In this document: positions 1 through 64,000 of the stretch, one piece after another
Numbering within the stretch: the first letter of the stretch is position 1
How the letters are laid out: each line of letters opens with the position of its first letter
Source: Minisyncoccota bacterium
GTDB taxonomy: Bacteria; Patescibacteriota; Minisyncoccia; Phycocordibacterales; UBA9973
Direction: 5' to 3'
NCBI GenBank assembly: GCA_018061145.1
Contig: JAGOUR010000002.1
Span: 1,939 to 65,938, forward strand
DNA: 64,000 nt
Program-made: the position numbers and the translations under genes
The notes under the pieces: generated by a model
Told to the model about the DNA's origin: nothing
Databases searched by the model: none
What the model saw: only the letters and a program-made list of their open reading frames with translations

Positions 1-1260
1 CGCTACGAGAATACTAAGAGTTCCATCTTTAAATTGTGTCAGTGTTCTCTGTCTCTCGTTGTGACGTTTGTCGCCATGGATTGACCCTGCACGGAAACCG
101 CGCTTTATCAATTCCACTGAAATCTTTTCTACTGTATGCTTCATCTCTGCAAAGATTATAACTTTGTCGAATTCTGCTGTAGAAAGGAGATCTTCTAGGA
201 CATCCATCTTTTCTGTACCACGTGATATGCGGACGATATCTTGCTCTACATTCTTTGATGTATCGCGAGTCTTTACCATCACACGCACTGGATCCTTTGT
301 GAATCTCTCTACTAGCTTCTCCACCTCTTTTGGAAGAGTCGCTGAGAAGAGGAAGGCTTGCTTCTGCTCGGGCATAGCACGCAAAATCTTTGTCATATCA
401 TCTACGAATCCCATGTCTAGCATACGATCAGCCTCATCGAGAACTATATTGTTCACAGTCGAGAGGTTTATTTCTTTTCGATCTACTAGGTCCATGATAC
501 GTCCAGGTGTACCGATGATAAAGTCGCAACGACGGCGCAATGTCTTGATTTGCGGATATATCGGTGCGCCTCCTACGCATACTACTGAAAAGATACTCAT
601 ACCCTTTACGAATTCAAACAACTCTTTTTCAATCTGAATTGCGAGCTCGCGTGTAGGAGCAAGGATTATCACCTTTTCGTTTTTGTTATTCAATATCTTA
701 TTGATAAGTGGGATTAGGAATGCTGCAGTTTTACCTGTACCAGTATTCGCAATACCTACGATATCGCGACCCTCTAGAGCATGAGGGATAGCCTTGTCTT
801 GAATAGGACTAGGATATATGTAATTTTTGTTTGCAATAGCTCTCTTTAAAGATTCTTCTACTTTAAAATCAGAGAATGTATGAGTCGGTAGGTAAATCTC
901 CTCTTTTTCTGTGATTGTAGCTTTGTTGATAAATCGTGAGAAATCTATCCTCTCGAAATTACCCTTGCCACGGCCACCGGCACGAGATGAACCACCACGT
1001 GATCCACCGCCACCACCTGAGCCACCACGGCCCTTTCTGTTGCCAGAAAAATTGCCACGGCCACCACGTGATCCACCACCACCTGAATAAGGTGCTGATG
1101 AGCGAGCAGGACCTCCATGTGAAGGGCGCCCAGCACGTGCAGGGCCTCCATGTGAAGATCCACCACGACTACCACTTGATCGGAGCGATGGGCGACTATC
1201 GCCACCTACGCTATCAGAGGAAGAACTCCGAGTTCTTCCAGAATTTGGTTTATAAGCCAT
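1..1260 (-). CDS. DEAD-box ATP-dependent RNA helicase, 3'-partial (runs off the window start); carries a roughly 100-aa N-terminal RGG/SGG-rich low-complexity extension
   Basis: The reverse-strand translation begins at the ATG at 1258-1260 with MAYKPNSGRTRSSSS...RGG repeats. The Q motif (YPSPIQDKAIP) follows, then motif I ALEGRDIVGIANTGTGKTAAF near 700-760, the DEAD box VLDEADRMLDMGF near 440-470, SAT, and the motif IV region near 60-110. The frame stays open down to position 1. Confidence 0.85.
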   Translation of the reverse strand, partial: MAYKPNSGRTRSSSSDSVGGDSRPSLRSSGSRGGSSHGGPARAGRPSHGGPARSSAPYSGGGGSRGGRGNFSGNRKGRGGSGGGGGSRGGSSRAGGRGKGNFERIDFSRFINKATITEKEEIYLPTHTFSDFKVEESLKRAIANKNYIYPSPIQDKAIPHALEGRDIVGIANTGTGKTAAFLIPLINKILNNKNEKVIILAPTRELAIQIEKELFEFVKGMSIFSVVCVGGAPIYPQIKTLRRRCDFIIGTPGRIMDLVDRKEINLSTVNNIVLDEADRMLDMGFVDDMTKILRAMPEQKQAFLFSATLPKEVEKLVERFTKDPVRVMVKTRDTSKNVEQDIVRISRGTEKMDVLEDLLSTAEFDKVIIFAEMKHTVEKISVELIKRGFRAGSIHGDKRHNERQRTLTQFKDGTLSILVA

Positions 1261-1380
1261 ATATATAATTTTCAGTGCTTCAATACTAATGTTTGCAAAA
1301 CTATGTTGCAAATTGGGATTGAAACACTAACGCACAAAGGAGTATTTCAACTACACATAGAATAGCATTTTTTAATTATT

Positions 1381-2061
1381 TTGTCAAATATACCAATAAA
1401 CGAGATATGTTATAATATAAAAATGAAACAACAAAGATTAGAGCAATTAGCAGACGGTATATTTGCTATCGTCATGACTTTATTAGTCCTAGAGATTAAA
1501 TTACCAGCTGATTTAAATGTATTGTCCACAGATCCAGAGATCGCTCGATCACTGCTGACACTGACAAATCCCCTACTATCATATCTACTGGCATTCACAG
1601 TGCTATTCTCCTACTGGCGCAGTCACCACTTTATCACTTCTGTATTTGCCCACAATGTAGACACTAGATTTATAAATATAAATGCAGTATTCCTATTTAT
1701 CGTGGCTCTACTACCATTCACATCTCACCTACTGGGTCTATACAGCCACTCTATCCTAGTCATCGATATATTTGCTATACACATCATCCTCCTTGCTCTA
1801 GCTACACTATGGATGAGAACCTATGCAAAGAATTCCCACAATATAGAGAACAGTCATGTAACAAAGAAAGAACATCGTCATGCACAAGCCCGAATCATGT
1901 TCCCTATAGTATCAGCACTCATTGCTATGGCAGTAGCACCACTGAATACTACAGCGGCACTAGCAATATTTACAATTGGAGTATTCTTTAATATTTCAAG
2001 TAAATCAACAAAAATCTTGTATCACACATTTGGATTCTTTATTCCAAAGTGGAAAGAATAA
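1381..2061 (+). CDS. TMEM175/DUF1211-family membrane protein, a putative K+ channel; the true start may be the internal Met near 1423
   Basis: The N-terminal motif RLEQLADGIFAIVMTLLVLEI matches the RxxxFSDGxxAIxxTLLVLE signature of DUF1211/TMEM175. The hydrophobic multi-TM profile fits. Confidence 0.55.
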   Translation: MSNIPINEICYNIKMKQQRLEQLADGIFAIVMTLLVLEIKLPADLNVLSTDPEIARSLLTLTNPLLSYLLAFTVLFSYWRSHHFITSVFAHNVDTRFININAVFLFIVALLPFTSHLLGLYSHSILVIDIFAIHIILLALATLWMRTYAKNSHNIENSHVTKKEHRHAQARIMFPIVSALIAMAVAPLNTTAALAIFTIGVFFNISSKSTKILYHTFGFFIPKWKE

Positions 2062-2117
2062 TTAAAAGTTAAGGCGTCACGTAAAAATAAATACGCGACA
2101 AAATTTAAATAAAAAAT

Positions 2118-2279
2118 ATGGAAGACGAAGAAGAAGTAAAGAGTGATCCGACTTGTATGAGATGTGGACGAAGAGTCCTAGGAGATGAATGCCAAGCTTG
2201 CGGTACACCTATGATCCTAGACAAGAAAGACAAAGAAGAGGAAGACGACAATTATAATTGGCGCGAACACAAAAGATAA
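2118..2279 (+). CDS. small acidic protein (53 aa) with a CxxC-N9-CxxC zinc ribbon; below the ORF-track size cutoff
   Basis: I read MEDEEEVKSDPTCMRCGRRVLGDECQACGTPMILDKKDKEEEDDNYNWREHKR by eye. A perfect hairpin terminator follows directly. Confidence 0.3.
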   Translation: MEDEEEVKSDPTCMRCGRRVLGDECQACGTPMILDKKDKEEEDDNYNWREHKR

Positions 2280-2287
2280 CAATATAA

Positions 2288-2325
2288 AATCTCCCCTAGG
2301 CTCTTGCCTAGGGGAGATTTTGTAT
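2288..2325. terminator. rho-independent terminator, bidirectional between convergent genes
   Basis: TCTCCCCTAGG-CTCTTG-CCTAGGGGAGA is a perfect 11-bp stem, followed by TTTTGTATT. Confidence 0.6.
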
Positions 2326-2333
2326 TAACTATT

Positions 2334-3002
2334 TTATTCTAGTGTGATACCTTTTATCACTACTGCTTCTACTGGTCTGTCGCCTGCTCCTGTCTTTGTA
2401 TTCTCGATAGCAGCCACTACGTCCATACCTTTTACAACCTTTCCAAATACTGTGTGCTTTGTATCTAGGAAATTGTTTGCAGCTGTATTGATAAAGAATT
2501 GACTACCATTTGTATTTGGTCCTGCATTTGCCATAGATATTGTACCTACATCATTCTTGTTTGTAGATGTGATCTCATCAGCAAATTTGTATCCTGGACC
2601 TCCTGTGCCCCACATCGCTGCCTGTGAGTCATCCTTTGTCAGTGGATCGCCACCTTGGACCATGAATCCCTTTATCACACGGTGGAATTTCACTCCATCA
2701 TAAAAACCTTCTTTTGCTAATTTTGTAAAATTCTCTACTGTCTTTGGTGTAGCTGTACTAAATTCGATCTCGATAGTACCCTTGTTTGTCTCCATTACTG
2801 CTTTCATAAATTTTTTATCTTTATTATCTACTAATTTTATATCAGCCTCTTCTGGGGCCTGCTTTTCCTCTGTCACTTGTGTATTTGAAAATTTTGAACC
2901 AGAATTCAAATCATTATTCAAAGCACTCTTTTTAAACATAGAAAAACCAACACCCAAAACTACTAATACAATAACTATGCCTATAATTATCTTATTACTC
3001 AT
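2334..3002 (-). CDS. cyclophilin-type peptidyl-prolyl cis-trans isomerase with an N-terminal membrane anchor
   Basis: HRVIKGFMVQGGDP, GTISMANAGPNTNGSQFFI and TVFGKVV are classical cyclophilin motifs. An N-terminal TM helix is present. Confidence 0.9.
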   Translation of the reverse strand: MSNKIIIGIVIVLVVLGVGFSMFKKSALNNDLNSGSKFSNTQVTEEKQAPEEADIKLVDNKDKKFMKAVMETNKGTIEIEFSTATPKTVENFTKLAKEGFYDGVKFHRVIKGFMVQGGDPLTKDDSQAAMWGTGGPGYKFADEITSTNKNDVGTISMANAGPNTNGSQFFINTAANNFLDTKHTVFGKVVKGMDVVAAIENTKTGAGDRPVEAVVIKGITLE

Positions 3003-3169
3003 CCCGTTAGAAGTAGATAATCTTTAGATTATCGTACATAATTTAACTAATAATATCGAATATGTATACTTTTTTAAAATAAACCCCGTAGTCAAAAATA
3101 ACATGTATGACTTCTAACGGGACTCATGAGTGATATTATATCATTTTTAATAAAATTCAAAACAAACAA

Positions 3170-3197
3170 AAAAGTCCCCAGATGGGGACTTTTTTAG
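3170..3197. terminator. hairpin terminator
   Basis: AGTCCCCA-GAT-GGGGACT stem flanked by A-run and T-run. Confidence 0.55.
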
Positions 3198-3206
3198 AAA
3201 AATAAA

Positions 3207-3818
3207 TTACTTCTTTTTCTTTGCAACAACCTTTTTTGCAGGGGCCTTGAGAGCTGCTTTTGCTGGTGCGGCTTTCTTTGCAGGAGCCTTTACAGCTGTA
3301 GCTTTTTTAACTTCTACTTTCTTTGCTTCTACTTTTGGAGTAGCTACTACAGGAGCAACTTTTACAAAACTAGATTCTACTTTTGGGGCAGTCAATTTTT
3401 CGATTGAACTTACTAGACGGTCAAGCTTTGCACTGATCTCTGATAGTTGCTTTGCTGTATTGTCGTTTGCAGGAGCAGCTGGCTTTGAGAATTCAGCACG
3501 TGGAGCACGGTCACCAAATGATGGACGAGCGTCACGATTACCAAATTCTTTGCGAGGAGCACGATCTCCACCCTCTCTCTTGCCACCGAAACAATCATTA
3601 CAATATATCGGTTTGTCTCCTGAAGGACGGAATGGAACTTCACAACTCTTCTGACAATCATCACATACTGCCTTGTGCATAGATACTGGACCACGGTCGC
3701 CACCGCGACCACCACCGAATCCACCACCACGATTACCTCCGAAACTTTTCTTCTGGAAACCACCACGGTCTCCACCACGGAAACCACCTCTATCACCACC
3801 TCTGTTAAAATCTCCCAT
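3207..3818 (-). CDS. nucleic-acid-binding-like protein: N-terminal RGG/FGG repeats, a central CxxC...CxxC zinc ribbon, and a C-terminal histone-H1-like K/A/P-rich tail
   Basis: The sequence has GGDRGGFRGG repeats, then CDDCQKSCEVPFRPSGDKPIYCNDCF, then APAKKAAPAKAALKAPAKKVVAKKKK. The composition suggests an RNA/DNA-binding role. I do not recognise the family. Confidence 0.6.
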   Translation of the reverse strand: MGDFNRGGDRGGFRGGDRGGFQKKSFGGNRGGGFGGGRGGDRGPVSMHKAVCDDCQKSCEVPFRPSGDKPIYCNDCFGGKREGGDRAPRKEFGNRDARPSFGDRAPRAEFSKPAAPANDNTAKQLSEISAKLDRLVSSIEKLTAPKVESSFVKVAPVVATPKVEAKKVEVKKATAVKAPAKKAAPAKAALKAPAKKVVAKKKK

Positions 3819-3917
3819 AAATTTTTTTTATTATTACAGTTAAATACCTATTTCGAATAGGCTTTGCGAATATATTGACAATATAGCATTTTTAAGTTAA
3901 AAAAGCAAGTGCTGATT

Positions 3918-4484
3918 TTAATACTTGCGAATAACGGCTTTTACTACGCCGTTGATATGGAGATACTGCTCGGGATAGATAGGCTTGAAATCCCGATTTG
4001 CGGGCTCGAGCCAGACCTTGTCCCCTTTCTTTTTAAAATATTTCATTGTGAATTCACCGTCTACATCTGCGACTACGATGTCTCCATCGCGAGCTTTGTC
4101 TGTGCGCTCGACTAGTACCATATCACCATCTGCAATATGCGCATCGATCATACTCTCGCCATCTACTTCGAGCATAAAAGTGTTGCCTTTTTTGTTCACT
4201 AGATAATTGTCTAGATTCACCGTGTCGTAGGACTGCTCTGCTACATCTGCAGGTAGTCCAGCTTTTACAGAACCGAGGAGTGGAATATCAGAAAAAGATG
4301 ATTCCGGTACCAAGCGACCCAGATGGTCTTTTGCTACGAGACCAGCCTCGATGAATTTATCTACGAGTCTGGCTACTGCATTCTTGGACTTGAATCCAAA
4401 GAGAGACATCATCTCTGTGTATGTCGGCATGCGATTTTCTCTTTGGTAGAAAGATAGTAATTTGTTTTTGTATTCGTTGTACAT
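3918..4484 (-). CDS. lexA: LexA repressor (S24 peptidase with an N-terminal wHTH)
   Basis: The cleavage site VKAGLP (Ala-Gly), the Ser nucleophile in DGESM and the Lys in FTMKYFKK are all present. Length is 188 aa. Confidence 0.85.
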   Translation of the reverse strand: MYNEYKNKLLSFYQRENRMPTYTEMMSLFGFKSKNAVARLVDKFIEAGLVAKDHLGRLVPESSFSDIPLLGSVKAGLPADVAEQSYDTVNLDNYLVNKKGNTFMLEVDGESMIDAHIADGDMVLVERTDKARDGDIVVADVDGEFTMKYFKKKGDKVWLEPANRDFKPIYPEQYLHINGVVKAVIRKY

Positions 4485-4496
4485 ATATCTATTATA

Positions 4497-4691
4497 CTAG
4501 AATTTTAGAATCATCGGAAAGAATCTATTGAAGTATGCACGGCGGGAATGCTGGAGAATCTTGCGACGGAGGATCTTGTGATCGCGAGCCTCCTTTTTGT
4601 ATTCTTCGCCAGCGAGGATCTTCATATCGATGCGCTTGTTTATATTGTTCAACTCTCTCTCTATTAATTTGATGTATTGTTCTTTACTCAT
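4497..4691 (-). CDS. small basic hypothetical protein (64 aa), probably co-transcribed with lexA
   Basis: There is a 12-nt gap to lexA on the same strand, and an SOS box lies upstream. I recognise no domain. Confidence 0.4.
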   Translation of the reverse strand: MSKEQYIKLIERELNNINKRIDMKILAGEEYKKEARDHKILRRKILQHSRRAYFNRFFPMILKF

Positions 4692-4754
4692 TTGATTCTT
4701 GGCCGACCATTTGGTTTAGGCTATTACTATTAATTACTTGTATTTATATTATAT

Positions 4755-4770
4755 GTGAACGAGCGTTCAC
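4755..4770 (-). promoter_or_regulatory. putative LexA operator of Gram-positive type (GAAC-N4-GTTC)
   Basis: GTGAACGAGCGTTCAC is a perfect 16-bp palindrome about 65 nt upstream of the start of the small-ORF-lexA operon. Confidence 0.55.
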
Positions 4771-4925
4771 AGTCAAATAAAAAACTGTGGATAACTAAAA
4801 TTTCCTAAATGGTCTCATAAACGAAAGACCTTTTAGGAAATTTTTTAAGAACCTCTCGGTTCTCAACGCTTCGCTGCTCTCCTCTACGGTGAAAACTAGA
4901 GTTTTCCCCGACCCCCTTTCCAATT

Positions 4926-4967
4926 CAAAAAATACTAACTAGGTAAAACCTATAGTTAGTATTTTTT
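4926..4967. terminator. AT-rich hairpin terminator
   Basis: AAAAAATACTAACTA-GGTAAAACC-TATAGTTAGTATTTTTT. Confidence 0.5.
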
Positions 4968-4981
4968 GAACTTCCAATTTT

Positions 4982-5569
4982 TTATTTTAGTATTTCTTCT
5001 AGTAGAGCATCTAGACCTGTTCTCTTTTTTGATGAGAATGGTATAACTTTGTGATCCCCTGCTATTTTCCTGATGGCATTTAGATTGTGATGTAGCTCGG
5101 ATTGGCTGGCGCGGTCTGTCTTGTTTGCTACTATTATAAAATCTTTATCATGACTCTCGAGATGCTCGAGCATGAGCAGATCCTTTTCTGTCATACCGAC
5201 ATTCACATCGACGATCATCACTACCTTCTTCTGACCATTCACTGAGCTAAATAGATACGAGTCGATGAGCTCACTGATCTTTTCTCTACCAGCGCCATCT
5301 GCACGGGCAAAGCCATACCCAGGTAGGTCGACAAAATAGAACTCTTTGTTTACTAGGAAAATATTGATCTCCTGAGTACGTCCAGGGAATGAACTAGTAC
5401 GAGATACACCACTAGCTGTGAGAGTATTGATCAAGCTTGATTTACCGACATTGGAGCGCCCGATAAAAGCTATCTGCGGTATGCCGTCAGATAGTATCGC
5501 GTGATCGTCCACTATTCCAGTTACAAATTTTACTGATGTAATCTTCATATTTCCTATACTAGCACACAA
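4982..5569 (-). CDS. engB: ribosome-biogenesis GTPase EngB/YihA/YsxC
   Basis: The G1 motif GRSNVGKSSLIN, DLPGYGFA (G3) and NKTD (G4) are present. Confidence 0.85.
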   Translation of the reverse strand: MCASIGNMKITSVKFVTGIVDDHAILSDGIPQIAFIGRSNVGKSSLINTLTASGVSRTSSFPGRTQEINIFLVNKEFYFVDLPGYGFARADGAGREKISELIDSYLFSSVNGQKKVVMIVDVNVGMTEKDLLMLEHLESHDKDFIIVANKTDRASQSELHHNLNAIRKIAGDHKVIPFSSKKRTGLDALLEEILK

Positions 5570-5608
5570 AACAAAAATACACTCGAAAGAGTGTATTTTT
5601 GTTTTGTG
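5564..5608 (-). terminator. long hairpin terminator downstream of the cold-shock gene
   Basis: ACAAAACAAAAATACACTC-GAAA-GAGTGTATTTTTGTTTTGT. Confidence 0.5.
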
Positions 5609-5610
5609 TA

Positions 5611-5808
5611 TTATGCGCGTTGCACGTTTACAGCAGCTGGGCCTTTTTCACCGTTTACTACTTCAAAAGTAACTTCGTCACCTTCGCGTAGATCTTCGTA
5701 TGTGACACCAGATAATTCTTTAGAGTGGAAGAATAGGTCCTTTGTCTCGCCTTCACGAGAGATGAATCCGAATCCTTTTTCTGTAAGAGTTTTGATTATT
5801 CCTTTCAT
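5611..5808 (-). CDS. cold-shock protein (CspA family, 65 aa); start at the internal Met of the ORF-track entry
   Basis: MKGIIKTLTEKGFGFISREGE...DVFFH-like contains the RNP1 motif KGFGFI and the RNP2-like motif VTFEV. Confidence 0.85.
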   Translation of the reverse strand: MKGIIKTLTEKGFGFISREGETKDLFFHSKELSGVTYEDLREGDEVTFEVVNGEKGPAAVNVQRA

Positions 5809-5907
5809 ATGATTTTTTATGTTATTTTTCTTAGAGCTTCGACTGCGCCTTATGTATCTATATACACGGATACTATACCACACAATGTATTTAAAAGAAA
5901 GCAAATT

Positions 5908-5937
5908 AAAACACCGAGGATTTACCCTCGGTGTTTT
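5908..5937. terminator. strong hairpin terminator
   Basis: AAAACACCGAGG-ATTTAC-CCTCGGTGTTTT is a perfect 12-bp stem. Confidence 0.6.
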
Positions 5938-5943
5938 AATGCA

Positions 5944-6063
5944 TTATGCAGCAGCTGCTTCTGTAGTTTCAGCAGGAGTTTCTTCAGCAGGAGTTTCTTC
6001 AACTTCTGTAGATTCAACTGGAGCTACTACTTCTTCTTCTGTAGTTACTTTTGTTTCGTCCAT
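5944..6063 (-). CDS. possible small acidic peptide (about 39 aa), MDETKVTTEEEVVAPVESTEVEETPAEETPAETTEAAAA
   Basis: This short minus-strand ORF ends just before the strong terminator. It could equally be a 3' UTR. Very tentative. Confidence 0.15.
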   Translation of the reverse strand: MDETKVTTEEEVVAPVESTEVEETPAEETPAETTEAAAA

Positions 6064-6129
6064 ATGTTTTAATTTATTTAGAGCTGCTAAAACCGACGAA
6101 GTCAGTATACACTAATAGATAGAGATGTC

Positions 6130-6705
6130 CTAATAAACTCTGAGTGATTTTACGCAGTCTTTATAATCCGGAATCTGCAAGGCAACTAGATCCCAAAATT
6201 TTTTACCGTGATTCATCTGAGCTAGATGACACAATTCGTGCACGATGATATAATCCTGAAGTTTTGGTGGGAGCAATACTATCTTGTAATTAAAATTTAA
6301 ATTCTTTCTACGTGAACAGCTACCCCAGCGGGTAGACTGATTGCGAATCGTGACACGCTCTATCTCGAACTTGTAAAATTTATTGAAATGTGCGATTTTC
6401 GCATCGACTAGATTGTAGGCCTCGTCGCGATATACTTCTAAATCTTTTGACGAGTAATGCGCGAGTAATTTTGTTGGCCTACTACCCAGCTTGTTTATCT
6501 GCTCCTCGATCCAATCCTTTTTACTATCCACTACACCCTCGATATATCGTACAGATACACGTGTAGGCTTTGTCACTACGATATTCCCGCCCTGCTGTAC
6601 ACGGAGGCTGATCTTTCTGGATTTAGAGTTGGATTTGATTGTATATGGCATATCTACGCCATCGATCGACACGGTCTTTTGCATAGAGAGTAGTATATCA
6701 TGCAA
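6130..6705 (-). CDS. DUF45/YgjP-like (M48/WLM-like) zinc metallohydrolase
   Basis: WGSCS...LNFN precedes the HExxH motif IIVHELCHL and NHGKKFW. Confidence 0.7.
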   Translation of the reverse strand: MHDILLSMQKTVSIDGVDMPYTIKSNSKSRKISLRVQQGGNIVVTKPTRVSVRYIEGVVDSKKDWIEEQINKLGSRPTKLLAHYSSKDLEVYRDEAYNLVDAKIAHFNKFYKFEIERVTIRNQSTRWGSCSRRKNLNFNYKIVLLPPKLQDYIIVHELCHLAQMNHGKKFWDLVALQIPDYKDCVKSLRVY

Positions 6706-6707
6706 AT

Positions 6708-6738
6708 CCCCAGCCCAAGGCCTGGCCTTGGGCTGGGG
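6708..6738. repeat. GC-rich perfect palindrome (REP-like element)
   Basis: CCCCAGCCCAAGGCC-T-GGCCTTGGGCTGGGG in an otherwise AT-rich intergenic region. It shares CCCCAG...CTGGGG ends with the elements at 8603, 59109 and 59818. Confidence 0.6.
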
Positions 6739-6833
6739 ACATTATACTATATTTAAATATCAACATATTCTACATACTTGACTTTTATACATAAATATGC
6801 TATACTACTGTCGAACCACTAAATCGGTTAATT

Positions 6834-7157
6834 ATGAACAGGTACATTGAGACTTCAAAAGGGTTTTTAATTTCCCCTTCCCAAAATCTTGAAGATTATG
6901 CATTTATTAGAACAAAAAATGCAGAAGAAATTGAAATGGATACAATCTTTTCTCTGGTTACATTTATTTATGAACCAAAAGAAAAAATTGAAAGAACATT
7001 TCAAAATCCAAAAGCTAAATCAATTCATGAAAATGAAAATTTAGAAAAAATTATCCAGAAAATTTCAAACTCAATAGGTAGAAAAGATGAGTTTGAACAA
7101 GATTGTGCTGATATGGAATGGCAAATGTCCATGGCTATACACCACAGAAAATTTTAA
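6834..7157 (+). CDS. hypothetical protein (107 aa)
   Basis: Clean ORF in an intergenic-size gap. I recognise no domain. Confidence 0.4.
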   Translation: MNRYIETSKGFLISPSQNLEDYAFIRTKNAEEIEMDTIFSLVTFIYEPKEKIERTFQNPKAKSIHENENLEKIIQKISNSIGRKDEFEQDCADMEWQMSMAIHHRKF

Positions 7158-7225
7158 AACAAATCGTTCACGCAAGTGAGCAAAAACACCTCGTCAATAT
7201 ATATGATATTGTATGGGGTATTTTT

Positions 7226-7480
7226 TTACCCGATTAGTGCTAATTTACCCGCTTTTGAAAGCTTCTTTATCCTAGCCTCTTCCACAGATGCAGATGAGCG
7301 GTCTTTGTATCGTTTTGAATATACGAGAGTGACTGGCCGACGTGCGCTAGTATACTTGGCACCCACAGGACCCGTATTGTGCTCGGCTACTCGTCGAGAT
7401 AAATCCGTCGTGATACCAGTGTAGAGTGTGCCGTCGGCACACTCTACTATGTATACAAAATATTTTTTGCTTTTAATCAT
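7226..7480 (-). CDS. GIY-YIG nuclease-domain protein (UPF0213/YhbQ-like)
   Basis: YFVYIVECADGTLYTGITTDLSRRVAEHN is a GIY-YIG core of the small standalone type. Confidence 0.8.
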   Translation of the reverse strand: MIKSKKYFVYIVECADGTLYTGITTDLSRRVAEHNTGPVGAKYTSARRPVTLVYSKRYKDRSSASVEEARIKKLSKAGKLALIG

Positions 7481-7716
7481 TACTTCATAAAGTTGTCGAT
7501 ACTACCACCATCGACAATCTTGAACCAACCATTCTGCTGCATCATAGTTTTCGCCATCATAGAGCGATTGCCAGACTCGCAATACAGCGTAATCTCGGCA
7601 TCCTTTGGTACATCGGGGAACTTGCCATACATCATATCCATGATGTCGCAGTTTATCGCCCCGTCCACATGACCACCATCATATTCCCCTTTTGTTCTAA
7701 CATCGATATATATCAT
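7480..7716 (-). CDS. single-domain rhodanese-like sulfurtransferase
   Basis: IDVRTKGEYDGGHVDGAIN is followed by the active-site loop YCESGNRS. Confidence 0.75.
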   Translation of the reverse strand: MIYIDVRTKGEYDGGHVDGAINCDIMDMMYGKFPDVPKDAEITLYCESGNRSMMAKTMMQQNGWFKIVDGGSIDNFMK

Positions 7717-7728
7717 ATGGGTATTATA

Positions 7729-8025
7729 TCATTTTATTTCAAATTTAATCATGAATTCATCCCCGTCGAGTAGCCCCTCGCTCTGGCGGACAGACTTCTT
7801 AATAGCGATCAGATAGCTCTGGGACATATTGTGAGGCAGTAGTGATGTCTCGAATTTTGTCTTGCCTACCTGTGCACTTATGCGTAGCATGCCCTTGCCG
7901 TATTTCGCGCGGATCTTTTCATATAGCTTTTTATCCAGAGTCACAAAATGCCAAGCCCCATCCCCAGGCCATCGCCACAATTTTACTTTTTCCGAGAATT
8001 TCTTCATAACAAGATTATTATACAA
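7729..8025 (-). CDS. DUF1905-like small protein
   Basis: WRWPGDGAWHFVTL...GMLRISAQVGKTKFETSLLP resembles DUF1905 (YdeI N-terminal-like). Confidence 0.45.
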   Translation of the reverse strand: MYNNLVMKKFSEKVKLWRWPGDGAWHFVTLDKKLYEKIRAKYGKGMLRISAQVGKTKFETSLLPHNMSQSYLIAIKKSVRQSEGLLDGDEFMIKFEIK

Positions 8026-8067
8026 TACATAATGCGGGAATTATAAAATCGTGTATACTATGGCTAT

Positions 8068-8304
8068 ATGGATACAGAAAATGAAGACGAGGTAATAGTT
8101 CGCGATGCGAACGGTACGATACTAGCCCATGGCGACAGTATCACCCTGATAAAAGATTTAAAAATAAAAGGTAGTTCCACTGTGATCAAGAAAGGCACCA
8201 AGGCCAAGAATATCCGCCTGACTGATGACGAGGAGCTAGTAGAATGCAATATAGATGGCATGAAGGGCATCGTACTGCGCACAGAATTCATAAAGAAAGC
8301 ATAA
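8068..8304 (+). CDS. PhnA/YjdC-like small protein (C-terminal domain type)
   Basis: VRDANGTILAHGDSITLIKDLKIKGSS..KKGTKAKNIRL matches the PhnA C-terminal domain pattern. Confidence 0.6.
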   Translation: MDTENEDEVIVRDANGTILAHGDSITLIKDLKIKGSSTVIKKGTKAKNIRLTDDEELVECNIDGMKGIVLRTEFIKKA

Positions 8305-8306
8305 TT

Positions 8307-8344
8307 AAAATAGCCCGAGGCGTACGCCTCGGGCTATTTTAATT
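8307..8344. terminator. bidirectional hairpin terminator
   Basis: AAAATAGCCCGAGGCG-TA-CGCCTCGGGCTATTTT. Confidence 0.6.
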
Positions 8345-8581
8345 TCTATGTGGGCATCCGGCCCAACAGCAGGGTCTGCGCTTGCCAGCGGATAGATCAC
8401 CACAAACCCGATTGATTCTCTTTTGACGAGTCTCGTCCTTCTTTGCTGATTCTACAAAGCAGATCCATTCATTGCGAGAGAGTGGCGTGAGATCATCCCA
8501 TAGATCAAGAACCCCGGCAGTATTGGATATTTTCTCTTTTAAATCTTTTGGAATTTTGTGTAATTTTTCCTTTTCAATCAT
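8339..8581 (-). CDS. YdeI/OmpD-associated family protein (80 aa); the start is at the internal ATG, because the upstream part of the ORF-track entry runs through a REP-like palindrome
   Basis: LSRNEWICFVESAKKDETRQKRINRVCGDL matches the YdeI_OmpD-associated signature. The 3' half is unusually GC-rich. Confidence 0.5.
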   Translation of the reverse strand: MIEKEKLHKIPKDLKEKISNTAGVLDLWDDLTPLSRNEWICFVESAKKDETRQKRINRVCGDLSAGKRRPCCWAGCPHRN

Positions 8582-8602
8582 ATGATTATTATATACCAAA
8601 AA

Positions 8603-8640
8603 ATCCCCCAGTCCCAGGCCCGGCCTGGGATTGGGGGATT
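8603..8640. repeat. GC-rich near-perfect palindrome (REP-like), doubling as a terminator for the zinc-ribbon gene
   Basis: ATCCCCCAGTCCCAGGCC-C-GGCCTGGGATTGGGGGAT with one mismatch. It is closely similar to the 6708 element. Confidence 0.6.
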
Positions 8641-8645
8641 TAAAT

Positions 8646-8909
8646 TTATTTATTCTTCCAGCGTGGGGCAAAGCGGATCATCCATGTATAGAACTTTGAT
8701 TCTATATATCCCATACCGTGACTGCGCATTGCTTCGTAGCAAGCTTTTTGGAAACCTTTTAGGTCATCCCCCTCGTAGGAAAATTTGCCATTGTTAAAGC
8801 AATAGCTACAATGCCTTTCATTTTCTCTCTTGTCACCCAAAGGATCCTTTGAAAAAGGCATCAGGCAACTCTCGCACGCATTACACTTTTTTGATTTATT
8901 TTCTTCCAT
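8646..8909 (-). CDS. putative zinc-ribbon domain protein
   Basis: CNACESCLMPF...HCSYCFNNGKF resembles the putative zinc ribbon Zn_ribbon_2. Confidence 0.5.
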   Translation of the reverse strand: MEENKSKKCNACESCLMPFSKDPLGDKRENERHCSYCFNNGKFSYEGDDLKGFQKACYEAMRSHGMGYIESKFYTWMIRFAPRWKNK

Positions 8910-8963
8910 ATATTTTTACACTAATATTAATATAAATAAATTATAACATTTTCATTTACCCCT

Positions 8964-9479
8964 CTAATCATTCGTCTGAGACATCAATTCCTCATATACC
9001 TTATATATAGACATAGATGTGTCTATGGGTATAGCACCCAGATCCATCATCCTATTCTCAAATTTCTCATACCCACGTAGTATCATATTTCGAGCTTCTT
9101 CGTCCTTGCCAAAACTATTGTCATTCCTACTATTGATCCTCTGAATAAGTACACTCGGATCACATCTGAGCAAAAATACTTTATCAAATTTATTCATAAA
9201 GTCTTTTTGATTGTCTGCCAAACCTACGACAAATACAGAACCCTCCCTCTCCTCTATCATTCTAAATAGTCTTTCAATATCTAGAGCAGAAGCATTATTC
9301 TTGAAAAAATCTTTATCTACACCAGGTTGTCTTTGAACAACCTCGCCAGTTTCTTTATTGACCCATCGAGATAAATCATGATCATCAATATCAATAGCTG
9401 AAATATTATTTTGAGTCAGCATTCTAGCTATTGTAGATTTTCCACTACCCGCCATTCCTGTAATATAATATTTTTTCAT
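8964..9479 (-). CDS. P-loop NTPase (AAA/kinase-like, shikimate/adenylate kinase fold)
   Basis: Walker A is ITGMAGSGKSTIA. Walker B is hydrophobic-D at VFVVGLAD. About 170 aa. Confidence 0.6.
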   Translation of the reverse strand: MKKYYITGMAGSGKSTIARMLTQNNISAIDIDDHDLSRWVNKETGEVVQRQPGVDKDFFKNNASALDIERLFRMIEEREGSVFVVGLADNQKDFMNKFDKVFLLRCDPSVLIQRINSRNDNSFGKDEEARNMILRGYEKFENRMMDLGAIPIDTSMSIYKVYEELMSQTND

Positions 9480-9572
9480 ATGTTTTTATTATATCAAATA
9501 GCACCCTCCTTTTTAAGTAAAGCAGATACTGAGTATATTCGCCTATTCGAGCGAATTAGAGAACAATAAAGA

Positions 9573-9851
9573 TTATTGGGATTGTTCAGAGAGGAGGATT
9601 TTCAGTTTTGCTGAGGGGCCGCCGCGATTATAGTGGCCGACGTTTTTGACTGTCAGGTTTTTACCCTTGCCCGCAGGCACGACACGGTGACACGGCACAT
9701 CCGGCAGGAAATTATTTTTCATAATCGTCCCCACCGCCCGCGCCCCGCGCGGGCTACCAGCACACCTTGCCACCTCGCCGTACGTCATAGTTTTTCCAGC
9801 AGGAATCTTCCGTACAACATTTAAAACCTTTTGAGTAAATGATTTTTTCAT
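9573..9851 (-). CDS. ogt: methylated-DNA-protein-cysteine methyltransferase (MGMT/Ogt DNA-binding domain type); markedly GC-rich
   Basis: TYGEVA...PCHRVV has the active-site Cys in PCHRV. Local GC content is far above its surroundings. Confidence 0.8.
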   Translation of the reverse strand: MKKSFTQKVLNVVRKIPAGKTMTYGEVARCAGSPRGARAVGTIMKNNFLPDVPCHRVVPAGKGKNLTVKNVGHYNRGGPSAKLKILLSEQSQ

Positions 9852-9883
9852 TATATTATTCCTTAAAATATAATAATAAAAAA

Positions 9884-10060
9884 TTATTTAATTTTTATTC
9901 CACAAGTTTCTAAAAATCTCTCTTTATCAAAAGTCGAACTTGTTTGAGTAAAAGCTTCTGATAGATTTATGGCGAGATCTTTAATATATTCGTTTTCACC
10001 ACTTTTTTTAAAAATTATTTTTATTTCTTTACCTATAAGTTCATAATGTTTCTTTTTCAT
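9884..10060 (-). CDS. possible small protein (58 aa) between ogt and hsdS
   Basis: An ORF I read by eye, MKKKHYELIGKEIKIIFKKSGENEYIKDLAINLSEAF.... Not in the ORF track. Confidence 0.25.
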   Translation of the reverse strand: MKKKHYELIGKEIKIIFKKSGENEYIKDLAINLSEAFTQTSSTFDKERFLETCGIKIK

Positions 10061-10071
10061 ATGTTATATTT

Positions 10072-11208
10072 CTATATTAGTTCTCCATTAAATGCTTCTC
10101 GTAAATAGGCTTTTTCTAGTTTTTTCAAATCCTCAAGTTGGGATTTTTGAAGTTCAACTGCTTGACGAACTTTTTCCGAAAGAGCATCAAGTTTGGCAAC
10201 TATTTTCTTTTGTTCAACAAGAAATGGAAGTGGAAGTTGAATTTTTTTAAGCTCCTTTACTGCGGCAATATTTTTAATTGCCATACCCTTAACATGATCT
10301 GTATTCCCAAATAGATAATCTTTGAGTGCGTATTTTAAATATTCACCTAATATTTTTTTATTTGGAGAAATTTTTAGAAGGGCTTGATTTATTATACCTT
10401 TTCTAAATTTATTTGGAATAATTATTAATTTACCAATAGTCCCTGAGCAGCTCATTAATATATCACCCGAAGAAACAGAAAATCTTCTCATCTCAACAAA
10501 TTTTTCTGGTGCAATAAAGTATCTAAAATTTTCAAGATCATTATCAATAACATTTCCTTGTTCCCAAACAGCATCTCCTTTGGGTACAAAAATTTCTTTC
10601 TTTAGAGATCCACCAAATGGTCCTCTAACAAGAGTTGCCACTTCTTCAAGATTAACAATACTGGATCTTTTTCTTTCTTCTCTAAAAATTTCACGGAGGG
10701 TCTGAGAGAGAATTTTTTCAGTGCTAGCAATAGCCTCTTCACGCAATCTCCTCGCTTCCTTAATCTTCTCCATCTTCCTATCCAACTTCGCGACAATTTC
10801 CTTTTGAGTTTTTAAAGGTGGGAGAGGGATTTCAATTCCTCTAAAAGCATCAATGTGCAAATTCCTTTGTGCTTGTCCTCTACCTAAAGAATAAATTAAG
10901 TCCTCTGAAGCAAATAAAAATTTATCAAGAAAATCCTGAGATAAAATATTGCCATCTTTAGTTGAAATAGACAAACCGGAATCATTTAGAAAAAATTTAC
11001 CTAAAACCTTACGCACGCAATTTCTAGACATAGCAAACCTAGAAACAATAGTACAATCTTCTCTATTGTATTCATTTAAAGTAAAAGTTTTTCCTCCACC
11101 TCCATATACATAAAAATCCCCAGGAATAATTCTAGACCTTACTACTCTTGTCCCATAATCTATATTACAAACTTCATTTAGTTTTTTTATTTGCCAATTA
11201 ATTTTCAT
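10072..11208 (-). CDS. hsdS: type I restriction-modification specificity subunit HsdS (two TRDs)
   Basis: The duplicated conserved spacers LPPLKTQKEIVAKLD and LPLPFLVEQKKIVAKLD sit between two variable target-recognition domains. Confidence 0.85.
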   Translation of the reverse strand: MKINWQIKKLNEVCNIDYGTRVVRSRIIPGDFYVYGGGGKTFTLNEYNREDCTIVSRFAMSRNCVRKVLGKFFLNDSGLSISTKDGNILSQDFLDKFLFASEDLIYSLGRGQAQRNLHIDAFRGIEIPLPPLKTQKEIVAKLDRKMEKIKEARRLREEAIASTEKILSQTLREIFREERKRSSIVNLEEVATLVRGPFGGSLKKEIFVPKGDAVWEQGNVIDNDLENFRYFIAPEKFVEMRRFSVSSGDILMSCSGTIGKLIIIPNKFRKGIINQALLKISPNKKILGEYLKYALKDYLFGNTDHVKGMAIKNIAAVKELKKIQLPLPFLVEQKKIVAKLDALSEKVRQAVELQKSQLEDLKKLEKAYLREAFNGELI

Positions 11209-11210
11209 AA

Positions 11211-12668
11211 TTATTTACTCGGTGAAGGATAAATTAAGCCGTCAATAATTATTAATTCTGGTGATTTAATTCCATTTTTAAAATTTTCTTCATATTTATT
11301 TTTTAAAACTTCAATATCTGTAATTGGTTTCTTTTTTGTAGCCAATTGTTTTTTAACAATTATTACAACATAAAATGAGTAACATGCTTTTTCTCCTTTC
11401 TCATATTTTTTCAGTTGCTCTTCATATCCATGCATAATATCATTAGTATTTTTCTTAAGCTCCACAAGAACTTTCTCTTTTCGACTTTTTGCAAACCAAA
11501 AATCAACTGGACCTGTACTTAATTTTGATTCTCGTGCATGGGGTATGTTTGTATAAGAACAATGCACGTCAGCTATACCATTAAAAATCATCTGAGCAAC
11601 ATCTTCTCTATGAGGTCTTTCTTTAATAGGAACATGGGTTTTTGTTCTATGGTATAGAAGATTTGAATTTCCCATATCTTCTATGTGCCTTCTAAAACTA
11701 TTAACAATATCACGGACAAGATTTGACATATCTTCGCAAGAAGATATTACTTTTTTTGTGCTATTATATTTTTTTGCATATTCCTCAATAGCGCATTTTG
11801 ATTGATAAAAACCTTTTTCATCCAAATCTGTACTGTATGATTCAACTTCTTTTTTTCTATAAATTTCAAGAAGTTTTTTAAAAGATTTTTTAAATTCTTC
11901 TATTTCATTTTTACTCAACGAACGTATATTTTTAAGTTGCTCTTGAACTACAGGAAGTATTATTCCACTAAATTCTTTTCTTAATTTATCATTATATTGG
12001 GCAGCTTCTTGAACACCATCCCAATCAGATGCTAAAGGTAGAGCAGATACATAATCAAGGGGTACAAATATAATTTGATGGTTTTTAAATGGATGAGTAG
12101 GTAAATAATATTCATTATTGTTTATTAAATATTTTTTTGTTTTTATATTTAATTTTTTACTTACATTTTGCGTAAAAATACAAAGATCATCATACAAAAT
12201 ATATGAAGATAAATCACTAATACTATCTGGGCCATATCCATCAACGAACAGAGCCATTATTTCCACAAGCTCAGGATCATCTATCCCAACTCTTATCAAC
12301 TCAGCAATAGAGAAAACTATTTTCTTTGCAATTGATCTTGGTATTGCTGGACCAGTATCAGTTTTACTGCCGTAACCAATAGAAAGACCTTTGGGCTCTT
12401 TCCCGGCTATCATACTTATTGCTTTTTCCTGAAGCTGAGGAGAGTCTTCTGAATTTTTAATAATTCTAATTAAATCAGAAAAGTACTTTTTTATTTTTTC
12501 ATTAGACTTGTCAAAAACTCCTTTTTTATTTTTCAAAAATACCAATCTTGGATCTATAAAATATGGGGTGTCCACACCCAAAGTAATATCTAAAACTCCT
12601 TCTTCTTTTAAGATTAAATGATCTATGTCCAAATAAGTACTCAGGGCGATAGTTTGTCTTGTGATCAT
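11211..12668 (-). CDS. unknown 485-aa protein embedded between hsdM and hsdS; the C-terminus carries a PD-(D/E)xK-like motif resembling YhcG/DUF1016
   Basis: It overlaps the hsdM stop and abuts the hsdS start. The C-terminus reads GPVDFWFAKSRKEKVLVELKK...HGYEEQLKKY, which follows the D-hh-F/Y ... hhh-ELK ... GQ/EQ..Y pattern. I recognise no P-loop or other motif in the N-terminal 370 aa. Confidence 0.6.
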   Translation of the reverse strand: MITRQTIALSTYLDIDHLILKEEGVLDITLGVDTPYFIDPRLVFLKNKKGVFDKSNEKIKKYFSDLIRIIKNSEDSPQLQEKAISMIAGKEPKGLSIGYGSKTDTGPAIPRSIAKKIVFSIAELIRVGIDDPELVEIMALFVDGYGPDSISDLSSYILYDDLCIFTQNVSKKLNIKTKKYLINNNEYYLPTHPFKNHQIIFVPLDYVSALPLASDWDGVQEAAQYNDKLRKEFSGIILPVVQEQLKNIRSLSKNEIEEFKKSFKKLLEIYRKKEVESYSTDLDEKGFYQSKCAIEEYAKKYNSTKKVISSCEDMSNLVRDIVNSFRRHIEDMGNSNLLYHRTKTHVPIKERPHREDVAQMIFNGIADVHCSYTNIPHARESKLSTGPVDFWFAKSRKEKVLVELKKNTNDIMHGYEEQLKKYEKGEKACYSFYVVIIVKKQLATKKKPITDIEVLKNKYEENFKNGIKSPELIIIDGLIYPSPSK

Positions 12669-14095
12669 ATATTCTTCAAAATATCACTAAAAGTATTTGT
12701 AATTTGACCTTCGAGGGACTGAATTCTTTTAATCAAATCCTTTGAACTCAATTCCTCCTCCACTTCCCCGCCCTTTGGATTCTTGAAATCAAGATTAAAA
12801 TTGCGAGATTTTATATCGGCAATAGATACTTTCCATGCATTTTCACCTGACTTTTTATTCTTGAACCACTTTGTTACTGGCTCAAATTCTGCATCTGTGA
12901 TGCCACGATTCTTTGTATATTGCTTCATTCCTGCTGGTAAAGGCATCTGATAGTACCAGACGTCCTTTGTAGGCTGACCCTTTGTGAAGAATACTAGATT
13001 AGTATTTACTCCAGCATATGGCTGGAATACTCCGGCTGGTAATCGGATGATAGTATGCAAATTACAATCTTCGAGAAGTTTTTCTTTAATGCGAGATTTT
13101 ACCCCTTCACCAAAGAGTGAGCCGTCTGGGAGGACAATACCGACTCGGCCACCAGGCTTCAATAATGCCATAAATAATACAAGAAAAAGATCAGCTGTTT
13201 CCTTTGTGCGAAAATCTGCTGGGAAGTTTGCCTCAGTGCCGTCTTTTACACTGCCACCGAATGGAGGATTCGCAATGATAACATCTACACGGTCTTTTGG
13301 ACCATATTCACGAAGTGGGTGCGAGAGCATATCACCACGCTTTATCTGCTGTGGAATTTCTACTCCATGAAGAATCATATTTGTAATAGCGAGCAAGTGC
13401 GGAAGAGGCTTCAACTCTACACCATGAATTTGGTTTTGAAGCTTAGATTCGTCTTTTTTAGTTTTGATTTCTCCACTATTGCGAATATATTCCAGTGCGC
13501 TAATGAGGAATCCGCCAGTACCACATGCGGGATCAAGAATATCTTCACCTAATTTTGGATCAAGGGTATTTACAATAAAATTCGTCAGAGGACGAGGTGT
13601 ATAGTACTCACCAGCATTGCCAGCATTCTGAAGTTGCTTGAGCAAATGTTCGTATATTTCATTGAAATGATGGCGATCATCCTTACTATTGAAATCTATC
13701 TCATTTATTTTATTCACCACTTGACGAATCAGTGTGCCAGACTTCATGTAGTTGTAGGTATCCTCAAAAACCTCTTTGACTATCATACCTCGAGGATCGT
13801 CACTGCTATTGAATTTCAGATCTTTTAGTTGCTTGAAAAGTTTATTGTTTATGAAATCTAGCATCTCATCGCCAGTGATGCCTTCGGCATTGCTCGCCCA
13901 GTTGCGCCAGCGAAGATCCTCTGGAATAGGAGAAATGTATTTTGTGTCGACAAGCTCGTATTCCTTTTCTTTGTCGTCGAAAATCTTCAGAAATAAAAGC
14001 CATACTAGCTGAGAAAGACGCTGTGCATCACCATCCACACCCGCGTCCTTGCGCATAATGTCTTGAATATTTTTAATTATAGATTGTATGGCCAT
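12665..14095 (-). CDS. hsdM: type I R-M N6-adenine DNA methyltransferase HsdM
   Basis: The AdoMet motif LDPACGTGGFL and the catalytic motif IIANPPFGG are present. Confidence 0.9.
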   Translation of the reverse strand: MAIQSIIKNIQDIMRKDAGVDGDAQRLSQLVWLLFLKIFDDKEKEYELVDTKYISPIPEDLRWRNWASNAEGITGDEMLDFINNKLFKQLKDLKFNSSDDPRGMIVKEVFEDTYNYMKSGTLIRQVVNKINEIDFNSKDDRHHFNEIYEHLLKQLQNAGNAGEYYTPRPLTNFIVNTLDPKLGEDILDPACGTGGFLISALEYIRNSGEIKTKKDESKLQNQIHGVELKPLPHLLAITNMILHGVEIPQQIKRGDMLSHPLREYGPKDRVDVIIANPPFGGSVKDGTEANFPADFRTKETADLFLVLFMALLKPGGRVGIVLPDGSLFGEGVKSRIKEKLLEDCNLHTIIRLPAGVFQPYAGVNTNLVFFTKGQPTKDVWYYQMPLPAGMKQYTKNRGITDAEFEPVTKWFKNKKSGENAWKVSIADIKSRNFNLDFKNPKGGEVEEELSSKDLIKRIQSLEGQITNTFSDILKNI

Positions 14096-14096
14096 G

Positions 14097-15269
14097 TTAT
14101 TTTTTGTTTATAAATTCAGAATCGAATATCTTATAATACTTTGTATAAATATACTTTTGACCATATTTTACATCACCCAATGGCTCTAAAATATCTAAAT
14201 CAATCAACCTTTGAATCATCTTGTATGCACCGGGTTGTGTATAATTTGTCCAGTTTTCTATATCTGCAATACCAACTATAGGCTGTTTGTATAATTGTTG
14301 CAAAACCTCAAATGTTTTGGATGCTGTTTTGACTCCAAGTGTCTGAATTTTTGCATGATCCTTTTCTCTAAGTGCAATAATCTTTTCACATGTTTCTATT
14401 GAAGACTGTGCTGTATCCACAACCCCATCTAAAAAGAAATTGAGCCACCCCTCAATATCACTCTCTTCATCATGATAACTGGCCAATTTTGAATAATAAA
14501 GTTTTTGATATTTTTTAAAATAACTTGAAAGATATAAAACAGGTAATTCCAAAAGCCCTGCCTTGTGTAAATAAAGAGTTATCAGCATTCTACCAGTACG
14601 ACCATTACCATCAGTAAATGGATGTATAGTTTCAAATTGAGCATGTAAAAGACCTGCTTTTATGAGCGCTGGAAAGTCATCTTTTGCATGAATAAATTTT
14701 TCAAGCTCATCTAATGCATTTTTCATATCAGAAACATTAGGTGGAATAAAGCTTGCATCCTTTGGAAGTCGTGTGCCAATCCAATTCTGAGAATTTCTAA
14801 ACTCTCCAGGATATGCATGCTGTGTAGATCGAGCACCTTTCATTAATTTTTCATGAATTTCTCTAATTAATCGTAATGAAAGAGGAAAATCAACAATTCG
14901 CTTCATTGCATAATTAACTGCTTTGATATAATAAACAATATCATGAACATCACTGCCGTCAACAGCTCCATACTCTGAAGAAGCACCTACCGCTACAGCA
15001 TCCTGAAATGTCGCTTGAGTACCTTCGATCTGACTAGAATAAGTAGCGTCTTTCTTAATAAACATTAATAAGAAGAAGTCTTTGTCTGGTAAAAGTTTTG
15101 TAATACCATCAAGTTTACCTAAATAATGAGATGCCTCACTTTGTTTTTTATAAAGCTTCCCAGAAAATTCAAAATCACCAGGAAAGGTGTTTGGTAAAAA
15201 TGTTTTAAGCCCATCTTTTTCTGGTCTATAAATTCCTATTGAGTATGTTTTTTTATTGTTTGTATTCAT
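14097..15269 (-). CDS. Fic/DOC family protein inside the type I R-M operon
   Basis: The Fic motif is HPFTDGNGRTGRML. A C-terminal wHTH-like region follows. Confidence 0.85.
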   Translation of the reverse strand: MNTNNKKTYSIGIYRPEKDGLKTFLPNTFPGDFEFSGKLYKKQSEASHYLGKLDGITKLLPDKDFFLLMFIKKDATYSSQIEGTQATFQDAVAVGASSEYGAVDGSDVHDIVYYIKAVNYAMKRIVDFPLSLRLIREIHEKLMKGARSTQHAYPGEFRNSQNWIGTRLPKDASFIPPNVSDMKNALDELEKFIHAKDDFPALIKAGLLHAQFETIHPFTDGNGRTGRMLITLYLHKAGLLELPVLYLSSYFKKYQKLYYSKLASYHDEESDIEGWLNFFLDGVVDTAQSSIETCEKIIALREKDHAKIQTLGVKTASKTFEVLQQLYKQPIVGIADIENWTNYTQPGAYKMIQRLIDLDILEPLGDVKYGQKYIYTKYYKIFDSEFINKK

Positions 15270-15325
15270 ATGATAGATACTAACATTTTATACCTTTTCG
15301 TTTGTATTGTCAATATACATACAAA

Positions 15326-17674
15326 CTAACATAAATAAAGGCTATTTTGTATAGTTCTAATAACTTCTAAGTATTTTTCTCTCCCACCGAAAATTTCATT
15401 TACAATCTCAACTGGTGTACCAAAATTTGTAAAAGGAGATACTTGTAAATCACCAATATCATCTATAGCGGTAATACCCGTATCTGCATATTTTTCCAAA
15501 AGAGCATCTATCACCTCTCGTGCTTTACCTTCGTATTTTGCAAAGTAATCATTCTTTCTTACATTCTCTGCGCGTTCTTTGCGGGTGAGGGGCTTCTTGC
15601 CATAAGCTATATGACAGACAAGATCAAATGGGTCCAAATTTTTACCAACTTCTTTTTCTAATTCTTCAAAAAATACACCCTGCTTTTTTAATTCTTCTAT
15701 TATTATTTCTTTTTTATCACTCTGATTCCAAGCACTCAAAAAAGAATCCAAAGATGAATATTCATTTAAAATATTTTTCTTTGAATAATCTTTCAAAGAT
15801 TCAGTGATTAATTTTCCATCTTCGCCTATATATTGAACACGCTCATTTATAACTTTTACATCAATACCATTTACATAAAATTTTGTACGAGGCTCACTAA
15901 CAATACCACCAATATTTATATTTGGCTTTGGGTAATTGATAGGTTCTGGGTCTTTAGGATCAATGGGGTCTTCAGGTGGACTCAGAGGGTCGTCACCTTT
16001 CGGTTCATAGACAACAACAGGGTCACCATCAAAATCTGGGTCAGCAAAAAGCTCTGTGACACTCCTGAAATCCATAATAGTAAAATACATTTTATTGTAA
16101 TCCTCTCGGACACGAGTACCACGACCGATTATTTGCTTGAATTCAGTCATAGATCCAATATTTTGATCAAGAACGATCAATCTACAAGTTTGAGCGTCCA
16201 CTCCTGTAGTCATGAGTTTTGAAGTGACTGCTATAACCGGATAGGGATTTTCTGGGTCAATAAAATTATCCAATTCTCTCTTACCCTCTTCATTGTCTCC
16301 GGTAATACGTACAACATATTTGCGATTTTCGGCAACCATATCAGCATTTTCATTTGCTAATGCTTGACGCATGCGAACAGCATGATCTATATCCACACAG
16401 AAAACAATCGTTTTTTGCATACGATCTGTTTCTTTCATATATTCAGTAATTTTTCTAGCTACAATTTCTGTGCGCTCGTCTATAACTAAATCACGATCAA
16501 AATCTTTTGTATTATAAACACGATCAGGAATCTCATTGCCGTATTTATCTGTCTTGCCGGCCTCTGGTCTATACCCCTCCACATCACGATCGATAATAAT
16601 TCGAATAACCTTGTACGGAGCAAGAAAACCATCATCTATACCCTGTTTTAATGAATAAGTATAAATAGGCTCTCCAAAATATGACTGAGTAGAGATATCT
16701 TTTGTTTCTTTTGGTGTAGCGGTAAGGCCGATCTGTGTAGCATTTGAATAATAATCCAAAACTTCACGCCAAGCGGAGTCGTCTTTTGCACTACCACGGT
16801 GACACTCGTCCACAATGATCAAATCAAAAAAGTCTGGAGAAAATTGTTTAAAAATATTCTTCTCCTCTTCGTTTCCAGTAATCCCCTGATATAGAGCAAG
16901 ATAAACTTCGTAAGATTTATCAACATTTCGGTTTTCTATTTTCGTCATTTTGTCTCCAAAATGCTTGAAATCATTGATCATAGTCTGGTCAGCTAATATA
17001 TTTCTATCAACAAGAAATAATATTCTTTTTTTAGATTTTGACTTCCATAAACGCCAAATAATCTGAAATGCAGTATACGTCTTACCTGTACCCGTAGCCA
17101 TCACCAAAAGAATACGCTTTTGGGCTTTTGCTACAGCTTCTACTGTTCTATTTATTGCTACTCTTTGAAAATATCTAGGAGATTTACCTTTAAGCTCCTG
17201 AAAATATTCTTCAGAAATTATATTTTCGATATTATTATCTATCCCTTTAGCTGTTTTATATCTTTCAAATAACTCCTCAGGTGACGGGAATTTATCTAAA
17301 GATATTTCTCTTTCTTTAACCCCCTCTGCCACAAATCGATCATGTTCAATAAAAGCATCCCCATTGGAACTAAAAACAAAAGGAATATCCAGAGCTTCAG
17401 CATAACCAAGACCCTGCTCCATACCAGCACCTACTCCATGATTATTGTCTTTAGCTTCAATGATAGCTATCGGTAAATCATTTTTGTAATACAAGATAAT
17501 ATCAGCACGCTTTTGATCTCCACGAGAAACAGTCTTGCCACGTACGGTAATCTTGCCGGCAGTAAAAGTAACCTGTTCACGGATTTGATGCTTTAAATCC
17601 CAACCACTATCTGTAATGGCCGGTAGTATATATTTTGAGCAAATATCTTGTTCTGTTAGTGATTTTTTGTCCAT
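15326..17674 (-). CDS. hsdR: type I restriction endonuclease R subunit HsdR
   Basis: The N-terminal PD-(D/E)xK region is ADIILYY...IAIIEAKD. The SF2 helicase motifs are VMATGTGKT and DECHRGS. Confidence 0.9.
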   Translation of the reverse strand: MDKKSLTEQDICSKYILPAITDSGWDLKHQIREQVTFTAGKITVRGKTVSRGDQKRADIILYYKNDLPIAIIEAKDNNHGVGAGMEQGLGYAEALDIPFVFSSNGDAFIEHDRFVAEGVKEREISLDKFPSPEELFERYKTAKGIDNNIENIISEEYFQELKGKSPRYFQRVAINRTVEAVAKAQKRILLVMATGTGKTYTAFQIIWRLWKSKSKKRILFLVDRNILADQTMINDFKHFGDKMTKIENRNVDKSYEVYLALYQGITGNEEEKNIFKQFSPDFFDLIIVDECHRGSAKDDSAWREVLDYYSNATQIGLTATPKETKDISTQSYFGEPIYTYSLKQGIDDGFLAPYKVIRIIIDRDVEGYRPEAGKTDKYGNEIPDRVYNTKDFDRDLVIDERTEIVARKITEYMKETDRMQKTIVFCVDIDHAVRMRQALANENADMVAENRKYVVRITGDNEEGKRELDNFIDPENPYPVIAVTSKLMTTGVDAQTCRLIVLDQNIGSMTEFKQIIGRGTRVREDYNKMYFTIMDFRSVTELFADPDFDGDPVVVYEPKGDDPLSPPEDPIDPKDPEPINYPKPNINIGGIVSEPRTKFYVNGIDVKVINERVQYIGEDGKLITESLKDYSKKNILNEYSSLDSFLSAWNQSDKKEIIIEELKKQGVFFEELEKEVGKNLDPFDLVCHIAYGKKPLTRKERAENVRKNDYFAKYEGKAREVIDALLEKYADTGITAIDDIGDLQVSPFTNFGTPVEIVNEIFGGREKYLEVIRTIQNSLYLC

Positions 17675-17751
17675 TAAATCTAATTATATGCTATAAATTC
17701 TTCTTTTACTAGGCCTTAAAATAAGTCTTTCTAACCCTAAAAATACAGAAA

Positions 17752-18411
17752 CTAAAGTAGATTTTTCTGCTGAAAGCTTAGATAACTATTTTTTGTGACT
17801 ATTATATGATCTACAATCTCCACACCGATTATTTTACCAGACTGAACAAGCCTCCTGGTCACTTCTATATCATCTGCAGATGGATTAAGCTCTCCTGATG
17901 GATGGTTGTGAGCAATAAGAATACTAGAGGCATGCAAAGTCAGAGCAGGCTCAAAAACCTCTCTAGGATGGACCAGTGATGCATTTAATGTACCAATAGA
18001 AATAATCTGACGTTCTATTAGTCTATTTTGAGTATCTAAATAAAAAGCAATAAAATGCTCTCTTTTTGTAGATCTTATATCAGAACAGAAATTCCAAACA
18101 TCCAAAGAGGAAAGTATTTCTATCTGATTTTCAGTATTCAACCTTTTGCTAAGTTCCAGAGCAGAGAGAACTTGGGATGCTTTTGCTTTACCTAGACCTT
18201 TTATTTCTAATAGATTTTTTAAGGTAATATTTCCTATTCCATCCTTCTTTACTAAGATTAAAATTCTTTTCGAAAGTTCTAATACATTCAACCCCTTAAT
18301 GCCTGAACCTAAAAGTAGAGCTAATAGCTCATAGTCCTTTAACTTATCAACACCATACTTTGCCAATTTCTCACGAGGTAAATCAACTTTTTGAAGTTGT
18401 TTTAATTTCAT
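17752..18411 (-). CDS. radC: RadC-family JAB/MPN-domain protein
   Basis: A helix-hairpin-helix-like N-terminus precedes HNHPSG, the JAMM-like motif. Confidence 0.85.
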   Translation of the reverse strand: MKLKQLQKVDLPREKLAKYGVDKLKDYELLALLLGSGIKGLNVLELSKRILILVKKDGIGNITLKNLLEIKGLGKAKASQVLSALELSKRLNTENQIEILSSLDVWNFCSDIRSTKREHFIAFYLDTQNRLIERQIISIGTLNASLVHPREVFEPALTLHASSILIAHNHPSGELNPSADDIEVTRRLVQSGKIIGVEIVDHIIVTKNSYLSFQQKNLL

Positions 18412-18429
18412 AAATAAATTATATCATAA

Positions 18430-18906
18430 TTAATTGTCAGTCAACCCCACAATATAATCAAAATGCTTTTGGGAGACGGGTTGGATTGACAGGCGGGAGC
18501 CACGGGCGCGGACCAGCATGCCCTCGAGAGCCGGGTCAATCTTGATCTCGGCTAGGGTCACAGGATTCCGGAATTTGCGAACAAAGGCCATATCTACGCA
18601 GTGCCAGATGGGCCTATCCTTTGTCGCCCTCAGATCATAGTGTTCATCCCCCTTTGCAAACTGCGTCTCGTCTGGATGCGATGCCGAGGCCACTCGGGCT
18701 ATGCCGTATACGCCAGTGGGTGCGTCAGTAGTGCCATTGGAATGGTAAAAGAGGGCCATATCGCCTACGGACATATCATTCATCATAAAATTGCGGGATT
18801 GATAATTGCGAATACCAGTCCAAGCCACCTTCTTATCCCTTTTCAGATCGTCTATCGAGTAGCAATCCCCTTCACTTTTAATTAGCCAGTATTTTTTTGT
18901 TTTCAT
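18430..18906 (-). CDS. EVE (PUA-like, DUF55) domain protein; GC-rich; start at the internal Met MKTKKYWLIK
   Basis: YWLIKSEGDCYSIDDL...VAWTGIRNYQSRNFM...GDMALFYHS is the typical EVE signature. The upstream part of the ORF-track entry overlaps tspO. Confidence 0.75.
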   Translation of the reverse strand: MKTKKYWLIKSEGDCYSIDDLKRDKKVAWTGIRNYQSRNFMMNDMSVGDMALFYHSNGTTDAPTGVYGIARVASASHPDETQFAKGDEHYDLRATKDRPIWHCVDMAFVRKFRNPVTLAEIKIDPALEGMLVRARGSRLSIQPVSQKHFDYIVGLTDN

Positions 18907-18917
18907 ATATATAATTT

Positions 18918-19328
18918 CTAACGGGATAGATTCAAATAAGTAATTGTAAATTGTAATACTGTGGCGAAGGTGACCCAGGCTAGGTATGGGATGTTGATCA
19001 GAGATACCCACTTTGCATACGGATATATAGCGACTAATGCCCAGATCAGAGTAGTTAGCACGAGGGCAATATCGATAGCGGCGAGGAGATTGTTCTTTAA
19101 TCCGAATTGAAGATAAGTAAAGAGAAAATTGAAAAATAGATTCAATATAAATGGTAATGCTACCCAAAAAGAAATCTTCTTCTCATAGAGCATAAGAAAA
19201 ACTTTACCAAAAGATACAAATATCAGGACATATAGCACTGTCCACACCGGACCAAATAGCCATGAAGGTGGAGCCCAAGTAGGCCTGATAAGAGTCGAAT
19301 ACCAATTGTATGAGTTGTATTTATCCAT
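18918..19328 (-). CDS. tspO: TspO/MBR tryptophan-rich sensory protein
   Basis: W-rich five-TM protein with PSWLFGPVWTVLY, the TspO signature. Confidence 0.8.
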   Translation of the reverse strand: MDKYNSYNWYSTLIRPTWAPPSWLFGPVWTVLYVLIFVSFGKVFLMLYEKKISFWVALPFILNLFFNFLFTYLQFGLKNNLLAAIDIALVLTTLIWALVAIYPYAKWVSLINIPYLAWVTFATVLQFTITYLNLSR

Positions 19329-19333
19329 CCCGT

Positions 19334-19585
19334 TTAGAGATAGGAAGCGCCAAGTCTGTTCTTGAGATAACGCTTGCCCATTCCCGTTTTTAAATATAAT
19401 TCTCTCGACCGAGCTTTGTGCTCATCTAAACATGCTTCGTAATAAATAATGACAAATGGGCCTCGGTCTTTCGTGTGAGTAGATTTTCCGGTGTTGTGCT
19501 GAATAAGGCGCTTCCGTAGGTCATTTGTGCACCCCGTGTATAATTTACCATCTTTTTTACTTTTAAGTACGTAAGTATAGAACAT
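19334..19585 (-). CDS. GIY-YIG nuclease-domain protein, copy 1
   Basis: FYTYVLKSKKDGKLYTGCTNDLRKRLIQHN is the GIY-YIG motif. Confidence 0.8.
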   Translation of the reverse strand: MFYTYVLKSKKDGKLYTGCTNDLRKRLIQHNTGKSTHTKDRGPFVIIYYEACLDEHKARSRELYLKTGMGKRYLKNRLGASYL

Positions 19586-19629
19586 AATTGATCTCTAACG
19601 GGATCCATCCCTACATTATACACCAAAAG

Positions 19630-19661
19630 AAAAAGCCCGGCGCCTAGGCGCCGGGCTTTTT
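19630..19661. terminator. GC-rich hairpin terminator between the two GIY-YIG copies
   Basis: AAAAAGCCCGGCGCC-TAG-GCGCCGGGCTTTTT. Confidence 0.65.
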
Positions 19662-19787
19662 CTTATTTTGCTCTCTTGTTCTTTGTCTTGAAAGTAGGAG
19701 GGTTTTTAATCAATTCAGAAACTTTTTGACTAAGCTTGTTACTACCGATAACGTGTTGTATTTTTCCAATAATTTTTTTCATCCCGT

Positions 19788-20039
19788 TTAGAGATAGGAA
19801 GCGCCAAGTCTGTTCTTGAGATAACGCTTGCCCATTCCCGTTTTTAAAAATAATTCTCTCGACCGAGCTTTGTGCTCATCTAAACATGCTTCGTAATAAA
19901 TAATGACAAATGGGCCTCGGTCTTTCGTGTGAGTAGATTTTCCGGTGTTGTGCTGAATAAGGCGCTTCCGTAGGTCATTTGTGTACCCCGTGTACATATT
20001 ACCATCTTTTTTACTTTTTATTACGTAAGTATAGAACAT
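19788..20039 (-). CDS. GIY-YIG nuclease-domain protein, copy 2 (about 93% amino-acid identity to copy 1)
   Basis: The protein is near-identical: 6 substitutions in 83 aa. The DNA is near-identical over about 255 bp. Confidence 0.8.
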   Translation of the reverse strand: MFYTYVIKSKKDGNMYTGYTNDLRKRLIQHNTGKSTHTKDRGPFVIIYYEACLDEHKARSRELFLKTGMGKRYLKNRLGASYL

Positions 20040-20144
20040 GATTAATCTCTAACGGGATTCATATACACATTATAGCACCTTGAGATAATTAATATATTTG
20101 ACTATTGACATATATTGTGATATAATGCACAAAAATTCAAAACC

Positions 20145-20420
20145 ATGAAGAAGAAGATCGTTAATTGGATTTTGCAAAAAATCCACCTCTCTCTCCAAGA
20201 AGAGATACTATGGAAACTCAAGTTTTCAGATAAGCTAAAGAAGAATCATTACGTAATACCAGAGGAAAAAGAAATCACAGTTGTGATAGATTATCCTGAT
20301 TTTACAAAGATCACTAAGCTTATACCTGAACTCAATAAATCTATCGTATATCTACACGGAGATCACATCAAAGAAAGTAGGGAGATGGATTTGCAGACAG
20401 GCCTATTAGGCCTGATTTAA
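20145..20420 (+). CDS. hypothetical protein (91 aa)
   Basis: Clean ORF followed by a terminator. No recognisable domain. Confidence 0.35.
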   Translation: MKKKIVNWILQKIHLSLQEEILWKLKFSDKLKKNHYVIPEEKEITVVIDYPDFTKITKLIPELNKSIVYLHGDHIKESREMDLQTGLLGLI

Positions 20421-20440
20421 AAAACCAAACAAAGAAACAA

Positions 20441-20476
20441 AAAAAAGTCGGAACCCTCGGTTCCGACTTTTTTTAT
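20441..20476. terminator. bidirectional hairpin terminator
   Basis: AAAAAAAGTCGGAACC-CTC-GGTTCCGACTTTTTTT. Confidence 0.65.
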
Positions 20477-20913
20477 TATCTAATCACGTTTATGAACAAG
20501 AATACGAGAGACCACCATCCGATGAATGAGAGGATAAAACTACCCATAACCTGATGCTGCATCTTCTTTGGTAGAAGCTCCTGGGATAGACCCATCTTTT
20601 CTCTGTGGATCAACTTTGGGCTGATGACGAAAGATAGGAACATACCATTCGCAATCAAGATCACGATCACATTCATCCAGATAGAATACTCTGCTAGAGA
20701 TATGATATAGGCATTCTTCATGAGGAGTGCACCGATAGTCACCAGTGCGATACCTATCCAAATAAGAGGCTTTGTCACCTTGTGTGCACGGATAGTAGCC
20801 TCGGTCCAGTACGCTGATGTACGACCGAGAAAACCATGTAAATCAATAACGATGACTGCACCTAGACCGATAATAAAACCTACGATTGTTATAAAAATTG
20901 GGAATATTTCCAT
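20476..20913 (-). CDS. integral membrane protein of unknown function (4 TM)
   Basis: Hydrophobic profile only. Confidence 0.45.
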   Translation of the reverse strand: MEIFPIFITIVGFIIGLGAVIVIDLHGFLGRTSAYWTEATIRAHKVTKPLIWIGIALVTIGALLMKNAYIISLAEYSIWMNVIVILIANGMFLSFVISPKLIHREKMGLSQELLPKKMQHQVMGSFILSFIGWWSLVFLFINVIR

Positions 20914-20916
20914 ATA

Positions 20917-22044
20917 TTATTTTTTGTTAAATGTTGCTAATAATAATTCACTATCCGTGCCGATGCGCTGTGGTGGACCCCAGCCACCTAGCCCACTCGT
21001 AGTATAAAATAAAGTATCATCCTTCTGTACAAAACCATAAGCATGCTCGCCATAAATCTTTTTTACGATTAGAGTCATGGGCCATACCTGTCCACGATGA
21101 GTATGACCAAAGAATGCAAATGATACACCTGCATCTTTTATTATATCAGTATTTATCGGAATATGCTTCAATAGAATACTAGGAGAATCGTGATCATACA
21201 TAAATCCACTGAGTATTTTATTTGTAGCATTTGTATCCGCATCGCTCTTTGCATTGGTCGTGTATGGCACACCTAGGAGCTGTACACCGCCTACATCGAT
21301 ATTCTGATTGTCTAGGATAATAAATCCTGCGGACTTGAGTGCATCGATACTAGCAGACATACCGGCGTACTCCTCGTGATTGCCACTAGCAAAATACTTG
21401 CCATACGGAGGATTGAAATCTTTGTATACATCTGAAAAAACATGAAGATCTTTCTTTGGACCGTCGAAAAAATCTCCGGATACAAATAATATGTCTGGAT
21501 TCACTGATCGAATGAGGGCAAGATCTTTTTCCGCCTTTGCCTTGCCGTGGATATTGCCATAGTGAGTATCAGCCAAGAAAACAGCCTTTCTGCCCTGCCA
21601 AGAATCCGGTAGATTTTTTACTGAGATATCCCTCTTCACAAATACAGAGTCAGATCCATGATATATACCATATGCAGACACAGCAAAAGCCATAGCTACC
21701 AAGATACCAGGGATAAATACATACATACCGCTACCTATGGGGATAAAATACCGCAAGACGACAGACAAGATCACAGCCAGAAATAGCCAGAATATAGTCC
21801 CCAGCCATACAGCAGCAAAATAATAAATATAGCCAGTGAGAGTATTTTCAAATTTCTGGACCAGCATCATGCCGAAAGTAAAAGACAAGGATAGCAGTAT
21901 TATAACAGCACCAAAAATGTATCTATTTTTTTCTAATACATAAAAAGTGCTCACACCGAATCGGTATAGTACATAGTGCACGAGCAACAATATAACCTGC
22001 ATGAATCCAACAATAAAAACAAAAATTTTGATACTCGGTGACAT
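20917..22044 (-). CDS. membrane-anchored calcineurin-like metallophosphoesterase
   Basis: N-terminal TM helices precede the metallophosphoesterase motifs DTHYG, GDFFDG, GNHE and GHTHRG. Confidence 0.8.
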   Translation of the reverse strand: MSPSIKIFVFIVGFMQVILLLVHYVLYRFGVSTFYVLEKNRYIFGAVIILLSLSFTFGMMLVQKFENTLTGYIYYFAAVWLGTIFWLFLAVILSVVLRYFIPIGSGMYVFIPGILVAMAFAVSAYGIYHGSDSVFVKRDISVKNLPDSWQGRKAVFLADTHYGNIHGKAKAEKDLALIRSVNPDILFVSGDFFDGPKKDLHVFSDVYKDFNPPYGKYFASGNHEEYAGMSASIDALKSAGFIILDNQNIDVGGVQLLGVPYTTNAKSDADTNATNKILSGFMYDHDSPSILLKHIPINTDIIKDAGVSFAFFGHTHRGQVWPMTLIVKKIYGEHAYGFVQKDDTLFYTTSGLGGWGPPQRIGTDSELLLATFNKK

Positions 22045-22257
22045 AAATATATTATACTATAAAAAATAAAAATACCCGCAATTGCGAGTATTTTTATAAT
22101 TACTTTTTCTTTGCAGCCTTTGGCTTTTTCTTTTCTTTTTGATGACCTACTCCTTTTGCCATAATGATTGGTTGCTTTTAGCTATTAGCGATTTGCTTTT
22201 AGATAAAAACAAAATAAATTTTATTACTAATAATTTTATTATATCAAAAATAAAATA

Positions 22258-23226
22258 TTAAACTAATGCTTTTTTGAATTTATTTATCTTGTCTTTTGCT
22301 TTGCACCACATATCACAGTACGCTATACCACCAGATGGATGATCCGGAGGATTCTCCTCGAGACAATCGATACAGCAGATAAAGTGATCGTGACAACGGA
22401 GATTTGCACAGTTCACATAGTGCTCGCTCGGCTTGTGGCACCTCTTGCATCGTCCAATAATCTCGTGCTTTGATGGATCAGTAAAATTCAAAGTTAGACG
22501 CTTGTCGAATACGTAGAGTGAACCCTTGAAATCCTGGCCTGGATACTTCTCCATATATGTGACCATACCCCCATCGAGCTGATATACATCTTGGAATCCT
22601 TCACGGACGAGTAGTCCTGATGCCTTTTCACAACGTACGCCACCAGTACACACAGTCAGCACTGTCTTGCCCTTTAGATCCTCAATCTTTTTTAAATTCT
22701 TTTTAAGATCACGGAAATTGTCGAGCTCGGGGAATACTGTGCCTTCAAATTTGCCGACTTCTAGCTCGTAAACATTTCTCATGTCTACGATATGGAATTC
22801 TTTTCCTTCCTCATACCATTTACGTAATTCTTCAGGTTTTAAATGCACACCAGTCATAACATTTGGATCTATATCTTCATCATCGTCACCTAGATGCAAT
22901 GATACTATCTCCTTTCGGACCTTTACAGAGAGGCGCGGGAATGCAGTACCACCATCCATACCGGCACTCACCTTCCAGTGAATATCTGCAAAGCGTAGAT
23001 CGGAGACTAGAATACGCTGGTATTCACGGCAGGATTCATCTGTACCCTCTACCGTACCATTGATACCCTCTGTGGCTATGATGATGCGACCCTTCAGTCC
23101 CAAGGCCTTGCAGAGAGCAAAATGCTCTTCACGAAAAGCCTGAGGATCGTCGATATGGACGTATTTATAATATAAAAGTATTGTGTGTTTTGAATTCATA
23201 AGTCTAGATAATATACCAGATTTCAT
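22258..23226 (-). CDS. trhO: rhodanese-domain tRNA U34 hydroxylase-like protein (TrhO/YceA, UPF0176)
   Basis: LLYYKYVHIDDPQAFREEH and IIATEGINGT match the YceA N-terminus. The rhodanese Cys loop is CTGGVRCEKAS, and there is a C-terminal Cys-rich tail. Confidence 0.75.
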   Translation of the reverse strand: MKSGILSRLMNSKHTILLYYKYVHIDDPQAFREEHFALCKALGLKGRIIIATEGINGTVEGTDESCREYQRILVSDLRFADIHWKVSAGMDGGTAFPRLSVKVRKEIVSLHLGDDDEDIDPNVMTGVHLKPEELRKWYEEGKEFHIVDMRNVYELEVGKFEGTVFPELDNFRDLKKNLKKIEDLKGKTVLTVCTGGVRCEKASGLLVREGFQDVYQLDGGMVTYMEKYPGQDFKGSLYVFDKRLTLNFTDPSKHEIIGRCKRCHKPSEHYVNCANLRCHDHFICCIDCLEENPPDHPSGGIAYCDMWCKAKDKINKFKKALV

Positions 23227-23297
23227 GGGAAATATAAAATTTGCAAAGCCAAGTTTTTAGGTATAGAATTTAGAAAAACCTCTAAATCTTTAATATC

Positions 23298-23957
23298 ATG
23301 GAAAATACAAATGACTACACAATCGAAGTTGACCATTTTGGTAAATGTTTTATCTGGAAAACAGATGGTACTTATGAATCTGAACATTTTGATAACAGGT
23401 TAAATCTATTTGATAAAATAAACCAAGTGATAGACGATCTTGATATCAGTGAAGATAACTCTATTTCTTTATTAGAAAACTTAATCGAGACGTTCTTGCC
23501 AAATTTTCCCAAAGGATACAAAAAATCCGAAGAAGAAGACACAGATAGATACTATGATGAATGCGATTTTATCTCTGAGGTATACTTCTCAATTAGCGAC
23601 ATGGAAATAAGCAAGGTGCTCGCAGAAGCACCATCAATTCCATTTTTAAAAGTATTTGGTGAGGGTAGAAATTTATACGGAAACATCTATTTTAACTATT
23701 TAAAAGGAAAAAATGATGATGAAAATGAAGAATCCGAAGATGAATTTTTTCCTAATTGTGTTTCTGTCATGAGTAAAAAAGAGGGCTACGAATGGGTTGA
23801 GAAGAAAGACAACCAATGCGTCATGACTATTGTTGAAAAAGAGAATCTGATTAATCAGATAGATGAATCTAGGCTCCCCGATAATCCAGAAATAAATTAT
23901 CTAAAAAAAGGATATTTAACTGCTGGAGTAAGTGAATCCTTAATTAAAAAGAATTAA
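23298..23957 (+). CDS. acidic hypothetical protein (219 aa)
   Basis: ORF only. Glu/Asp-rich, with no motif I recognise. Confidence 0.4.
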   Translation: MENTNDYTIEVDHFGKCFIWKTDGTYESEHFDNRLNLFDKINQVIDDLDISEDNSISLLENLIETFLPNFPKGYKKSEEEDTDRYYDECDFISEVYFSISDMEISKVLAEAPSIPFLKVFGEGRNLYGNIYFNYLKGKNDDENEESEDEFFPNCVSVMSKKEGYEWVEKKDNQCVMTIVEKENLINQIDESRLPDNPEINYLKKGYLTAGVSESLIKKN

Positions 23958-23995
23958 AAAAACCGTTGCGAGATAACTACTCGCCACGGTCTTTT

Positions 23996-24535
23996 TTATA
24001 TCTTCCTACTATCATATGCCCAGTGCAGTAGTGCCTGGCGCTGGCGAGGACGGCAATGCAGATCTCCCGGCCTGCAATTCGCAGATATAGCCCCCGCATG
24101 ACGGCGAATAGCGCGCCATCGAGCAATCTGCCGATCATCCTCTCGTGGCAATCTACGGCCCATATAATAGCGACAATACCACTGGAACCACCCCCTAGGA
24201 TCCTCCCGGCGATGGATCCACCCACGGCGTATCCACTCACCTAATGATTGACTAGCATTCACCTTGAAGAAATTCAGATCAGGATCGCGCTTGTCCCCAG
24301 TGGCAAATTTTGCATCTGTGAACCAATCACTCGGGAATTCATCTGTACAATCGCGCATATAAATACCACCAAATACACCCAATTCTAGCATTTGTTTTGG
24401 GGTCAGATCAGGTCGAAAATCCGGATGGAAATTTTTACCCATCGGCTCGGTGATCTCGTATTCATAATTCTTCTGCATCTTGTCATGCACGATGACTTTT
24501 TTTGACATGAGTCTATTATAACAAAAAAAGTACAA
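23996..24535 (-). CDS. conserved hypothetical protein; the C-terminal third is Arg-rich and lies in a GC-rich patch (possible fusion or frameshift)
   Basis: The motifs GVFGGIYMRDCTDEF and RGWFQWYCRYYMGRR look like a conserved family that I cannot name. The 3' 250 bp is GC-rich with an overlapping alternative frame. Confidence 0.4.
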   Translation of the reverse strand: MYFFCYNRLMSKKVIVHDKMQKNYEYEITEPMGKNFHPDFRPDLTPKQMLELGVFGGIYMRDCTDEFPSDWFTDAKFATGDKRDPDLNFFKVNASQSLGEWIRRGWIHRREDPRGWFQWYCRYYMGRRLPREDDRQIARWRAIRRHAGAISANCRPGDLHCRPRQRQALLHWAYDSRKI

Positions 24536-24577
24536 CGTTGCTGTTGTACTTTTTTACTTTAATAACTTCAAACTTTT

Positions 24578-24847
24578 TTACATCAAACGCCTCAATTCTG
24601 AAGCCTCACTTTTGTACCCGGCATCCAATAATTTACGATACAAATAATCAACTGCTTTTCTAAATAAAGCAACTCTTTGACATCGTGTGTCATCGGTCAT
24701 GATAGCGTAATTTACAATATCTAAATAGGTTACCTCCTTGATTTGTCCACGTTCACGAAACATAAACAATTCAATAAAACAAGAAATAAATCTCTCATGT
24801 GTTGAACAAATAACGGATTTGATCAACAAATTTTTTGATTGGTCCAT
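24578..24847 (-). CDS. hypothetical protein (89 aa)
   Basis: ORF only. Confidence 0.3.
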   Translation of the reverse strand: MDQSKNLLIKSVICSTHERFISCFIELFMFRERGQIKEVTYLDIVNYAIMTDDTRCQRVALFRKAVDYLYRKLLDAGYKSEASELRRLM

Positions 24848-24896
24848 ATTTTTAAGATTAGTTGAGTGTATTATACCACTTATAGCCTAAAAAATC

Positions 24897-24962
24897 AATC
24901 CTATTAGAAGCAGATCGCCCCAAGGTGACCATAGCACCCGATTACTATCGGGTGCGGCTTCT
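24897..24962 (-). other. candidate structured RNA leader: nested stems in the 5' region of the 24578..24847 gene
   Basis: The outer stem TTAGAAGC/GCTTCTAA encloses the hairpin GCACCCGAT-TACTA-ATCGGGTGC and a GC-rich single-stranded stretch CGCCCCAAGGTGACC. Confidence 0.2.
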
Positions 24963-24980
24963 AACAGGACAGGTCAAACA

Positions 24981-25008
24981 AAAAAGCCCCATATATAGGG
25001 CTCTTTTG
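24981..25008 (-). terminator. terminator of the ATP synthase operon
   Basis: AAAAGCCCC-ATATAT-AGGGCTCTTTT directly downstream of atpC. Confidence 0.5.
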
Positions 25009-25009
25009 A

Positions 25010-25453
25010 TTATTTTCTGTATTTTCTTGTTCTCCACTTGTCGGCGATCTTGACTCTGTTGAGAGATCTCTCGAGTTCTGCCTCGAAGTGTTCAAAGTCG
25101 ACATGAGATTTGTTGTCCATCTTTTTCTTCAGATCGACAGCACGTGTACGAGCCTCCTCTATCTTTTCATCAGATAGTTCAGCTACATGCTCGGCAAAGT
25201 CTGCTAGGACTGCTACAGTAGTGACACCGTCTTCATCCTTGACCTCAACGAATCCACCAGTCACAGCCATCGGGATATACTCGCCTAATGCCATAGCTAC
25301 CACATCACCAGATTTCAATCCTGCGATCAGCGGGATATGTCCTGCGAGAATTGTAATCTCCCCTTCTGTAGTCGGAATAGAGACTTGGTCTACTGTATCC
25401 TCGAGAACTAATCTCTCTGGTGTGACTATCTTAAGTTTTAATTGTTTATTCAT
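25010..25453 (-). CDS. atpC: F1 ATP synthase epsilon subunit
   Basis: LKIVTPERLVLEDTVDQVSIPTTEGEITILAGHIPLIAGL. Last gene of the atp operon. Confidence 0.85.
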   Translation of the reverse strand: MNKQLKLKIVTPERLVLEDTVDQVSIPTTEGEITILAGHIPLIAGLKSGDVVAMALGEYIPMAVTGGFVEVKDEDGVTTVAVLADFAEHVAELSDEKIEEARTRAVDLKKKMDNKSHVDFEHFEAELERSLNRVKIADKWRTRKYRK

Positions 25454-25569
25454 AAATTTTTAATTTAAAATTTTTAATTTTATAAATAATTTCTTAATGC
25501 ATTAATGTTTAAAAAATTAAATCATTTGAACATTATTTAAAAATTACAAAATTAAACATTACAAAATTT
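25454..25569. repeat. AT-rich intergenic repeat element, family member A
   Basis: A 116-bp spacer with almost no G/C that shares ATTATTTAAAAATTA(C/A)AAAATT with element B. Confidence 0.5.
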
Positions 25570-27043
<1,474 letters not shown>

Positions 27044-27946
27044 TTATGACACACTTGCCATACCGGCACTAATCTCACTAATCTCGCGGGTAATACCTGC
27101 CTGACGAGCCTTGTTGAATGCTAATGTCAGATCATCTATCATCTCGCCTGCGGCTTCGGATGCATTCTTCATGGCCATCATACGGGAAGATTGTTCACTG
27201 GCTTGGGACTCTAGGATCATCTGGTAGACTTGCATTCTGATCAACTTCTCTGCCAATGATTCGATGAGTGATTCCTTGTCTCCATCAAATGTGTATTCGA
27301 TAGTATTTTCTTTTACTTCCAATCTATCTCTCTCTTCTCCGACTTCTTCGATGGCGATCTTGAGCTCGGCGCGACTGATAGGTAGGAGCTGTCTGATATT
27401 TGGCTTTTGAGATAGTGCTGATACAAAGTCTGTGTAGGCTACATAAATCCTACCGTACGTCCCCTTTTTGTATTCATTTGTAATCATAGTAGAAATCGGT
27501 GATATCTCTCGTAGGTCTATATTGTCGGAAAGCTCTGGAAATGTAGCTATTATATTCTGGCCTGTGCGATTCATCGCTACATCACCCTTTTTACCGATAG
27601 TCACTAGATCTATACTACGAGAATCAGTAGCTTCACGGAGCATCTTGATAGTCTTTTTTATGACTTGAGCATTGTAGGCTCCACAGAGTCCACGATTTGA
27701 AGTGATGAGTATAACCAAATCTTTCTCTACTCCATTGTCATTGAAAAATGCATGAGACACTTCATCTAGTCGTGAAGATAGTGATGACAGTACATCCCAT
27801 GAATAAGAAGCATAAAGGCGAGATGCGAGTGCAGAAGAAACCGCACGCTTCATCTTGGAAGCCGCTACGAGCTCCATCGCTTTCGTAATCTTCTTTGTGT
27901 TCTTCACACTCTTTATTCTTCTTTTAATTTCTTTTGTTCCTGCCAT
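27044..27946 (-). CDS. atpG: F1 ATP synthase gamma subunit
   Basis: N-terminal MAGTKEIKRRIKSVKNTKKITKAMELVAASKMKRA and the C-terminal conserved helix. Confidence 0.9.
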   Translation of the reverse strand: MAGTKEIKRRIKSVKNTKKITKAMELVAASKMKRAVSSALASRLYASYSWDVLSSLSSRLDEVSHAFFNDNGVEKDLVILITSNRGLCGAYNAQVIKKTIKMLREATDSRSIDLVTIGKKGDVAMNRTGQNIIATFPELSDNIDLREISPISTMITNEYKKGTYGRIYVAYTDFVSALSQKPNIRQLLPISRAELKIAIEEVGEERDRLEVKENTIEYTFDGDKESLIESLAEKLIRMQVYQMILESQASEQSSRMMAMKNASEAAGEMIDDLTLAFNKARQAGITREISEISAGMASVS

Positions 27947-27958
27947 ATAATTTATTTT

Positions 27959-29461
27959 TTATTTCAAAAATCCTGCAGTGAAATCTGCAATTGCTTTCTT
28001 CAAAGATTCTTCACTTGCATCTGTCCACATCTTTGTATTGCGAACATCTGAGTAAAAATCTTTTGCATTCTGCTCTGTGTAATCTAGGAGTTCAGCTTCG
28101 AATTCTTTTAGCTTTTCTACTGGTACAGTATCTAGATAGCCTTTTGTAAGAGCATATAGAGTCACAACTTGGCGTGTAGTCTCTACTGGAGAGTACTGTG
28201 GTTGCTTTAGGATTTCTACTGCACGCTTTCCACGCTCTAGCTGGCGCTTTGTAGATTCATCGAGATCTGAACCGAATTGAGCGAAAGCTTCAAGTTCACG
28301 GAATTGAGCAAGGTCGAGCTTCAATGTACCAGACACCTTTTTCATAGCCTTGATCTGAGCAGATGATCCCACGCGAGACACGGATAGACCTACGTTTACA
28401 GCTGGGCGGATACCCTTGTAGAAGAGATCAGTTTCAAGGAAGATTTGTCCGTCTGTAATAGAGATCACGTTTGTAGGAATGTATGCAGATACGTCACCAG
28501 CCTGAGTCTCGATGATAGGTAGAGCTGTGATAGATCCACCACCGTATTCTTTATTCTTTCTACATGCACGTTCTAGTAGACGTGAGTGAAGGTAGAACAC
28601 ATCTCCAGGGTAAGCTTCACGGCCTGGTGGACGACGTAGCAATAGAGAGATCTCACGGTAAGCAACAGCGTGCTTTGAAAGATCATCGTATATGATCAAT
28701 ACATCTTGACCCTTGTCCATAAAGTATTCAGCAATAGCGACTCCTGTATATGGAGCGATGTATGAGAGAGCTGCTGATTCAGACGCACCTGCAGACACGA
28801 TAACGGTGTAATCCATAGCACCACCTTCCTCTAGACGAGTCTGGAGTTTGCGTAGTTTTGAATCCTTTTGTCCGATTGAGACATACACACAGATCATATT
28901 CTGACCCTTTTGGTTCAATATTGTGTCGATAGCGATAGCAGTCTTTCCAGTCTGACGGTCACCGATGATGAGCTCGCGTTGTCCGCGACCGATCGGGATC
29001 AATGCATCGATACCCTTGATACCAGTCTGCACTGGCTGATCGACTCCCTGACGACTCATAACTCCTGAGGCCACTTTTTCAACTGCACTTGTAGATGTAG
29101 TCTTTATAGCGCCCTTGCCATCGATCTCTTTACCTAGAGCATTCACAACACGGCCGACGATAGCATCGCCTACCTCTACTTCCAAAATACGGCCTGTTGG
29201 TTTTACCTCTTCACCTTCTACTATCTTTGAGAAATCACCAAGGATGATGATACCTACTGTGTCTTCTTCCAGGTTCAATGCTACACCAATCTCTCCACGT
29301 GGGAATGTCACCATTTCTGATGCCTTTAGATCTGAAAGGCCTGACACACGAGCGATACCGTCGAACACCTCAATAACATGACCAACTTTTTCTGCCTTCT
29401 GATCAGCTTGGAATTTTTCGATTTGCTTTCTTAAGTTTTCTACAATTGTATTTTTTGCCAT
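27959..29461 (-). CDS. atpA: F1 ATP synthase alpha subunit
   Basis: Walker A is GDRQTGKT. Length is 500 aa. Confidence 0.95.
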
Positions 29462-29462
29462 A

Positions 29463-29867
29463 TTAGTTTTTGATTAAATGTGTTTTTAATTGGTTTAATT
29501 TGTTCGACAATGTCATATCTATAACTTCATCACGAATTCTGACTTTTACTCCGGCGATCAGACTCTCGTCCTGGTGCTCATCTATCTCTATCTCCTCGGC
29601 CTTGTATTTATGCTTTAGGACATCAGAGAGTTCAGCGAGTAATTTTGGAGTGAGCTTTTCTGCGGTAGTCACATCCACCCTGAGCCTCTTTTCCTTTTTG
29701 TCTATCAAAATCTGTAAGTGGTCGAGAACTTCTTTGTATTTACCGAGCATCCGATTCTTTTCAAGAAATGATACTGTATCACCCAAAAATGCAGACAATT
29801 CTTTGCCCTCTTTATTTTTACATCCGGCATATACAGCCTCTGCAATTGTTTTTGGTGATATTTTCAT
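29463..29867 (-). CDS. atpH: ATP synthase delta (OSCP) subunit, short form
   Basis: Its position between atpF and atpA and its OSCP-like helical composition support the call. 134 aa. Confidence 0.7.
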
Positions 29868-29884
29868 AATTTTTATACTTATTC

Positions 29885-30376
29885 TTATGCTTTCTTGATA
29901 TTCTTTATAGTCTTTTCTGTAGTACCCTTGTCAGACTGATCTGCGAGAAGTTTTTCTGTAGCAGAAACAACTAGAGATACTATCTCTTTTTTAGCTTCAT
30001 CTACCATCTTGATCTTTTCTGCTTCTAGATTCTTCTTACCATTTGCAACCATATTCTCTACTTCAATAGCAGCGGATTCTAGCATCTCGGCCTTTTTAGC
30101 TTCTGCTTCTTTCTTGCCACTCTGGAATAGCTCGTGAGCCTCGGCTTTTGCCTGGGCGATTGTAGCTTCGTAGTCTTTTTGAGTGTTTTCCACTAGTGTG
30201 GCATTTTCCTTTGCATCAGACAGACCCTTTTCTATCATCTCTGTTCTCTCTGTCATAACCTTTTTCAAAGGCTTTAAAGCAAGAAAGTACAATACGACGA
30301 TAACCACAGCAAAGTTCACAACTTGTGCGATGATGATTTTAAGGTCTATATGAAATGTTGAGATGAATGAGTCCAT
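29885..30376 (-). CDS. atpF: F0 ATP synthase b subunit
   Basis: A single N-terminal TM helix followed by a long charged coiled coil. Confidence 0.8.
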   Translation of the reverse strand: MDSFISTFHIDLKIIIAQVVNFAVVIVVLYFLALKPLKKVMTERTEMIEKGLSDAKENATLVENTQKDYEATIAQAKAEAHELFQSGKKEAEAKKAEMLESAAIEVENMVANGKKNLEAEKIKMVDEAKKEIVSLVVSATEKLLADQSDKGTTEKTIKNIKKA

Positions 30377-30470
30377 GATAAGTAAAATTTTTAATGATTA
30401 ATTTTTGAATTTTTAAATAATGTATAAATGTTTTAATTTTTAAAATTAAAAATTTTAAATTATAAAATTC
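30377..30470. repeat. AT-rich intergenic repeat element, family member C
   Basis: Shares AATTTTTGAATTTTTAA and AAAATTAAAAATTTTAAATTA(T/C)AAAATT with element D. Confidence 0.5.
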
Positions 30471-30542
30471 TGCGGAGCATTTGCTCCTAACTCCTAACTA
30501 CTAGATGATAGAAACTAGTAGATAGATGTCAGTAGCAAAAAA

Positions 30543-30785
<243 letters not shown>

Positions 30786-30808
30786 CTAATAATATTTGAC
30801 CTCAAATT

Positions 30809-31726
30809 TTAATGCGCCACTGCGCCATCCTGAACTGTCTTGCTGTGATCTTCATGCTCATCATGCTCTTCGTGGTCCTGAGAAGCGATGGTGTAGTACA
30901 CCAAAGTCAGGATGGCAAAGATAAATGCCTGAATAACTCCAACAAAAACTTCAAGAATCAAGAATGGGATAGGCACAGCGTATGCTAGAACTGCTGCCAT
31001 AGATGCTAGCAATACCTCACCTGCGAATACGTTACCAAAGAGACGGAATGACAGTGAGGCGATTTTTGCAAACTCACCTATTAATTCCAAGAATCCAATA
31101 GCGAAAGTAATAGGTGCCGTCAGGATGATAATAGGATCCTTCTTTATCTTGGTAAATATACTACCAAGCGCATTAAGATTAACATATTTATTGATTGTTT
31201 TCCATAAACCGATAGATATGATACCAAAGATATTTGCACCCAATATAGAGATGAGAGCTAGAGCCAAGTTTCCATTGATATCGGCTGTACCACTACGGAT
31301 AAGAGGGATAAAAGCTTGCCCGTGATCAGTCTGCTCTAATAGGCCAAAACCACCCAGTGGCAATATACCCATCCAGTTACTGAGTAATATAAATATAAAT
31401 ACTGGGAAAACCATAGGGAAAGCCTTTTCAGATATCTTCCTGTCTCCAGTCACCTGATCAGCCAGAGACATAGCCCCATCGATAACGAACTCAAAGAAAT
31501 TTTGAATACCCCGAGGAACCTGCTTGATTTTAAATTTTAGAACTAATGCAAAAATTACTATAACACCAACCACGATCCAGCTAGTGAGGAGTGCATTGGT
31601 AATCGGTAATGGGCCGATATCCCCTATATGCTCTGCATATAGAGTCGCTTCATGAGACACCCCCTCAGAAGCAGCCTCGGCTTTTTTAATATTAAAAAAT
31701 ATTTCGTTGTAATTATTTTTGGTCAT
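30809..31726 (-). CDS. atpB: F0 ATP synthase a subunit
   Basis: Multi-TM with the conserved Arg in SLSFRLFGNVFAGE. Confidence 0.9.
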   Translation of the reverse strand: MTKNNYNEIFFNIKKAEAASEGVSHEATLYAEHIGDIGPLPITNALLTSWIVVGVIVIFALVLKFKIKQVPRGIQNFFEFVIDGAMSLADQVTGDRKISEKAFPMVFPVFIFILLSNWMGILPLGGFGLLEQTDHGQAFIPLIRSGTADINGNLALALISILGANIFGIISIGLWKTINKYVNLNALGSIFTKIKKDPIIILTAPITFAIGFLELIGEFAKIASLSFRLFGNVFAGEVLLASMAAVLAYAVPIPFLILEVFVGVIQAFIFAILTLVYYTIASQDHEEHDEHEDHSKTVQDGAVAH

Positions 31727-31973
31727 TATTTTTTATATTTTCTTTTTCTATGTCTTTAATGTAACTCATGGAAAATCTCACAATACCGTAAATCGTAATC
31801 ATAAAAGCGAGTATTGTAAGAGAAATAAAGATTATAGGTTCTGTATTGTATTTTTTATCTAAAAACTTACCCAATACTAGTGATACGATGATAGGAACAG
31901 CAATCCAAGAAGAAATCTTCATAGCTATACCCAATCCATCTACCCACCATTTTTTTTGAATATTTTTTTCCAT
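31713..31973 (-). CDS. AtpI/AtpZ-like small membrane protein
   Basis: A two-TM protein that overlaps the atpB start. The position is conserved. Confidence 0.55.
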   Translation of the reverse strand: MEKNIQKKWWVDGLGIAMKISSWIAVPIIVSLVLGKFLDKKYNTEPIIFISLTILAFMITIYGIVRFSMSYIKDIEKENIKNNDQK

Positions 31974-32051
31974 AAAAAGAAAAGGCCTCTGCCTTATAAA
32001 ACCTGATCACCTGCATTGCTGTCAGAAAATCAAAAAAGTATTCCGCCCTAC

Positions 32052-32123
32052 GTGAGCGTGGATGGAATCGGACCATCGACCTCTGTCTTATCAGGACAGC
32101 GTTCTACCACTGAACTACACGCT
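32052..32123 (-). tRNA. tRNA-Ile (anticodon GAU), no encoded CCA
   Basis: Manual fold: acceptor GAGCGUG/CACGCUC, D arm GUUC-AGUGGUA-GAAC, anticodon stem CUGUC/GACAG with loop CUGAUAA, T arm GAUGG-UCCGAUU-CCAUC. Confidence 0.75.
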
Positions 32124-32277
32124 CACGTAAAGAATAATAACTTTTTTAATTTTTGACGAACAAAACTAAACAAAACCTGCAAATGGCAGGCACACCAAAT
32201 ATAGCAAAAAATTGACTTTAAAGCAAACAAATAGCCTGCCGTAAAATACGACAGGCTATTTCATTTAGTGCACACTA

Positions 32278-33036
32278 CTAGAAGTCCATAAGTCTTTGGT
32301 ATCTAGATTTTTCGATTAATTTTACCGGAATTGAAAGAAACTTATTTTCCATTAAGGAATACAGATCATTTCTACAATTTGGGTTTTTCAATCGGATCTC
32401 ATAATCCTTAAAATTACGATCTCCCATTGAAAAGGAGCAATTGTCTAAAGTAACACCCCCTTCGAAGATCAACGAACGAGTGCTGCTAATAAATCCAACC
32501 TTTTCAACTCCCGCGAAAGCCGGGCGAATCTTGGAATTTTCGAATACCGAAGCCGGGATCTTTGTTTTTTTTGAAATCTCCCATTCTTCAACTTCTAATG
32601 CTGTAAGTTTGTAACAAAGGTAGGCCTCAATGCTTTTTTCGCGAAATTTCAAGGCAACTCTCTTTTCGCCATTAGGGTCTTTGTCTTCTCTGATACGCAA
32701 AGATGTACCATCATTTAACAATCTGTGGATTGGAAAATCATAGTAATGATCTTCTCTCAGTGAAGTTTGGCTAGTTTCGTGACGAAAAGCACAGAGCTTT
32801 TGATACTTGTCTTGATTTAAAAGAATTCTTTCCAATGTTTTCATATTGGAGGCATTCTCTAATTTTTCAGAAAAAGATAAGGTTTGGCTTGGGTTTATTT
32901 TTTTACCAAAGTTTAGTGCTTTCACCGCATTCGATGGAGCTGGAGCCGGATGTTCCGACAGGAAGCTTGATTTATTCATGATTACAAAAATTGGGTTTTC
33001 AAAATAATACACAAAAAATCCTAAAATGTCAAACAA
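32278..33036 (-). CDS. hypothetical protein, possibly CYTH-like; the true start is probably an internal Met
   Basis: ORF only. Weak resemblance to CYTH (RIREDKD...EIRLK). Confidence 0.35.
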   Translation of the reverse strand: MFDILGFFVYYFENPIFVIMNKSSFLSEHPAPAPSNAVKALNFGKKINPSQTLSFSEKLENASNMKTLERILLNQDKYQKLCAFRHETSQTSLREDHYYDFPIHRLLNDGTSLRIREDKDPNGEKRVALKFREKSIEAYLCYKLTALEVEEWEISKKTKIPASVFENSKIRPAFAGVEKVGFISSTRSLIFEGGVTLDNCSFSMGDRNFKDYEIRLKNPNCRNDLYSLMENKFLSIPVKLIEKSRYQRLMDF

Positions 33037-33066
33037 AAATCCCCGCCGAAGCGGGGATTTTTGTTT
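33036..33066 (-). terminator. hairpin terminator
   Basis: AAATCCCCGC-CGAA-GCGGGGATTTTTG. Confidence 0.6.
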
Positions 33067-33083
33067 GCATCATAATATAGATA

Positions 33084-33344
33084 TTATGCGCGTGGTGCCA
33101 TTGGGCGAGCCTCATTAACAGTTAGATTTCGACCATCGAAATCTTGACCATTAAACATTGAGATTGCTTTATCAGCATCAGCATCATTTTCCATTTCTAC
33201 GAATCCAAAACCTTTTGATCGGCCTGTCATCTTATCCATGATAATTGTTGCTGAAGATACTGAACCAGCACCTTCAAAGTGAGCTTTTAGCTCGTCGTTA
33301 GTAGTCTTGTAAGGAAGACCACCAACATATAATTTCTTTGCCAT
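33084..33344 (-). CDS. RRM-type RNA-binding protein (86 aa) with a roughly 150-nt 5' leader
   Basis: RNP2 is LYVGGL and RNP1 is KGFGFVEM. The start is the internal MAKK. Confidence 0.85.
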   Translation of the reverse strand: MAKKLYVGGLPYKTTNDELKAHFEGAGSVSSATIIMDKMTGRSKGFGFVEMENDADADKAISMFNGQDFDGRNLTVNEARPMAPRA

Positions 33345-33494
33345 ATATGACAATGTGATTCTCGGAATAATACTTTGCAATATTAATCTCTGAATAAAAC
33401 TAATTTATAAATGTAATCGCAGAAGCCTGATTTCATTTACATACCTCAATGTTTACCACAACGAAGAATGCAACTCACCAAAACATAACGCAAA

Positions 33495-33523
33495 CTACTG
33501 GAGGAAAGTATACCAGAGATATA
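33495..33523 (-). promoter_or_regulatory. sigma70-like promoter for the RRM gene
   Basis: TTGCAC-N17-TATACT in minus orientation, about 150 nt upstream of the start. Confidence 0.4.
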
Positions 33524-33540
33524 TAAAAGGTGCAAATACA

Positions 33541-33569
33541 AAAATACCTATACAATATAGGTATTTTTA
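33541..33569 (-). terminator. terminator after prfA
   Basis: AAAATACCTATA-CAA-TATAGGTATTTT. Confidence 0.55.
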
Positions 33570-34538
33570 TTCTTCATCGGTAGCGTCACCAGTCTCACCG
33601 GATGCTAATGCATCGATAATCTTTTCTATCTTACCCTCCATTATGCCTGGGATATTACTCCATGATTGGCGAATGCGGTGATCAGTCACACGGTCCTGCG
33701 GGAAGTTATAAGTACGAATCTTTTCACTTCTATCCCCTGTACCGATTTGATTCTTTCTATCTGCAGAGTATTTCTTTGCTTCTTCTTCTTCTTTCATAGC
33801 TTCGATCTTGGCTGTCAGGATCTGCATAGCCTTTTCTCTGTTCCCTAGCTGTGTACGCTCTGATGTACATCGCACATCGAGTCCTGTAGGCTTGTGGATG
33901 AGTCGAACAGCAGTCTCCACCTTGTTCACATTTTGACCGCCGGCACCACCAGATCGTGAATACTCCATATCTAGGTCTGCAGGGTTGATTTCAAACTTTG
34001 CCTTCTTGCGGATAGGCAGTACAGCTACAGATGCTGTAGATGTGTGAATACGTCCATTCTTCTCTGTAGAAGGTATGCGCTGGACACGATGAACCCCTGT
34101 CTCGTAGCGGAGCAATTTATAGCAATCTTTTCCGCGAATTTCAAAAGAAGCTTCTTTGTAACCACCGACATCATTTGCGGATTCATAGTTTGTTTTCCAT
34201 CCCCATCCGAGTTCTTCTGCATACATCTCGTACATATGCGCTAGTTGCCATGCGAATAGTGATGCCTCATCTCCACCGGCACCTGCACGAACTTCGAGAA
34301 TTATTTCATTTGGGAATTCCTCTTCTTCTTTTTCAGATTTCATTATTTCCTCCACTTGTCTCTCGATACCGTCTTTTTGGAATTTGATATTTTGAAGCTC
34401 CTCTTCGGCTAGGTCTTTCATGCTCTCGTCTTCGGCCACCATATCATTCACCTTCTTCTCCTCAGATAAAAGACGCTCGTATTCATGTGCGAGATAGCTA
34501 GTCTTGTGATTGTTCTTTAATTCAGTTAGGTCTAACAT
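33567..34538 (-). CDS. prfA: peptide chain release factor, RF1 type (PST tripeptide, GGQ), short (323 aa)
   Basis: The GGQ motif is in [18 protein letters not shown]. The discriminator is [17 protein letters not shown] (P-x-T, as in RF1, not the RF2 SPF). There is no frameshift site. Confidence 0.75.
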
Positions 34539-34680
34539 ACAATTTTTGAATTTTTAATTTTGTAATTTTTAAATAATATCTAAATGAATTAATTTTTTAA
34601 AACATTTTTTATAAAATTAAAAATTTTAAATTACAAAATTTTATACTTATATTATAACAGAAGGCAAACAAAAAACCGCC
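34539..34680. repeat. AT-rich intergenic repeat element, family member D, containing the best promoter-like core
   Basis: In minus orientation it reads TTGTAA-N17-TATAAA (-35 at 34631-34636, -10 at 34608-34613), about 60 nt upstream of prfA. Confidence 0.5.
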
Positions 34681-34705
34681 CCAAAAGAGCGATCTTTTAT
34701 ATAAG

Positions 34706-34915
34706 CTATTTTTTTACTGCTGCTGCACGCTTTTTGAAACGGTCCACACGTCCTGCTGTGTCTAGAACCTTTTCGTTTCCAGTATAGAATGGGTGACACT
34801 GACTGCAGATTTCAACATTGATTTCTTTTGCTGTTGAACCTACTGCAAAATTAGCTCCGCATGCGCAAGTAACTTTTGTATTGTTATCGTATTTTGGGTG
34901 AATATCTTTCTTCAT
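34706..34915 (-). CDS. rpmE: 50S ribosomal protein L31
   Basis: MKKDIHPKY...VTCACG...[10 protein letters not shown]. Confidence 0.9.
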
Positions 34916-34941
34916 AGTTTTGTTATATTAGCACGACTTTA

Positions 34942-36288
34942 TTAATTTTGCAACAAATCGATATTTGACTGGATTTTAGCAGTTTTGGTCATAACACTGT
35001 TCCCATAGCTAGTATTCCCCGTCACAAGGCCACAAGATCTACCTGAGTAGTATTTGCAGGCAGCATTCCTCTCGGCTGTATAACCACCCTTGTTTGCCCC
35101 TAGATCAGCTAAATACATAGCAGAAGCCATAAAAGCATCTCGAGCATACCATGGGTCAGGATTAGAAATTCCCAGAGCGCTAGCGATTCTAGACTTTAAT
35201 ATCATCCAAGTAGAAGGTATGAACTGAGCAGGACCCATAGCCCCACCATAACCAAATCCACCAATAGGACAAGACACTAGAGTCTTGTATGGGTCACGAC
35301 CTACACTCTGTGTAATCTCAAAGAATGGTTTTACGTCACGAGTAGGCTTCATCACATTCTTGAAAATCTTGCCACTACGAGAGCTCACGCCAGTACCAGT
35401 ATTGATATCTGTGACGTAGCAAGAACCTTGATCAGTACCCAGATTACTCTCCTGAGTGAGTATTCCTAGAACAAATGCGGCACGCACACCGGTCTTCTCC
35501 GAGGCCAAATTGGCATATTCTAGAGCTTTTGAGAATGGGATAGCCCCAGTATCACGCAGACCGAAGAGTGCAGTTAATATCTCACTCTTTCTCTTGGCTT
35601 TTTCGGCTAGAACTTTTTGGTATTCAGCTTCTTTATTTTTACTAATAGAAAGAAGCTGCTTTTTATCTTTTTCATTCTGCTCAACTTTCTTTTTTGTATT
35701 CTCGAGCTCTACTTTTACATCGAGCTGTTTATCTTTTTGAATTTCTAGATTTTTCTTTTCTGATTCCGTCTCATTCCTAGCATGTCTTATCACACCCACT
35801 GAATCTCCGATAGAATCAGACAAAGCCATGAACTTATCAAATTCTCCATATACATCAGAGATAGACTCACCAGATAATACAAAAGAGACGACAGATTTAT
35901 CATCTATCTCACGGCTCTTGCGAACAAGCTGGGCCAATGTCTGCTTTTCAGATTCAATCTTCTCGGTCAATGTCTGAATTTTTTTATTCTTTTGAACTAT
36001 CTCACCTCCTAATTTTTGAATAACTAGATTTTTGGCCTGAATTTCTTTTTTAGATTTCTCGATCTGAGAAGTAAGGAGCTTGATATCCCCTGACAAAGTA
36101 GCGGATTTACCCTTTTGCTTGTCGAGCTGTTTTTGCTTTGCTGCTATGTCCTTTTCGAGGTTTGCGAGCTCTGCTTCTAGCTTTGCACGATCAGCCTGAG
36201 CATTGGAAAGATCACTAGCGAGAACCCCCGTAGGACCAAAAACAAAAAAAGATATGAGCACTATGCATAATAAAAACCGTATCTTCAT
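34942..36288 (-). CDS. secreted coiled-coil protein with a C-terminal lytic-transglycosylase-like (SLT_2/MltB-like) domain
   Basis: A signal peptide precedes a roughly 230-aa coiled coil, then GYGGAMGPAQFIPSTW. Confidence 0.65.
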   Translation of the reverse strand: MKIRFLLCIVLISFFVFGPTGVLASDLSNAQADRAKLEAELANLEKDIAAKQKQLDKQKGKSATLSGDIKLLTSQIEKSKKEIQAKNLVIQKLGGEIVQKNKKIQTLTEKIESEKQTLAQLVRKSREIDDKSVVSFVLSGESISDVYGEFDKFMALSDSIGDSVGVIRHARNETESEKKNLEIQKDKQLDVKVELENTKKKVEQNEKDKKQLLSISKNKEAEYQKVLAEKAKRKSEILTALFGLRDTGAIPFSKALEYANLASEKTGVRAAFVLGILTQESNLGTDQGSCYVTDINTGTGVSSRSGKIFKNVMKPTRDVKPFFEITQSVGRDPYKTLVSCPIGGFGYGGAMGPAQFIPSTWMILKSRIASALGISNPDPWYARDAFMASAMYLADLGANKGGYTAERNAACKYYSGRSCGLVTGNTSYGNSVMTKTAKIQSNIDLLQN

Positions 36289-36316
36289 ACGGTTTTTATT
36301 ATAGCATATTTTTGTA

Positions 36317-36946
36317 TTATTCAGCTGCTGCTTCCTCTTCTTTCTTGCCTTTTTTCTCTACTTCTATAGATGATAGGTCAACTGGAGCAGATTCAACTTC
36401 TTCTTTTGCGGCTGCAACCAATGCTACTACCTCTTCTGTGTCTGAGATCATAGTCACACCTGCTGGTAGGACTAGATCTGATACGTGGATTTGATTCTCG
36501 AGAGTCTCGAGAGTAGAGATGTCTACTGTGATGTGTGCTGGTATATCCTTTGGAAGAGCACTGATCTCTACCTCGTGGATAACTTTTACTAGACTACCTA
36601 GACCTGCCTTTTCTGCAGGTGCTACACCTGTAAATTCAAGTGGAACTGCCACTTCGATAGGCTTGTTCATATCCACTGCTAGGAAATCTACGTGCTTTGG
36701 AAATCCTTTGATTGGGTCTACTTGCACTTCATGAATAAGAACGTCGATGTTCTTGCCCTCTAGAGATAGCACGAGAGTACTTGATTCTCCTGCACCTTTC
36801 CAAACTTTTATAAAATCGATACTTGGAACGGAAATAGATGTATTATCCACTTTCGCGCCATAGACTACAGCTGGCACCATACCGTTACTTCGTACGATTG
36901 CTAGCTTTTCAGCCTTACTTCGCTTTGTTGCGTTTAATGTTTTCAT
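36317..36946 (-). CDS. rplY: 50S ribosomal protein L25/general stress protein Ctc
   Basis: KRSKAEKLAIVRSNGMVPAVVYG... plus an acidic C-terminal tail. Confidence 0.85.
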   Translation of the reverse strand: MKTLNATKRSKAEKLAIVRSNGMVPAVVYGAKVDNTSISVPSIDFIKVWKGAGESSTLVLSLEGKNIDVLIHEVQVDPIKGFPKHVDFLAVDMNKPIEVAVPLEFTGVAPAEKAGLGSLVKVIHEVEISALPKDIPAHITVDISTLETLENQIHVSDLVLPAGVTMISDTEEVVALVAAAKEEVESAPVDLSSIEVEKKGKKEEEAAAE

Positions 36947-37037
36947 GGGTCAAATATTAACATTAAAAGCTCTTTTTTGCAAATACTATTGACAATATTC
37001 ACATATTTGATTTAATTAAAATAAAAAGGAGGATATA

Positions 37038-37169
37038 TGAAAAACAAGCTACCGAGATTTGTTCGTTTAATTAGAGTGTGGTTTTGGCGTACTATTATAC
37101 CCCTCGAAAAAGATGGCTTTTGGATGATGTTCAACATGTCCAAAACTCGAAAAAATTTTTGGGAATAAA
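37038..37169 (+). CDS. small Trp-rich peptide (43 aa) with a strong Shine-Dalgarno
   Basis: AAAAAGGAGGATAT-ATG; MKNKLPRFVRLIRVWFWRTIIPLEKDGFWMMFNMSKTRKNFWE. Confidence 0.3.
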
Positions 37170-37186
37170 TAAAAAGGAGGAATAAT

Positions 37187-37444
37187 ATGCATAAAAAAGT
37201 ATCGCGATTAGTTGACTGGCTAACAACTAGTGCAACACGAATCACAGAAAGCAGAGGAAGAATCCCAAATGATTTAAGAGATTTCTACACATTTCTTTAT
37301 AACGAAGCAAAAAAGAGGACTCAGAATAATAGAGACTTAAGAAAGCTAATTATTAAAGAATTTGGATCTATTAAAACATGGGTAAAATCTTGCCTGTTTC
37401 AGTTCTCAAAAGACAGAGAACAGAGTTACGAGTTTGACTGGTAA
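37187..37444 (+). CDS. hypothetical protein (85 aa) with a strong Shine-Dalgarno
   Basis: AAAAAGGAGGAATAAT-ATG. A terminator follows. Confidence 0.4.
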   Translation: MHKKVSRLVDWLTTSATRITESRGRIPNDLRDFYTFLYNEAKKRTQNNRDLRKLIIKEFGSIKTWVKSCLFQFSKDREQSYEFDW

Positions 37445-37446
37445 AT

Positions 37447-37480
37447 AAAAAGGAGCCGACTTTGTCAGGCTCCTTTTTTG
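37447..37480. terminator. hairpin terminator
   Basis: AAAAGGAGCCGAC-TTT-GTCAGGCTCCTTTTTT. Confidence 0.6.
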
Positions 37481-37484
37481 TATC

Positions 37485-38942
37485 TTATTCTTTTGGCTTC
37501 ATCAATGGGAATAGTTGAGTCTCACGGATTGGCTTGTCTACCATAAATGAGAACAATCTCTCTCCAAAACCGAATCCACAAGTAGGTGGCATACCATGCT
37601 CTAGCATGTCTACGAATTCCCACTCTGGCATCATCGCCTCATCGTCCCCTCTCTCTATTAGTTTTTGCTGTAGTTCAAATCTTGCACGCTGGTCGATAGG
37701 ATCATTGAGTTCAGAGAATCCATTACCTACCTCAGAGCCAGCTATGATTATCTGGAATCGCTCAGTCAGATCAGGATTGTCACGGCAAGCTTTTGCCAGT
37801 GGTGATACGAGCTTTGGATGATGTATCAGGAATACTGGACCTGCGATATTCTTGCGACAGTATTTCCATAGTGTATCCATCAATCTCTCCCTGTTTTCTC
37901 CGTCATATTTTACTCCTAACTCGTCGAGCTTTTTCTTCATATCAGACTCGCTAGCAGACATGATATCGATACCTGTTTGTTTCAATACTTCATCCTTGTA
38001 TTCAATCACTGGCCAGTTACCTGCAAGATCAAAAGAGTGCCCTCGAGTACTAAATGTTGTAGTGCCAAAAACCTCAGTAGCTATTTTTTGGTATAACTCC
38101 TGAGAGAGCTTCATGCCATCTTTATAATTTGCATAACCCCAGTAGAATTCCATATTTGTGAATTCTTGTAGATGTTCTGGACTAGTGCCCTCGTTGCGAT
38201 ACACGCGACCTATTTCGAAAGTCTTTGGGAATCCAGCTGCCATCAGGCGCTTTTGCCAGAGCTCTCCTACAGAGATACGCATAAATACATCAATATCAAA
38301 ATCTTTATGATGAGTCTTGAATGGATTTGCTTCTGCACCACCAGTAGTGACCTCGAGAGTCGGAGTCTCTACCTCTAGGAATCCATGATCTTTCATAAAA
38401 TTACGAGTGACTTCCCAGAATTTAGATTTCTTGTAGAACATATCTGCTAGTCCTTCTGTAGTTAGGATATCTAGATATCTTTTTCTGAATCTCTCTTCTA
38501 CATCTTGGAGACCTGCCCATTTGTCTGGTAGTGGTGCTAGAGCTTTTGTTAGCATCCTCCAGCTATTCACCTCCACAGTAGCCTGACCAGTCTTTGTAGT
38601 GAATAGGGTTCCAGATACTTCGATAAAGTCCGCCATATCTACAGTATCTACGAATAGAGAGAACATCTCGTCTGCGAGTGCTCCCTTTTTCAATAGACCT
38701 TGGAATACCCCAGATCCATCATTTAGATTAAAAAATAGAATAGCCCCCTGTCCGCGTAAAGACATCACACGCCCACTGATCGTGACAGTCTTGCCATTCT
38801 CAGACAACATAGGGAAGCCATCGATCACCTCGCCGATTGTATAATCACGAAAAGACTCCGCTGTGAACGGATCCATATTCGCTTTTTTTAATAATTCAAT
38901 TTTTGCTAAACGCGCAGCGCGCAATTCTTCTGTTGAAGCCAT
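37485..38942 (-). CDS. lysS: lysine--tRNA ligase (class II)
   Basis: Class II motifs are present, including FEIGRVYRNEG (motif 2) and the motif 3 region. Length is 485 aa. Confidence 0.9.
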   Translation of the reverse strand: MASTEELRAARLAKIELLKKANMDPFTAESFRDYTIGEVIDGFPMLSENGKTVTISGRVMSLRGQGAILFFNLNDGSGVFQGLLKKGALADEMFSLFVDTVDMADFIEVSGTLFTTKTGQATVEVNSWRMLTKALAPLPDKWAGLQDVEERFRKRYLDILTTEGLADMFYKKSKFWEVTRNFMKDHGFLEVETPTLEVTTGGAEANPFKTHHKDFDIDVFMRISVGELWQKRLMAAGFPKTFEIGRVYRNEGTSPEHLQEFTNMEFYWGYANYKDGMKLSQELYQKIATEVFGTTTFSTRGHSFDLAGNWPVIEYKDEVLKQTGIDIMSASESDMKKKLDELGVKYDGENRERLMDTLWKYCRKNIAGPVFLIHHPKLVSPLAKACRDNPDLTERFQIIIAGSEVGNGFSELNDPIDQRARFELQQKLIERGDDEAMMPEWEFVDMLEHGMPPTCGFGFGERLFSFMVDKPIRETQLFPLMKPKE

Positions 38943-38946
38943 AATT

Positions 38947-39429
38947 CTATTCTATATCAAGTATAGTATATTTGGAAGCTCCTTTTGGCGTATTGATAGT
39001 GACTACATCACCCTTTTTCTTGCCAAATAGAGCAGCACCGAGTGGTGATTTGTTTGAGATTTTATTGTGCATCATATCAGCTTCTTCTGCTCCTACGATA
39101 CTGTATTTCACTCCATCCTTTGAACCATCTTTTTTGACGTGTACTGTTGTGCCGATCTCTACCTGATTGCTGTGATGCTTTTTTACGACTACAGCAGAAT
39201 TCAGCATATGGTCTATCTGATTAATACGATCCTCGGTCTTGCCTTGGTCCTCACGAGCCTGGTGATACTCTGCATTCTCAGATAGGTCACCTAGCGCCTT
39301 TGCAGCTTCTAAGGCCTCTAATATCTCCTTGCGACGAACAGTCTTCAGGTAGTGAAGTTCATCTATTAATAAGTCTTTTTTGTCTTCAGTTATATAATTT
39401 GTTTCATTCATGATTGGGTTATTATACAT
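38947..39429 (-). CDS. greA: transcription elongation factor GreA
   Basis: LGDLSENAEYHQARE plus the C-terminal FKBP-like domain. Confidence 0.85.
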   Translation of the reverse strand: MYNNPIMNETNYITEDKKDLLIDELHYLKTVRRKEILEALEAAKALGDLSENAEYHQAREDQGKTEDRINQIDHMLNSAVVVKKHHSNQVEIGTTVHVKKDGSKDGVKYSIVGAEEADMMHNKISNKSPLGAALFGKKKGDVVTINTPKGASKYTILDIE

Positions 39430-39455
39430 TTTTAGGGGTTATAAGTAAAGATAAT

Positions 39456-41153
39456 TTATTTGAAGTATTCAGGCTTGTAAACAGACATGTAGTCGATCAT
39501 CTGACTAGCTACACGCGTAGCATTGCCACTGGCAGCTTTTGGTCCACGCTCCATCATAACAACAAAAGCATATTTTGGATTCTCGTACGGGAAAAATCCT
39601 ATTATCCACGAGTTTGTATTTGTATTGCCTAGGCCGACCTGGGCTGTACCAGATTTTGCAGCTACTTTTACACTTGCAAGATTCAACGACATAGCAGTTC
39701 CCTCTGTCACAGCCATACGCATACCCTCGCGAATATATTTCATCTTCTCTTCATCTATTTTTATGGTGCTTTTTTTATTTTCCATATCTTTGTCATTGTG
39801 CAGTAGATGTGGGGTGACAAGATTACCACCATTCACGAGTGATGCTGTGGCGCGAACCATCTGTATGGGTGTGACCTGGAATCCATACTGACCGATAGAG
39901 GTGTTGTATGTGTCTCCCACTCTCCATGGATCTCCCTTGAATGTTTTTATCTTCCATTCTGGAGTAGGTATGTTCCCCTCTTTTTCATTAGACAAATCTA
40001 TGCCAGTCTTGGAAGCTATTCCAAAAATACGTGCATAGTCATCTATCTTTACTATACCGAGACCCTTTTGATCTTTGAATCCGCCACCGATAGCATAGAA
40101 ATATACGTCAGAAGATACGGCTATCGCCTTTTTCATGTCCACATACCCGAAAACTCCGTGGTCTTTAAATACTGATTTTTTCTCTGGAAAATATGGATTA
40201 GGTATCTCGATGGAACCATTGGATAATATGACTTTGAATGGACTTATCACATTTTCAACGAGAGCACCGTACCCGACAAAAGGTTTTACTATTGAACCCG
40301 GAGTATACAATCCATTTACAGCCCGATTCAAAAATACTTTGCGACTATCAGTAAGGTACCCACTGATCACTTGCTTGTCTTTACCTAGAGATAGTATCGC
40401 AGGGTTGTATTCTGGATAACTAGTCAGAGCTATTACTTCTCCACTATTGATATCCATCAAAACCCCAGCCCCTCCAGAAAATCCTACGCTACGAGCCATG
40501 TCTGTTATGTATGAATATAATTTATTTTGTATATCAGCATCTACCGAAAGATAAAGTTCATCTCCGGGAGTAGGAGGAGAGACTATATTCTCAGATTGAA
40601 CGACGCCTTTTACATCAGTCTCCGTGATTCGAACACCATTTTTACCCTGGAGGCGTTTGTCATAAAATTTTTCTACGCCATCTTTGCCGACAAATCCATC
40701 CTGCCAGTAGACACCTTTTGCGTCTTTAGCTGGTACACTGACATATCCTAATACATGAGCAAATCCAGATAGAGATGTATAAGTTCGAGTCGGGGCTTCA
40801 AATTTGCCACTCTGTATATCCCAAGTATTCCAAGCTAGCAACTTGCCATTTCTATCATATATCAGACCCCTATCTGCAAAGATTGGCTGTTTTGCCAGAG
40901 TATTGCTCTCGCTCTTTTTCAGATAAGCTTCTCCCTGGTGTATCTGCAGCACTCCGAGCTTCCAGATAAAGGCGCCACCAAAAAACAAAAAAAATACACC
41001 GAGTAGTACTACGACTTGCTTGCCTATTGGCTTTTCGATGCGTCCTTCGAATTGCTGAGTATTGAAATTTGGTAAATTTTTCGAATCAAGAAAAATCTCG
41101 TCCGGAGCGATCTCGACATCTCTGTATTTATTTTTAAAAAATCTTAATTTCAT
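39456..41153 (-). CDS. penicillin-binding protein 2/FtsI-type transpeptidase
   Basis: N-terminal TM, then the PBP dimerisation domain, then the transpeptidase motifs including KSGTAQV (KTG box). Confidence 0.85.
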   Translation of the reverse strand: MKLRFFKNKYRDVEIAPDEIFLDSKNLPNFNTQQFEGRIEKPIGKQVVVLLGVFFLFFGGAFIWKLGVLQIHQGEAYLKKSESNTLAKQPIFADRGLIYDRNGKLLAWNTWDIQSGKFEAPTRTYTSLSGFAHVLGYVSVPAKDAKGVYWQDGFVGKDGVEKFYDKRLQGKNGVRITETDVKGVVQSENIVSPPTPGDELYLSVDADIQNKLYSYITDMARSVGFSGGAGVLMDINSGEVIALTSYPEYNPAILSLGKDKQVISGYLTDSRKVFLNRAVNGLYTPGSIVKPFVGYGALVENVISPFKVILSNGSIEIPNPYFPEKKSVFKDHGVFGYVDMKKAIAVSSDVYFYAIGGGFKDQKGLGIVKIDDYARIFGIASKTGIDLSNEKEGNIPTPEWKIKTFKGDPWRVGDTYNTSIGQYGFQVTPIQMVRATASLVNGGNLVTPHLLHNDKDMENKKSTIKIDEEKMKYIREGMRMAVTEGTAMSLNLASVKVAAKSGTAQVGLGNTNTNSWIIGFFPYENPKYAFVVMMERGPKAASGNATRVASQMIDYMSVYKPEYFK

Positions 41154-41407
41154 TTTTGATAAAAAATTATATACTTTTTTGAATAGTTCAAACTAAAAAA
41201 GATAGCGAGGATCGAAACTGAAAATATAAATGGTGTGATGAAATATCCCTGTGGAGTGTATACACTATACAAGAGGATACATACCAGGAAAAATTCATAA
41301 TAATTTTTAAAGATAAAAACCCCAAAAGTCACAAATAATACTACCAAGTACCAAGGTAGTATAAAAAAAGAGACAATTAAAGCAAGGGAAAATATCAATC
41401 TCTGCAT
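41150..41407 (-). CDS. small integral membrane protein (85 aa) overlapping the PBP2 start; possibly MreD-like
   Basis: Highly hydrophobic. Its position immediately upstream of PBP2 suggests MreD. Confidence 0.35.
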   Translation of the reverse strand: MQRLIFSLALIVSFFILPWYLVVLFVTFGVFIFKNYYEFFLVCILLYSVYTPQGYFITPFIFSVSILAIFFSLNYSKKYIIFYQK

Positions 41408-41443
41408 TTAAACATTATACGACACAAGGGGTTTTAGGCAAAA

Positions 41444-42280
41444 TTAACTAAAACTGAGCTTTCTGTATATGGACCTGATGATGAGGAATAGAACAAAAGC
41501 TATAACCAGATAAAACACAAAAGGGGTACCGAAAATAAAAGAGAAAATCCCTAGGAAAAATAGCTTTATATAGGCGATGGGCTTGTCAGCTCCACCGAGG
41601 CTCTTCTTCTCTACTTTTTTTGAATCAGATACTGCAGTCCCCTTTACTGTATTCTTGTTATTGATAGATTCAATTTCTTTTTTAGTCTCATCCTTGGACA
41701 CCGTTATCTTTGTGTATGTCTCATCACGAAAAGTATCTACAGAGGAAAGTGAATCTGATATTGGGCCACCGATAGAGCTAGGCAGTATATCTGACAGATT
41801 TGCTTTTGTCTCGTCCAGCTTATTCTTTATCGCATCAGTACTAGATACAGGGGTCCCATCTATCTGCTCGATTAATTTAGAGACGAATTTGCGATCTTCT
41901 TCTGTTTTATTCCTCTCGAGGACGACAGGTGAAGACTTGCCAGATTCGATAATCTTGGAAGCTAGTATTTTGGCAGAGATAACGTGATCCCCAGCTGTCA
42001 CCTTCCATGAGATAGATACATTCTGTATGGAGTCCTTTGGTACAGAGATGGACCGAGTGCCTAGTATCACATTCTTGTCATAGAATTCTACATTGGCCTG
42101 GAGAGGATAATTGTCCCCATTCCATACTGCCGTATATATTTTTACTGTCTGACCCTCTATTAGAGGATTCTCGGAATACCAAATCTGCCCCGGGATGAAT
42201 CCAGTATTTGCGACATCAGCAGCATAGACATTCCCACAGAAAAAAGTAAAAATAATTAAAATAAATATTTTATATTTCAT
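41444..42280 (-). CDS. hypothetical exported protein with a signal peptide and a C-terminal TM anchor
   Basis: ORF only. Ser/Thr/Lys-rich. Confidence 0.45.
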   Translation of the reverse strand: MKYKIFILIIFTFFCGNVYAADVANTGFIPGQIWYSENPLIEGQTVKIYTAVWNGDNYPLQANVEFYDKNVILGTRSISVPKDSIQNVSISWKVTAGDHVISAKILASKIIESGKSSPVVLERNKTEEDRKFVSKLIEQIDGTPVSSTDAIKNKLDETKANLSDILPSSIGGPISDSLSSVDTFRDETYTKITVSKDETKKEIESINNKNTVKGTAVSDSKKVEKKSLGGADKPIAYIKLFFLGIFSFIFGTPFVFYLVIAFVLFLIIRSIYRKLSFS

Positions 42281-42293
42281 TGTTTATATTGTA

Positions 42294-43601
42294 TCACGCG
42301 AGTAGACGGTCTCCAATCATAAAAGCATCCCCGGCACCCATCGTGACTATGACGTCTTTATCATGTAGACCCATCATGCTGAGAGTCTCGAACGCACTAT
42401 CAAAATTAGCAAACGATGCAGAATTATTTTTATGCTTGTTTGTCTCTTCAGATAAAATTTTTGAGGATACTGTACCATCGTCCACTTCACGAGCGGCATA
42501 TATAGGCAGGAAGAGCACATTGTCTGCAGATACAAAACTCGTAGCAAAATCTGCTAGCAATGATTTCGTACGGCTATATAGATGTGGCTGGAATACAATA
42601 GTCAGACGGTACCCATCTTCTGCTAGATACAACTCGCGAAAACCCTGGAGACTAGCCTTTATCTCTGTGGGGTGATGAGCATAATCATCGTATACGACAG
42701 CACCACTTTCAAGCTTGCCTTTGTATTGGAATCGTCTCCATGTGCCAGCAAAATTCACCACTGCACCCCTAGCATCATCATCTGTGATACCTAGGCATGT
42801 AGCCACGGCTACTGCACATGCTGCATTTTTCTTGTTGTGTATACCAGGGATTTTCAATTTTAAATCTGCATCATAAAAATCTTGGTAGTTTATGATTGTG
42901 GCTTTTGTATCAGCGATGACATCTGGGATATTGTTGTCATTTGGATCACATATTATAAATCCATCTTCAGGAACCTTCATAGTCAATTCATGAAAAGCAC
43001 TTTTTATATCTTCGATATCTTTGTAGTAGTCTAGGTGATCCTCCTCTACATTTGTAATCACCAAAATCTTTGGGCTCATATTCAAAAACGATCGGCGATA
43101 CTCACAAGACTCTGAGATAAATATACCGCTGTGGCCGTATACAAAATTTGTCCCATCAGATAGCAGGCTACCCACGACGACAGTCGGATCCCTCTCTAGA
43201 TCTCTAAATATCTGAGCAGTCATACCCGTAGTAGTAGTCTTGCCATGAGTACCAGTGACGGCTATCGTGTACTGGCCTCTCGATATCTCGCCTAGCATTT
43301 GAGGATATGAACGTATTGGAATATCTTGGAATTTCAATTCAGAGAAGAATTTTTCATCGTAGTATTCAATAGCTATAGTATAGACTATCAGATCTGCATC
43401 TGTGGGAATATTCTCTATTGATTGTGACAGTACGATATCTGCACCGAGAGAAGATAAGTCAGCTGTTATGTTTGACTCGTGCACGTCTTGACCTGAGACC
43501 TTTTTACCTATAGATATCATCATACGAGCAATAGCCGAGATACCAATCCCGCCTATTCCTATAAAGTGCACATGTTTAATTTTTGATAAGTCGATGTTCA
43601 T
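42294..43601 (-). CDS. murC: UDP-N-acetylmuramate--L-alanine ligase
   Basis: HFIGIGGIGISA, GTHGKTTTT, the full Mur ligase architecture. Confidence 0.9.
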   Translation of the reverse strand: MNIDLSKIKHVHFIGIGGIGISAIARMMISIGKKVSGQDVHESNITADLSSLGADIVLSQSIENIPTDADLIVYTIAIEYYDEKFFSELKFQDIPIRSYPQMLGEISRGQYTIAVTGTHGKTTTTGMTAQIFRDLERDPTVVVGSLLSDGTNFVYGHSGIFISESCEYRRSFLNMSPKILVITNVEEDHLDYYKDIEDIKSAFHELTMKVPEDGFIICDPNDNNIPDVIADTKATIINYQDFYDADLKLKIPGIHNKKNAACAVAVATCLGITDDDARGAVVNFAGTWRRFQYKGKLESGAVVYDDYAHHPTEIKASLQGFRELYLAEDGYRLTIVFQPHLYSRTKSLLADFATSFVSADNVLFLPIYAAREVDDGTVSSKILSEETNKHKNNSASFANFDSAFETLSMMGLHDKDVIVTMGAGDAFMIGDRLLA

Positions 43602-43672
43602 CCCGATACTAAATTTTAACTGTTAATTTTATAATTATATCCCGTAATCAAAAATTTACTACGGGACAGGTA

Positions 43673-45073
43673 TTATTTAAATTTCTTTACTAATTTTACA
43701 AATTCGTCATTGCGCTCATATTCATTGTTGTATTGAGAGAAAGAAGAAAAGGCTGGAGAGAACAGAATAATGTCGCCCTTTTTTGCAGATGAAGTAGCAG
43801 TATCAAATGCCTGCTTTAAATTTTCAGTCTTTATACTTTCCACCTTCAACTTCCGGATAGGGCCTAAAGCGCTATCTGAGATTAACTTATTAGTACCTGT
43901 ACCTGGAATAGTCACTACCAATTTACAATATTTATTAATAGCTTTTACAAAATCTGTTACCGGAATGTTCTTATCATTCCCACCACAAATAAGTATTATT
44001 CTTTTCTCCGCTAGGTCTTTCCTAGCGGAGGTTGCTAAAGCTTGTAAACCAGAAATAGTTGCCTCTGGAGTAGTAGCATTATTGTCATTGTAGATCTTTA
44101 TTCCGCGGATATTTTTCACGAGTTCCAGGCGACCTTCGAGTCCCCCAAAATCTTTCACAGCTTTTTTGATTTTTGACTCTGGTATACCAAAAATTTTTAC
44201 TACCTCGACAGCGCAGGCCATATTCTCCATCTGATGAACACCCGGTACTGCGAACTTCCAATCCGATACTGTATTTGGCTTTACTACTACGAGCTTGCTC
44301 TGTATATCTTTTGGTATCAATTTCTTCATACCCGGACTGATCACTAGTGTATCCCCCGCCTTTTGATATTTAAAAATATTGGCCTTGTCGGCAAAGTATA
44401 GGTCCATATTGTCCCGATAGTAATTCATATGGTCGGTCATAAAGCTAGTGAAGACAGAAATATGCGGAGAAAAACCATGTTCACCTGTCCCAAGAAACGA
44501 ATGTGGAGTGGGACCAAAACCTTGGAGCTGCCATGAATCGAGCTCTGCCACGAGGATATCTCCATCTTTTACTTTTGAAAGAAGTGGGAGTGTCGCTACA
44601 CCGCGTACATTGCCACCAATGAAGACACTCTTGTTTAAAAATTTCTCTTGAGATTTTAATATCTCGTAGATCAAGTTTGTCGTCATGGATTTTCCACGAG
44701 TACCAGTGACTCCAATGATTTGCACACCTGGTGCACACTTTGCAAAGAGTGATACATCCATCTCGATCGGAATATTGTTCTTCATCGCCTCGGCGATAAA
44801 TACAGAATCCATAGGCACACCTGCAGATTTAACAATCATATCCCTATCACGAAAATCCTCGAGCCTATGCTCGCCTAATACGAATTTTATATTTGGGAAT
44901 TTAGAGAGGGCTTTTACTGAAGTTGCTAATTGATCAGAATTCTTCAGATCAGTCACTATCAAATCAGCCCCACACTGTGCAAGGAATTTGGTATAACCTA
45001 GGCCTCGACCGAGTAGTCCTAGTCCCATAATCGTTATTTTTTTGTCCTTAAATAGATTCTTGTAGTTTTTCAT
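43673..45073 (-). CDS. murD: UDP-N-acetylmuramoylalanine--D-glutamate ligase; start at the internal MKNYKNL
   Basis: ITIMGLGLLGRG, GVTGTRGKS. The longer ORF-track entry reads through a terminator hairpin. Confidence 0.85.
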   Translation of the reverse strand: MKNYKNLFKDKKITIMGLGLLGRGLGYTKFLAQCGADLIVTDLKNSDQLATSVKALSKFPNIKFVLGEHRLEDFRDRDMIVKSAGVPMDSVFIAEAMKNNIPIEMDVSLFAKCAPGVQIIGVTGTRGKSMTTNLIYEILKSQEKFLNKSVFIGGNVRGVATLPLLSKVKDGDILVAELDSWQLQGFGPTPHSFLGTGEHGFSPHISVFTSFMTDHMNYYRDNMDLYFADKANIFKYQKAGDTLVISPGMKKLIPKDIQSKLVVVKPNTVSDWKFAVPGVHQMENMACAVEVVKIFGIPESKIKKAVKDFGGLEGRLELVKNIRGIKIYNDNNATTPEATISGLQALATSARKDLAEKRIILICGGNDKNIPVTDFVKAINKYCKLVVTIPGTGTNKLISDSALGPIRKLKVESIKTENLKQAFDTATSSAKKGDIILFSPAFSSFSQYNNEYERNDEFVKLVKKFK

Positions 45074-45114
45074 TGAGAGCTCATTATAACACAAAACACC
45101 GTATTTTAAACAAA

Positions 45115-45148
45115 AAGAAAACAGCCCTAGGAGCTGTTCTTTTTTAAA
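45115..45148. terminator. hairpin terminator between murE and murD
   Basis: AAAACAGCC-CTAGG-AGCTGTTCTTTTTT. Confidence 0.5.
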
Positions 45149-45162
45149 AAAAATTATTTGGA

Positions 45163-45408
45163 CTAATGTCCTTGTCTTGGGTAGTTGCCACCATGGCGAC
45201 CTTGCCCGGAGCATTTACCGCCACGTACACCATCTTCTTCATTGTGATGAGTGCCTGTTTCGATATTTTCAATTCTCTCATTATATCCCTCATCCATCTT
45301 TGTATGAGGAACCTTGGCATCTCCATTTTCAGCTGGAGTAACTGTTTCTTTATTTGGCATAGGTTTGGGATTTTTTACAATCATCACATTTAAAAAACAA
45401 AATGTCAA
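45163..45408 (-). CDS. possible small G/H/E-rich protein (73-81 aa) in the murE-murD gap
   Basis: ORF only. It ends just before a terminator. Confidence 0.2.
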   Translation of the reverse strand: MTFCFLNVMIVKNPKPMPNKETVTPAENGDAKVPHTKMDEGYNERIENIETGTHHNEEDGVRGGKCSGQGRHGGNYPRQGH

Positions 45409-45445
45409 TAAAAAAAACCGCAGGCTTTCACTTGCGGCTATTTTA

Positions 45446-46861
45446 TTACTTTAAATATTTTTTTAATTCCTCCATATCATCAAAATGATTTTTTATGCCA
45501 TTTATCTCTTGATATTTTTCATGCCCCTTGCCAGCTACCAATATATAGTCCCCTGGCACAGCCATCTCGCAAGCTTTCTGTATAGCCTCGTGCCTATCTG
45601 CTATGACATATACATCCTCTACATCCTCAGGTAGTCCAGCGCGCATATCTGCGAGTATATCCTCAATCTTTTCACTACGTGGATTGTCTGAGGTGAGGAT
45701 GACAATATCACTATCCGCATATGCAATCTGAGCCATCATCGGGCGCTTTGTCTTGTCCCTCTCACCACCACATCCAACTACAGTGATGACCCTACTATTT
45801 GTAGATTCATCTCCTGCAAGGCGCAGAGTCGTCTGCAATGCATTCTCTAGTGCATCCGGAGTATGTGCATAGTCGACGATGCCAGTGATACCACTGTCTG
45901 ATTTAAAATAATTAAATCGTCCCTCTACTGGATCGAGCTTTTTTATCTCAGATATTAATCTTTCGTCCTCTATACCCAGGAGTGATGCCGCGCCATATAC
46001 AGCGAGGACATTGTACATATTGAAATCGCCGATCAATCTGGATTCCAATTTTGAATCAAAAGATGCCGGTTTTTTAAAACCATAGAAATATTTTTTTGCT
46101 TTTGTATCTAGGAGCATTGTCTCACCACTTCCATCATCGACATTCGCCAGAGCAAAAGCAGTATCATGCAGACCGTCAAAGAAAGATTTTTTTGCATTCA
46201 GATAATTCTCAAAATCTTTATGATAATCCAGATGATCGTGAGTCAGGTTTGTAAATATACCCCCAGCAAAAGATAGCCCAGTGATTCTCTTTTCAGCAAC
46301 AGCATGAGAAGAGACTTCCATAAAACAATACTCACAACCAGCATCAACCATAGTAGATAGTATATTATTCAAAGTGATAGCATCTGGAGTAGTAGGTATG
46401 ATTCTCTTGGAATCGATGATTTTATCACCTATCTTATCAGCGACAGTAGAGATGAGACCAGTCTTATGGCCCAAGTTTGAAAAAAGATTATGCGAAAGAG
46501 TAGATACGGTAGTCTTGCCATTTGTGCCAGTGACACCTACTAATTTTAATTTAAAAGATGGATGATTATAAAAATTGTGCGCGATGATACCGACTGCTTC
46601 TTTTGTGTCGCAAACTTTTACATAAGCCACCCCGTGAACGTATTGATCTAAATCCGCCTGGTGCACTATAACCTTTGCACCCTTTGATATCACATCATCG
46701 ATAAAATTGTGTCCATCGGTCACATGTCCCTTTATGGCCACAAAGAGTGAATTATCTACTATCTCTTTATTTGAAAGTGAGACAGATGAAATAGATACAT
46801 CTACATTGCCGTGTGTATCTAGGACCTCTATATTCTTGATGATATTTGATAGTAGCTTCAT
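45446..46861 (-). CDS. murE: UDP-N-acetylmuramoyl-L-alanyl-D-glutamate--2,6-diaminopimelate (or lysine) ligase
   Basis: VGVTGTNGKTT, the Mur ligase C-terminal domain. Confidence 0.85.
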   Translation of the reverse strand: MKLLSNIIKNIEVLDTHGNVDVSISSVSLSNKEIVDNSLFVAIKGHVTDGHNFIDDVISKGAKVIVHQADLDQYVHGVAYVKVCDTKEAVGIIAHNFYNHPSFKLKLVGVTGTNGKTTVSTLSHNLFSNLGHKTGLISTVADKIGDKIIDSKRIIPTTPDAITLNNILSTMVDAGCEYCFMEVSSHAVAEKRITGLSFAGGIFTNLTHDHLDYHKDFENYLNAKKSFFDGLHDTAFALANVDDGSGETMLLDTKAKKYFYGFKKPASFDSKLESRLIGDFNMYNVLAVYGAASLLGIEDERLISEIKKLDPVEGRFNYFKSDSGITGIVDYAHTPDALENALQTTLRLAGDESTNSRVITVVGCGGERDKTKRPMMAQIAYADSDIVILTSDNPRSEKIEDILADMRAGLPEDVEDVYVIADRHEAIQKACEMAVPGDYILVAGKGHEKYQEINGIKNHFDDMEELKKYLK

Positions 46862-46921
46862 ATATATACTATAAACCCTTTGTAGAATAAAAAAAAGCCC
46901 CCTAAAAGGAAGCTTTTTTTC

Positions 46922-47497
46922 TTAATGTGAAGTTGATAAAAAATCAATAACGGCTGTTTTTGTTTCATTAATTGCTTTTTCAAGATCAATATTTTCAATT
47001 ACAACATCAGCATCCTTGATTTTTAACATCTCCTTTTTTGCAATAGCTAGTCTTTCACGTAGAGATTCCTCTGTTTCAGTATTTCGCAAGCGGAGCCTCT
47101 GCTCTAAGACATCCAATGGTACATAGATAAAAATAACAAGAGCATCACGTCCAAAATATTTCTTCAAACTTGCGGCACCACGAACTTCTACATCAAAAAA
47201 AATAACCTTACCTTCATTGTGCAGCCTTTCAATTTCTGATTTTAAAGTTCCATAAAGATTACCGCAGTATTCTTCATATTCTACAAAATCACCTCTCGCA
47301 ATCTTGTCTTTAAATTCTGACTCAGAAAAAAAATGATAATTTTTACCATCTACTTCTCCTGGTCTTTTAATACGAGTAGTACCACTCACTGAAAAAGAAA
47401 AATTTGAAGACTGACTCATTACATTTGATGTAATGGTAGACTTACCAGCCCCAGATGGAGCACAGATTATAATAGCTTTTGGTTTGTTTGTTTCCAT
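46922..47497 (-). CDS. gmk: guanylate kinase; start at the internal METNKPK
   Basis: ICAPSGAGKST, SVSGTTR, YGT. Confidence 0.8.
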   Translation of the reverse strand: METNKPKAIIICAPSGAGKSTITSNVMSQSSNFSFSVSGTTRIKRPGEVDGKNYHFFSESEFKDKIARGDFVEYEEYCGNLYGTLKSEIERLHNEGKVIFFDVEVRGAASLKKYFGRDALVIFIYVPLDVLEQRLRLRNTETEESLRERLAIAKKEMLKIKDADVVIENIDLEKAINETKTAVIDFLSTSH

Positions 47498-47576
47498 AAA
47501 ATGTTTATTTCTTTGATTTAAAATAACATATTTATAAAGTATAGTCAAAAAGGCTTATATTTGCTATATTCTATTT

Positions 47577-48803
47577 ATGAAAATTCTAGCGATAGAGACA
47601 TCTTGCGATGATACAGGGATAGCGATCCTCGACGCGCGAAAGAGTGGAAAGAGTAGCCACTGTCTACACATGATGGCAAATGCAATACAATCCCAGCCCA
47701 TTCATACGAACTATGGTGGTGTATTCCCTATGATGGCAAAGCGCGAGCATGGAAAAAATATCGTACCCGTTTTTGAAAAGGCACTCAAAGATGCAGGGTT
47801 ATACAAATTAAAAATTAAAAATGAGAAATTAAAAATTGATGAGGTAAAAATAAAAAAGATACTCTCAAGAGAAAATGACTTATCAGAAACATTCATAAAT
47901 TCAATATCTAAGATAGCCAAGCCAAAGATAGATGCCATAGCTGTGACTGTGGGCCCGGGCCTCGAGCCTGCACTATGGGTAGGTATTAGCTTTGCTAAAG
48001 CACTGTCTCTCGCATGGGATCTGCCGCTACTACCAGTGAACCATATGGAGGGGCATATATTATCTATATTGATGACCGATGAAGGGAAAATACCAGAGAT
48101 ACAATTCCCTGCTCTTTCACTACTCGTATCTGGCGGACATACAGAGCTAGTACTCATGAAAGACTTTGGTAAATACAAAGTCATCGGCCAGACCCGTGAC
48201 GATGCAGCCGGTGAAGCTTTTGACAAGGTAGCCCGCATGCTATCCCTGCCATATCCTGGCGGACCAGAGATTTCTAAATTGGCAGCAGGACATCGAAAGA
48301 ATTCAAATACATCCACCTCCCCCGCATTGGCGGGTACTCCTCAAGAGGAGAATATAATTAAATTACCTCGCCCAATGATACACTCAGGGGATTTTGATTT
48401 TTCATTCTCTGGACTCAAAACTGCAGTCCTATATCTACTCCGCGACCTAGGAGATATAAATGATGAACAAAAAAAAGAAATAGCTTGTGAAGTAGAAGAT
48501 TCGATAGTAGAGGTACTCACATACAAGACAATCAAGGCCATAGAAAAATACAAGATACAGACACTGATAGTAGGTGGTGGAGTATCTGCAAATACGCACC
48601 TACAAAAAATATTGAGAGAGAAAGTAGGTTTAAAAATTAAAAATGAAAAATTAAAAATTAAAGTATACTTCCCTACTAAAAAACTTTCTACTGACAACGG
48701 CCTGATGATAGCTATCACTGGATACTTTAACTACATCAAAAAACCAACAAAAAAATCCCCGCCACTCTCAAAATTGAAAGCAAACGGGAATTTGGGGTTT
48801 TAA
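47577..48803 (+). CDS. tsaD: tRNA N6-adenosine threonylcarbamoyltransferase TsaD (Kae1/YgjD), with two K-rich in-frame insertions
   Basis: MKILAIETSCDDTGIAIL, GVFP, VSGGHT, SFSGLKT. At 408 aa it is about 65 aa longer than the usual roughly 340 aa. Confidence 0.85.
   Translation: MKILAIETSCDDTGIAILDARKSGKSSHCLHMMANAIQSQPIHTNYGGVFPMMAKREHGKNIVPVFEKALKDAGLYKLKIKNEKLKIDEVKIKKILSRENDLSETFINSISKIAKPKIDAIAVTVGPGLEPALWVGISFAKALSLAWDLPLLPVNHMEGHILSILMTDEGKIPEIQFPALSLLVSGGHTELVLMKDFGKYKVIGQTRDDAAGEAFDKVARMLSLPYPGGPEISKLAAGHRKNSNTSTSPALAGTPQEENIIKLPRPMIHSGDFDFSFSGLKTAVLYLLRDLGDINDEQKKEIACEVEDSIVEVLTYKTIKAIEKYKIQTLIVGGGVSANTHLQKILREKVGLKIKNEKLKIKVYFPTKKLSTDNGLMIAITGYFNYIKKPTKKSPPLSKLKANGNLGF
48763..48803. 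repeat. direct repeat copy 1 (the 3' end of tsaD)
   Basis: CACTCTCA...TGAAAGCAAACGGGAATTTGGGGTT, a 25-nt identical core, repeated at 49480-49520. Confidence 0.6.
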
Positions 48804-48807
48804 TTAC

Positions 48808-49398
48808 CTAACTTTTTTTACTAAGTTTTTCTTGTGCATTAAATAAATCATCCATAGATTTTCTATTCATTTCTCTAATATAATCTGGCTTATCGAGCCA
48901 AAAAGACAAAGAAATAATTTGCATTTTTTTAATTTCTTCTTTCGACATATCTGATTGATGACACCCAACCTTAAAAACACCATCGAGCGATTCATTTAAA
49001 AGTGACAATGAATTCATAAAGTCTTCTAAATTTACAAATCCAGAATTTTTAATACTGAGAGTTTCGATGCGGTACAAAGTAATTCCGATAAATCCATACA
49101 TATGATCACGTATCATCTTGAAAAGATTATGTTTTGGATCATTAGGATTATACTGCAAGTCAAAAGAAAAATTCAATTCAAAAAACTTCTTAAATTTTTC
49201 AGGTATCTTATTTTTAATTTCATTAAACAAAACAGCAAAAACTTCTTCTTGTTTTTTAGCCTTGAGGCGATCAACTCTAGCTTGGAGAGAATTAGCATAG
49301 TTGTCATATTCATAACAAAAATTTAGAGCTCTACCAAGAGAATAATCAGAATCAGTAGATGTCTTTGAGACGTTGATTTTAGGTTTTTGATTTTCCAT
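48808..49398 (-). CDS. hypothetical protein (196 aa) bracketed by the att-like direct repeats
   Basis: ORF only. No motif recognised. Confidence 0.5.
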   Translation of the reverse strand: MENQKPKINVSKTSTDSDYSLGRALNFCYEYDNYANSLQARVDRLKAKKQEEVFAVLFNEIKNKIPEKFKKFFELNFSFDLQYNPNDPKHNLFKMIRDHMYGFIGITLYRIETLSIKNSGFVNLEDFMNSLSLLNESLDGVFKVGCHQSDMSKEEIKKMQIISLSFWLDKPDYIREMNRKSMDDLFNAQEKLSKKS

Positions 49399-49479
49399 AA
49401 TTATTAGTTTTAAAGTTTCTTTTTTCTCAGATTACCACTTTTTAAAATTAAGTCAAAGAATAACACAAAAAAACCCGTT

Positions 49480-49520
49480 CACTCTCATCTCTGAAAGCAA
49501 ACGGGAATTTGGGGTTCTAA
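49480..49520. repeat. direct repeat copy 2
   Basis: Same core, TGAAAGCAAACGGGAATTTGGGGTT, preceded by CACTCTCA. Confidence 0.6.
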
Positions 49521-49534
49521 AAAAATAACAAGAA

Positions 49535-50728
49535 TTAGTAATCAAAAACACCGTGAGGTGTCTCGATTCTAACAGCGGGATCACCAGGCTTACGCTCTTC
49601 ACAATGCCCAATAATTTTTGCATCAACATGAAAAATGTTGGCAGCTTTAATTACTCTTCTGGCAGCAGCCTGACTCCGACAATAAACTTCAAAGCGATGA
49701 CCCATGTTGAAACTGGTAAACATTTCTTTCCATGCGGTACCAGATTCTTTTTGAATCATCGAAAAGAAATCATTATCGAATAAATCATTTTTTACCGCCA
49801 TTACACTTGAAGGCAAAAATCTTTTTATCTTCGTCTGACCTCCACCTGAACAATGTATCAAACCTTGAATCTCAATACGCAGTATACTACGCCATAAATC
49901 ACTGAGGACCGGAGCGTAAGTACGCGTAGGAGAAAGCACCAATTTACCCATCGAGATTAGAGGCCAACCATTTATCGATATTCTATCCGTCAAATTATGT
50001 TCACCGCAGTAAATTAATTCAGGATTATCGTGCAAATAAAAAGTTTCCGGATATTTTTCTCCAACCGCCTTATTGAAAATATCATGACGAGCACTAGTCA
50101 GGCCGTTGCTACCCATACCAGAGTTGTATTCTGATTCATAAGTAGCCATACCAAACGAGCTAAGCCCCACAATAATCGCCCCAGGTTCAATGGCCGGAGT
50201 TAAGATTTTGTCTCTTTTCATCCTGGTTGTCATTGTGCCATTTACAATAATTGTACGAGAAAGATCAGGTACATCGGCAGTTTCACCACCAGCAAAAGAA
50301 ATGTTCATACCGAAATCGTTCATTTTTTGAATTAACTCTTCGGTGGCATTTATGATTTCAGAAATTACTTCTCCGGGGACAAGGAATTTGTTACGATCAA
50401 TTGTCTGAGTGTAGAGTATGGGTTCATCTGTCAAACCCACACAAAGCAGATCATCCAGATTCATCACAAATGCATCTTGGGCTATGCCTGCCCACACAGA
50501 CATATCCCCTGTCTCACGCCAATACGCATAAGCAAGTGATGATTTTGTCCCTGCTCCATCAGCATGAGAGATATTACAATACTTTTCATCGCTACCAAAA
50601 TAATCTGGGAGAATTTTACAAAAAGCATTCGGAAAAATACCCCTGTCCAACTTGGCTATAGCATCATGGACTTCTGTTTTACTGCTTGATACACCTCGTG
50701 CACCATAGCGGTCTTGTTTTTCGATCAT
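49535..50728 (-). CDS. PurM-like/AIR-synthase-related superfamily protein
   Basis: HADGAGTKSSLAY is a PurM-type N-domain motif. The length is about 400 aa. I cannot place the subfamily. Confidence 0.5.
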   Translation of the reverse strand: MIEKQDRYGARGVSSSKTEVHDAIAKLDRGIFPNAFCKILPDYFGSDEKYCNISHADGAGTKSSLAYAYWRETGDMSVWAGIAQDAFVMNLDDLLCVGLTDEPILYTQTIDRNKFLVPGEVISEIINATEELIQKMNDFGMNISFAGGETADVPDLSRTIIVNGTMTTRMKRDKILTPAIEPGAIIVGLSSFGMATYESEYNSGMGSNGLTSARHDIFNKAVGEKYPETFYLHDNPELIYCGEHNLTDRISINGWPLISMGKLVLSPTRTYAPVLSDLWRSILRIEIQGLIHCSGGGQTKIKRFLPSSVMAVKNDLFDNDFFSMIQKESGTAWKEMFTSFNMGHRFEVYCRSQAAARRVIKAANIFHVDAKIIGHCEERKPGDPAVRIETPHGVFDY

Positions 50729-50843
50729 ATAAAATTTATTTAAGGATTTTTGTCGATAATAACACTAAAAAATATATTTATCAATGTGTCAAAAAACAAT
50801 ATAATAATTGGAAAGATGGCTTTAAAAATGCTATATTTTATAC

Positions 50844-53054
50844 ATGCAAGATAAACCTGAATACAAAGAACCAAATATTGATAAAAAGCTATTACAACCA
50901 TACAACCCAGCCGATACTGAGGATCGTATTTACCAGCAATGGCAAGATAGTGGATTTTTTAATCCGGATGTTTGTATAGAAAAAGGAGTCACAAAACCCG
51001 ACGCTCCACATTTCTCTATCGTCCTACCTCCTCCAAATGTGACAGGTACACTACACCTAGGTCACGCTTTTGAAGACACAATGCAAGATGTCTTAGTTCG
51101 GTATAATCGTATGAAGGGAAAGAAAACTCTTTGGATCCCTGGTACAGACCATGCAGCAATTGCCACACAATCAAAAGTTGAAAAGATTCTAGAAAAAGAA
51201 GAAGGAAAAAGAAAGACAGATCTAGGTCGTGAAGAATTCCTAAAACGCGTAGACAAATTCGCACAAGAGAGTCACGACACTATCGTGTCTCAGATTAAAA
51301 AGATGGGTGCATCTATAGACTGGTCTCGTGAAGCATTTACCCTAGACGAAAAGAGGAATTTTGCTGTGCGTACTGCATTCAAAAAAATGTACGATGAAGG
51401 TCTGATCTACCGTGGGTATCGTATTGTGAACTGGGACCCAAAAGGCCAGACGGTAATATCAGATGACGAAGTAGTTTACGAAGAAAGAAAAGCAAAACTA
51501 TACACATTTAAATATTCAAAAGACTTCCCTATCTCTATATCTACGACTCGACCAGAGACAAAAGTCGGAGACATGGCAGTAGCTGTAAACCCTGCAGATG
51601 AAAGATACACTCAATATGTCGGTCAGACATTTGAAGTGGCTGATTTTTGTGGTGTACCACTATCAATCAAAATAATCGCCGACCACAATGTAGAAAAAGA
51701 TTTTGGTACTGGAGCCCTCGGAGTGACACCGGCACATAGTCAGATAGACTGGGAAATGGCTCAAAAGAATAACTTGGAGGTAAAACCAGTTATCAATGAA
51801 TATGCCAAGATGACAGTAGGTGGTGAAAATCTTCTGGGAAAGAAGACAGGTGAAGCTCGTGAGATAGTAGCACAGTGGCTACGCGAAAATGATTTGATGG
51901 AATCTGAAGTCGAAGTTGATCAAAATGTATCGACAGCAGAGCGTACTGGTGCAATAATCGAACCAATTCCAAAACTTCAGTGGTTCATCAATGTAAACAA
52001 ACCAATAGAAAGACATAATGGCAAGACCTTAAAGGATCTGATGCTTGAACCTGTTGTTGATGGCAAAATAAAAGTATTACCAGATAGATTTGAAAAGATA
52101 TATTCACATTGGATTGCGAATCTTCGCGACTGGTGTATATCTCGCCAAATCTGGTACGGACATCGTGTGCCTGTATGGTACCGAGGTGATGAAGTCTATT
52201 GCGATATGGAAGCACCCGAAGGTGAAGGCTGGGAACAAGACTCTGATAGTCTAGACACTTGGTTCTCTTCAGGACTATGGACATTCTCTACTCTCGGATG
52301 GCCAGATATGAATTCTGCAGATTTAAAGAATTACCACCCTACTACAATAGTTATGCCGGGATATGAAATCCTGCCATTTTGGGTTGCCCGTATGGTCCTC
52401 ATGTCTCAATACCTATTAAATGAAGTTCCGTTCGATACTGTATATTTCCACGGAATAGTTCGCGACAGTAAAGGTAAGAAATTCAGCAAGTCTGCAAATA
52501 ATGGAATAGACCCAATAGATGTGATAAACGAATACGGAACAGACGCATTACGTATGGCACTCGTCGTAGGTGTAGGCCCAGGTAATGATACAAAATTTGA
52601 TATGCAAAAAGTAAAAGCATACAAGCACTTTGCAAATAAACTCTGGAATATTGCGCGCTTTACCCTATCATCTACAGAAGGCGTCGTATGTGATCCAAAG
52701 TTCGATGCATATACAGATAGTGAAAAAACTTTAATCGAAGAGCGAGACAATCTGATATCTGAAATCACAAAAGAAATGGATGAATACAAATTCTATCTAG
52801 TCGGAGAAAAGCTCTATGCATACGCATGGACACGATTTGCAGATGTGATAATCGAGGAAAGCAAACCAATACTAAACGGAAAAGATGAGAATGCAAAAAT
52901 GGCTAGTGCACAATTCCTATTGAACACTCTAGAAAAAATAACAACAGTACTCCACCCATTCATGCCATTCGTCACAGAAGAGCTATGGTCGATTATTCAT
53001 AAAGACACAGGACTACTGATGGTAGAAAAGTGGCCAACAATAAATAATGGATAA
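50844..53054 (+). CDS. valS: valine--tRNA ligase, short form lacking the long C-terminal coiled coil
   Basis: HIGH is PPPNVTGTLHLGHA and KMSKS is KFSKSANNG. Editing-domain motifs are present. Confidence 0.85.
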   Translation: MQDKPEYKEPNIDKKLLQPYNPADTEDRIYQQWQDSGFFNPDVCIEKGVTKPDAPHFSIVLPPPNVTGTLHLGHAFEDTMQDVLVRYNRMKGKKTLWIPGTDHAAIATQSKVEKILEKEEGKRKTDLGREEFLKRVDKFAQESHDTIVSQIKKMGASIDWSREAFTLDEKRNFAVRTAFKKMYDEGLIYRGYRIVNWDPKGQTVISDDEVVYEERKAKLYTFKYSKDFPISISTTRPETKVGDMAVAVNPADERYTQYVGQTFEVADFCGVPLSIKIIADHNVEKDFGTGALGVTPAHSQIDWEMAQKNNLEVKPVINEYAKMTVGGENLLGKKTGEAREIVAQWLRENDLMESEVEVDQNVSTAERTGAIIEPIPKLQWFINVNKPIERHNGKTLKDLMLEPVVDGKIKVLPDRFEKIYSHWIANLRDWCISRQIWYGHRVPVWYRGDEVYCDMEAPEGEGWEQDSDSLDTWFSSGLWTFSTLGWPDMNSADLKNYHPTTIVMPGYEILPFWVARMVLMSQYLLNEVPFDTVYFHGIVRDSKGKKFSKSANNGIDPIDVINEYGTDALRMALVVGVGPGNDTKFDMQKVKAYKHFANKLWNIARFTLSSTEGVVCDPKFDAYTDSEKTLIEERDNLISEITKEMDEYKFYLVGEKLYAYAWTRFADVIIEESKPILNGKDENAKMASAQFLLNTLEKITTVLHPFMPFVTEELWSIIHKDTGLLMVEKWPTINNG

Positions 53055-53760
53055 TCTTATATCAGACCCAAAAACTCTAATATATGCAGTACTAGGAGGA
53101 GTCATGCCGGCCATATTATGGCTATGGTTTTGGCTCAGGCAAGAAGATAGCGACGACAAAGAACCCACAGGATTGATAATCATGTCTTTTGTGCTCGGTG
53201 GGGTGATGGTACTACTAGCTATATGGTTACAGAGATATTCGGCTACATTGATACTAGACAAGACATGGCAGATAATCGCATTTGCATCAATAGAAGAAAT
53301 ACTAAAAATGCTCGCAGTTATAGTAGTCGTGTTTGGTAGTGGACATATAGACCAGCCGATAGACTACCCTATGTACTTTATCGCAGCCGCACTGGGATTC
53401 GCAGCACTTGAAAATGTATTCTTCCTGATCAACCCTCTCCAAGTAGACGGTACAGTTGTCGGACTACTCACTGGCAACTTGCGATTCCTGGGATCGACAC
53501 TACTGCACGCCATTGCGAGCAGCATGATAGGTAGCGCATTTGGATTGGCATTCTATATAAAAAGATTAAAGAAAACATATGCGATAATCGGATTATTATT
53601 TGCTATTGTCTTGCATAGCCTGTTCAATTTCTTTATAATGAAAGGAAGCGGTGAAAATTTCCTCTCTGTTTTTGGTTTTCTATGGGTCGTCGCGATTATA
53701 AATATTCTTATTTTTGAAAAATTAAGAAGAATGAGTCCGCGCTTTGCGCAAACAATATAA
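53047..53760 (+). CDS. PrsW-family intramembrane metalloprotease-like protein
   Basis: Multi-TM with IEEILKM, GFAALEN and LLHAIAS, matching the EExxK/FxxxE/H motifs of PrsW. Confidence 0.6.
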   Translation: MDNLISDPKTLIYAVLGGVMPAILWLWFWLRQEDSDDKEPTGLIIMSFVLGGVMVLLAIWLQRYSATLILDKTWQIIAFASIEEILKMLAVIVVVFGSGHIDQPIDYPMYFIAAALGFAALENVFFLINPLQVDGTVVGLLTGNLRFLGSTLLHAIASSMIGSAFGLAFYIKRLKKTYAIIGLLFAIVLHSLFNFFIMKGSGENFLSVFGFLWVVAIINILIFEKLRRMSPRFAQTI

Positions 53761-54238
53761 AACTATGCTAAAAAAGAAATCTTTTTTTGAAAAATTAACA
53801 GGTGGTATTAAATTCGATGACGAGAGTGAATTTCTCGTAGACGAAGAACCAAAGTTAATGAAGAAAAATCACGAAGTTGAATTCAAAGAAGAAGTCGAAG
53901 AAGAACAAGACGGAGAGCTCACTATCGACCTATATCAGACAAATGGCGAGATCGTAGTGCAGAGTATGATAGCCGGTGTACTACCAGAGAATCTATCTAT
54001 AATGATCACAAGAGACACTCTGACTATCAAAGGCAAGAGAGACGAGAACAGATCAATCAAAGAAGGAGATTACTATGTCAGAGAACTATACTGGGGAAGC
54101 TTTTCAAGAACAATCAGCCTACCAGAAGAAGTAGACCCTGAAGAAGCTGAAGCAATAGAAAAGCACGGCCTACTAGTTATCAAGCTCCCAAAGATAAACA
54201 AACACAAGCAAACAAACCTAAAAGTGAAATCTATATAA
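53744..54238 (+). CDS. Hsp20/alpha-crystallin small heat-shock protein
   Basis: Alpha-crystallin domain: DLYQTNGEIVVQSMIAGVLPENLSI...GLLVIKLPK. Confidence 0.85.
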   Translation: MRKQYKTMLKKKSFFEKLTGGIKFDDESEFLVDEEPKLMKKNHEVEFKEEVEEEQDGELTIDLYQTNGEIVVQSMIAGVLPENLSIMITRDTLTIKGKRDENRSIKEGDYYVRELYWGSFSRTISLPEEVDPEEAEAIEKHGLLVIKLPKINKHKQTNLKVKSI

Positions 54239-54240
54239 AT

Positions 54241-54265
54241 AAAACCCCGCAATTGCGGGGTTTTA
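54241..54265. terminator. hairpin terminator
   Basis: AAAACCCCGCAATTGCGGGGTTTT, a perfect palindrome. Confidence 0.65.
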
Positions 54266-54274
54266 TTTATATCG

Positions 54275-54350
54275 TGGTGCCTGGAATCAGATTTGCACTG
54301 ATGACCCTTCCCTCTTCAGGGGAATGCTCTGCTAACTGAGCTATCCAGGC
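54275..54350 (-). tRNA. tRNA-Phe (GAA) with encoded CCA; the T loop is atypical
   Basis: Manual fold: acceptor GCCUGGA/UCCAGGC-A-CCA, anticodon stem UUCCC/GGGAA with loop CUGAAGA. The T loop reads UGCAAAU. Confidence 0.7.
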
Positions 54351-54443
54351 ATTATTAATTTTGTTTATCTATCATACTAAAAAAATAACTTATTTGCAAT
54401 GATGGACTGGCCCAGTAGAACACGTGATGATATACTGTAATAT

Positions 54444-54818
54444 ATGCAAACTTGTCAACTTTGTGATAAAAAATTTAAAGACTACCAACAAAGAAACCGC
54501 ACACGGTGTGGATCTTGTAATACAAAAATAAGACGTTTTCGTGCTAAAGCAGCAGCTGTTCAATATTTAGGAGGTAAGTGTGCAAAATGTGATTGGAGTG
54601 GGAATCAAGCTGCCCTACAATTTCATCACAAAAATCCAAAAGAAAAAGATTTTATAATTGGGAATGTTTCAAATAAAAGCTGGGATTCAATAAAAATAGA
54701 AATTCAAAAGTGTATTTTATTGTGTGCAAATTGTCACATGATTGAACATAGCACAAAAGATGGTAAAAAGTTCCTTGAGGAAGCAATGAATTATAAAGGA
54801 AGAAAACTTGTTTTTTAA
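54444..54818 (+). CDS. standalone HNH endonuclease
   Basis: Paired CxxC motifs plus FHHKNP...CANCH, the HNH core. Confidence 0.7.
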   Translation: MQTCQLCDKKFKDYQQRNRTRCGSCNTKIRRFRAKAAAVQYLGGKCAKCDWSGNQAALQFHHKNPKEKDFIIGNVSNKSWDSIKIEIQKCILLCANCHMIEHSTKDGKKFLEEAMNYKGRKLVF

Positions 54819-54831
54819 TAAATTATCCAAA

Positions 54832-54860
54832 ATAAAACACCCTAGGGGTGTTTTATTTTT
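54832..54860. terminator. hairpin terminator
   Basis: AAAACACCC-TAG-GGGTGTTTTATTTTT. Confidence 0.6.
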
Positions 54861-55146
54861 GTAGGCTCTTTAGCAATCCTTGGATACTATTTAGGTCAGG
54901 AACACCATTCATCCCCTCTGAATTCAAGGAGTCTAGCCCTCCGCCACTATATACGTCTAGGATGCCACCTAGATATGGCTGTACGAAATAGTACGCCCCA
55001 TATGAAGCACCGATAATCACCACCCAGTAAACGATACGATAAATCTGAGCCAGCTTTTGAGTATTGCGAACTTTTTTCAATAATTCATTATTCTCTTTTG
55101 AAAGCTCGAGATTTTCTTCTAATAATTTTTTAATTTCTTGATCCAT
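54853..55146 (-). CDS. hypothetical protein with an N-terminal coiled coil and one TM helix
   Basis: ORF only. Confidence 0.4.
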   Translation of the reverse strand: MDQEIKKLLEENLELSKENNELLKKVRNTQKLAQIYRIVYWVVIIGASYGAYYFVQPYLGGILDVYSGGGLDSLNSEGMNGVPDLNSIQGLLKSLQK

Positions 55147-55188
55147 TATTTTTTAATTATAACAAATATAAAATTAAAAACGATAGTG

Positions 55189-55260
55189 TGCCCTCACCCT
55201 GAGTCGAACAGGGATCTATTCCTTAGGACGGAACTGTTCTATCCATTGAACTATGAGGGC
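55189..55260 (-). tRNA. tRNA-Arg (CCU), no encoded CCA
   Basis: Manual fold: acceptor GCCCUCA/UGAGGGC, anticodon stem GUUCC/GGAAU with loop GUCCUAA, T arm CCCUG-UUCGACU-CAGGG. Confidence 0.65.
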
Positions 55261-55263
55261 ATA

Positions 55264-55286
55264 AAAGCGCCTATATAGGCGCTTTT
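55264..55286. terminator. hairpin
   Basis: AAAAGCGCC-TATATA-GGCGCTTTT. Confidence 0.55.
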
Positions 55287-55312
55287 ATAATACTACAGAA
55301 TAAAAAATTTTA

Positions 55313-55552
55313 CTATTCTTTGATTCCTAGTAACTCTGCTATTTGAGGCTTATTGAATCCTACGATTAATTTATCATCAATGATGATTACTGGTACACCC
55401 ATCTGACCACTCTTTTGGATCATCTCTTGTCTCTTGCCTAGATCTTCTGCAACATTAAAATCTTCAAATGCTACATTATTCTCCTTGAAGTAATCTTTTG
55501 CCATATGGCAAAAATGACATGTCGGTGTGCTATATACTGTAACTGTACTCAT
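55313..55552 (-). CDS. glutaredoxin/NrdH-like redoxin
   Basis: VYSTPTCHFCHMAKDYF has the CxxC in a thioredoxin-fold context. GVPVIIID. Confidence 0.75.
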   Translation of the reverse strand: MSTVTVYSTPTCHFCHMAKDYFKENNVAFEDFNVAEDLGKRQEMIQKSGQMGVPVIIIDDKLIVGFNKPQIAELLGIKE

Positions 55553-55658
55553 ATATTTTTCTCGGCCGACCCGTTAGGGTTTAGGCATAATTAATTAATA
55601 AGTTTGGAAATTTATTATATCACAAAAAAATTTCGCGCAACACTTGACACGAGGACAC

Positions 55659-56042
55659 CTAAATCAAGCCCTCAAATTCGCCTTTATACTGGATAGCTTC
55701 CAAATCAGCATTGTCTATCCATACATAATTCCCTCCTCGTGGCTTACCAAATACTATGCCGTGATATTTAAATCCGTGAACTATTAGCCAATTCTCGGTA
55801 GCCTCTCTGTGGTCTTCTTTACGTGAAGTAAAGAATGTCACTATATGCCCCGCATCATATAGATTATTCACAAAATCTCGTGCACCGGGTAGCTCATATG
55901 CAGTCACGAATCTCTCTGGTTCTTCGTTTGGTATATCCTCACACACAGTACCATCTATATCGATCAGATAATTCTTCATGCCAATTGGCAACACAGGACT
56001 ACCACTCTTTCCATCTTCATTTTTTACCTCTTGTAAATCCAT
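55659..56042 (-). CDS. small HAD-like/5'-nucleotidase-like hydrolase (127 aa); start at the internal MDLQ
   Basis: LIDIDGTVC is a DxDGT-like motif. The longer ORF-track entry overlaps tRNA-Gly. Confidence 0.4.
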   Translation of the reverse strand: MDLQEVKNEDGKSGSPVLPIGMKNYLIDIDGTVCEDIPNEEPERFVTAYELPGARDFVNNLYDAGHIVTFFTSRKEDHREATENWLIVHGFKYHGIVFGKPRGGNYVWIDNADLEAIQYKGEFEGLI

Positions 56043-56068
56043 ATAAAATAAATTAATTTTTAATCTAG

Positions 56069-56139
56069 TGCGAACACGGGGAATCGAACCCCGATCTATT
56101 GCTTGGGAAGCAATCATTCTGCCACTGAACTATGCTCGC
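56069..56139 (-). tRNA. tRNA-Gly (CCC), no encoded CCA
   Basis: Manual fold: acceptor GCGAGCA/UGUUCGC, anticodon stem AUUGC/GCAAU with loop UUCCCAA, T arm CGGGG-UUCGAUU-CCCCG. Confidence 0.75.
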
Positions 56140-56143
56140 AATT

Positions 56144-56521
56144 TTATTTGAATAAATTTTTAAGCCAATTTAAAAAACCGTGCTCTTTTTTGTTTTCATT
56201 TTCTTCAACTTCCAATTCTGCTTTGTCTACAATCACGAGCATTTTTTCACCAGGTCTTACGACTTGATATTTATCTCTTATCAAAATCTCAGAACCTTTT
56301 TCTGTTTTTAGTTGATCTATTGATTGAGTTAGAGATTTTTCCCTCTCTTGTAGGGCGTTCATCTTGTCCAGGACAAGAGACTTGGTCTTGGCAGTTTCTC
56401 TTTCTTTAGCAAACAGACCCACCATATTATAAGCAAAAATTATAAAAATCAAAAACAGCACTATAAGCGATAGTGGCGAGTGCCAAAAGGTATTCATTTT
56501 TTTCTTCTTGAATTCTTCCAT
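56144..56521 (-). CDS. ftsB: FtsB/DivIC-like septum formation initiator
   Basis: N-terminal TM, then a coiled coil, then IRDKYQVVRPGEKMLV. Confidence 0.6.
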   Translation of the reverse strand: MEEFKKKKMNTFWHSPLSLIVLFLIFIIFAYNMVGLFAKERETAKTKSLVLDKMNALQEREKSLTQSIDQLKTEKGSEILIRDKYQVVRPGEKMLVIVDKAELEVEENENKKEHGFLNWLKNLFK

Positions 56522-56664
56522 ATTTCTGATATGATTATAACATGATTTTCAGCGCAAAAAGCCAAAAGAGGATGCGAGTAGCATTTACCATAATATCTAT
56601 ACTAGTTATAGTCAGTATGATAATGCTATATATGCCGATTCTGCAATAATATAAACATTATCAA

Positions 56665-56692
56665 CAAAAAGAGCCCATTTGGGCTCTTTTTA
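56665..56692 (-). terminator. terminator after lepA
   Basis: AAAAGAGCCC-ATTT-GGGCTCTTTT. Confidence 0.55.
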
Positions 56693-58510
56693 CTTACCTC
56701 CTCCACTACGCATCATTTTCAAAAATACGTCTTGTGTGATATTCACCTTGCCGTTCTCGGCTTGGCGAGCTTTACCTTTCTTTTGCTTTTCCAATAGCTT
56801 CTTCTTACGACTTATATCTCCTCCTCCTACTACTTTACTACCATGCATCAACACATCTTTACGATAAGCAGATACAGACTCCGATGCGATTATTCGGCCT
56901 AGGGCCTTGCCTTGGATTTTAAATGCAAACTGGTGACGAGGGATTACCTTCTTTAATCTCTCCACCTGATCTCTTGCTTCATCTTCGGCACGACGACGAG
57001 ACACAACACGACAGAACGCCACTACTGGCTCATCTGCTACGATGATATCTAGACGCACTACATCAGCCTCACGGTATTCATCCATCTCATAAGAGATAGA
57101 TCCGTATCCTGAAGTCAGAGATTTAAGATCATCAAAGAAATTTCTCATCAATTCACGTAGCGGCATATCTACTGTGACCTGGGTTCTGTTGTCTCCGAAA
57201 TTTTCAGTCATTTTAATATCTGCCTCGTGGTCGAATAAGAATGGCATCAATACTCCTACATAGGATAGTGGTGCGATAATCTTTACGTGTATCCATGGCT
57301 CGAAAACTTTTACTACACTACTATCATCTGGGAAAAGATGTGGTGAATATATAGTCTCTTCTTTGCCATTTCTCAATAATACTTTGTATGTAATAGATGG
57401 CATAGTCACTATCAACTGTAGGTCAAATTCACGAGACAATCTCTCTGTGATAATCTCAAGATGTAGCATACCGAGGAACCCACAACGAAAACCACGGCCC
57501 AATGTACCAGATGTTTCTTCTTCATATGAAAATGCAGAGTCAGAAAGACGGAGCTTGCCTAGCGCAGCCTTTAGATTTGTAAAATCATCGGCAGACTCCG
57601 GATATACAGATGCCCATACTACAGGGCGAGGATTCATGTACCCATGCAGAGCTGTCGCACCATTCTTGGAATTTGTGACAGTGTCTCCGACAGATGCGAT
57701 ACCTGGCTTTTTAATACCTGTGACGATATAACCAATCTCTCCGCTAACCAGACTATCTTTTGGATTTTCTTCGGGAGAAAATGTCCCTACTTCAAGGGCG
57801 ATAAACTGCTCATCTGATACTGCGAATTTTAGATAGTCACCTTTTTTAAATGATCCACCAAATACACGGACATAGACGATAACTCCACGATGATTGTCGT
57901 ATTTAAAGTCAAACACAAGAGCACTATTTGTATTCTTATCAGTCACTACTTCAAAGGTCGGAGGTGGTACGCGATTCACAATCTCATTCAAAAGATCCGC
58001 TACTCCGTCACCAGTCTTACCAGAGACTAGCATGATAGTATCGGGATCAATGTCGAGAAGTATAGCAACCTCCATTTTTACTTCATCTACACGAGATAAT
58101 GGTGAGTCAATCTTGGACAGCACAGGGATGATTACAAGACCAGAATCACGAGCCATCTGTAGAGTGGTGAGTGTCTGAGCCTGTACGCCCTGAGTCGAGT
58201 CTACGAGCAATATAGAGCCTTCTACAGCCTTTAGGGCACGAGATACCTCATATGAGAAGTCGATGTGCCCGGGTGTGTCGATGAGGTTTAAAATGTATTT
58301 CTCATTGCCAACTTTATGCTCCATACGGACAGGCTGCATCTTGATAGTGATACCACGCTCGCGCTCTAATTCCATAGAATCTAGGACCTGATCCTTCATT
58401 TTACGCGCCTCAATAGTGCCCGTCACTTCTAACATGCGGTCTGCAAGGGTACTCTTACCGTGATCGATATGAGCGATGATACTAAAATTTCTTATATGCT
58501 TTATGTCCAT
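56690..58510 (-). CDS. lepA: elongation factor 4 (LepA)
   Basis: IRNFSIIAHIDHGKSTLADR, DTPGHIDF, with the LepA-specific C-terminal domain. Confidence 0.9.
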   Translation of the reverse strand: MDIKHIRNFSIIAHIDHGKSTLADRMLEVTGTIEARKMKDQVLDSMELERERGITIKMQPVRMEHKVGNEKYILNLIDTPGHIDFSYEVSRALKAVEGSILLVDSTQGVQAQTLTTLQMARDSGLVIIPVLSKIDSPLSRVDEVKMEVAILLDIDPDTIMLVSGKTGDGVADLLNEIVNRVPPPTFEVVTDKNTNSALVFDFKYDNHRGVIVYVRVFGGSFKKGDYLKFAVSDEQFIALEVGTFSPEENPKDSLVSGEIGYIVTGIKKPGIASVGDTVTNSKNGATALHGYMNPRPVVWASVYPESADDFTNLKAALGKLRLSDSAFSYEEETSGTLGRGFRCGFLGMLHLEIITERLSREFDLQLIVTMPSITYKVLLRNGKEETIYSPHLFPDDSSVVKVFEPWIHVKIIAPLSYVGVLMPFLFDHEADIKMTENFGDNRTQVTVDMPLRELMRNFFDDLKSLTSGYGSISYEMDEYREADVVRLDIIVADEPVVAFCRVVSRRRAEDEARDQVERLKKVIPRHQFAFKIQGKALGRIIASESVSAYRKDVLMHGSKVVGGGDISRKKKLLEKQKKGKARQAENGKVNITQDVFLKMMRSGGGK

Positions 58511-58552
58511 TATTCCCCTATCCTACCAGAAAAACACTTAAATTAAAAGGAG

Positions 58553-59101
58553 TTAATTTTCAAACTTTTCTAGCTCTTTAATCCATTTTTCATAATTAGG
58601 TCTTGCAATTTCTTTTCCCATTGATGATGAAATTCGATTAAACATCCAATCTAATTTTTCTTTTACTTTACAATGTCCTTCAATAGGTGCTTTTTTATTT
58701 ACAAACATTTCTGCATTGGTTTCAAAGAAACTTATAGAATCTGCATCCATGAGAGCATTTTGTTCTTCATCTCCTCCGACTTCATGTTTACTTATAAGAT
58801 TTACAACTTTATTAATTACCTCTTCTGGAATATTTTCTTTCTGCAAAAAATCGAACATTATTTTTCCACCTTTTTCTTGATGATTTTTAAGGAATTTTTG
58901 ATCTAAATAATTTTCAGGAACTATTTCATTTTCAGAACGAAAAGCTCTTTCAATGTCATGTGAATAAGCAGCTATCTTATGAGCTTCCGTAATATTTGGA
59001 ATAAATTTTTCATACCAATATACAGTACGCTCGAAATGAGCTTTTTGTTTACCTTTAAATGATTGATCTACATATTCAACTGTTTTATTATAAATATCCA
59101 T
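58553..59101 (-). CDS. hypothetical protein, possibly an HD-domain-like hydrolase
   Basis: AAYSHDIER is an H..HD-like motif. Weak. Confidence 0.35.
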   Translation of the reverse strand: MDIYNKTVEYVDQSFKGKQKAHFERTVYWYEKFIPNITEAHKIAAYSHDIERAFRSENEIVPENYLDQKFLKNHQEKGGKIMFDFLQKENIPEEVINKVVNLISKHEVGGDEEQNALMDADSISFFETNAEMFVNKKAPIEGHCKVKEKLDWMFNRISSSMGKEIARPNYEKWIKELEKFEN

Positions 59102-59108
59102 ATTTTTT

Positions 59109-59136
59109 CCCAGCCAGGGCTTTAGGCCCTGTCTGG
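59109..59136. repeat. REP-like palindrome, left flank of the RayT-like gene; it overlaps the last four codons and the stop
   Basis: CCCAGCCAGGGC-TTTAG-GCCCTGTCTGG. It is the reverse-complement orientation of the 59818 element (loop TTTAG versus CTAAA). Confidence 0.65.
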
Positions 59137-59811
59137 AAGATTATCTTCATCTTTTAATGAAGTCTTTCCTCTTTCTTTTCTAATAATTGAAACAATTTCT
59201 TTGCAATGTTTTTCAAATTTATTGCTTCCACCAAAAATTTCCAGAACTCTCTCTCCTTCTTCTTTGTCTATTATTTTAAATTTATTATTTTTATATTCAA
59301 AATCCCCAGAAAAGATTAAATCTTTTTTAGATTCAGGAATATCATGGATTTCATAATTATGATTTGTATACCCTAAAAGTTTATTAAAATAATTTTCATC
59401 ATTAATTAAATGTGACTTGAAAGTTCCCTGGAATAGTGATCCTGTGCGATTATTTTTTACATTAAAATACGAAGTATACCCACTTTGTAATTTTTGCATA
59501 AATTTTGCAATACCTCCATCAATTGACTGTTTTAAAATAAAGTGAAAATGATTTGGATTCAAACAATATCCAATAATAGAAACCAGTGGTTCTCTAGATA
59601 AGGCTTTAGGTCCTATCTCTTTAGACTTCCTTAAATTAGACAAACTAATTATTGTATTAATTTGATTAAATTCAATTACACTTTCAATAAATCTATAGAC
59701 ATCATTTTTGTCACTAAAAATATCACGCTTATCCACTCCACGATTGTAAATATGATAATATTGATTTGTAATTAGAGGTTGTTTCCTCATGATTTTATTA
59801 TAACACAACAA
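59122..59811 (-). mobile_element. IS200-like HUH-Y1 transposase of the REP-associated (RayT, COG1943) type, 229 aa
   Basis: YHIYNRGVDKRDIFSDKNDVYRFIE, then GYCLNPNHFHFIL (HUH), then GYTSYF and GSLFQGTFKS. This matches the RayT/IS200 TnpA motif order. It has a C-terminal extension. Confidence 0.7.
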
Positions 59812-59817
59812 ATAAAT

Positions 59818-59848
59818 CCCCAGATAGGGCCTAAAGCCCTATCTGGGG
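59818..59848. repeat. REP-like palindrome, right flank of the RayT-like gene
   Basis: CCCCAGATAGGGC-CTAAA-GCCCTATCTGGGG, a perfect 13-bp stem. Confidence 0.65.
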
Positions 59849-59849
59849 A

Positions 59850-61610
59850 TTATTCTATAAATCCACCGACTTGGTGATTCCAGAGATCGGAGTACTGTCC
59901 ACCCTTTTCTAGAAGTTCAGCATGAGTACCCTCTTCGACGATTTTACCGTCTTCCAGGACTATTATCCGGTCCATCTTTTGAATAGTTGAGAGGCGGTGA
60001 GCAATGACGATAGTAGTCTTGTTTTTCATAATCTCATTGAATGCGTCTTGGATATACTGCTCTGAGATACTATCCAATGCACTCGTAGCTTCATCGAGGA
60101 TAAATATCGGACTATTTTTCAAGATTGCACGAGCGATAGCCACACGCTGACGCTCGCCACCAGAGAGCTTTACTCCACGCTCACCTACATATGTCTCGTA
60201 TTTATTTGGTAGCTTTTCTATAAATCCATGAGCTCTGGCTTTCTTGGCTGCAGAAATAATTTCTTTGTCTGTGGCGTCTTGTTTTCCATAAGATATATTC
60301 TCACGTATTGTTCGATGGAATAATACAGACTCCTGAGGGACATACGATATAGCACTACGTAGATCATCCTGAGTCACATTGCGGACATCTTGCCCGTCGA
60401 TAGTAATACCACCACCATCAACATCTGAAAATCTCAGAATCAAATTTACAAAAGTAGATTTACCTGCACCAGAGTGACCGACGAGCCCAATACGCTCGCC
60501 AGGCTTGATATCGAGATTAAAATTTGTAAAAATTTCTTCATTGTTTTTATATTTAAAACATACATCCTTAAAAACAAGATGCCCTTTTTTCATTTTTAAT
60601 TTTTCTGGATTTACTGGATCTGTTACATCTTGAGATACTTCAAATATGTCGATCATCTCTTTCATATCGGCAGAATATTTCATGAATTTAGTAAGTGCAT
60701 TACCCAAATTCCAAAGTCGATCAAATATGATAACCATATAAGTTTGAATCAGGACCACTGTACCAGTGCTAATCTCCCCTGCTAGCCAGAATTTTATCAT
60801 GAAGTAAAGAATACTACTCTGAGTTATAAATACCAGAGTTCCCTGGAGTGCATCTATTCTATTTCCAAAAAACCAAGCCCTGCGACTCTTGAGAGCGGCA
60901 TTCTCTACTATCTCATCGAATGCTTTAATTTCAGGTTTACCAGAAGAAAATATTTTTACCGCCAATATATTCCCAAAGATATCAGCCAATCTTCCCCCAA
61001 TTTTTGAATCAGCCTGAGCCTCCTCTAGATCATATTTAACCTTTTTCCCAACAAAAAAAGAAACCAAGCTTATAAATACAACGATGAAAGCTAAGAATAT
61101 ATATGTAAGGAAAACAGACTGATGATACATAACCACAAAAATACCTATGAGTGAGATAAAAACACTCCAGAATTCATATATAAAAATATCATACATAGAC
61201 TCAAAAGACCCCACGAATCTACGTGATTTTGTTACGAGTGAACCAGAAAAAGTATTCGCAAAAAAAGTCTGAGAATGTGATTGGATTTTCTGGAATGCAA
61301 ATTTTCTTAAATCGCTGATCATCTTTATCTCAAAAGAAAGATGCATATATTTACTCAATCTACCGACAATCAAGAGAGCAAATCCAACAGATATGATCAT
61401 GATGACTAGATGGGTTATTGGTTCAACCAAAGACACACGATCCACTCCAGCGATAGAAATAGAATCAATAATCTTTTTAAATAAAAACGGTCGGACGACT
61501 GCATCCAAAACAGTCCTAAGCGCAAAAATAAACAAAATCAAAAAGAATGCGAATTTATATTTTCGCATTTGAGGCCAAATATATTTTAAAATACTTGAGA
61601 ATAGTGACAT
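59850..61610 (-). CDS. ABC exporter, fused permease and ATPase (MsbA-like)
   Basis: 6-TM domain, Walker A GHSGAGKST, signature LSGGERQRVAIARA, Walker B ILDEATSALD. Confidence 0.85.
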   Translation of the reverse strand: MSLFSSILKYIWPQMRKYKFAFFLILFIFALRTVLDAVVRPFLFKKIIDSISIAGVDRVSLVEPITHLVIMIISVGFALLIVGRLSKYMHLSFEIKMISDLRKFAFQKIQSHSQTFFANTFSGSLVTKSRRFVGSFESMYDIFIYEFWSVFISLIGIFVVMYHQSVFLTYIFLAFIVVFISLVSFFVGKKVKYDLEEAQADSKIGGRLADIFGNILAVKIFSSGKPEIKAFDEIVENAALKSRRAWFFGNRIDALQGTLVFITQSSILYFMIKFWLAGEISTGTVVLIQTYMVIIFDRLWNLGNALTKFMKYSADMKEMIDIFEVSQDVTDPVNPEKLKMKKGHLVFKDVCFKYKNNEEIFTNFNLDIKPGERIGLVGHSGAGKSTFVNLILRFSDVDGGGITIDGQDVRNVTQDDLRSAISYVPQESVLFHRTIRENISYGKQDATDKEIISAAKKARAHGFIEKLPNKYETYVGERGVKLSGGERQRVAIARAILKNSPIFILDEATSALDSISEQYIQDAFNEIMKNKTTIVIAHRLSTIQKMDRIIVLEDGKIVEEGTHAELLEKGGQYSDLWNHQVGGFIE

Positions 61611-61670
61611 ATTTTATATGATATCAAAAAAATGCTTATTTTGAAAGCATTTTTAAAATATTATTAAAAA

Positions 61671-63356
61671 TTATAGTTTACCCTGCTCTGGGGCAATTGG
61701 TTTTGTTTTCCAGAATTTCTTTTGTACGGCTTTGCGTATATCTGCCAACTCCTCGTTCTTTAGAAGAATGAGAATAGCAACGCCTACTACTATACCAATA
61801 ATCCCAGAAAGGAAACCCTGAGCAAAAATACCAAAACCAGTATGAACAAGGAAAATATCATCAAATATATTTAACATCATATAGGCTACTACCCCCATAA
61901 CGACAGAAGACAATAATGAGGCAGAAAATGTTTTAAAAATTCCAGAATTTATATTTTTCAGAAAATCTTTTTTGAACATTGTCCATATTAGAAAGAAATT
62001 CAAAATAGATCCAAATACAAAAGCAATAGGCAATGCGAACATCTCTGTACCTTCCACTCCACTCACACGCATTAGAGATTCAACATATCCCAACAGAACA
62101 GGATTGTTCCTAAATAAGTGGATCAGAATAAATGCAAAAAAGATTGTAGCAATAGATGACGACACATTTACAAATAATGGCTTCTTTGTATTACCTGATG
62201 CATAATACCCTCGTACAAATAGTAAAACCAAGCTCTGAGTCACAAGAGACACCACAAACAAGGCAGACGCTGCTGCAGTCAAACGAGTATCAGACCAAGA
62301 AAAAGTATTTGTACCTAGGGCCACACGTACAATCTGTGCACGTAGAACTATAACTAGGGATATCACAGGTAGTGACCAAAATATTATTTGCTTTGCAGAA
62401 CCCACAACATGATTTATAAATGTACCCATATCCTTTGATGAAAATGAACGAACAAGCACAGGAAATGCAGCCACAGAATAAGATATACCTATCACACCAA
62501 CGGGGACAGATTGTAAATTAAAGGCAAAATTAAAAAGTGAGATAGAGCCAGATTTCATAGTAGACGCAATAGCGATAAGAGAAAGGAATGCCAAACTACC
62601 ACAAGACAGTGCTAGAGTTCTAGGTAGTGAAATCTTAACTACAGACCATATCTCCTTCCAATTAACCTTTTTAAATGCTGGTAAGAATTCATGAAAAAAT
62701 ACTACTGGTATCTGAACACATAAATGCATGAATGCACCGATAACAACACCCACCGCTAGCCCGTATACACCTAGAACAGGATACAAGAAAAATATTCCAC
62801 AGAGTATTCCAATATTATAAAAAATTGGAGATAAAGAAAAAACAAAGAAATTTTTAAATAGTTGAGTAATGGTACCAATAAGATTTGAAAGTCCGATAAA
62901 TAGTGGCGATAATAACATCCACCTACTAGTAGTCACTAACATTGCCAACTGATCAGCAGTAAATCCAGGTGCTATACGTGGGGCTATGTATGGCATAAGA
63001 GCATAAATAATCACACATACAATGACCATAAAAATCATATACCCACTGAATATATTATTTAAAAATTTTTGAGCAGATAATTTACCATCTTTACCATTAT
63101 GAATCTTGTCTACCAAAAAAGGCATCAATACTGTGATAGATGCGAGTGATGCTATTGATACATACAAAAAATCTGGTATACGAAATGCTGCATAGTATAC
63201 ATCGAGTATTGGACCTGGCCCTATGGTATAAGCCAATACTCTGTCTCTATAAAGGCCGAGAAGCTGAGATATAAAAGTAAATGATCCGAGCAGTAGCGCG
63301 GCTTCATTTACACCATGAAATTCTTTATTTAATAATTTAAATAATTTCTTGACCAT
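61671..63356 (-). CDS. murJ: lipid II flippase MurJ (MviN)
   Basis: 14-TM MOP-family protein beginning FISQLLGLYRDRVLA. Confidence 0.8.
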   Translation of the reverse strand: MVKKLFKLLNKEFHGVNEAALLLGSFTFISQLLGLYRDRVLAYTIGPGPILDVYYAAFRIPDFLYVSIASLASITVLMPFLVDKIHNGKDGKLSAQKFLNNIFSGYMIFMVIVCVIIYALMPYIAPRIAPGFTADQLAMLVTTSRWMLLSPLFIGLSNLIGTITQLFKNFFVFSLSPIFYNIGILCGIFFLYPVLGVYGLAVGVVIGAFMHLCVQIPVVFFHEFLPAFKKVNWKEIWSVVKISLPRTLALSCGSLAFLSLIAIASTMKSGSISLFNFAFNLQSVPVGVIGISYSVAAFPVLVRSFSSKDMGTFINHVVGSAKQIIFWSLPVISLVIVLRAQIVRVALGTNTFSWSDTRLTAAASALFVVSLVTQSLVLLFVRGYYASGNTKKPLFVNVSSSIATIFFAFILIHLFRNNPVLLGYVESLMRVSGVEGTEMFALPIAFVFGSILNFFLIWTMFKKDFLKNINSGIFKTFSASLLSSVVMGVVAYMMLNIFDDIFLVHTGFGIFAQGFLSGIIGIVVGVAILILLKNEELADIRKAVQKKFWKTKPIAPEQGKL

Positions 63357-63368
63357 TACAATTTACGA

Positions 63369-63962
63369 TTACTGTTTCTTTGCAGAAGGTAACTTTATGT
63401 TTTCTTTTGGACTGACAAAAGAATAACTATTAATTTTTTCTAATTCTCTTTTTATGTCAGTATTATCAGGGATATATTTATTTAGTATTTCAAATTGAGC
63501 TTTTGCTTCAGCATTTTTCCCAACTTTTGAATAAGACATACCCAGGAAGTATCGTGCATCGAAGTTAGAAGGATTTAGAATAACAGCAGTCTCAAAAGCA
63601 TTCACAGAGTTACTAAATTCACCATTATTGTATCTCAATATACCTAGCTTAAAAAATACAGATGAATCACCTGGATACAAGCTAGCTGCATACTCAGCCT
63701 GCTTTATAGCCCCAGAAAGATCACCTTCCAAAACCTGTATTTGAACCATTGCAAAAATAGCATCTAAATAATCCTTCTTCATATTTAGTGCGTCTTCAAT
63801 ATATTTCTTTGCGGCGGTATTATCTTTTTTCAACAATTCAAGCTGGGCTCGAGCAAGTAAGATAGATGGATTAGAAGGATTAAATGTCAGAGCTTTATCA
63901 TAAGCTTCAACTGCATTTTCATAAGCTTTATCTATTCCAAGATTAAACATTGATGAATACAC
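63369..63962 (-). CDS. TPR-repeat protein; may extend beyond the window
   Basis: Multiple 34-aa TPR units (AYDKALTFNPSNP..., LNPSNFDARYFLG). Confidence 0.55.
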   Translation of the reverse strand: MYSSMFNLGIDKAYENAVEAYDKALTFNPSNPSILLARAQLELLKKDNTAAKKYIEDALNMKKDYLDAIFAMVQIQVLEGDLSGAIKQAEYAASLYPGDSSVFFKLGILRYNNGEFSNSVNAFETAVILNPSNFDARYFLGMSYSKVGKNAEAKAQFEILNKYIPDNTDIKRELEKINSYSFVSPKENIKLPSAKKQ

Positions 63963-64000
63963 ATTTCCAAGATTGACCCAGTTTTGGTAATTTTTCGGGC

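Follow-up and report, generated by a model that had tools for sequence, protein, structure and literature searches.

The nesting of defence genes within other defence systems is an established idea, and the concept is not new. The PDC candidates ('guilt-by-embedding') are defined by their embedding in BREX, DISARM or type I R-M systems. Two defence nucleases that have been tested are close in design to the gene described here. Madara (PDC-S11), which was first a PADLOC embedding candidate, combines a NucS-like module with an EVE-like sensor and is located next to BREX. END-Mag combines a NucS-like module with an inactivated EndoIII sensor. In genomic position, a precedent is PrrC, an ABC-ATPase-regulated anticodon RNase that is guarded by EcoprrI. 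PrrC is almost exclusively R-M-embedded (Payne et al.). The candidate cassette PDC-M36 is also relevant. It consists of three genes (FAM_01399>>FAM_00303>>FAM_00303), for which the supplement of the PADLOC embedding paper gives family codes only.

We analysed a 64,000-nucleotide stretch of DNA (the window) from a Minisyncoccota bacterium, in which a gene here called X is located between hsdM and hsdS of a type I R-M operon (Table 1). An earlier reading of the sequence (the original prediction) had proposed the minus-strand gene order hsdR, fic, hsdM, X and hsdS, and profile searches confirmed this order. The X ORF itself and both of its predicted junctions were confirmed as well. X starts with an ATG and shares four nucleotides (ATGA) with the hsdM stop (...GAATATATGATCACA...). 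Its TAA stop codon is followed by TT and then by the hsdS ATG, leaving a 2-nt gap. Further upstream, the end of fic is separated from the hsdM start by 1 nt. The R-M operon around X is a complete type IB operon, which also contains the SoFic-like Fic gene. With a complete HsdR, the R-M system already includes a nuclease subunit of its own. The GC content of X is 29%, compared with 38% for the window and 40% for hsdM; the low value agrees with the reading of X as cargo that is developed below.

Table 1. Features of gene X, its protein domains and the surrounding R-M operon, with positions in the window
Feature	Position	Strand	Details
hsdS, specificity subunit	10072..11208	-	two Methylase_S stretches; start 2 nt after X stop
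Swapped cassette, X and first hsdS variable region	10834..12664	-	no DNA homology to L052
Gene X, 485 aa	11211..12668	-	Pfam DUF8370 and DUF8371; PHROG 30194
Predicted PD-(D/E)xK nuclease core, residues 339-485	11211..11654	-	alpha-beta-beta-beta-alpha-beta; from model
RecB-type catalytic motifs	11403..11606	-	codons: E355 11604-11606; D389 11502-11504; E403 11460-11462; K405 11454-11456; Q418 11415-11417; Y422 11403-11405
Helical region, residues 239-338	11655..11954	-	N-terminal part of DUF8371; from model
Low-confidence linker, residues 211-238	11955..12038	-	pLDDT <50, predicted disordered; from model
N-domain, residues 1-210	12039..12668	-	core of DUF8370; mostly helical, short hairpins
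hsdM, type I methyltransferase	12665..14095	-	stop overlaps X start by 4 nt
fic, SoFic-like, second embedded cargo gene	14097..15269	-	Pfam Fic_N and Fic; PADLOC SoFic, E 7e-108
Best sigma-70-like match, TTGACA-17-TAAAAT	15285..15313	-	11/12; in hsdR-fic gap; consensus match only
hsdR, EcoAI-family (type IB), complete	15326..17674	-	NCBIfam equivalog, 1188 bits (cut-off 550)

X is 100% identical to NCBI MBP9715740.1, a 'DUF91 domain-containing protein' from a Candidatus Paceibacterota MAG. A total of 118 word-indexed homologues were found, nearly all of them in CPR/Patescibacteria, and X and almost all of these homologues carry the Pfam domains DUF8370 (PF28123) and DUF8371 (PF28130) as precomputed matches. 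Truncated homologues indicate that DUF8370 is the N-terminal part of the protein and DUF8371 the C-terminal part, from about residue 180-200. PHROG 30194 matches X residues 6-482 (E 1e-72). DUF8370, DUF8371 and PHROG 30194 are catalogue entries without an assigned function, and a search for DUF8370, DUF8371 and PDC-M36 found no mention of them in the literature library covered. A profile of the N-terminal region retrieved 2,569 clusters at 50% identity, 686 of which had E ≤ 1e-30. The best 150 clusters are mostly 460-500 aa long, corresponding to the architecture of X. With these homologues and clusters, and with 485 codons in DNA of 29% GC, the X ORF is real, far beyond what chance would produce.

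The original prediction had proposed a C-terminal restriction-endonuclease fold from a peptide, GPVDFWFAKSRKEKVLVELKK...YEEQLKKY, which is found at X residues 386-422. This fold was borne out by an AlphaFold2 model of X, built from 45 homologues, and by conserved motifs. The model is confident (pLDDT 84, pTM 0.83). In the model, D389 is located just before strand 390-393, at the start of the second strand, and E403 and K405 are inside the third strand, residues 399-406. The motif residues are conserved among 231 full-length relatives (E355 in 231, D389 in 225, E403 in 227, K405 in 230, Q418 in 228 and Y422 in 229). Q418-L-K-K-Y422 forms a QhxxY motif after motif III, which marks the nuclease domain as RecB/NucS-like. 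In the Cas4 protein Pcal_0546, the RecB motifs D123, E136, K138, Q149 and Y153 were defined and mutated (PMC4176176), and both the motif spacing and the Q-xxx-Y element of X match them. According to the model, the C-terminal domain is a RecB/NucS-type PD-(D/E)xK nuclease, and its fold and motifs suggest that it cleaves DNA in a metal-dependent manner. Residues ~281-340 have a higher model confidence in full-length X than in a model of the N-terminal part only, suggesting that they may pack against the nuclease core. The N-terminal-only model gave no nuclease matches.

At the sequence level, every match to a named PD-(D/E)xK family among 45 family members was below the Pfam threshold. The only such sub-threshold matches were to Tox-REase-9, NucS_C, PDDEXK_10 and SduA_C. 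X scored 21.0 bits against NucS_C over residues 355-424 (gathering score 24), and NucS_C was matched by only 4 of the 45 members. Sequence searches of the PDB with the X protein and with the family profile returned coiled-coil noise only. The resemblance to YhcG/DUF1016 in the original prediction did not hold. Membership in DUF1016/YhcG or PDDEXK_1 was rejected, as none of the 45 members matched either family at E up to 0.05; YhcG/DUF1016 and X both belong to the broad PD-(D/E)xK superfamily without a sequence match between them. Among the cysteines of X only C370 is conserved, and the four-cysteine Fe-S signature of Cas4 is absent. NucS and Cas4 also differ from X in that X is a sporadic cargo gene and not a core gene, and X does not have the N-terminal DNA-binding domain of NucS/EndoMS.

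The original prediction had recognised nothing in the N-terminal roughly 370 aa of the protein. Residues 1-210 have no solved structural relative, the NucS N-terminal domain included. The gene is catalogued by sequence, however, in DUF8370 and DUF8371 and in PHROG 30194, and its N-domain matches PDC-M36A. Near-invariant residues are D33, F37, P40, E91, G98, G106, D148, S151, D152 and P203. Among 231 relatives, E91, D148 and D152 are each conserved in 231, D33 and P203 in 230, and G98 and G106 each in 229, and by this measure the domain is under the same degree of constraint as the nuclease domain. The D33/E91/D148/D152 signature is kept in nuclease-less proteins of ~300-370 aa from Lactiplantibacillus, Planococcus and an Acinetobacter plasmid. 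Because the signature survives without the nuclease, the N-domain is a module that stands on its own and has a functional site of its own; it may even be the active module itself. The conserved site is probably metal- or ligand-binding. A search of the N-domain for modified-base readers gave no EVE, SRA, YTH or EndoIII match, and the invariant acidic residues would suit a metal or catalytic site better than the pocket of a reader. A helix-hairpin-helix-like (HhH-like) reading of G144-Y-G-P-D-S-I-S-D-L had no structural support and was dropped.

The domain composition allows a comparison with the systems introduced above. Madara and END-Mag each have, in one polypeptide, a NucS-like PD-(D/E)xK module and a separate non-catalytic domain, and they adjoin or sit inside other defence systems; X resembles them in both respects. 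The partner domain in X, however, is neither EVE-like as in Madara nor an inactivated EndoIII as in END-Mag. In Madara the two domains come in the opposite order to X, whose nuclease is C-terminal, and X has no PADLOC PDC-S11 match. Residues 30-213 of X match PADLOC PDC-M36A (E 1.4e-9), although the match covers profile positions 28-216 of 457 only, roughly the first 190 positions of the profile. Two short Firmicutes relatives, from Lactiplantibacillus and Planococcus, also match PDC-M36A (E 5e-12 and 5.5e-23). X differs from PDC-M36 in that its nuclease is fused in cis and it is flanked by hsdM and hsdS, without companion genes. It is conceivable, if rather doubtful, that the DUF8370 N-domain is an unrecognised catalytic or ligand-sensing fold of a widespread immune family, which would act together with a RecB-like nuclease in cis (the case of X) or with separate effectors in trans (the case of PDC-M36). 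In the hsdM-hsdS slot such a domain might be a guard wired to the methyltransferase core that fires once R-M is neutralised.

Comparison with related R-M loci showed how X is placed in the operon. The closest relative of the window's HsdM, 98% identical, is found in locus L052. L052 and the window share the synteny EVE-RadC-hsdR-fic-hsdM...hsdS...MGMT-like-kinase, and their DNA identity is 95.2% over window positions 18891 to 12665, where it ends on the final base of the hsdM stop codon. Homology is absent across X and the first hsdS variable region, and returns in the conserved hsdS segments and the downstream genes. In L052 the slot is occupied by a 461-aa ABC ATPase, which matches Old, AriA, AbiLi and GajA models, and a 207-aa gene; there too, a 4-nt (ATGA) overlap with the hsdM stop is present. 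The next loci hold yet other genes in the slot and do not contain X. L053, with an HsdM 87% identical to that of the window, has three unknown genes. L054, with an HsdM 85% identical, has two slot genes, and a different gene replaces fic. The slot between hsdM and hsdS is thus a hotspot that takes up different, interchangeable cargo cassettes, and X is one of these.

To our first comparison we can add a survey of X-bearing loci, which were drawn from one-genome-per-species contigs and metagenomes, retrieved by two peptide patterns and annotated with the window's proteins. About two thirds of the surveyed loci (~18), in a sample biased towards close relatives, are solitary, with no type I genes within 6-10 kb. 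Nine loci are embedded as hsdM-X-hsdS (the window, L003, L004, L016, L024, L026, L035, L037 and L042). X is not a type I R-M subunit, because L052, L053 and L054 hold other genes in the slot and because about two thirds of the surveyed loci are solitary. The view that X is integral to the R-M system, as originally predicted, does not agree with these solitary copies or with a ~95%-identical genome that carries another cassette. X is absent from an orthologous R-M locus (L052), which the original prediction had said would speak against it, together with pseudogene-like decay; no such decay was seen. Overall, the interpretation offered in the original prediction is partly supported.

The embedded copies raise the question of whether X works together with the type I enzyme. 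X may bind HsdM2S and stay latent until a phage anti-restriction factor disables the R-M complex, in the manner of PrrC, or may be an extra nuclease recruited by M2S. In all nine embedded loci X is located between hsdM and hsdS, and no overlap or gap exceeds 7 nt. hsdM and X overlap by 4 nt in 7 of the 9 loci and are 4-7 nt apart in the other 2. The X/hsdS junction is readable in 6 embedded loci; X and hsdS are separated by 2-3 nt in 5 of these and overlap by 4 nt in the sixth. The position holds in both R-M-X-S and M-X-S-R gene orders, with HsdMs 25-69% identical to the window's, and for at least three X lineages. Coupled translation would yield X in amounts similar to those of M and S. PrrC, found almost only inside type I R-M (Payne et al.), is a precedent, and PrrC/rlo-type genes resemble X as co-expressed non-R-M genes inside an hsd operon. 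X, however, has a DNA-nuclease-type fold and, unlike PrrC, is mostly solitary (9 embedded versus ~18). A functional coupling is further opposed by the absence of type I genes around about two thirds of the loci, by the solitary plasmid copies in Proteobacteria and by the complete HsdR. The same hsdM-hsdS slot also accepts unrelated cargo, and the position of X is therefore explained by recombination between conserved hsdM and hsdS sequences, which form a hotspot for cargo in general. We consider a functional coupling unlikely.

The history of the embedded copies is that of a moving gene. In a bootstrapped NJ tree, they fall in at least three groups. X of L016 pairs with the solitary X of L014 with 100% bootstrap. 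X of L035 and L037 is 54-57% identical to solitary copies, versus 43-44% to the window clade. X of L003 and L004 are 82% identical to each other, and the HsdMs of these two loci are 69% and 37% identical to the window's, so that X moves between R-M backbones. Two X copies are possibly frameshifted.

The neighbourhoods of solitary copies are variable. L022 has X beside ParDE, and L025 has X beside AAA_21+RloB, AbiTii and a resolvase; in these two loci and in L048 and L049 no methyltransferase is adjacent to X. In L006 and L034, a MazG-like gene and a Schlafen-group-3 helicase gene are located directly upstream of X. In L020, X is accompanied by LexA, a reverse transcriptase and a diverging block of prophage-like methyltransferase and terminase genes, and L028 (LexA, methyltransferase, HTH gene) and L040 (methyltransferase/terminase block) partly resemble this context. 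Full-length family copies are present on plasmids of Nitrosospira, Rhodobacter and Calothrix. The Rhodobacter plasmid copy has SIR2, DUF3427, GIY-YIG and AAA genes nearby, and the Nitrosospira plasmid copy has an integrase, XRE regulators and RelE/ParE pairs. A 602-aa family variant in Legionella, in which the nuclease motif is degraded, has an Eco57I-type methylase, a helicase and AbiEi/Eii nearby. Deposited phage genomes gave no X match (INPHARED, tblastn), and a search of BFVD viral structures with X gave nothing at E <0.04. No conserved partner, antitoxin or immunity gene is found beside solitary X across clades; LexA and the pair of MazG and Schlafen-type helicase are clade-restricted. 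Such contexts are typical of a single-gene element of defence or of a mobile island.

Two other functions were considered in the light of these neighbourhoods. A NucS/EndoMS-related DNA-repair nuclease with a housekeeping or SOS function would fit the name of the domain and, in one clade, the LexA gene next to X. However, LexA adjacency is limited to that clade, which also borders prophage-like genes, and the presence of X differs between ~95%-identical genomes. The variable context, the plasmid location of some copies and the low GC also oppose a repair role, as do the sub-threshold NucS_C score and an N-domain unrelated to solved structures, including the NucS N-terminal domain. Such a role is very unlikely. 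Alternatively, X could be a toxin-like addiction or selfish element, either a nuclease that stabilises its locus or a homing-type endonuclease that inserts at the hsdM-hsdS junction. The breakpoint exactly at the hsdM stop points in this direction, as do near-identical X copies in unrelated R-M backbones, adjoining TA systems and recombinases, and the two possibly frameshifted copies, which suggest turnover. Unrelated cassettes, however, are found at the same junction, including the one in L052 with its ATGA overlap, and the slot is therefore not X-specific. Most X copies are located away from hsd junctions, no antitoxin or immunity partner is conserved across loci, and homing nucleases do not typically have a large N-domain that is shared between phyla. 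We regard a selfish element as the least probable of the alternatives.

Our preferred reading, to which we assign a probability of roughly 60%, is that X is accessory cargo, a self-contained two-module candidate nuclease that is trigger- or modification-dependent and provides a second defence layer behind R-M. From the genomic context, the N-domain match to the candidate PDC-M36A and the tested precedents Madara and END-Mag we infer a role in anti-phage or anti-plasmid defence, with the N-domain as a likely sensor or regulator of the nuclease. In the proposed mechanism, the N-domain would bind a cue that marks invading DNA or infection. One possible cue is a DNA feature that is non-canonical or modified, as for Type IV-like enzymes; a ligand or a phage factor is another. 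Binding of the cue would license the metal-dependent nuclease to cut DNA, and X could act in this way as a second layer against elements that escape the type I enzyme. A solitary, constitutive DNase without a methyltransferase would be lethal, and X must therefore be gated, possibly by a foreign-DNA feature (Type IV-like) or by an infection cue (abortive-infection-like). Type IV restriction enzymes resemble X of the solitary loci in being nucleases without a cognate methyltransferase, but X has no recognisable modified-base reader domain.

The two ~95%-identical CPR (Patescibacteria) genomes, which differ exactly from the hsdM stop onward, provide an unusually clean natural experiment in cassette exchange, and this is the contribution of the locus. 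The window carries X and L052 carries an OLD/AriA-class ATPase module, and the hsdM-hsdS junction is therefore a plug-in slot for immune cargo. X is a good candidate for testing, as it is a single gene, its family is very large, its nuclease site is a textbook one, and a second, equally conserved acidic site lies in a domain without a solved structural relative. Should X prove active, the modular defence nucleases would gain a new sensor or regulator module, and X would document a defence mechanism in CPR bacteria, in which immunity has been little studied.

Being translationally coupled to hsdM and hsdS, X is simply expressed as one unit with them. In a promoter and terminator scan of the region, counts were not above the shuffled expectation, and the intergenic site between hsdR and fic alone was noteworthy. 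This sigma-70-like site is a possible promoter for fic-hsdM-X-hsdS.

The gap between hsdR and hsdM is a second cargo slot in the type IB R-M operon. A SoFic-like Fic gene lies there in both the window and L052, the ~95%-identical locus in which X is replaced. In L054 (HsdM 85% identical, likewise without X) the Fic gene gives way to an HATPase_c_2/DUF4325 gene. Among the loci compared, the gap is empty of cargo in L003 and L024, which have the order hsdM-X-hsdS, and in L053 (HsdM 87% identical, without X).

The hsdM-hsdS slot of L052 is occupied by an OLD/AriA/AbiLi/GajA-class ABC ATPase and a 207-aa protein. A PADLOC search with the latter gave no match, and the pair could be an uncharacterised two-gene module. 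The block following hsdS in L052 is a further variable patch within the same island. One of its genes encodes a 134-aa DpnI-like methyl-directed nuclease; the products of the other three are unknown proteins of 191, 224 and 186 aa.

Table. Coordinates of features in the window and in the comparison loci.
Feature	Location	Strand	Remarks
SoFic-like Fic gene	window 14097-15269	-	PADLOC E 7e-108; hsdR-hsdM gap
HATPase_c_2/DUF4325 gene	L054 4941-5996		hsdR-hsdM gap
ABC ATPase (461 aa) and 207-aa protein	L052 7428-9433		hsdM-hsdS slot
Four additional genes	L052 10598-12897		3' of hsdS; absent from window
RadC	window 17752-18411	-	
EVE-domain gene	window 18430-18906	-	49% GC
TspO	window 18918-19328	-	
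Two 83-aa ORFs	window 19334-19585; 19788-20039	-	
92-aa protein	window 9573-9851	-	Pfam DNA_binding_1
Broken X homologues	L012 10001-11438; L015 10001-11444		two MAG contigs
Legionella adelaidensis plasmid X homologue	L050 7001-8809		602 aa
MazG-like gene and Schlafen-group-3 (DUF2075-type) helicase	L006 7601-9972; L034 1693-3912		immediately 5' of X homologues
RVT_1 (reverse-transcriptase) gene	L020 12184-13254		~3 kb 3' of X homologue

The EVE-domain gene and RadC stand immediately 5' of hsdR (window 17752-18906), and both are kept in L052. RadC likewise precedes hsdR in L053 and L054, with an inserted PhdYeFM/ParE pair separating the two genes. In L052, msrA/msrB-type genes (PMSR, SelR) take the place of TspO. 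Both 83-aa ORFs match the region of the one GIY-YIG gene in L052 (DNA identity 96% and 91%), and they therefore look like a tandem duplication. Downstream of the operon, the whole of the 92-aa protein is an O6-methylguanine methyltransferase DNA-binding domain, and the protein may belong to the alkyltransferase-like proteins. The GC content of its gene is 50%, in contrast to the adjoining AT-rich operon.

The X homologues in L012 and L015 are broken up between reading frames and could be pseudogenes or assembly errors. The Legionella adelaidensis homologue retains the N-domain signature (D33/E91/D148/D152 in X), and S/E/H/K/V/Y align with the nuclease motif positions E355, D389, E403, K405, Q418 and Y422. 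This homologue could be a variant that is nuclease-dead or re-purposed.

In L006 and L034, the MazG-like gene, the helicase and the X homologue may form a three-gene unit. The L006 helicase also carries a fused S24 (LexA-like) peptidase domain. The reverse-transcriptase gene near the solitary X homologue of L020 is surrounded by small unannotated genes.

Follow-up and report, generated by a model that had tools for sequence, protein, structure and literature searches.

A 64-kb stretch of DNA from an ultra-small Patescibacterial (CPR) bacterium (the whole of the sequence analysed, hereafter the window) raises the question of whether a transposase-like gene and the GC-rich palindromes that bracket it form a REP/RAYT-type system, as an original prediction made from this DNA had proposed, or whether the palindromes are host elements, the ends of an insertion sequence or ordinary terminators. 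The gene is bracketed by a palindrome that also lies within it and is scattered through related genomes, and the locus therefore probably represents a REP/RAYT-type system, here in the Patescibacterial class Paceibacteria. A full-text search returned no paper linking REP, RAYT or REPIN to CPR/Patescibacteria, in agreement with the prediction's statement that such systems are essentially undescribed in AT-rich small-genome lineages.

The encoded protein

The predicted 229-aa ORF (59122..59811, - strand) was found in the sequence with all of its reported motifs (YHIYNRG..DIF, NPNHFHFIL and SLFQGTFKS). Homologues start at M8 (ATG at 59790), placing the RAYT-like Y1 HUH protein gene at 59122..59790 (- strand), with 222 aa and a TAA stop codon at 59122-59124. 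The proposed kinship with Y1 transposases was supported by Pfam PF01797 (Y1_Tnp), which matched above its cut-off (25.7 bits against 23, E 1.4e-5, profile positions 39-109 of 121). In the 222-aa numbering, the HUH motif is H81-F-H83 and the catalytic tyrosine is Y141; all three residues are at least 95% conserved among 55 metagenomic homologues and invariant among 121 database homologues. The protein thus combines the HUH metal-binding motif with a single catalytic Tyr on a C-terminal helix, the combination that marks the Y1 HUH superfamily. An AF2 model built from the 121-sequence, two-clade alignment reached a pLDDT of 87.5, with values below 50 in residues 58-65 only, and superseded a poor earlier model from 14 close homologues (pLDDT 55). 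Comparison of this model with solved structures revealed a ferredoxin-like HUH fold matching TnpA; the nearest structure was an active REP nuclease, and the IS608 and ISDra2 TnpA folds were likewise similar. The family profile had no significant sequence match in the PDB, such that the structural relationship was recovered by fold comparison alone.

Two RAYT signatures are not matched. The equivalog model NCBIfam NF047646 (REP_Tyr_transpos) scored 27.9 bits against a curated cut-off of 80, and the class-2 signature Y---NP plus W[EQ] (Quentin 2018, Table 1) is absent; the Y motif reads GY[VT]NxN[YN]xxH, and FQ (SLFQG) stands where W[EQ] would be expected. The 222 residues include a helical C-terminal tail of approximately 70 aa, and no HTH domain was detected in the protein by Pfam. 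Homologues share 65-77% identity among many Paceibacteria species, the databases hold thousands of members (119 clusters at 50% identity, E<=1e-30), and divergent paralogues coexist in some genomes. The protein is probably a domesticated Y1 HUH protein of the RAYT kind, inherited for the most part vertically and presumably acting as a single-strand-DNA nuclease/transposase.

Palindromes on the gene and its putative promoter

The inverted pair of flanking palindromes described in the original prediction is real and is a conserved trait of the gene family. The 5' cognate palindrome has a full stem at 59815..59851, reading AATCCCCAGATAGGGC-CTAAA-GCCCTATCTGGGGATT on the + strand, with the core CCCCAGATAGGGC-CTAAA-GCCCTATCTGGGG at 59818-59848 (+). 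On one side of it is the stop codon (59850-59852) of the ABC-transporter gene upstream, and on the other the RAYT promoter. The palindrome is well supported (CM 53.6 bits, E 7e-14; ssDNA fold -19 kcal/mol, z -7.5), and homologues carry a hairpin at the same site. Its - strand is terminator-like, being followed by a T-rich tract, and scores as the terminator of the ABC gene. The 3' cognate palindrome, CCAGACAGGGC-CTAAA-GCCCTGGCTGG on the - strand, spans 59107..59139 (core 59110-59136; CM 36.7 bits, E 1e-8; ssDNA fold -12.1 kcal/mol, z -4.7) and stops 8 nt short of the following gene (DUF4202, start at 59101). As had been proposed, its left arm codes for the peptide PDRA; the stop codon TAA lies in its loop. 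Homologues keep both the C-terminal LPDR/LPDS peptide and the in-loop stop codon (TAA or TGA).

A third, decayed copy was detected in-frame within the gene at 59595..59619 (- strand, GAGATAGGACCTAAAGCCTTATCTA), a feature that the prediction did not contain. It is identical to the 3' copy at 18 of 25 positions (CM 14 bits, E 0.09), codes for ..EIGPKALSR.. in a disordered surface loop, and has no stable fold in the window genome. At the orthologous site, 47 of 72 homologues form a hairpin, compared with 4.6% of background windows. Searching Rfam at the gathering threshold assigned the hairpins to no known RNA family, tRNAs being the only matches.

The resemblance between the flanking hairpins could in principle be accidental, each being an ordinary, unrelated intrinsic terminator; their location at the gene ends and the T-rich tract behind the 5' hairpin on the - strand are what such elements would display. 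This explanation was rejected as scarcely credible: a degenerate pattern for the flanking palindromes matched the window four times against 0.00 expected from 100 shuffles, the tract that follows the 3' copy is an A-tract rather than a T-tract, and homologous loci contain identical 25-mers in triplicate, which also appear across at least 43 assemblies.

The arrangement of three hairpins is a property of the family. In a protein-based sample of homologues, all three hairpins (upstream, internal at about +190 nt, and at the stop) with the same core were present in 24 of 54 complete loci and two in 11 more, such that 35 of 54 loci held at least two matching hairpins. Across the family the internal hairpin occupies a fixed location at about +170 to +230 nt, upstream of HuH. 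In each of the homologous loci L005, L007 and L008, three 25-nt copies that are identical on one strand or the other lie at -40/-54, at +168/+186 and at the stop, with the 5' copy inverted in L005 and L008. The cognate site is a GC-rich perfect palindrome of 25-37 nt with, in this clade, the core C-CAGAyAGsssC-TAA-GsssCTrTCTG-G. Between clades the hairpin positions are kept and the hairpin sequence is unrelated, as exemplified by the hairpin ATTCGGACGT-TGG-ACGTCCGAAT of another clade; a distant paralogue carries its own hairpin type, and REPtron-like hairpin clusters lie beside the gene in other clades. Double-sided changes were counted in 11 of 12 stem pairs, and complementary stem pairs amounted to 87.5% versus 57.6% after shuffling, both values carrying the ascertainment bias of an alignment centred on detected hairpins.

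The 5' palindrome also adjoins a putative promoter. An extended -10 element (TGTTATAAT) can be read at 59797..59805 (- strand), and 6 nt separate the end of its hexamer from the ATG, suggesting that the mRNA is leaderless or near-leaderless. The -35 region, just upstream of this element, is occupied by the 5' palindrome. A TAnnnT hexamer ending at -10 to -5 was present in 51 of 62 unique homologue upstream regions (exactly at -7 in 37), compared with 24 of 208 controls, and the TG was present in 39 of 62 compared with 4 of 208. In homologues the hairpin either adjoins the extended -10 element or sits up to approximately 20 nt upstream of it.

Copies away from the gene

A genome scan identified at least 87 strict copies of the 25-nt core in at least 43 Patescibacterial assemblies, where loci were 8-kb blocks and all copy counts are lower bounds. 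Among the matches listed, most dispersed copies were in 8-kb blocks without the gene and mostly intergenic. Copies were few: the MAGs had at least 3-7 strict ones apiece, and almost none lay within 10 kb on either side of L005, L007 and L008. A dispersed copy carried the gene-linked variant of its own genome in 11 of 19 cases, compared with 11% for other genomes (permutation p=0.0007; among the matches listed). The conserved flanks, the dispersal and this variant matching uphold the REP/RAYT-like part of the original prediction. The REPIN part was not upheld: no REPIN or BIME doublets were seen, the dispersed copies of clade A being singletons in their 8-kb blocks. The flank profile of 60 dispersed copies showed no GT[AG]G-type foot or other asymmetric flank, just C/G at +-1 and a frequent stem-extending CCC/GGG. 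A partial adjacent duplicate was found beside 3 of 85 dispersed copies, and such "stutter" duplications were set aside as uninformative about a copying mechanism.

Within the 64 kb, one copy lies away from the gene, in-frame in murD (43850..43882, +; murD ORF 43673-45214, -). This copy, absent from the original prediction, matches 24 of 27 pattern positions (0 expected; CM 32.6 bits, E 1.8e-7), has a partly decayed stem and codes for ..SDSALGPIR... The window MurD has six extra residues (ALGPIR) exactly at the copy, and all 21 aligned Patescibacterial orthologues are without them; one MurD (P0152) has its own unrelated six-residue insert at the same place. Solved MurD structures indicated roughly five extra residues, an ambiguous result by itself that was settled by the Patescibacterial orthologues, and at the level of aligned sequences the murD copy is a lineage-specific insertion. 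Four genomes also have an in-frame copy in purL; its site is orthologous in all of them, and the copies comprise at least two core variants.

Two further window palindromes had been assigned to the same family. Both exist, fold very stably and have CCCCAG/CTGGGG ends. The one at 6707..6739 (TCCCCAGCCCAAGGC-CTG-GCCTTGGGCTGGGGA, between divergently oriented ORFs) also shares the stem/loop geometry of the family (CM 14.4 bits, E 0.065), and the resemblance of the one at 8601-8641 is limited to its ends (CM E 4.3). No further copy of either was found in the 1.15 Mb of low-GC DNA examined, in which 31 of 32 palindromes with CCCAG..CTGGG ends were of the REP-core type and that at 6707 was the sole exception. 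With these E values and no second copy, the predicted membership (6708-6738 and 8603-8640) was not accepted, and the 6707 palindrome is possibly a distant relative only.

Dispersed copies are often located between A- and T-tracts and have locus-specific stem extensions (mean 2.6 vs 0.7 bp). Many resemble bidirectional terminators with extensions of their own, and could be kept for host function. This observation bears on a rival explanation, in which the palindromes are host elements (bidirectional terminators, operators or cruciform sites) that spread or homogenise through ordinary recombination or gene conversion, and the protein, fully domesticated, binds hairpins or palindromes as a regulator and has ceased to move DNA. 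The conserved and functionally suggestive sites in the -35 region and at the stop codon, the scoring of the 5' copy as the ABC gene terminator, the low copy number and the strong conservation of the protein all agree with such a role. However, an invariant catalytic HUH motif and Tyr would be unexpected in a pure binder, the closest structure is an active nuclease, and the in-frame murD and purL copies, that in murD being a lineage-specific insertion, are neither terminators nor operators. The 6707 palindrome and several dispersed copies also stand in non-terminator contexts. The host-element explanation is accordingly considered rather unlikely.

Relation to known systems and proposed operation

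The layout and the size of the approximately 740-bp unit (hairpin, promoter, gene, hairpin) recall IS200, which would make it an autonomous insertion sequence with the palindromes as left and right ends. A Y1 gene with subterminal hairpins, varying gene neighbours among genomes and the fold similarity to IS608 and ISDra2 TnpA fit this idea, and ssDNA hairpin recognition is a likely mode of action in common. The IS200/IS608/ISDra2 elements are, however, autonomous, multi-copy and often plasmid-borne, with a TnpA of about 150 aa bearing Y---Q and with differing LE and RE and guide/cleavage tetranucleotides, none of which was seen in the Patescibacterial family. The gene is a single copy in the window, which holds no second Y1 paralogue; no near-identical duplicates were seen, the homologues being diverged between species and partly syntenic (the window and L007 share LepA downstream, L007 and L008 share S1/Pth upstream), and the gene was not found on IMG/VR viral contigs. 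Furthermore, the palindrome occurs alone, far from the gene, and one perfect palindrome forms the two ends, in place of distinct LE and RE with cleavage sites. An autonomous IS200-like element is therefore a very improbable description of the locus.

The REP/RAYT-type reading finds its closest parallel in the E. coli REPtron, composed of TnpA-REP (RAYT, YafM; PDB 4ER8) and REP/BIME (Nunvar 2010; Ton-Hoang 2012; Messing 2012; PMC6006769, PMC3479197). Both systems have cognate GC-rich hairpins that flank the gene in inverted orientation, mostly extragenic dispersed hairpins of the same sequence variant as those linked to the gene, and probably few gene copies. The Patescibacterial system differs in that a 5' GT[AG]G guide tetranucleotide is absent, the palindromes are perfect, with a 3-nt loop, where REPs are imperfect, the copies are tens of times fewer, and no doublets (REPINs/BIMEs) were seen. 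Its protein has FQ for WE/WQ, a Y motif without NP and the helical tail, and its gene carries an intragenic in-frame hairpin and a stop codon in the 3' hairpin loop.

Two subclasses of TnpAY1 share further traits. Subclass 2.4 (Quentin et al. 2018; Bertels group 4), known from Cyanobacteria, Bacteroidetes and others, has REPs beside and within tnpA-REP, there in a peripheral loop with the frame intact (PMC6006769), and, with about 14 per replicon, its flanking 16-mers are not abundant (PMC5581495). In contrast, the site of the Patescibacterial internal hairpin is fixed and precedes HuH, and this hairpin co-varies with its flanking counterparts. The WQ and YIxNNP motifs of subclass 2.4 are absent, as are its "long" or "double foot" REPs with a GTAG foot. 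Subclass 2.1, the TIRYT-TIRtrons (Di Nocera 2013, PMC3733652; Quentin 2018, PMC6006769), resembles the present family in its NH[YF]H and FQ motifs, its length of about 238 aa with a C-terminal tail, its flanking repeats that may overlap the gene ends ("5'ov/3'ov") and its low or moderate repeat families. That subclass has long TIRs with GGGGWSAS and HTH-type (DnaA_C-like) tails and is reported without REP-like hairpins, whereas the Patescibacterial flanks are self-complementary hairpins and the protein has no Pfam HTH and a different Y motif. Palindromes in-frame in housekeeping genes, as in murD and purL, are also known from the Rickettsia RPEs and intra-ORF REPs, and repeats can also provide a neighbouring ORF with its stop codon (PMC3733652), comparable to the TAA/TGA in the loop. 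Unlike in these intragenic palindromic elements, the stop here is in a hairpin loop of the transposase gene itself, conserved family-wide, and among the four genomes that share the purL site, two or more carry differing variants.

The following operation is proposed for the REP/RAYT-type system. The protein would bind the hairpin in single-stranded DNA or in an extruded cruciform, and Tyr141 with the HUH-bound metal would cut and rejoin at it. Such cutting and rejoining could mobilise the palindrome, seeding and homogenising a small population at intergenic, terminator-like and occasional in-frame sites (murD here, purL elsewhere). The 5' copy over the -35 region of the extended -10, leaderless promoter may serve as an autoregulatory operator and as an insulator or terminator for the upstream gene, and the other gene-borne copies would be accommodated in-frame in the disordered loop near codon 60 and around the stop codon in the 3' loop.

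A stronger version is offered tentatively, as a possible reading and not the favoured one, in which the three gene-borne hairpins form an obligatory circuit acting in cis, as opposed to REP insertions that arose by accident. It is based on the co-evolution of the family-wide, in-frame internal hairpin with the promoter-overlapping, stop-codon and dispersed copies. The enzyme would overwrite or correct cognate palindromes genome-wide through hairpin replacement or gene conversion, including those in the essential purL and murD, and would act at its own gene as well, titrating or repressing itself; streamlined CPR genomes might then keep this self-limiting hairpin-maintenance system for a host function.

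The role that RAYTs play in their hosts is an open question (PMC5581495, PMC6006769), for which the Patescibacterial family provides an unusually clean handle. The hairpin population is small enough for complete enumeration, and the three-hairpin architecture co-varies with the enzyme clade. Host genomes of this group are presumably streamlined, at approximately 1 Mb. With a conserved protein, a small hairpin set and this clade-covarying architecture, specificity switching, autoregulation and REP overwriting are directly testable. For the annotation of CPR genomes, the palindromes are relevant in that they create in-frame insertions and supply stop codons or C-terminal extensions, and they may also break CPR assemblies.

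The RAYT-like gene and its bracketing palindromes

The nearest relatives of the genes in the window, which has a G+C content of 38%, are Patescibacteria (Nomurabacteria, Paceibacterota, Minisyncoccia). The ORF originally predicted at 59122..59811(-) is present and carries every motif of the IS200/RayT series quoted for it, with one revision to its start: homologues begin at M8 (ATG 59790), as does the gene call on two Logan contigs encoding an identical product, and the RAYT-like protein is therefore 222 aa long. The anticipated Y1 HUH profile match was obtained just above threshold (Pfam Y1_Tnp, 25.7 bits vs. a gathering score of 23), whereas the NCBIfam RAYT equivalog score was far below its cut-off (27.9 vs. 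80 bits). The family is large. With the window protein as query, 2,697 database proteins matched at E<=1e-3, the top matches sharing 65-77% identity; a query from a second Paceibacterial clade, ~50% identical to it, found 3,225. Among cluster representatives searched exhaustively, 11,734 matched at E<=1e-3, of which 119 reached E<=1e-30. JGI annotation already labels family members 'REP element-mobilizing transposase RayT'. No second Y1 gene was found within the 64-kb window.

The HUH motif (H81-F-H83) and the catalytic tyrosine (Y141) are conserved across 55 metagenomic and 121 database homologues. Structure prediction gave a poor model when the alignment was shallow; with 121 sequences drawn from two clades it reached pLDDT 87.5 and pTM 0.86, and residues 58-65 are the sole disordered segment of that model. 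Relative to the classes of Quentin et al., the NHFH and FQ motifs are like those of TnpAY1 subclass 2.1, whereas the family's Y motif, GY[VT]NxN[YN], lacks the 'NP' of class 2. Under the main rival explanation, the palindromes would be terminators or operators of the host and the protein would do no more than bind them; this explanation is weakened by the invariance of the catalytic residues and by in-frame palindrome insertions in murD and purL.

The gene is indeed bracketed by two inverted palindromes, both versions of one sequence: an upstream (5') copy at 59815-59851, AATCCCCAGATAGGGC-CTAAA-GCCCTATCTGGGGATT, and a downstream (3') copy at 59110-59136, which on the gene strand (-) reads CCAGACAGGGC-CTAAA-GCCCTGGCTGG. 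As proposed, the left arm of the 3' copy encodes the terminal PDRA, with the stop codon TAA in the loop. A degenerate pattern for both palindromes had four matches in the window vs. 0.00 expected in shuffles, and single-stranded DNA folding gave -19 kcal/mol (z -7.5) for the 5' copy and -12.1 kcal/mol (z -4.7) for the 3' copy. A covariance model (CM) built from 83 palindrome copies of clade A, the window's clade of gene and palindrome, was scanned over the window without filters and recovered the 5' copy (59817-59849, 53.6 bits), the 3' copy (59107-59139, 36.7 bits), a copy within murD (43850-43882, 32.6 bits, E 1.8e-7) and a decayed internal copy (59596-59618, E 0.089); these counts for the window's own genome cover 64 kb only.

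Three hairpins and a probable leaderless promoter across the family

Each of the initial homologous loci compared (L005, L007, L008) contains an identical 25-mer three times: 40-54 nt before the start, within the CDS (+168 to +186), and across the stop codon. In L005 and L008 the 5' copy is on the other strand, and the 25-mer varies from genome to genome. Among 80 metagenome loci picked on protein similarity only, three hairpins with a common core were found in 24 of 54 complete loci and two hairpins in 11 more. In more distant clades (41-59% identity) the hairpin positions are kept with unrelated palindrome sequences, e.g., AGTGAGAGCT-TAA-AGCTCTCACT, CGTCGGGTGT-TGG-ACACCCGACG and ATTCGGACGT-TGG-ACGTCCGAAT.

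A hairpin at +140..+275 is present in 47/72 genes; the background rate in 135-nt windows is 4.6%. Across 44 aligned internal hairpins, whose windows were centred on detected hairpins and thus carry an ascertainment caveat, 11 of 12 stem pairs have double-sided changes and 87.5% of stem pairs are complementary, vs. 57.6% when shuffled and <=41% with the partner slid. The encoded peptide shifts along with the hairpin (..QIAPKALS.., ..DSDVGRPN.., ..SVRALSS..) and maps to the disordered residues 58-65; the internal site is therefore constrained as DNA or RNA and not as protein. In L204, a 41%-identical homologue (gene ~111-803), the cognate hairpin occurs twice in-frame, as RFGRPTSK at the usual internal site and as RFGRPTPK near residue 150.

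Loop orientation flips between copies (TAA/TTA, TGG/CCA). The internal copy of the window's clade nearly always retains the TAA-type loop; by our reading, a flipped TTA loop in its frame would create an in-frame TAG. The forward 3' loop always supplies a stop codon, TAA or, in three loci (L130, L150, L152), TGA, and where it is flipped to TTA (L133, L144, L156, L161) the ORF reads through into a C-terminal extension. In 14/21 clade-A loci the 5' and 3' copies are in opposite orientation, as they are in the window.

An extended -10 box near the ATG, with no Shine-Dalgarno sequence, is found family-wide (L129-L208 and the window, where it is TGTTATAAT at 59797-59805). In 37/62 unique upstream regions the end of TGnTAnnnT lies exactly 6 nt upstream of the start codon; the end falls within -10..-5 in 51/62 (vs. 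24/208 controls), and the element's TG is present in 39/62 (vs. 4/208). This spacing points to a leaderless or near-leaderless mRNA, and the sequences suggest that the RAYT-like gene is translated leaderless in Paceibacteria. The 5' hairpin abuts the extended -10 or sits up to ~20 nt upstream, and so would occupy the -35 region. The window's 5' hairpin additionally overlaps the stop codon of the ABC-transporter gene upstream and scores as that gene's terminator, and the 3' hairpin stops 8 nt short of where the next gene begins. Because the two hairpins border the RAYT-like gene within a co-directional array (MurJ, ABC transporter, RAYT, DUF4202, LepA), the gene may be insulated by its own cognate hairpins. 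The gene-borne hairpins are probably cis sites for autoregulation, by promoter occlusion, and for insulation.

Dispersed copies and the reading of the locus

A single scan of species-representative genomes with CAGNNAGSSSCTAARSSSCTNNCTG matched at least 119 8-kb blocks. Among the matches listed, 78 blocks from 43 Patescibacterial assemblies hold at least 87 palindrome copies, mainly intergenic and in most blocks without the gene, and the remaining blocks, which come mainly from high-GC or unrelated taxa, roughly match the expectation from chance plus generic terminators. Within a single MAG (taxonomic labels are the depositors' own) the strict copies number at least 3-7, spread over different contigs. 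Among the same listed matches, a quarter of the dispersed copies have stems extended by 5-12 locus-specific complementary bp, often between A- and T-tracts, and no GTAG-like foot was found. A dispersed copy is its own genome's gene-linked variant in 11/19 cases, compared with 11% for the variants of other genomes (permutation p 0.0007; listed matches). In non-A clades, additional hairpins cluster beside the gene, resembling a REPtron (a RAYT gene with its cognate REPs). A 29%-identical Y1 paralogue (L022, 486-1142) has flanking hairpins of a separate, unrelated type (ATGTCAAGGG-GCA-TCCTTGACAT and TGTCAAGG-ATGCC-CCTTGACA) in a genome that also has a CAGATAGCGCC-type palindrome. In assembly JAPLXU01, a single MAG, one contig ends (L080) and another starts (L099) inside the RAYT-like gene near the hairpins; repeated palindromes may break short-read assemblies.

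Some copies lie within host genes. In the window, the murD copy (43850-43882, stem partly decayed) is in-frame in the ORF 43673-45214 (-) and coincides with a 6-residue insertion, ALGPIR, which is missing from every one of the 21 aligned Patescibacterial MurD orthologues (in one of them an insert of unrelated sequence occupies this position) and is therefore a lineage-specific in-frame insertion. In purL (FGAM synthase), at least four genomes (L066, L098, L101, L110; e.g., L098:711-3641 (-)) carry an in-frame palindrome at one common site, the AIRS/AIRS_C/FGAR-AT linker, encoding Q[IP]APKAL[SA]V. At least two core variants occur there, L066 differing from the other three, so both arms of the palindrome have changed together at an orthologous site.

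The best-supported reading of the locus, with its established fold and catalytic residues, three-hairpin architecture and co-variation, dispersal, within-genome identity and one insertion polymorphism, is a REP/RAYT-type system. We infer that the RAYT-like protein binds and cleaves the hairpin, drives its dispersal and has a regulatory role: the Y1 HUH enzyme would recognise its cognate hairpin where DNA is single-stranded or cruciform and would cut and rejoin DNA there, which could seed and homogenise a small palindrome family. An autonomous IS200-like element is unlikely given the single copy, divergent homologues with partial synteny, the gene's absence from viral contigs, and palindromes that also occur alone. 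The flanking palindromes originally proposed stood, and dispersal was found in related genomes. Four canonical RAYT features that were tested did not turn up here (a score at the equivalog cut-off, the Y---NP motif, a GTAG foot, and doublets of the REPIN kind); the system is therefore classed as working like REP/RAYT and not as a canonical RAYT.

Precedents exist in Proteobacteria, Cyanobacteria and Bacteroidetes for RAYT genes with REPs on their flanks, stop codons supplied by REPs, intragenic REPs, in-frame REPs within subclass-2.4 tnpA-REP genes, and flanking repeats of low copy number in RAYT groups 1 and 4 (PMC6006769, PMC3733652, PMC5581495). Unlike the described systems, the Patescibacterial one has no GTAG foot, its palindromes are perfect, its internal hairpin is fixed upstream of HuH family-wide and co-varies with the other copies, its stop codon sits in the hairpin loop, and a conserved, probably leaderless promoter adjoins the hairpin. 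The lineage differs too: in agreement with the original statement that such systems are essentially undescribed in AT-rich small-genome lineages, a full-text literature search found no paper linking REP/RAYT with CPR.

Other palindromes of the window

Two further palindromes, proposed at 6708-6738 and 8603-8640 as family members, were not supported as such, with no further copy of either in the sequences compared and CM E-values of 0.065 and 4.3. The former (6707-6739, TCCCCAGCCCAAGGC-CTG-GCCTTGGGCTGGGGA) has a very stable 15-bp stem and shares the ends and geometry of the RAYT palindrome with a different core, making it a possible distant relative; it lies between divergently oriented ORFs and hence outside a terminator position. 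The latter (8601-8641, of which the CM matched 8611-8631 at noise level) has a 19-bp stem after the stop of ORF 8646-8909(-), followed on that strand by TTTTTT and a TATAAT-like box for the next gene, and has the appearance of an ordinary intrinsic terminator with a promoter behind it. Additionally, a palindrome at 55264-55285, AAAAGCGCC-TATATA-GGCGCTTTT, sits directly upstream of tRNA-Arg(CCT) (55188-55260, -; CM E 0.15) and has a GCGCC/GGCGC core similar to the inner-stem sequence of a palindrome variant from other genomes. An 84-aa ORF at 7226-7480 (-) presumably encodes a GIY-YIG (URI-type) nuclease domain protein.
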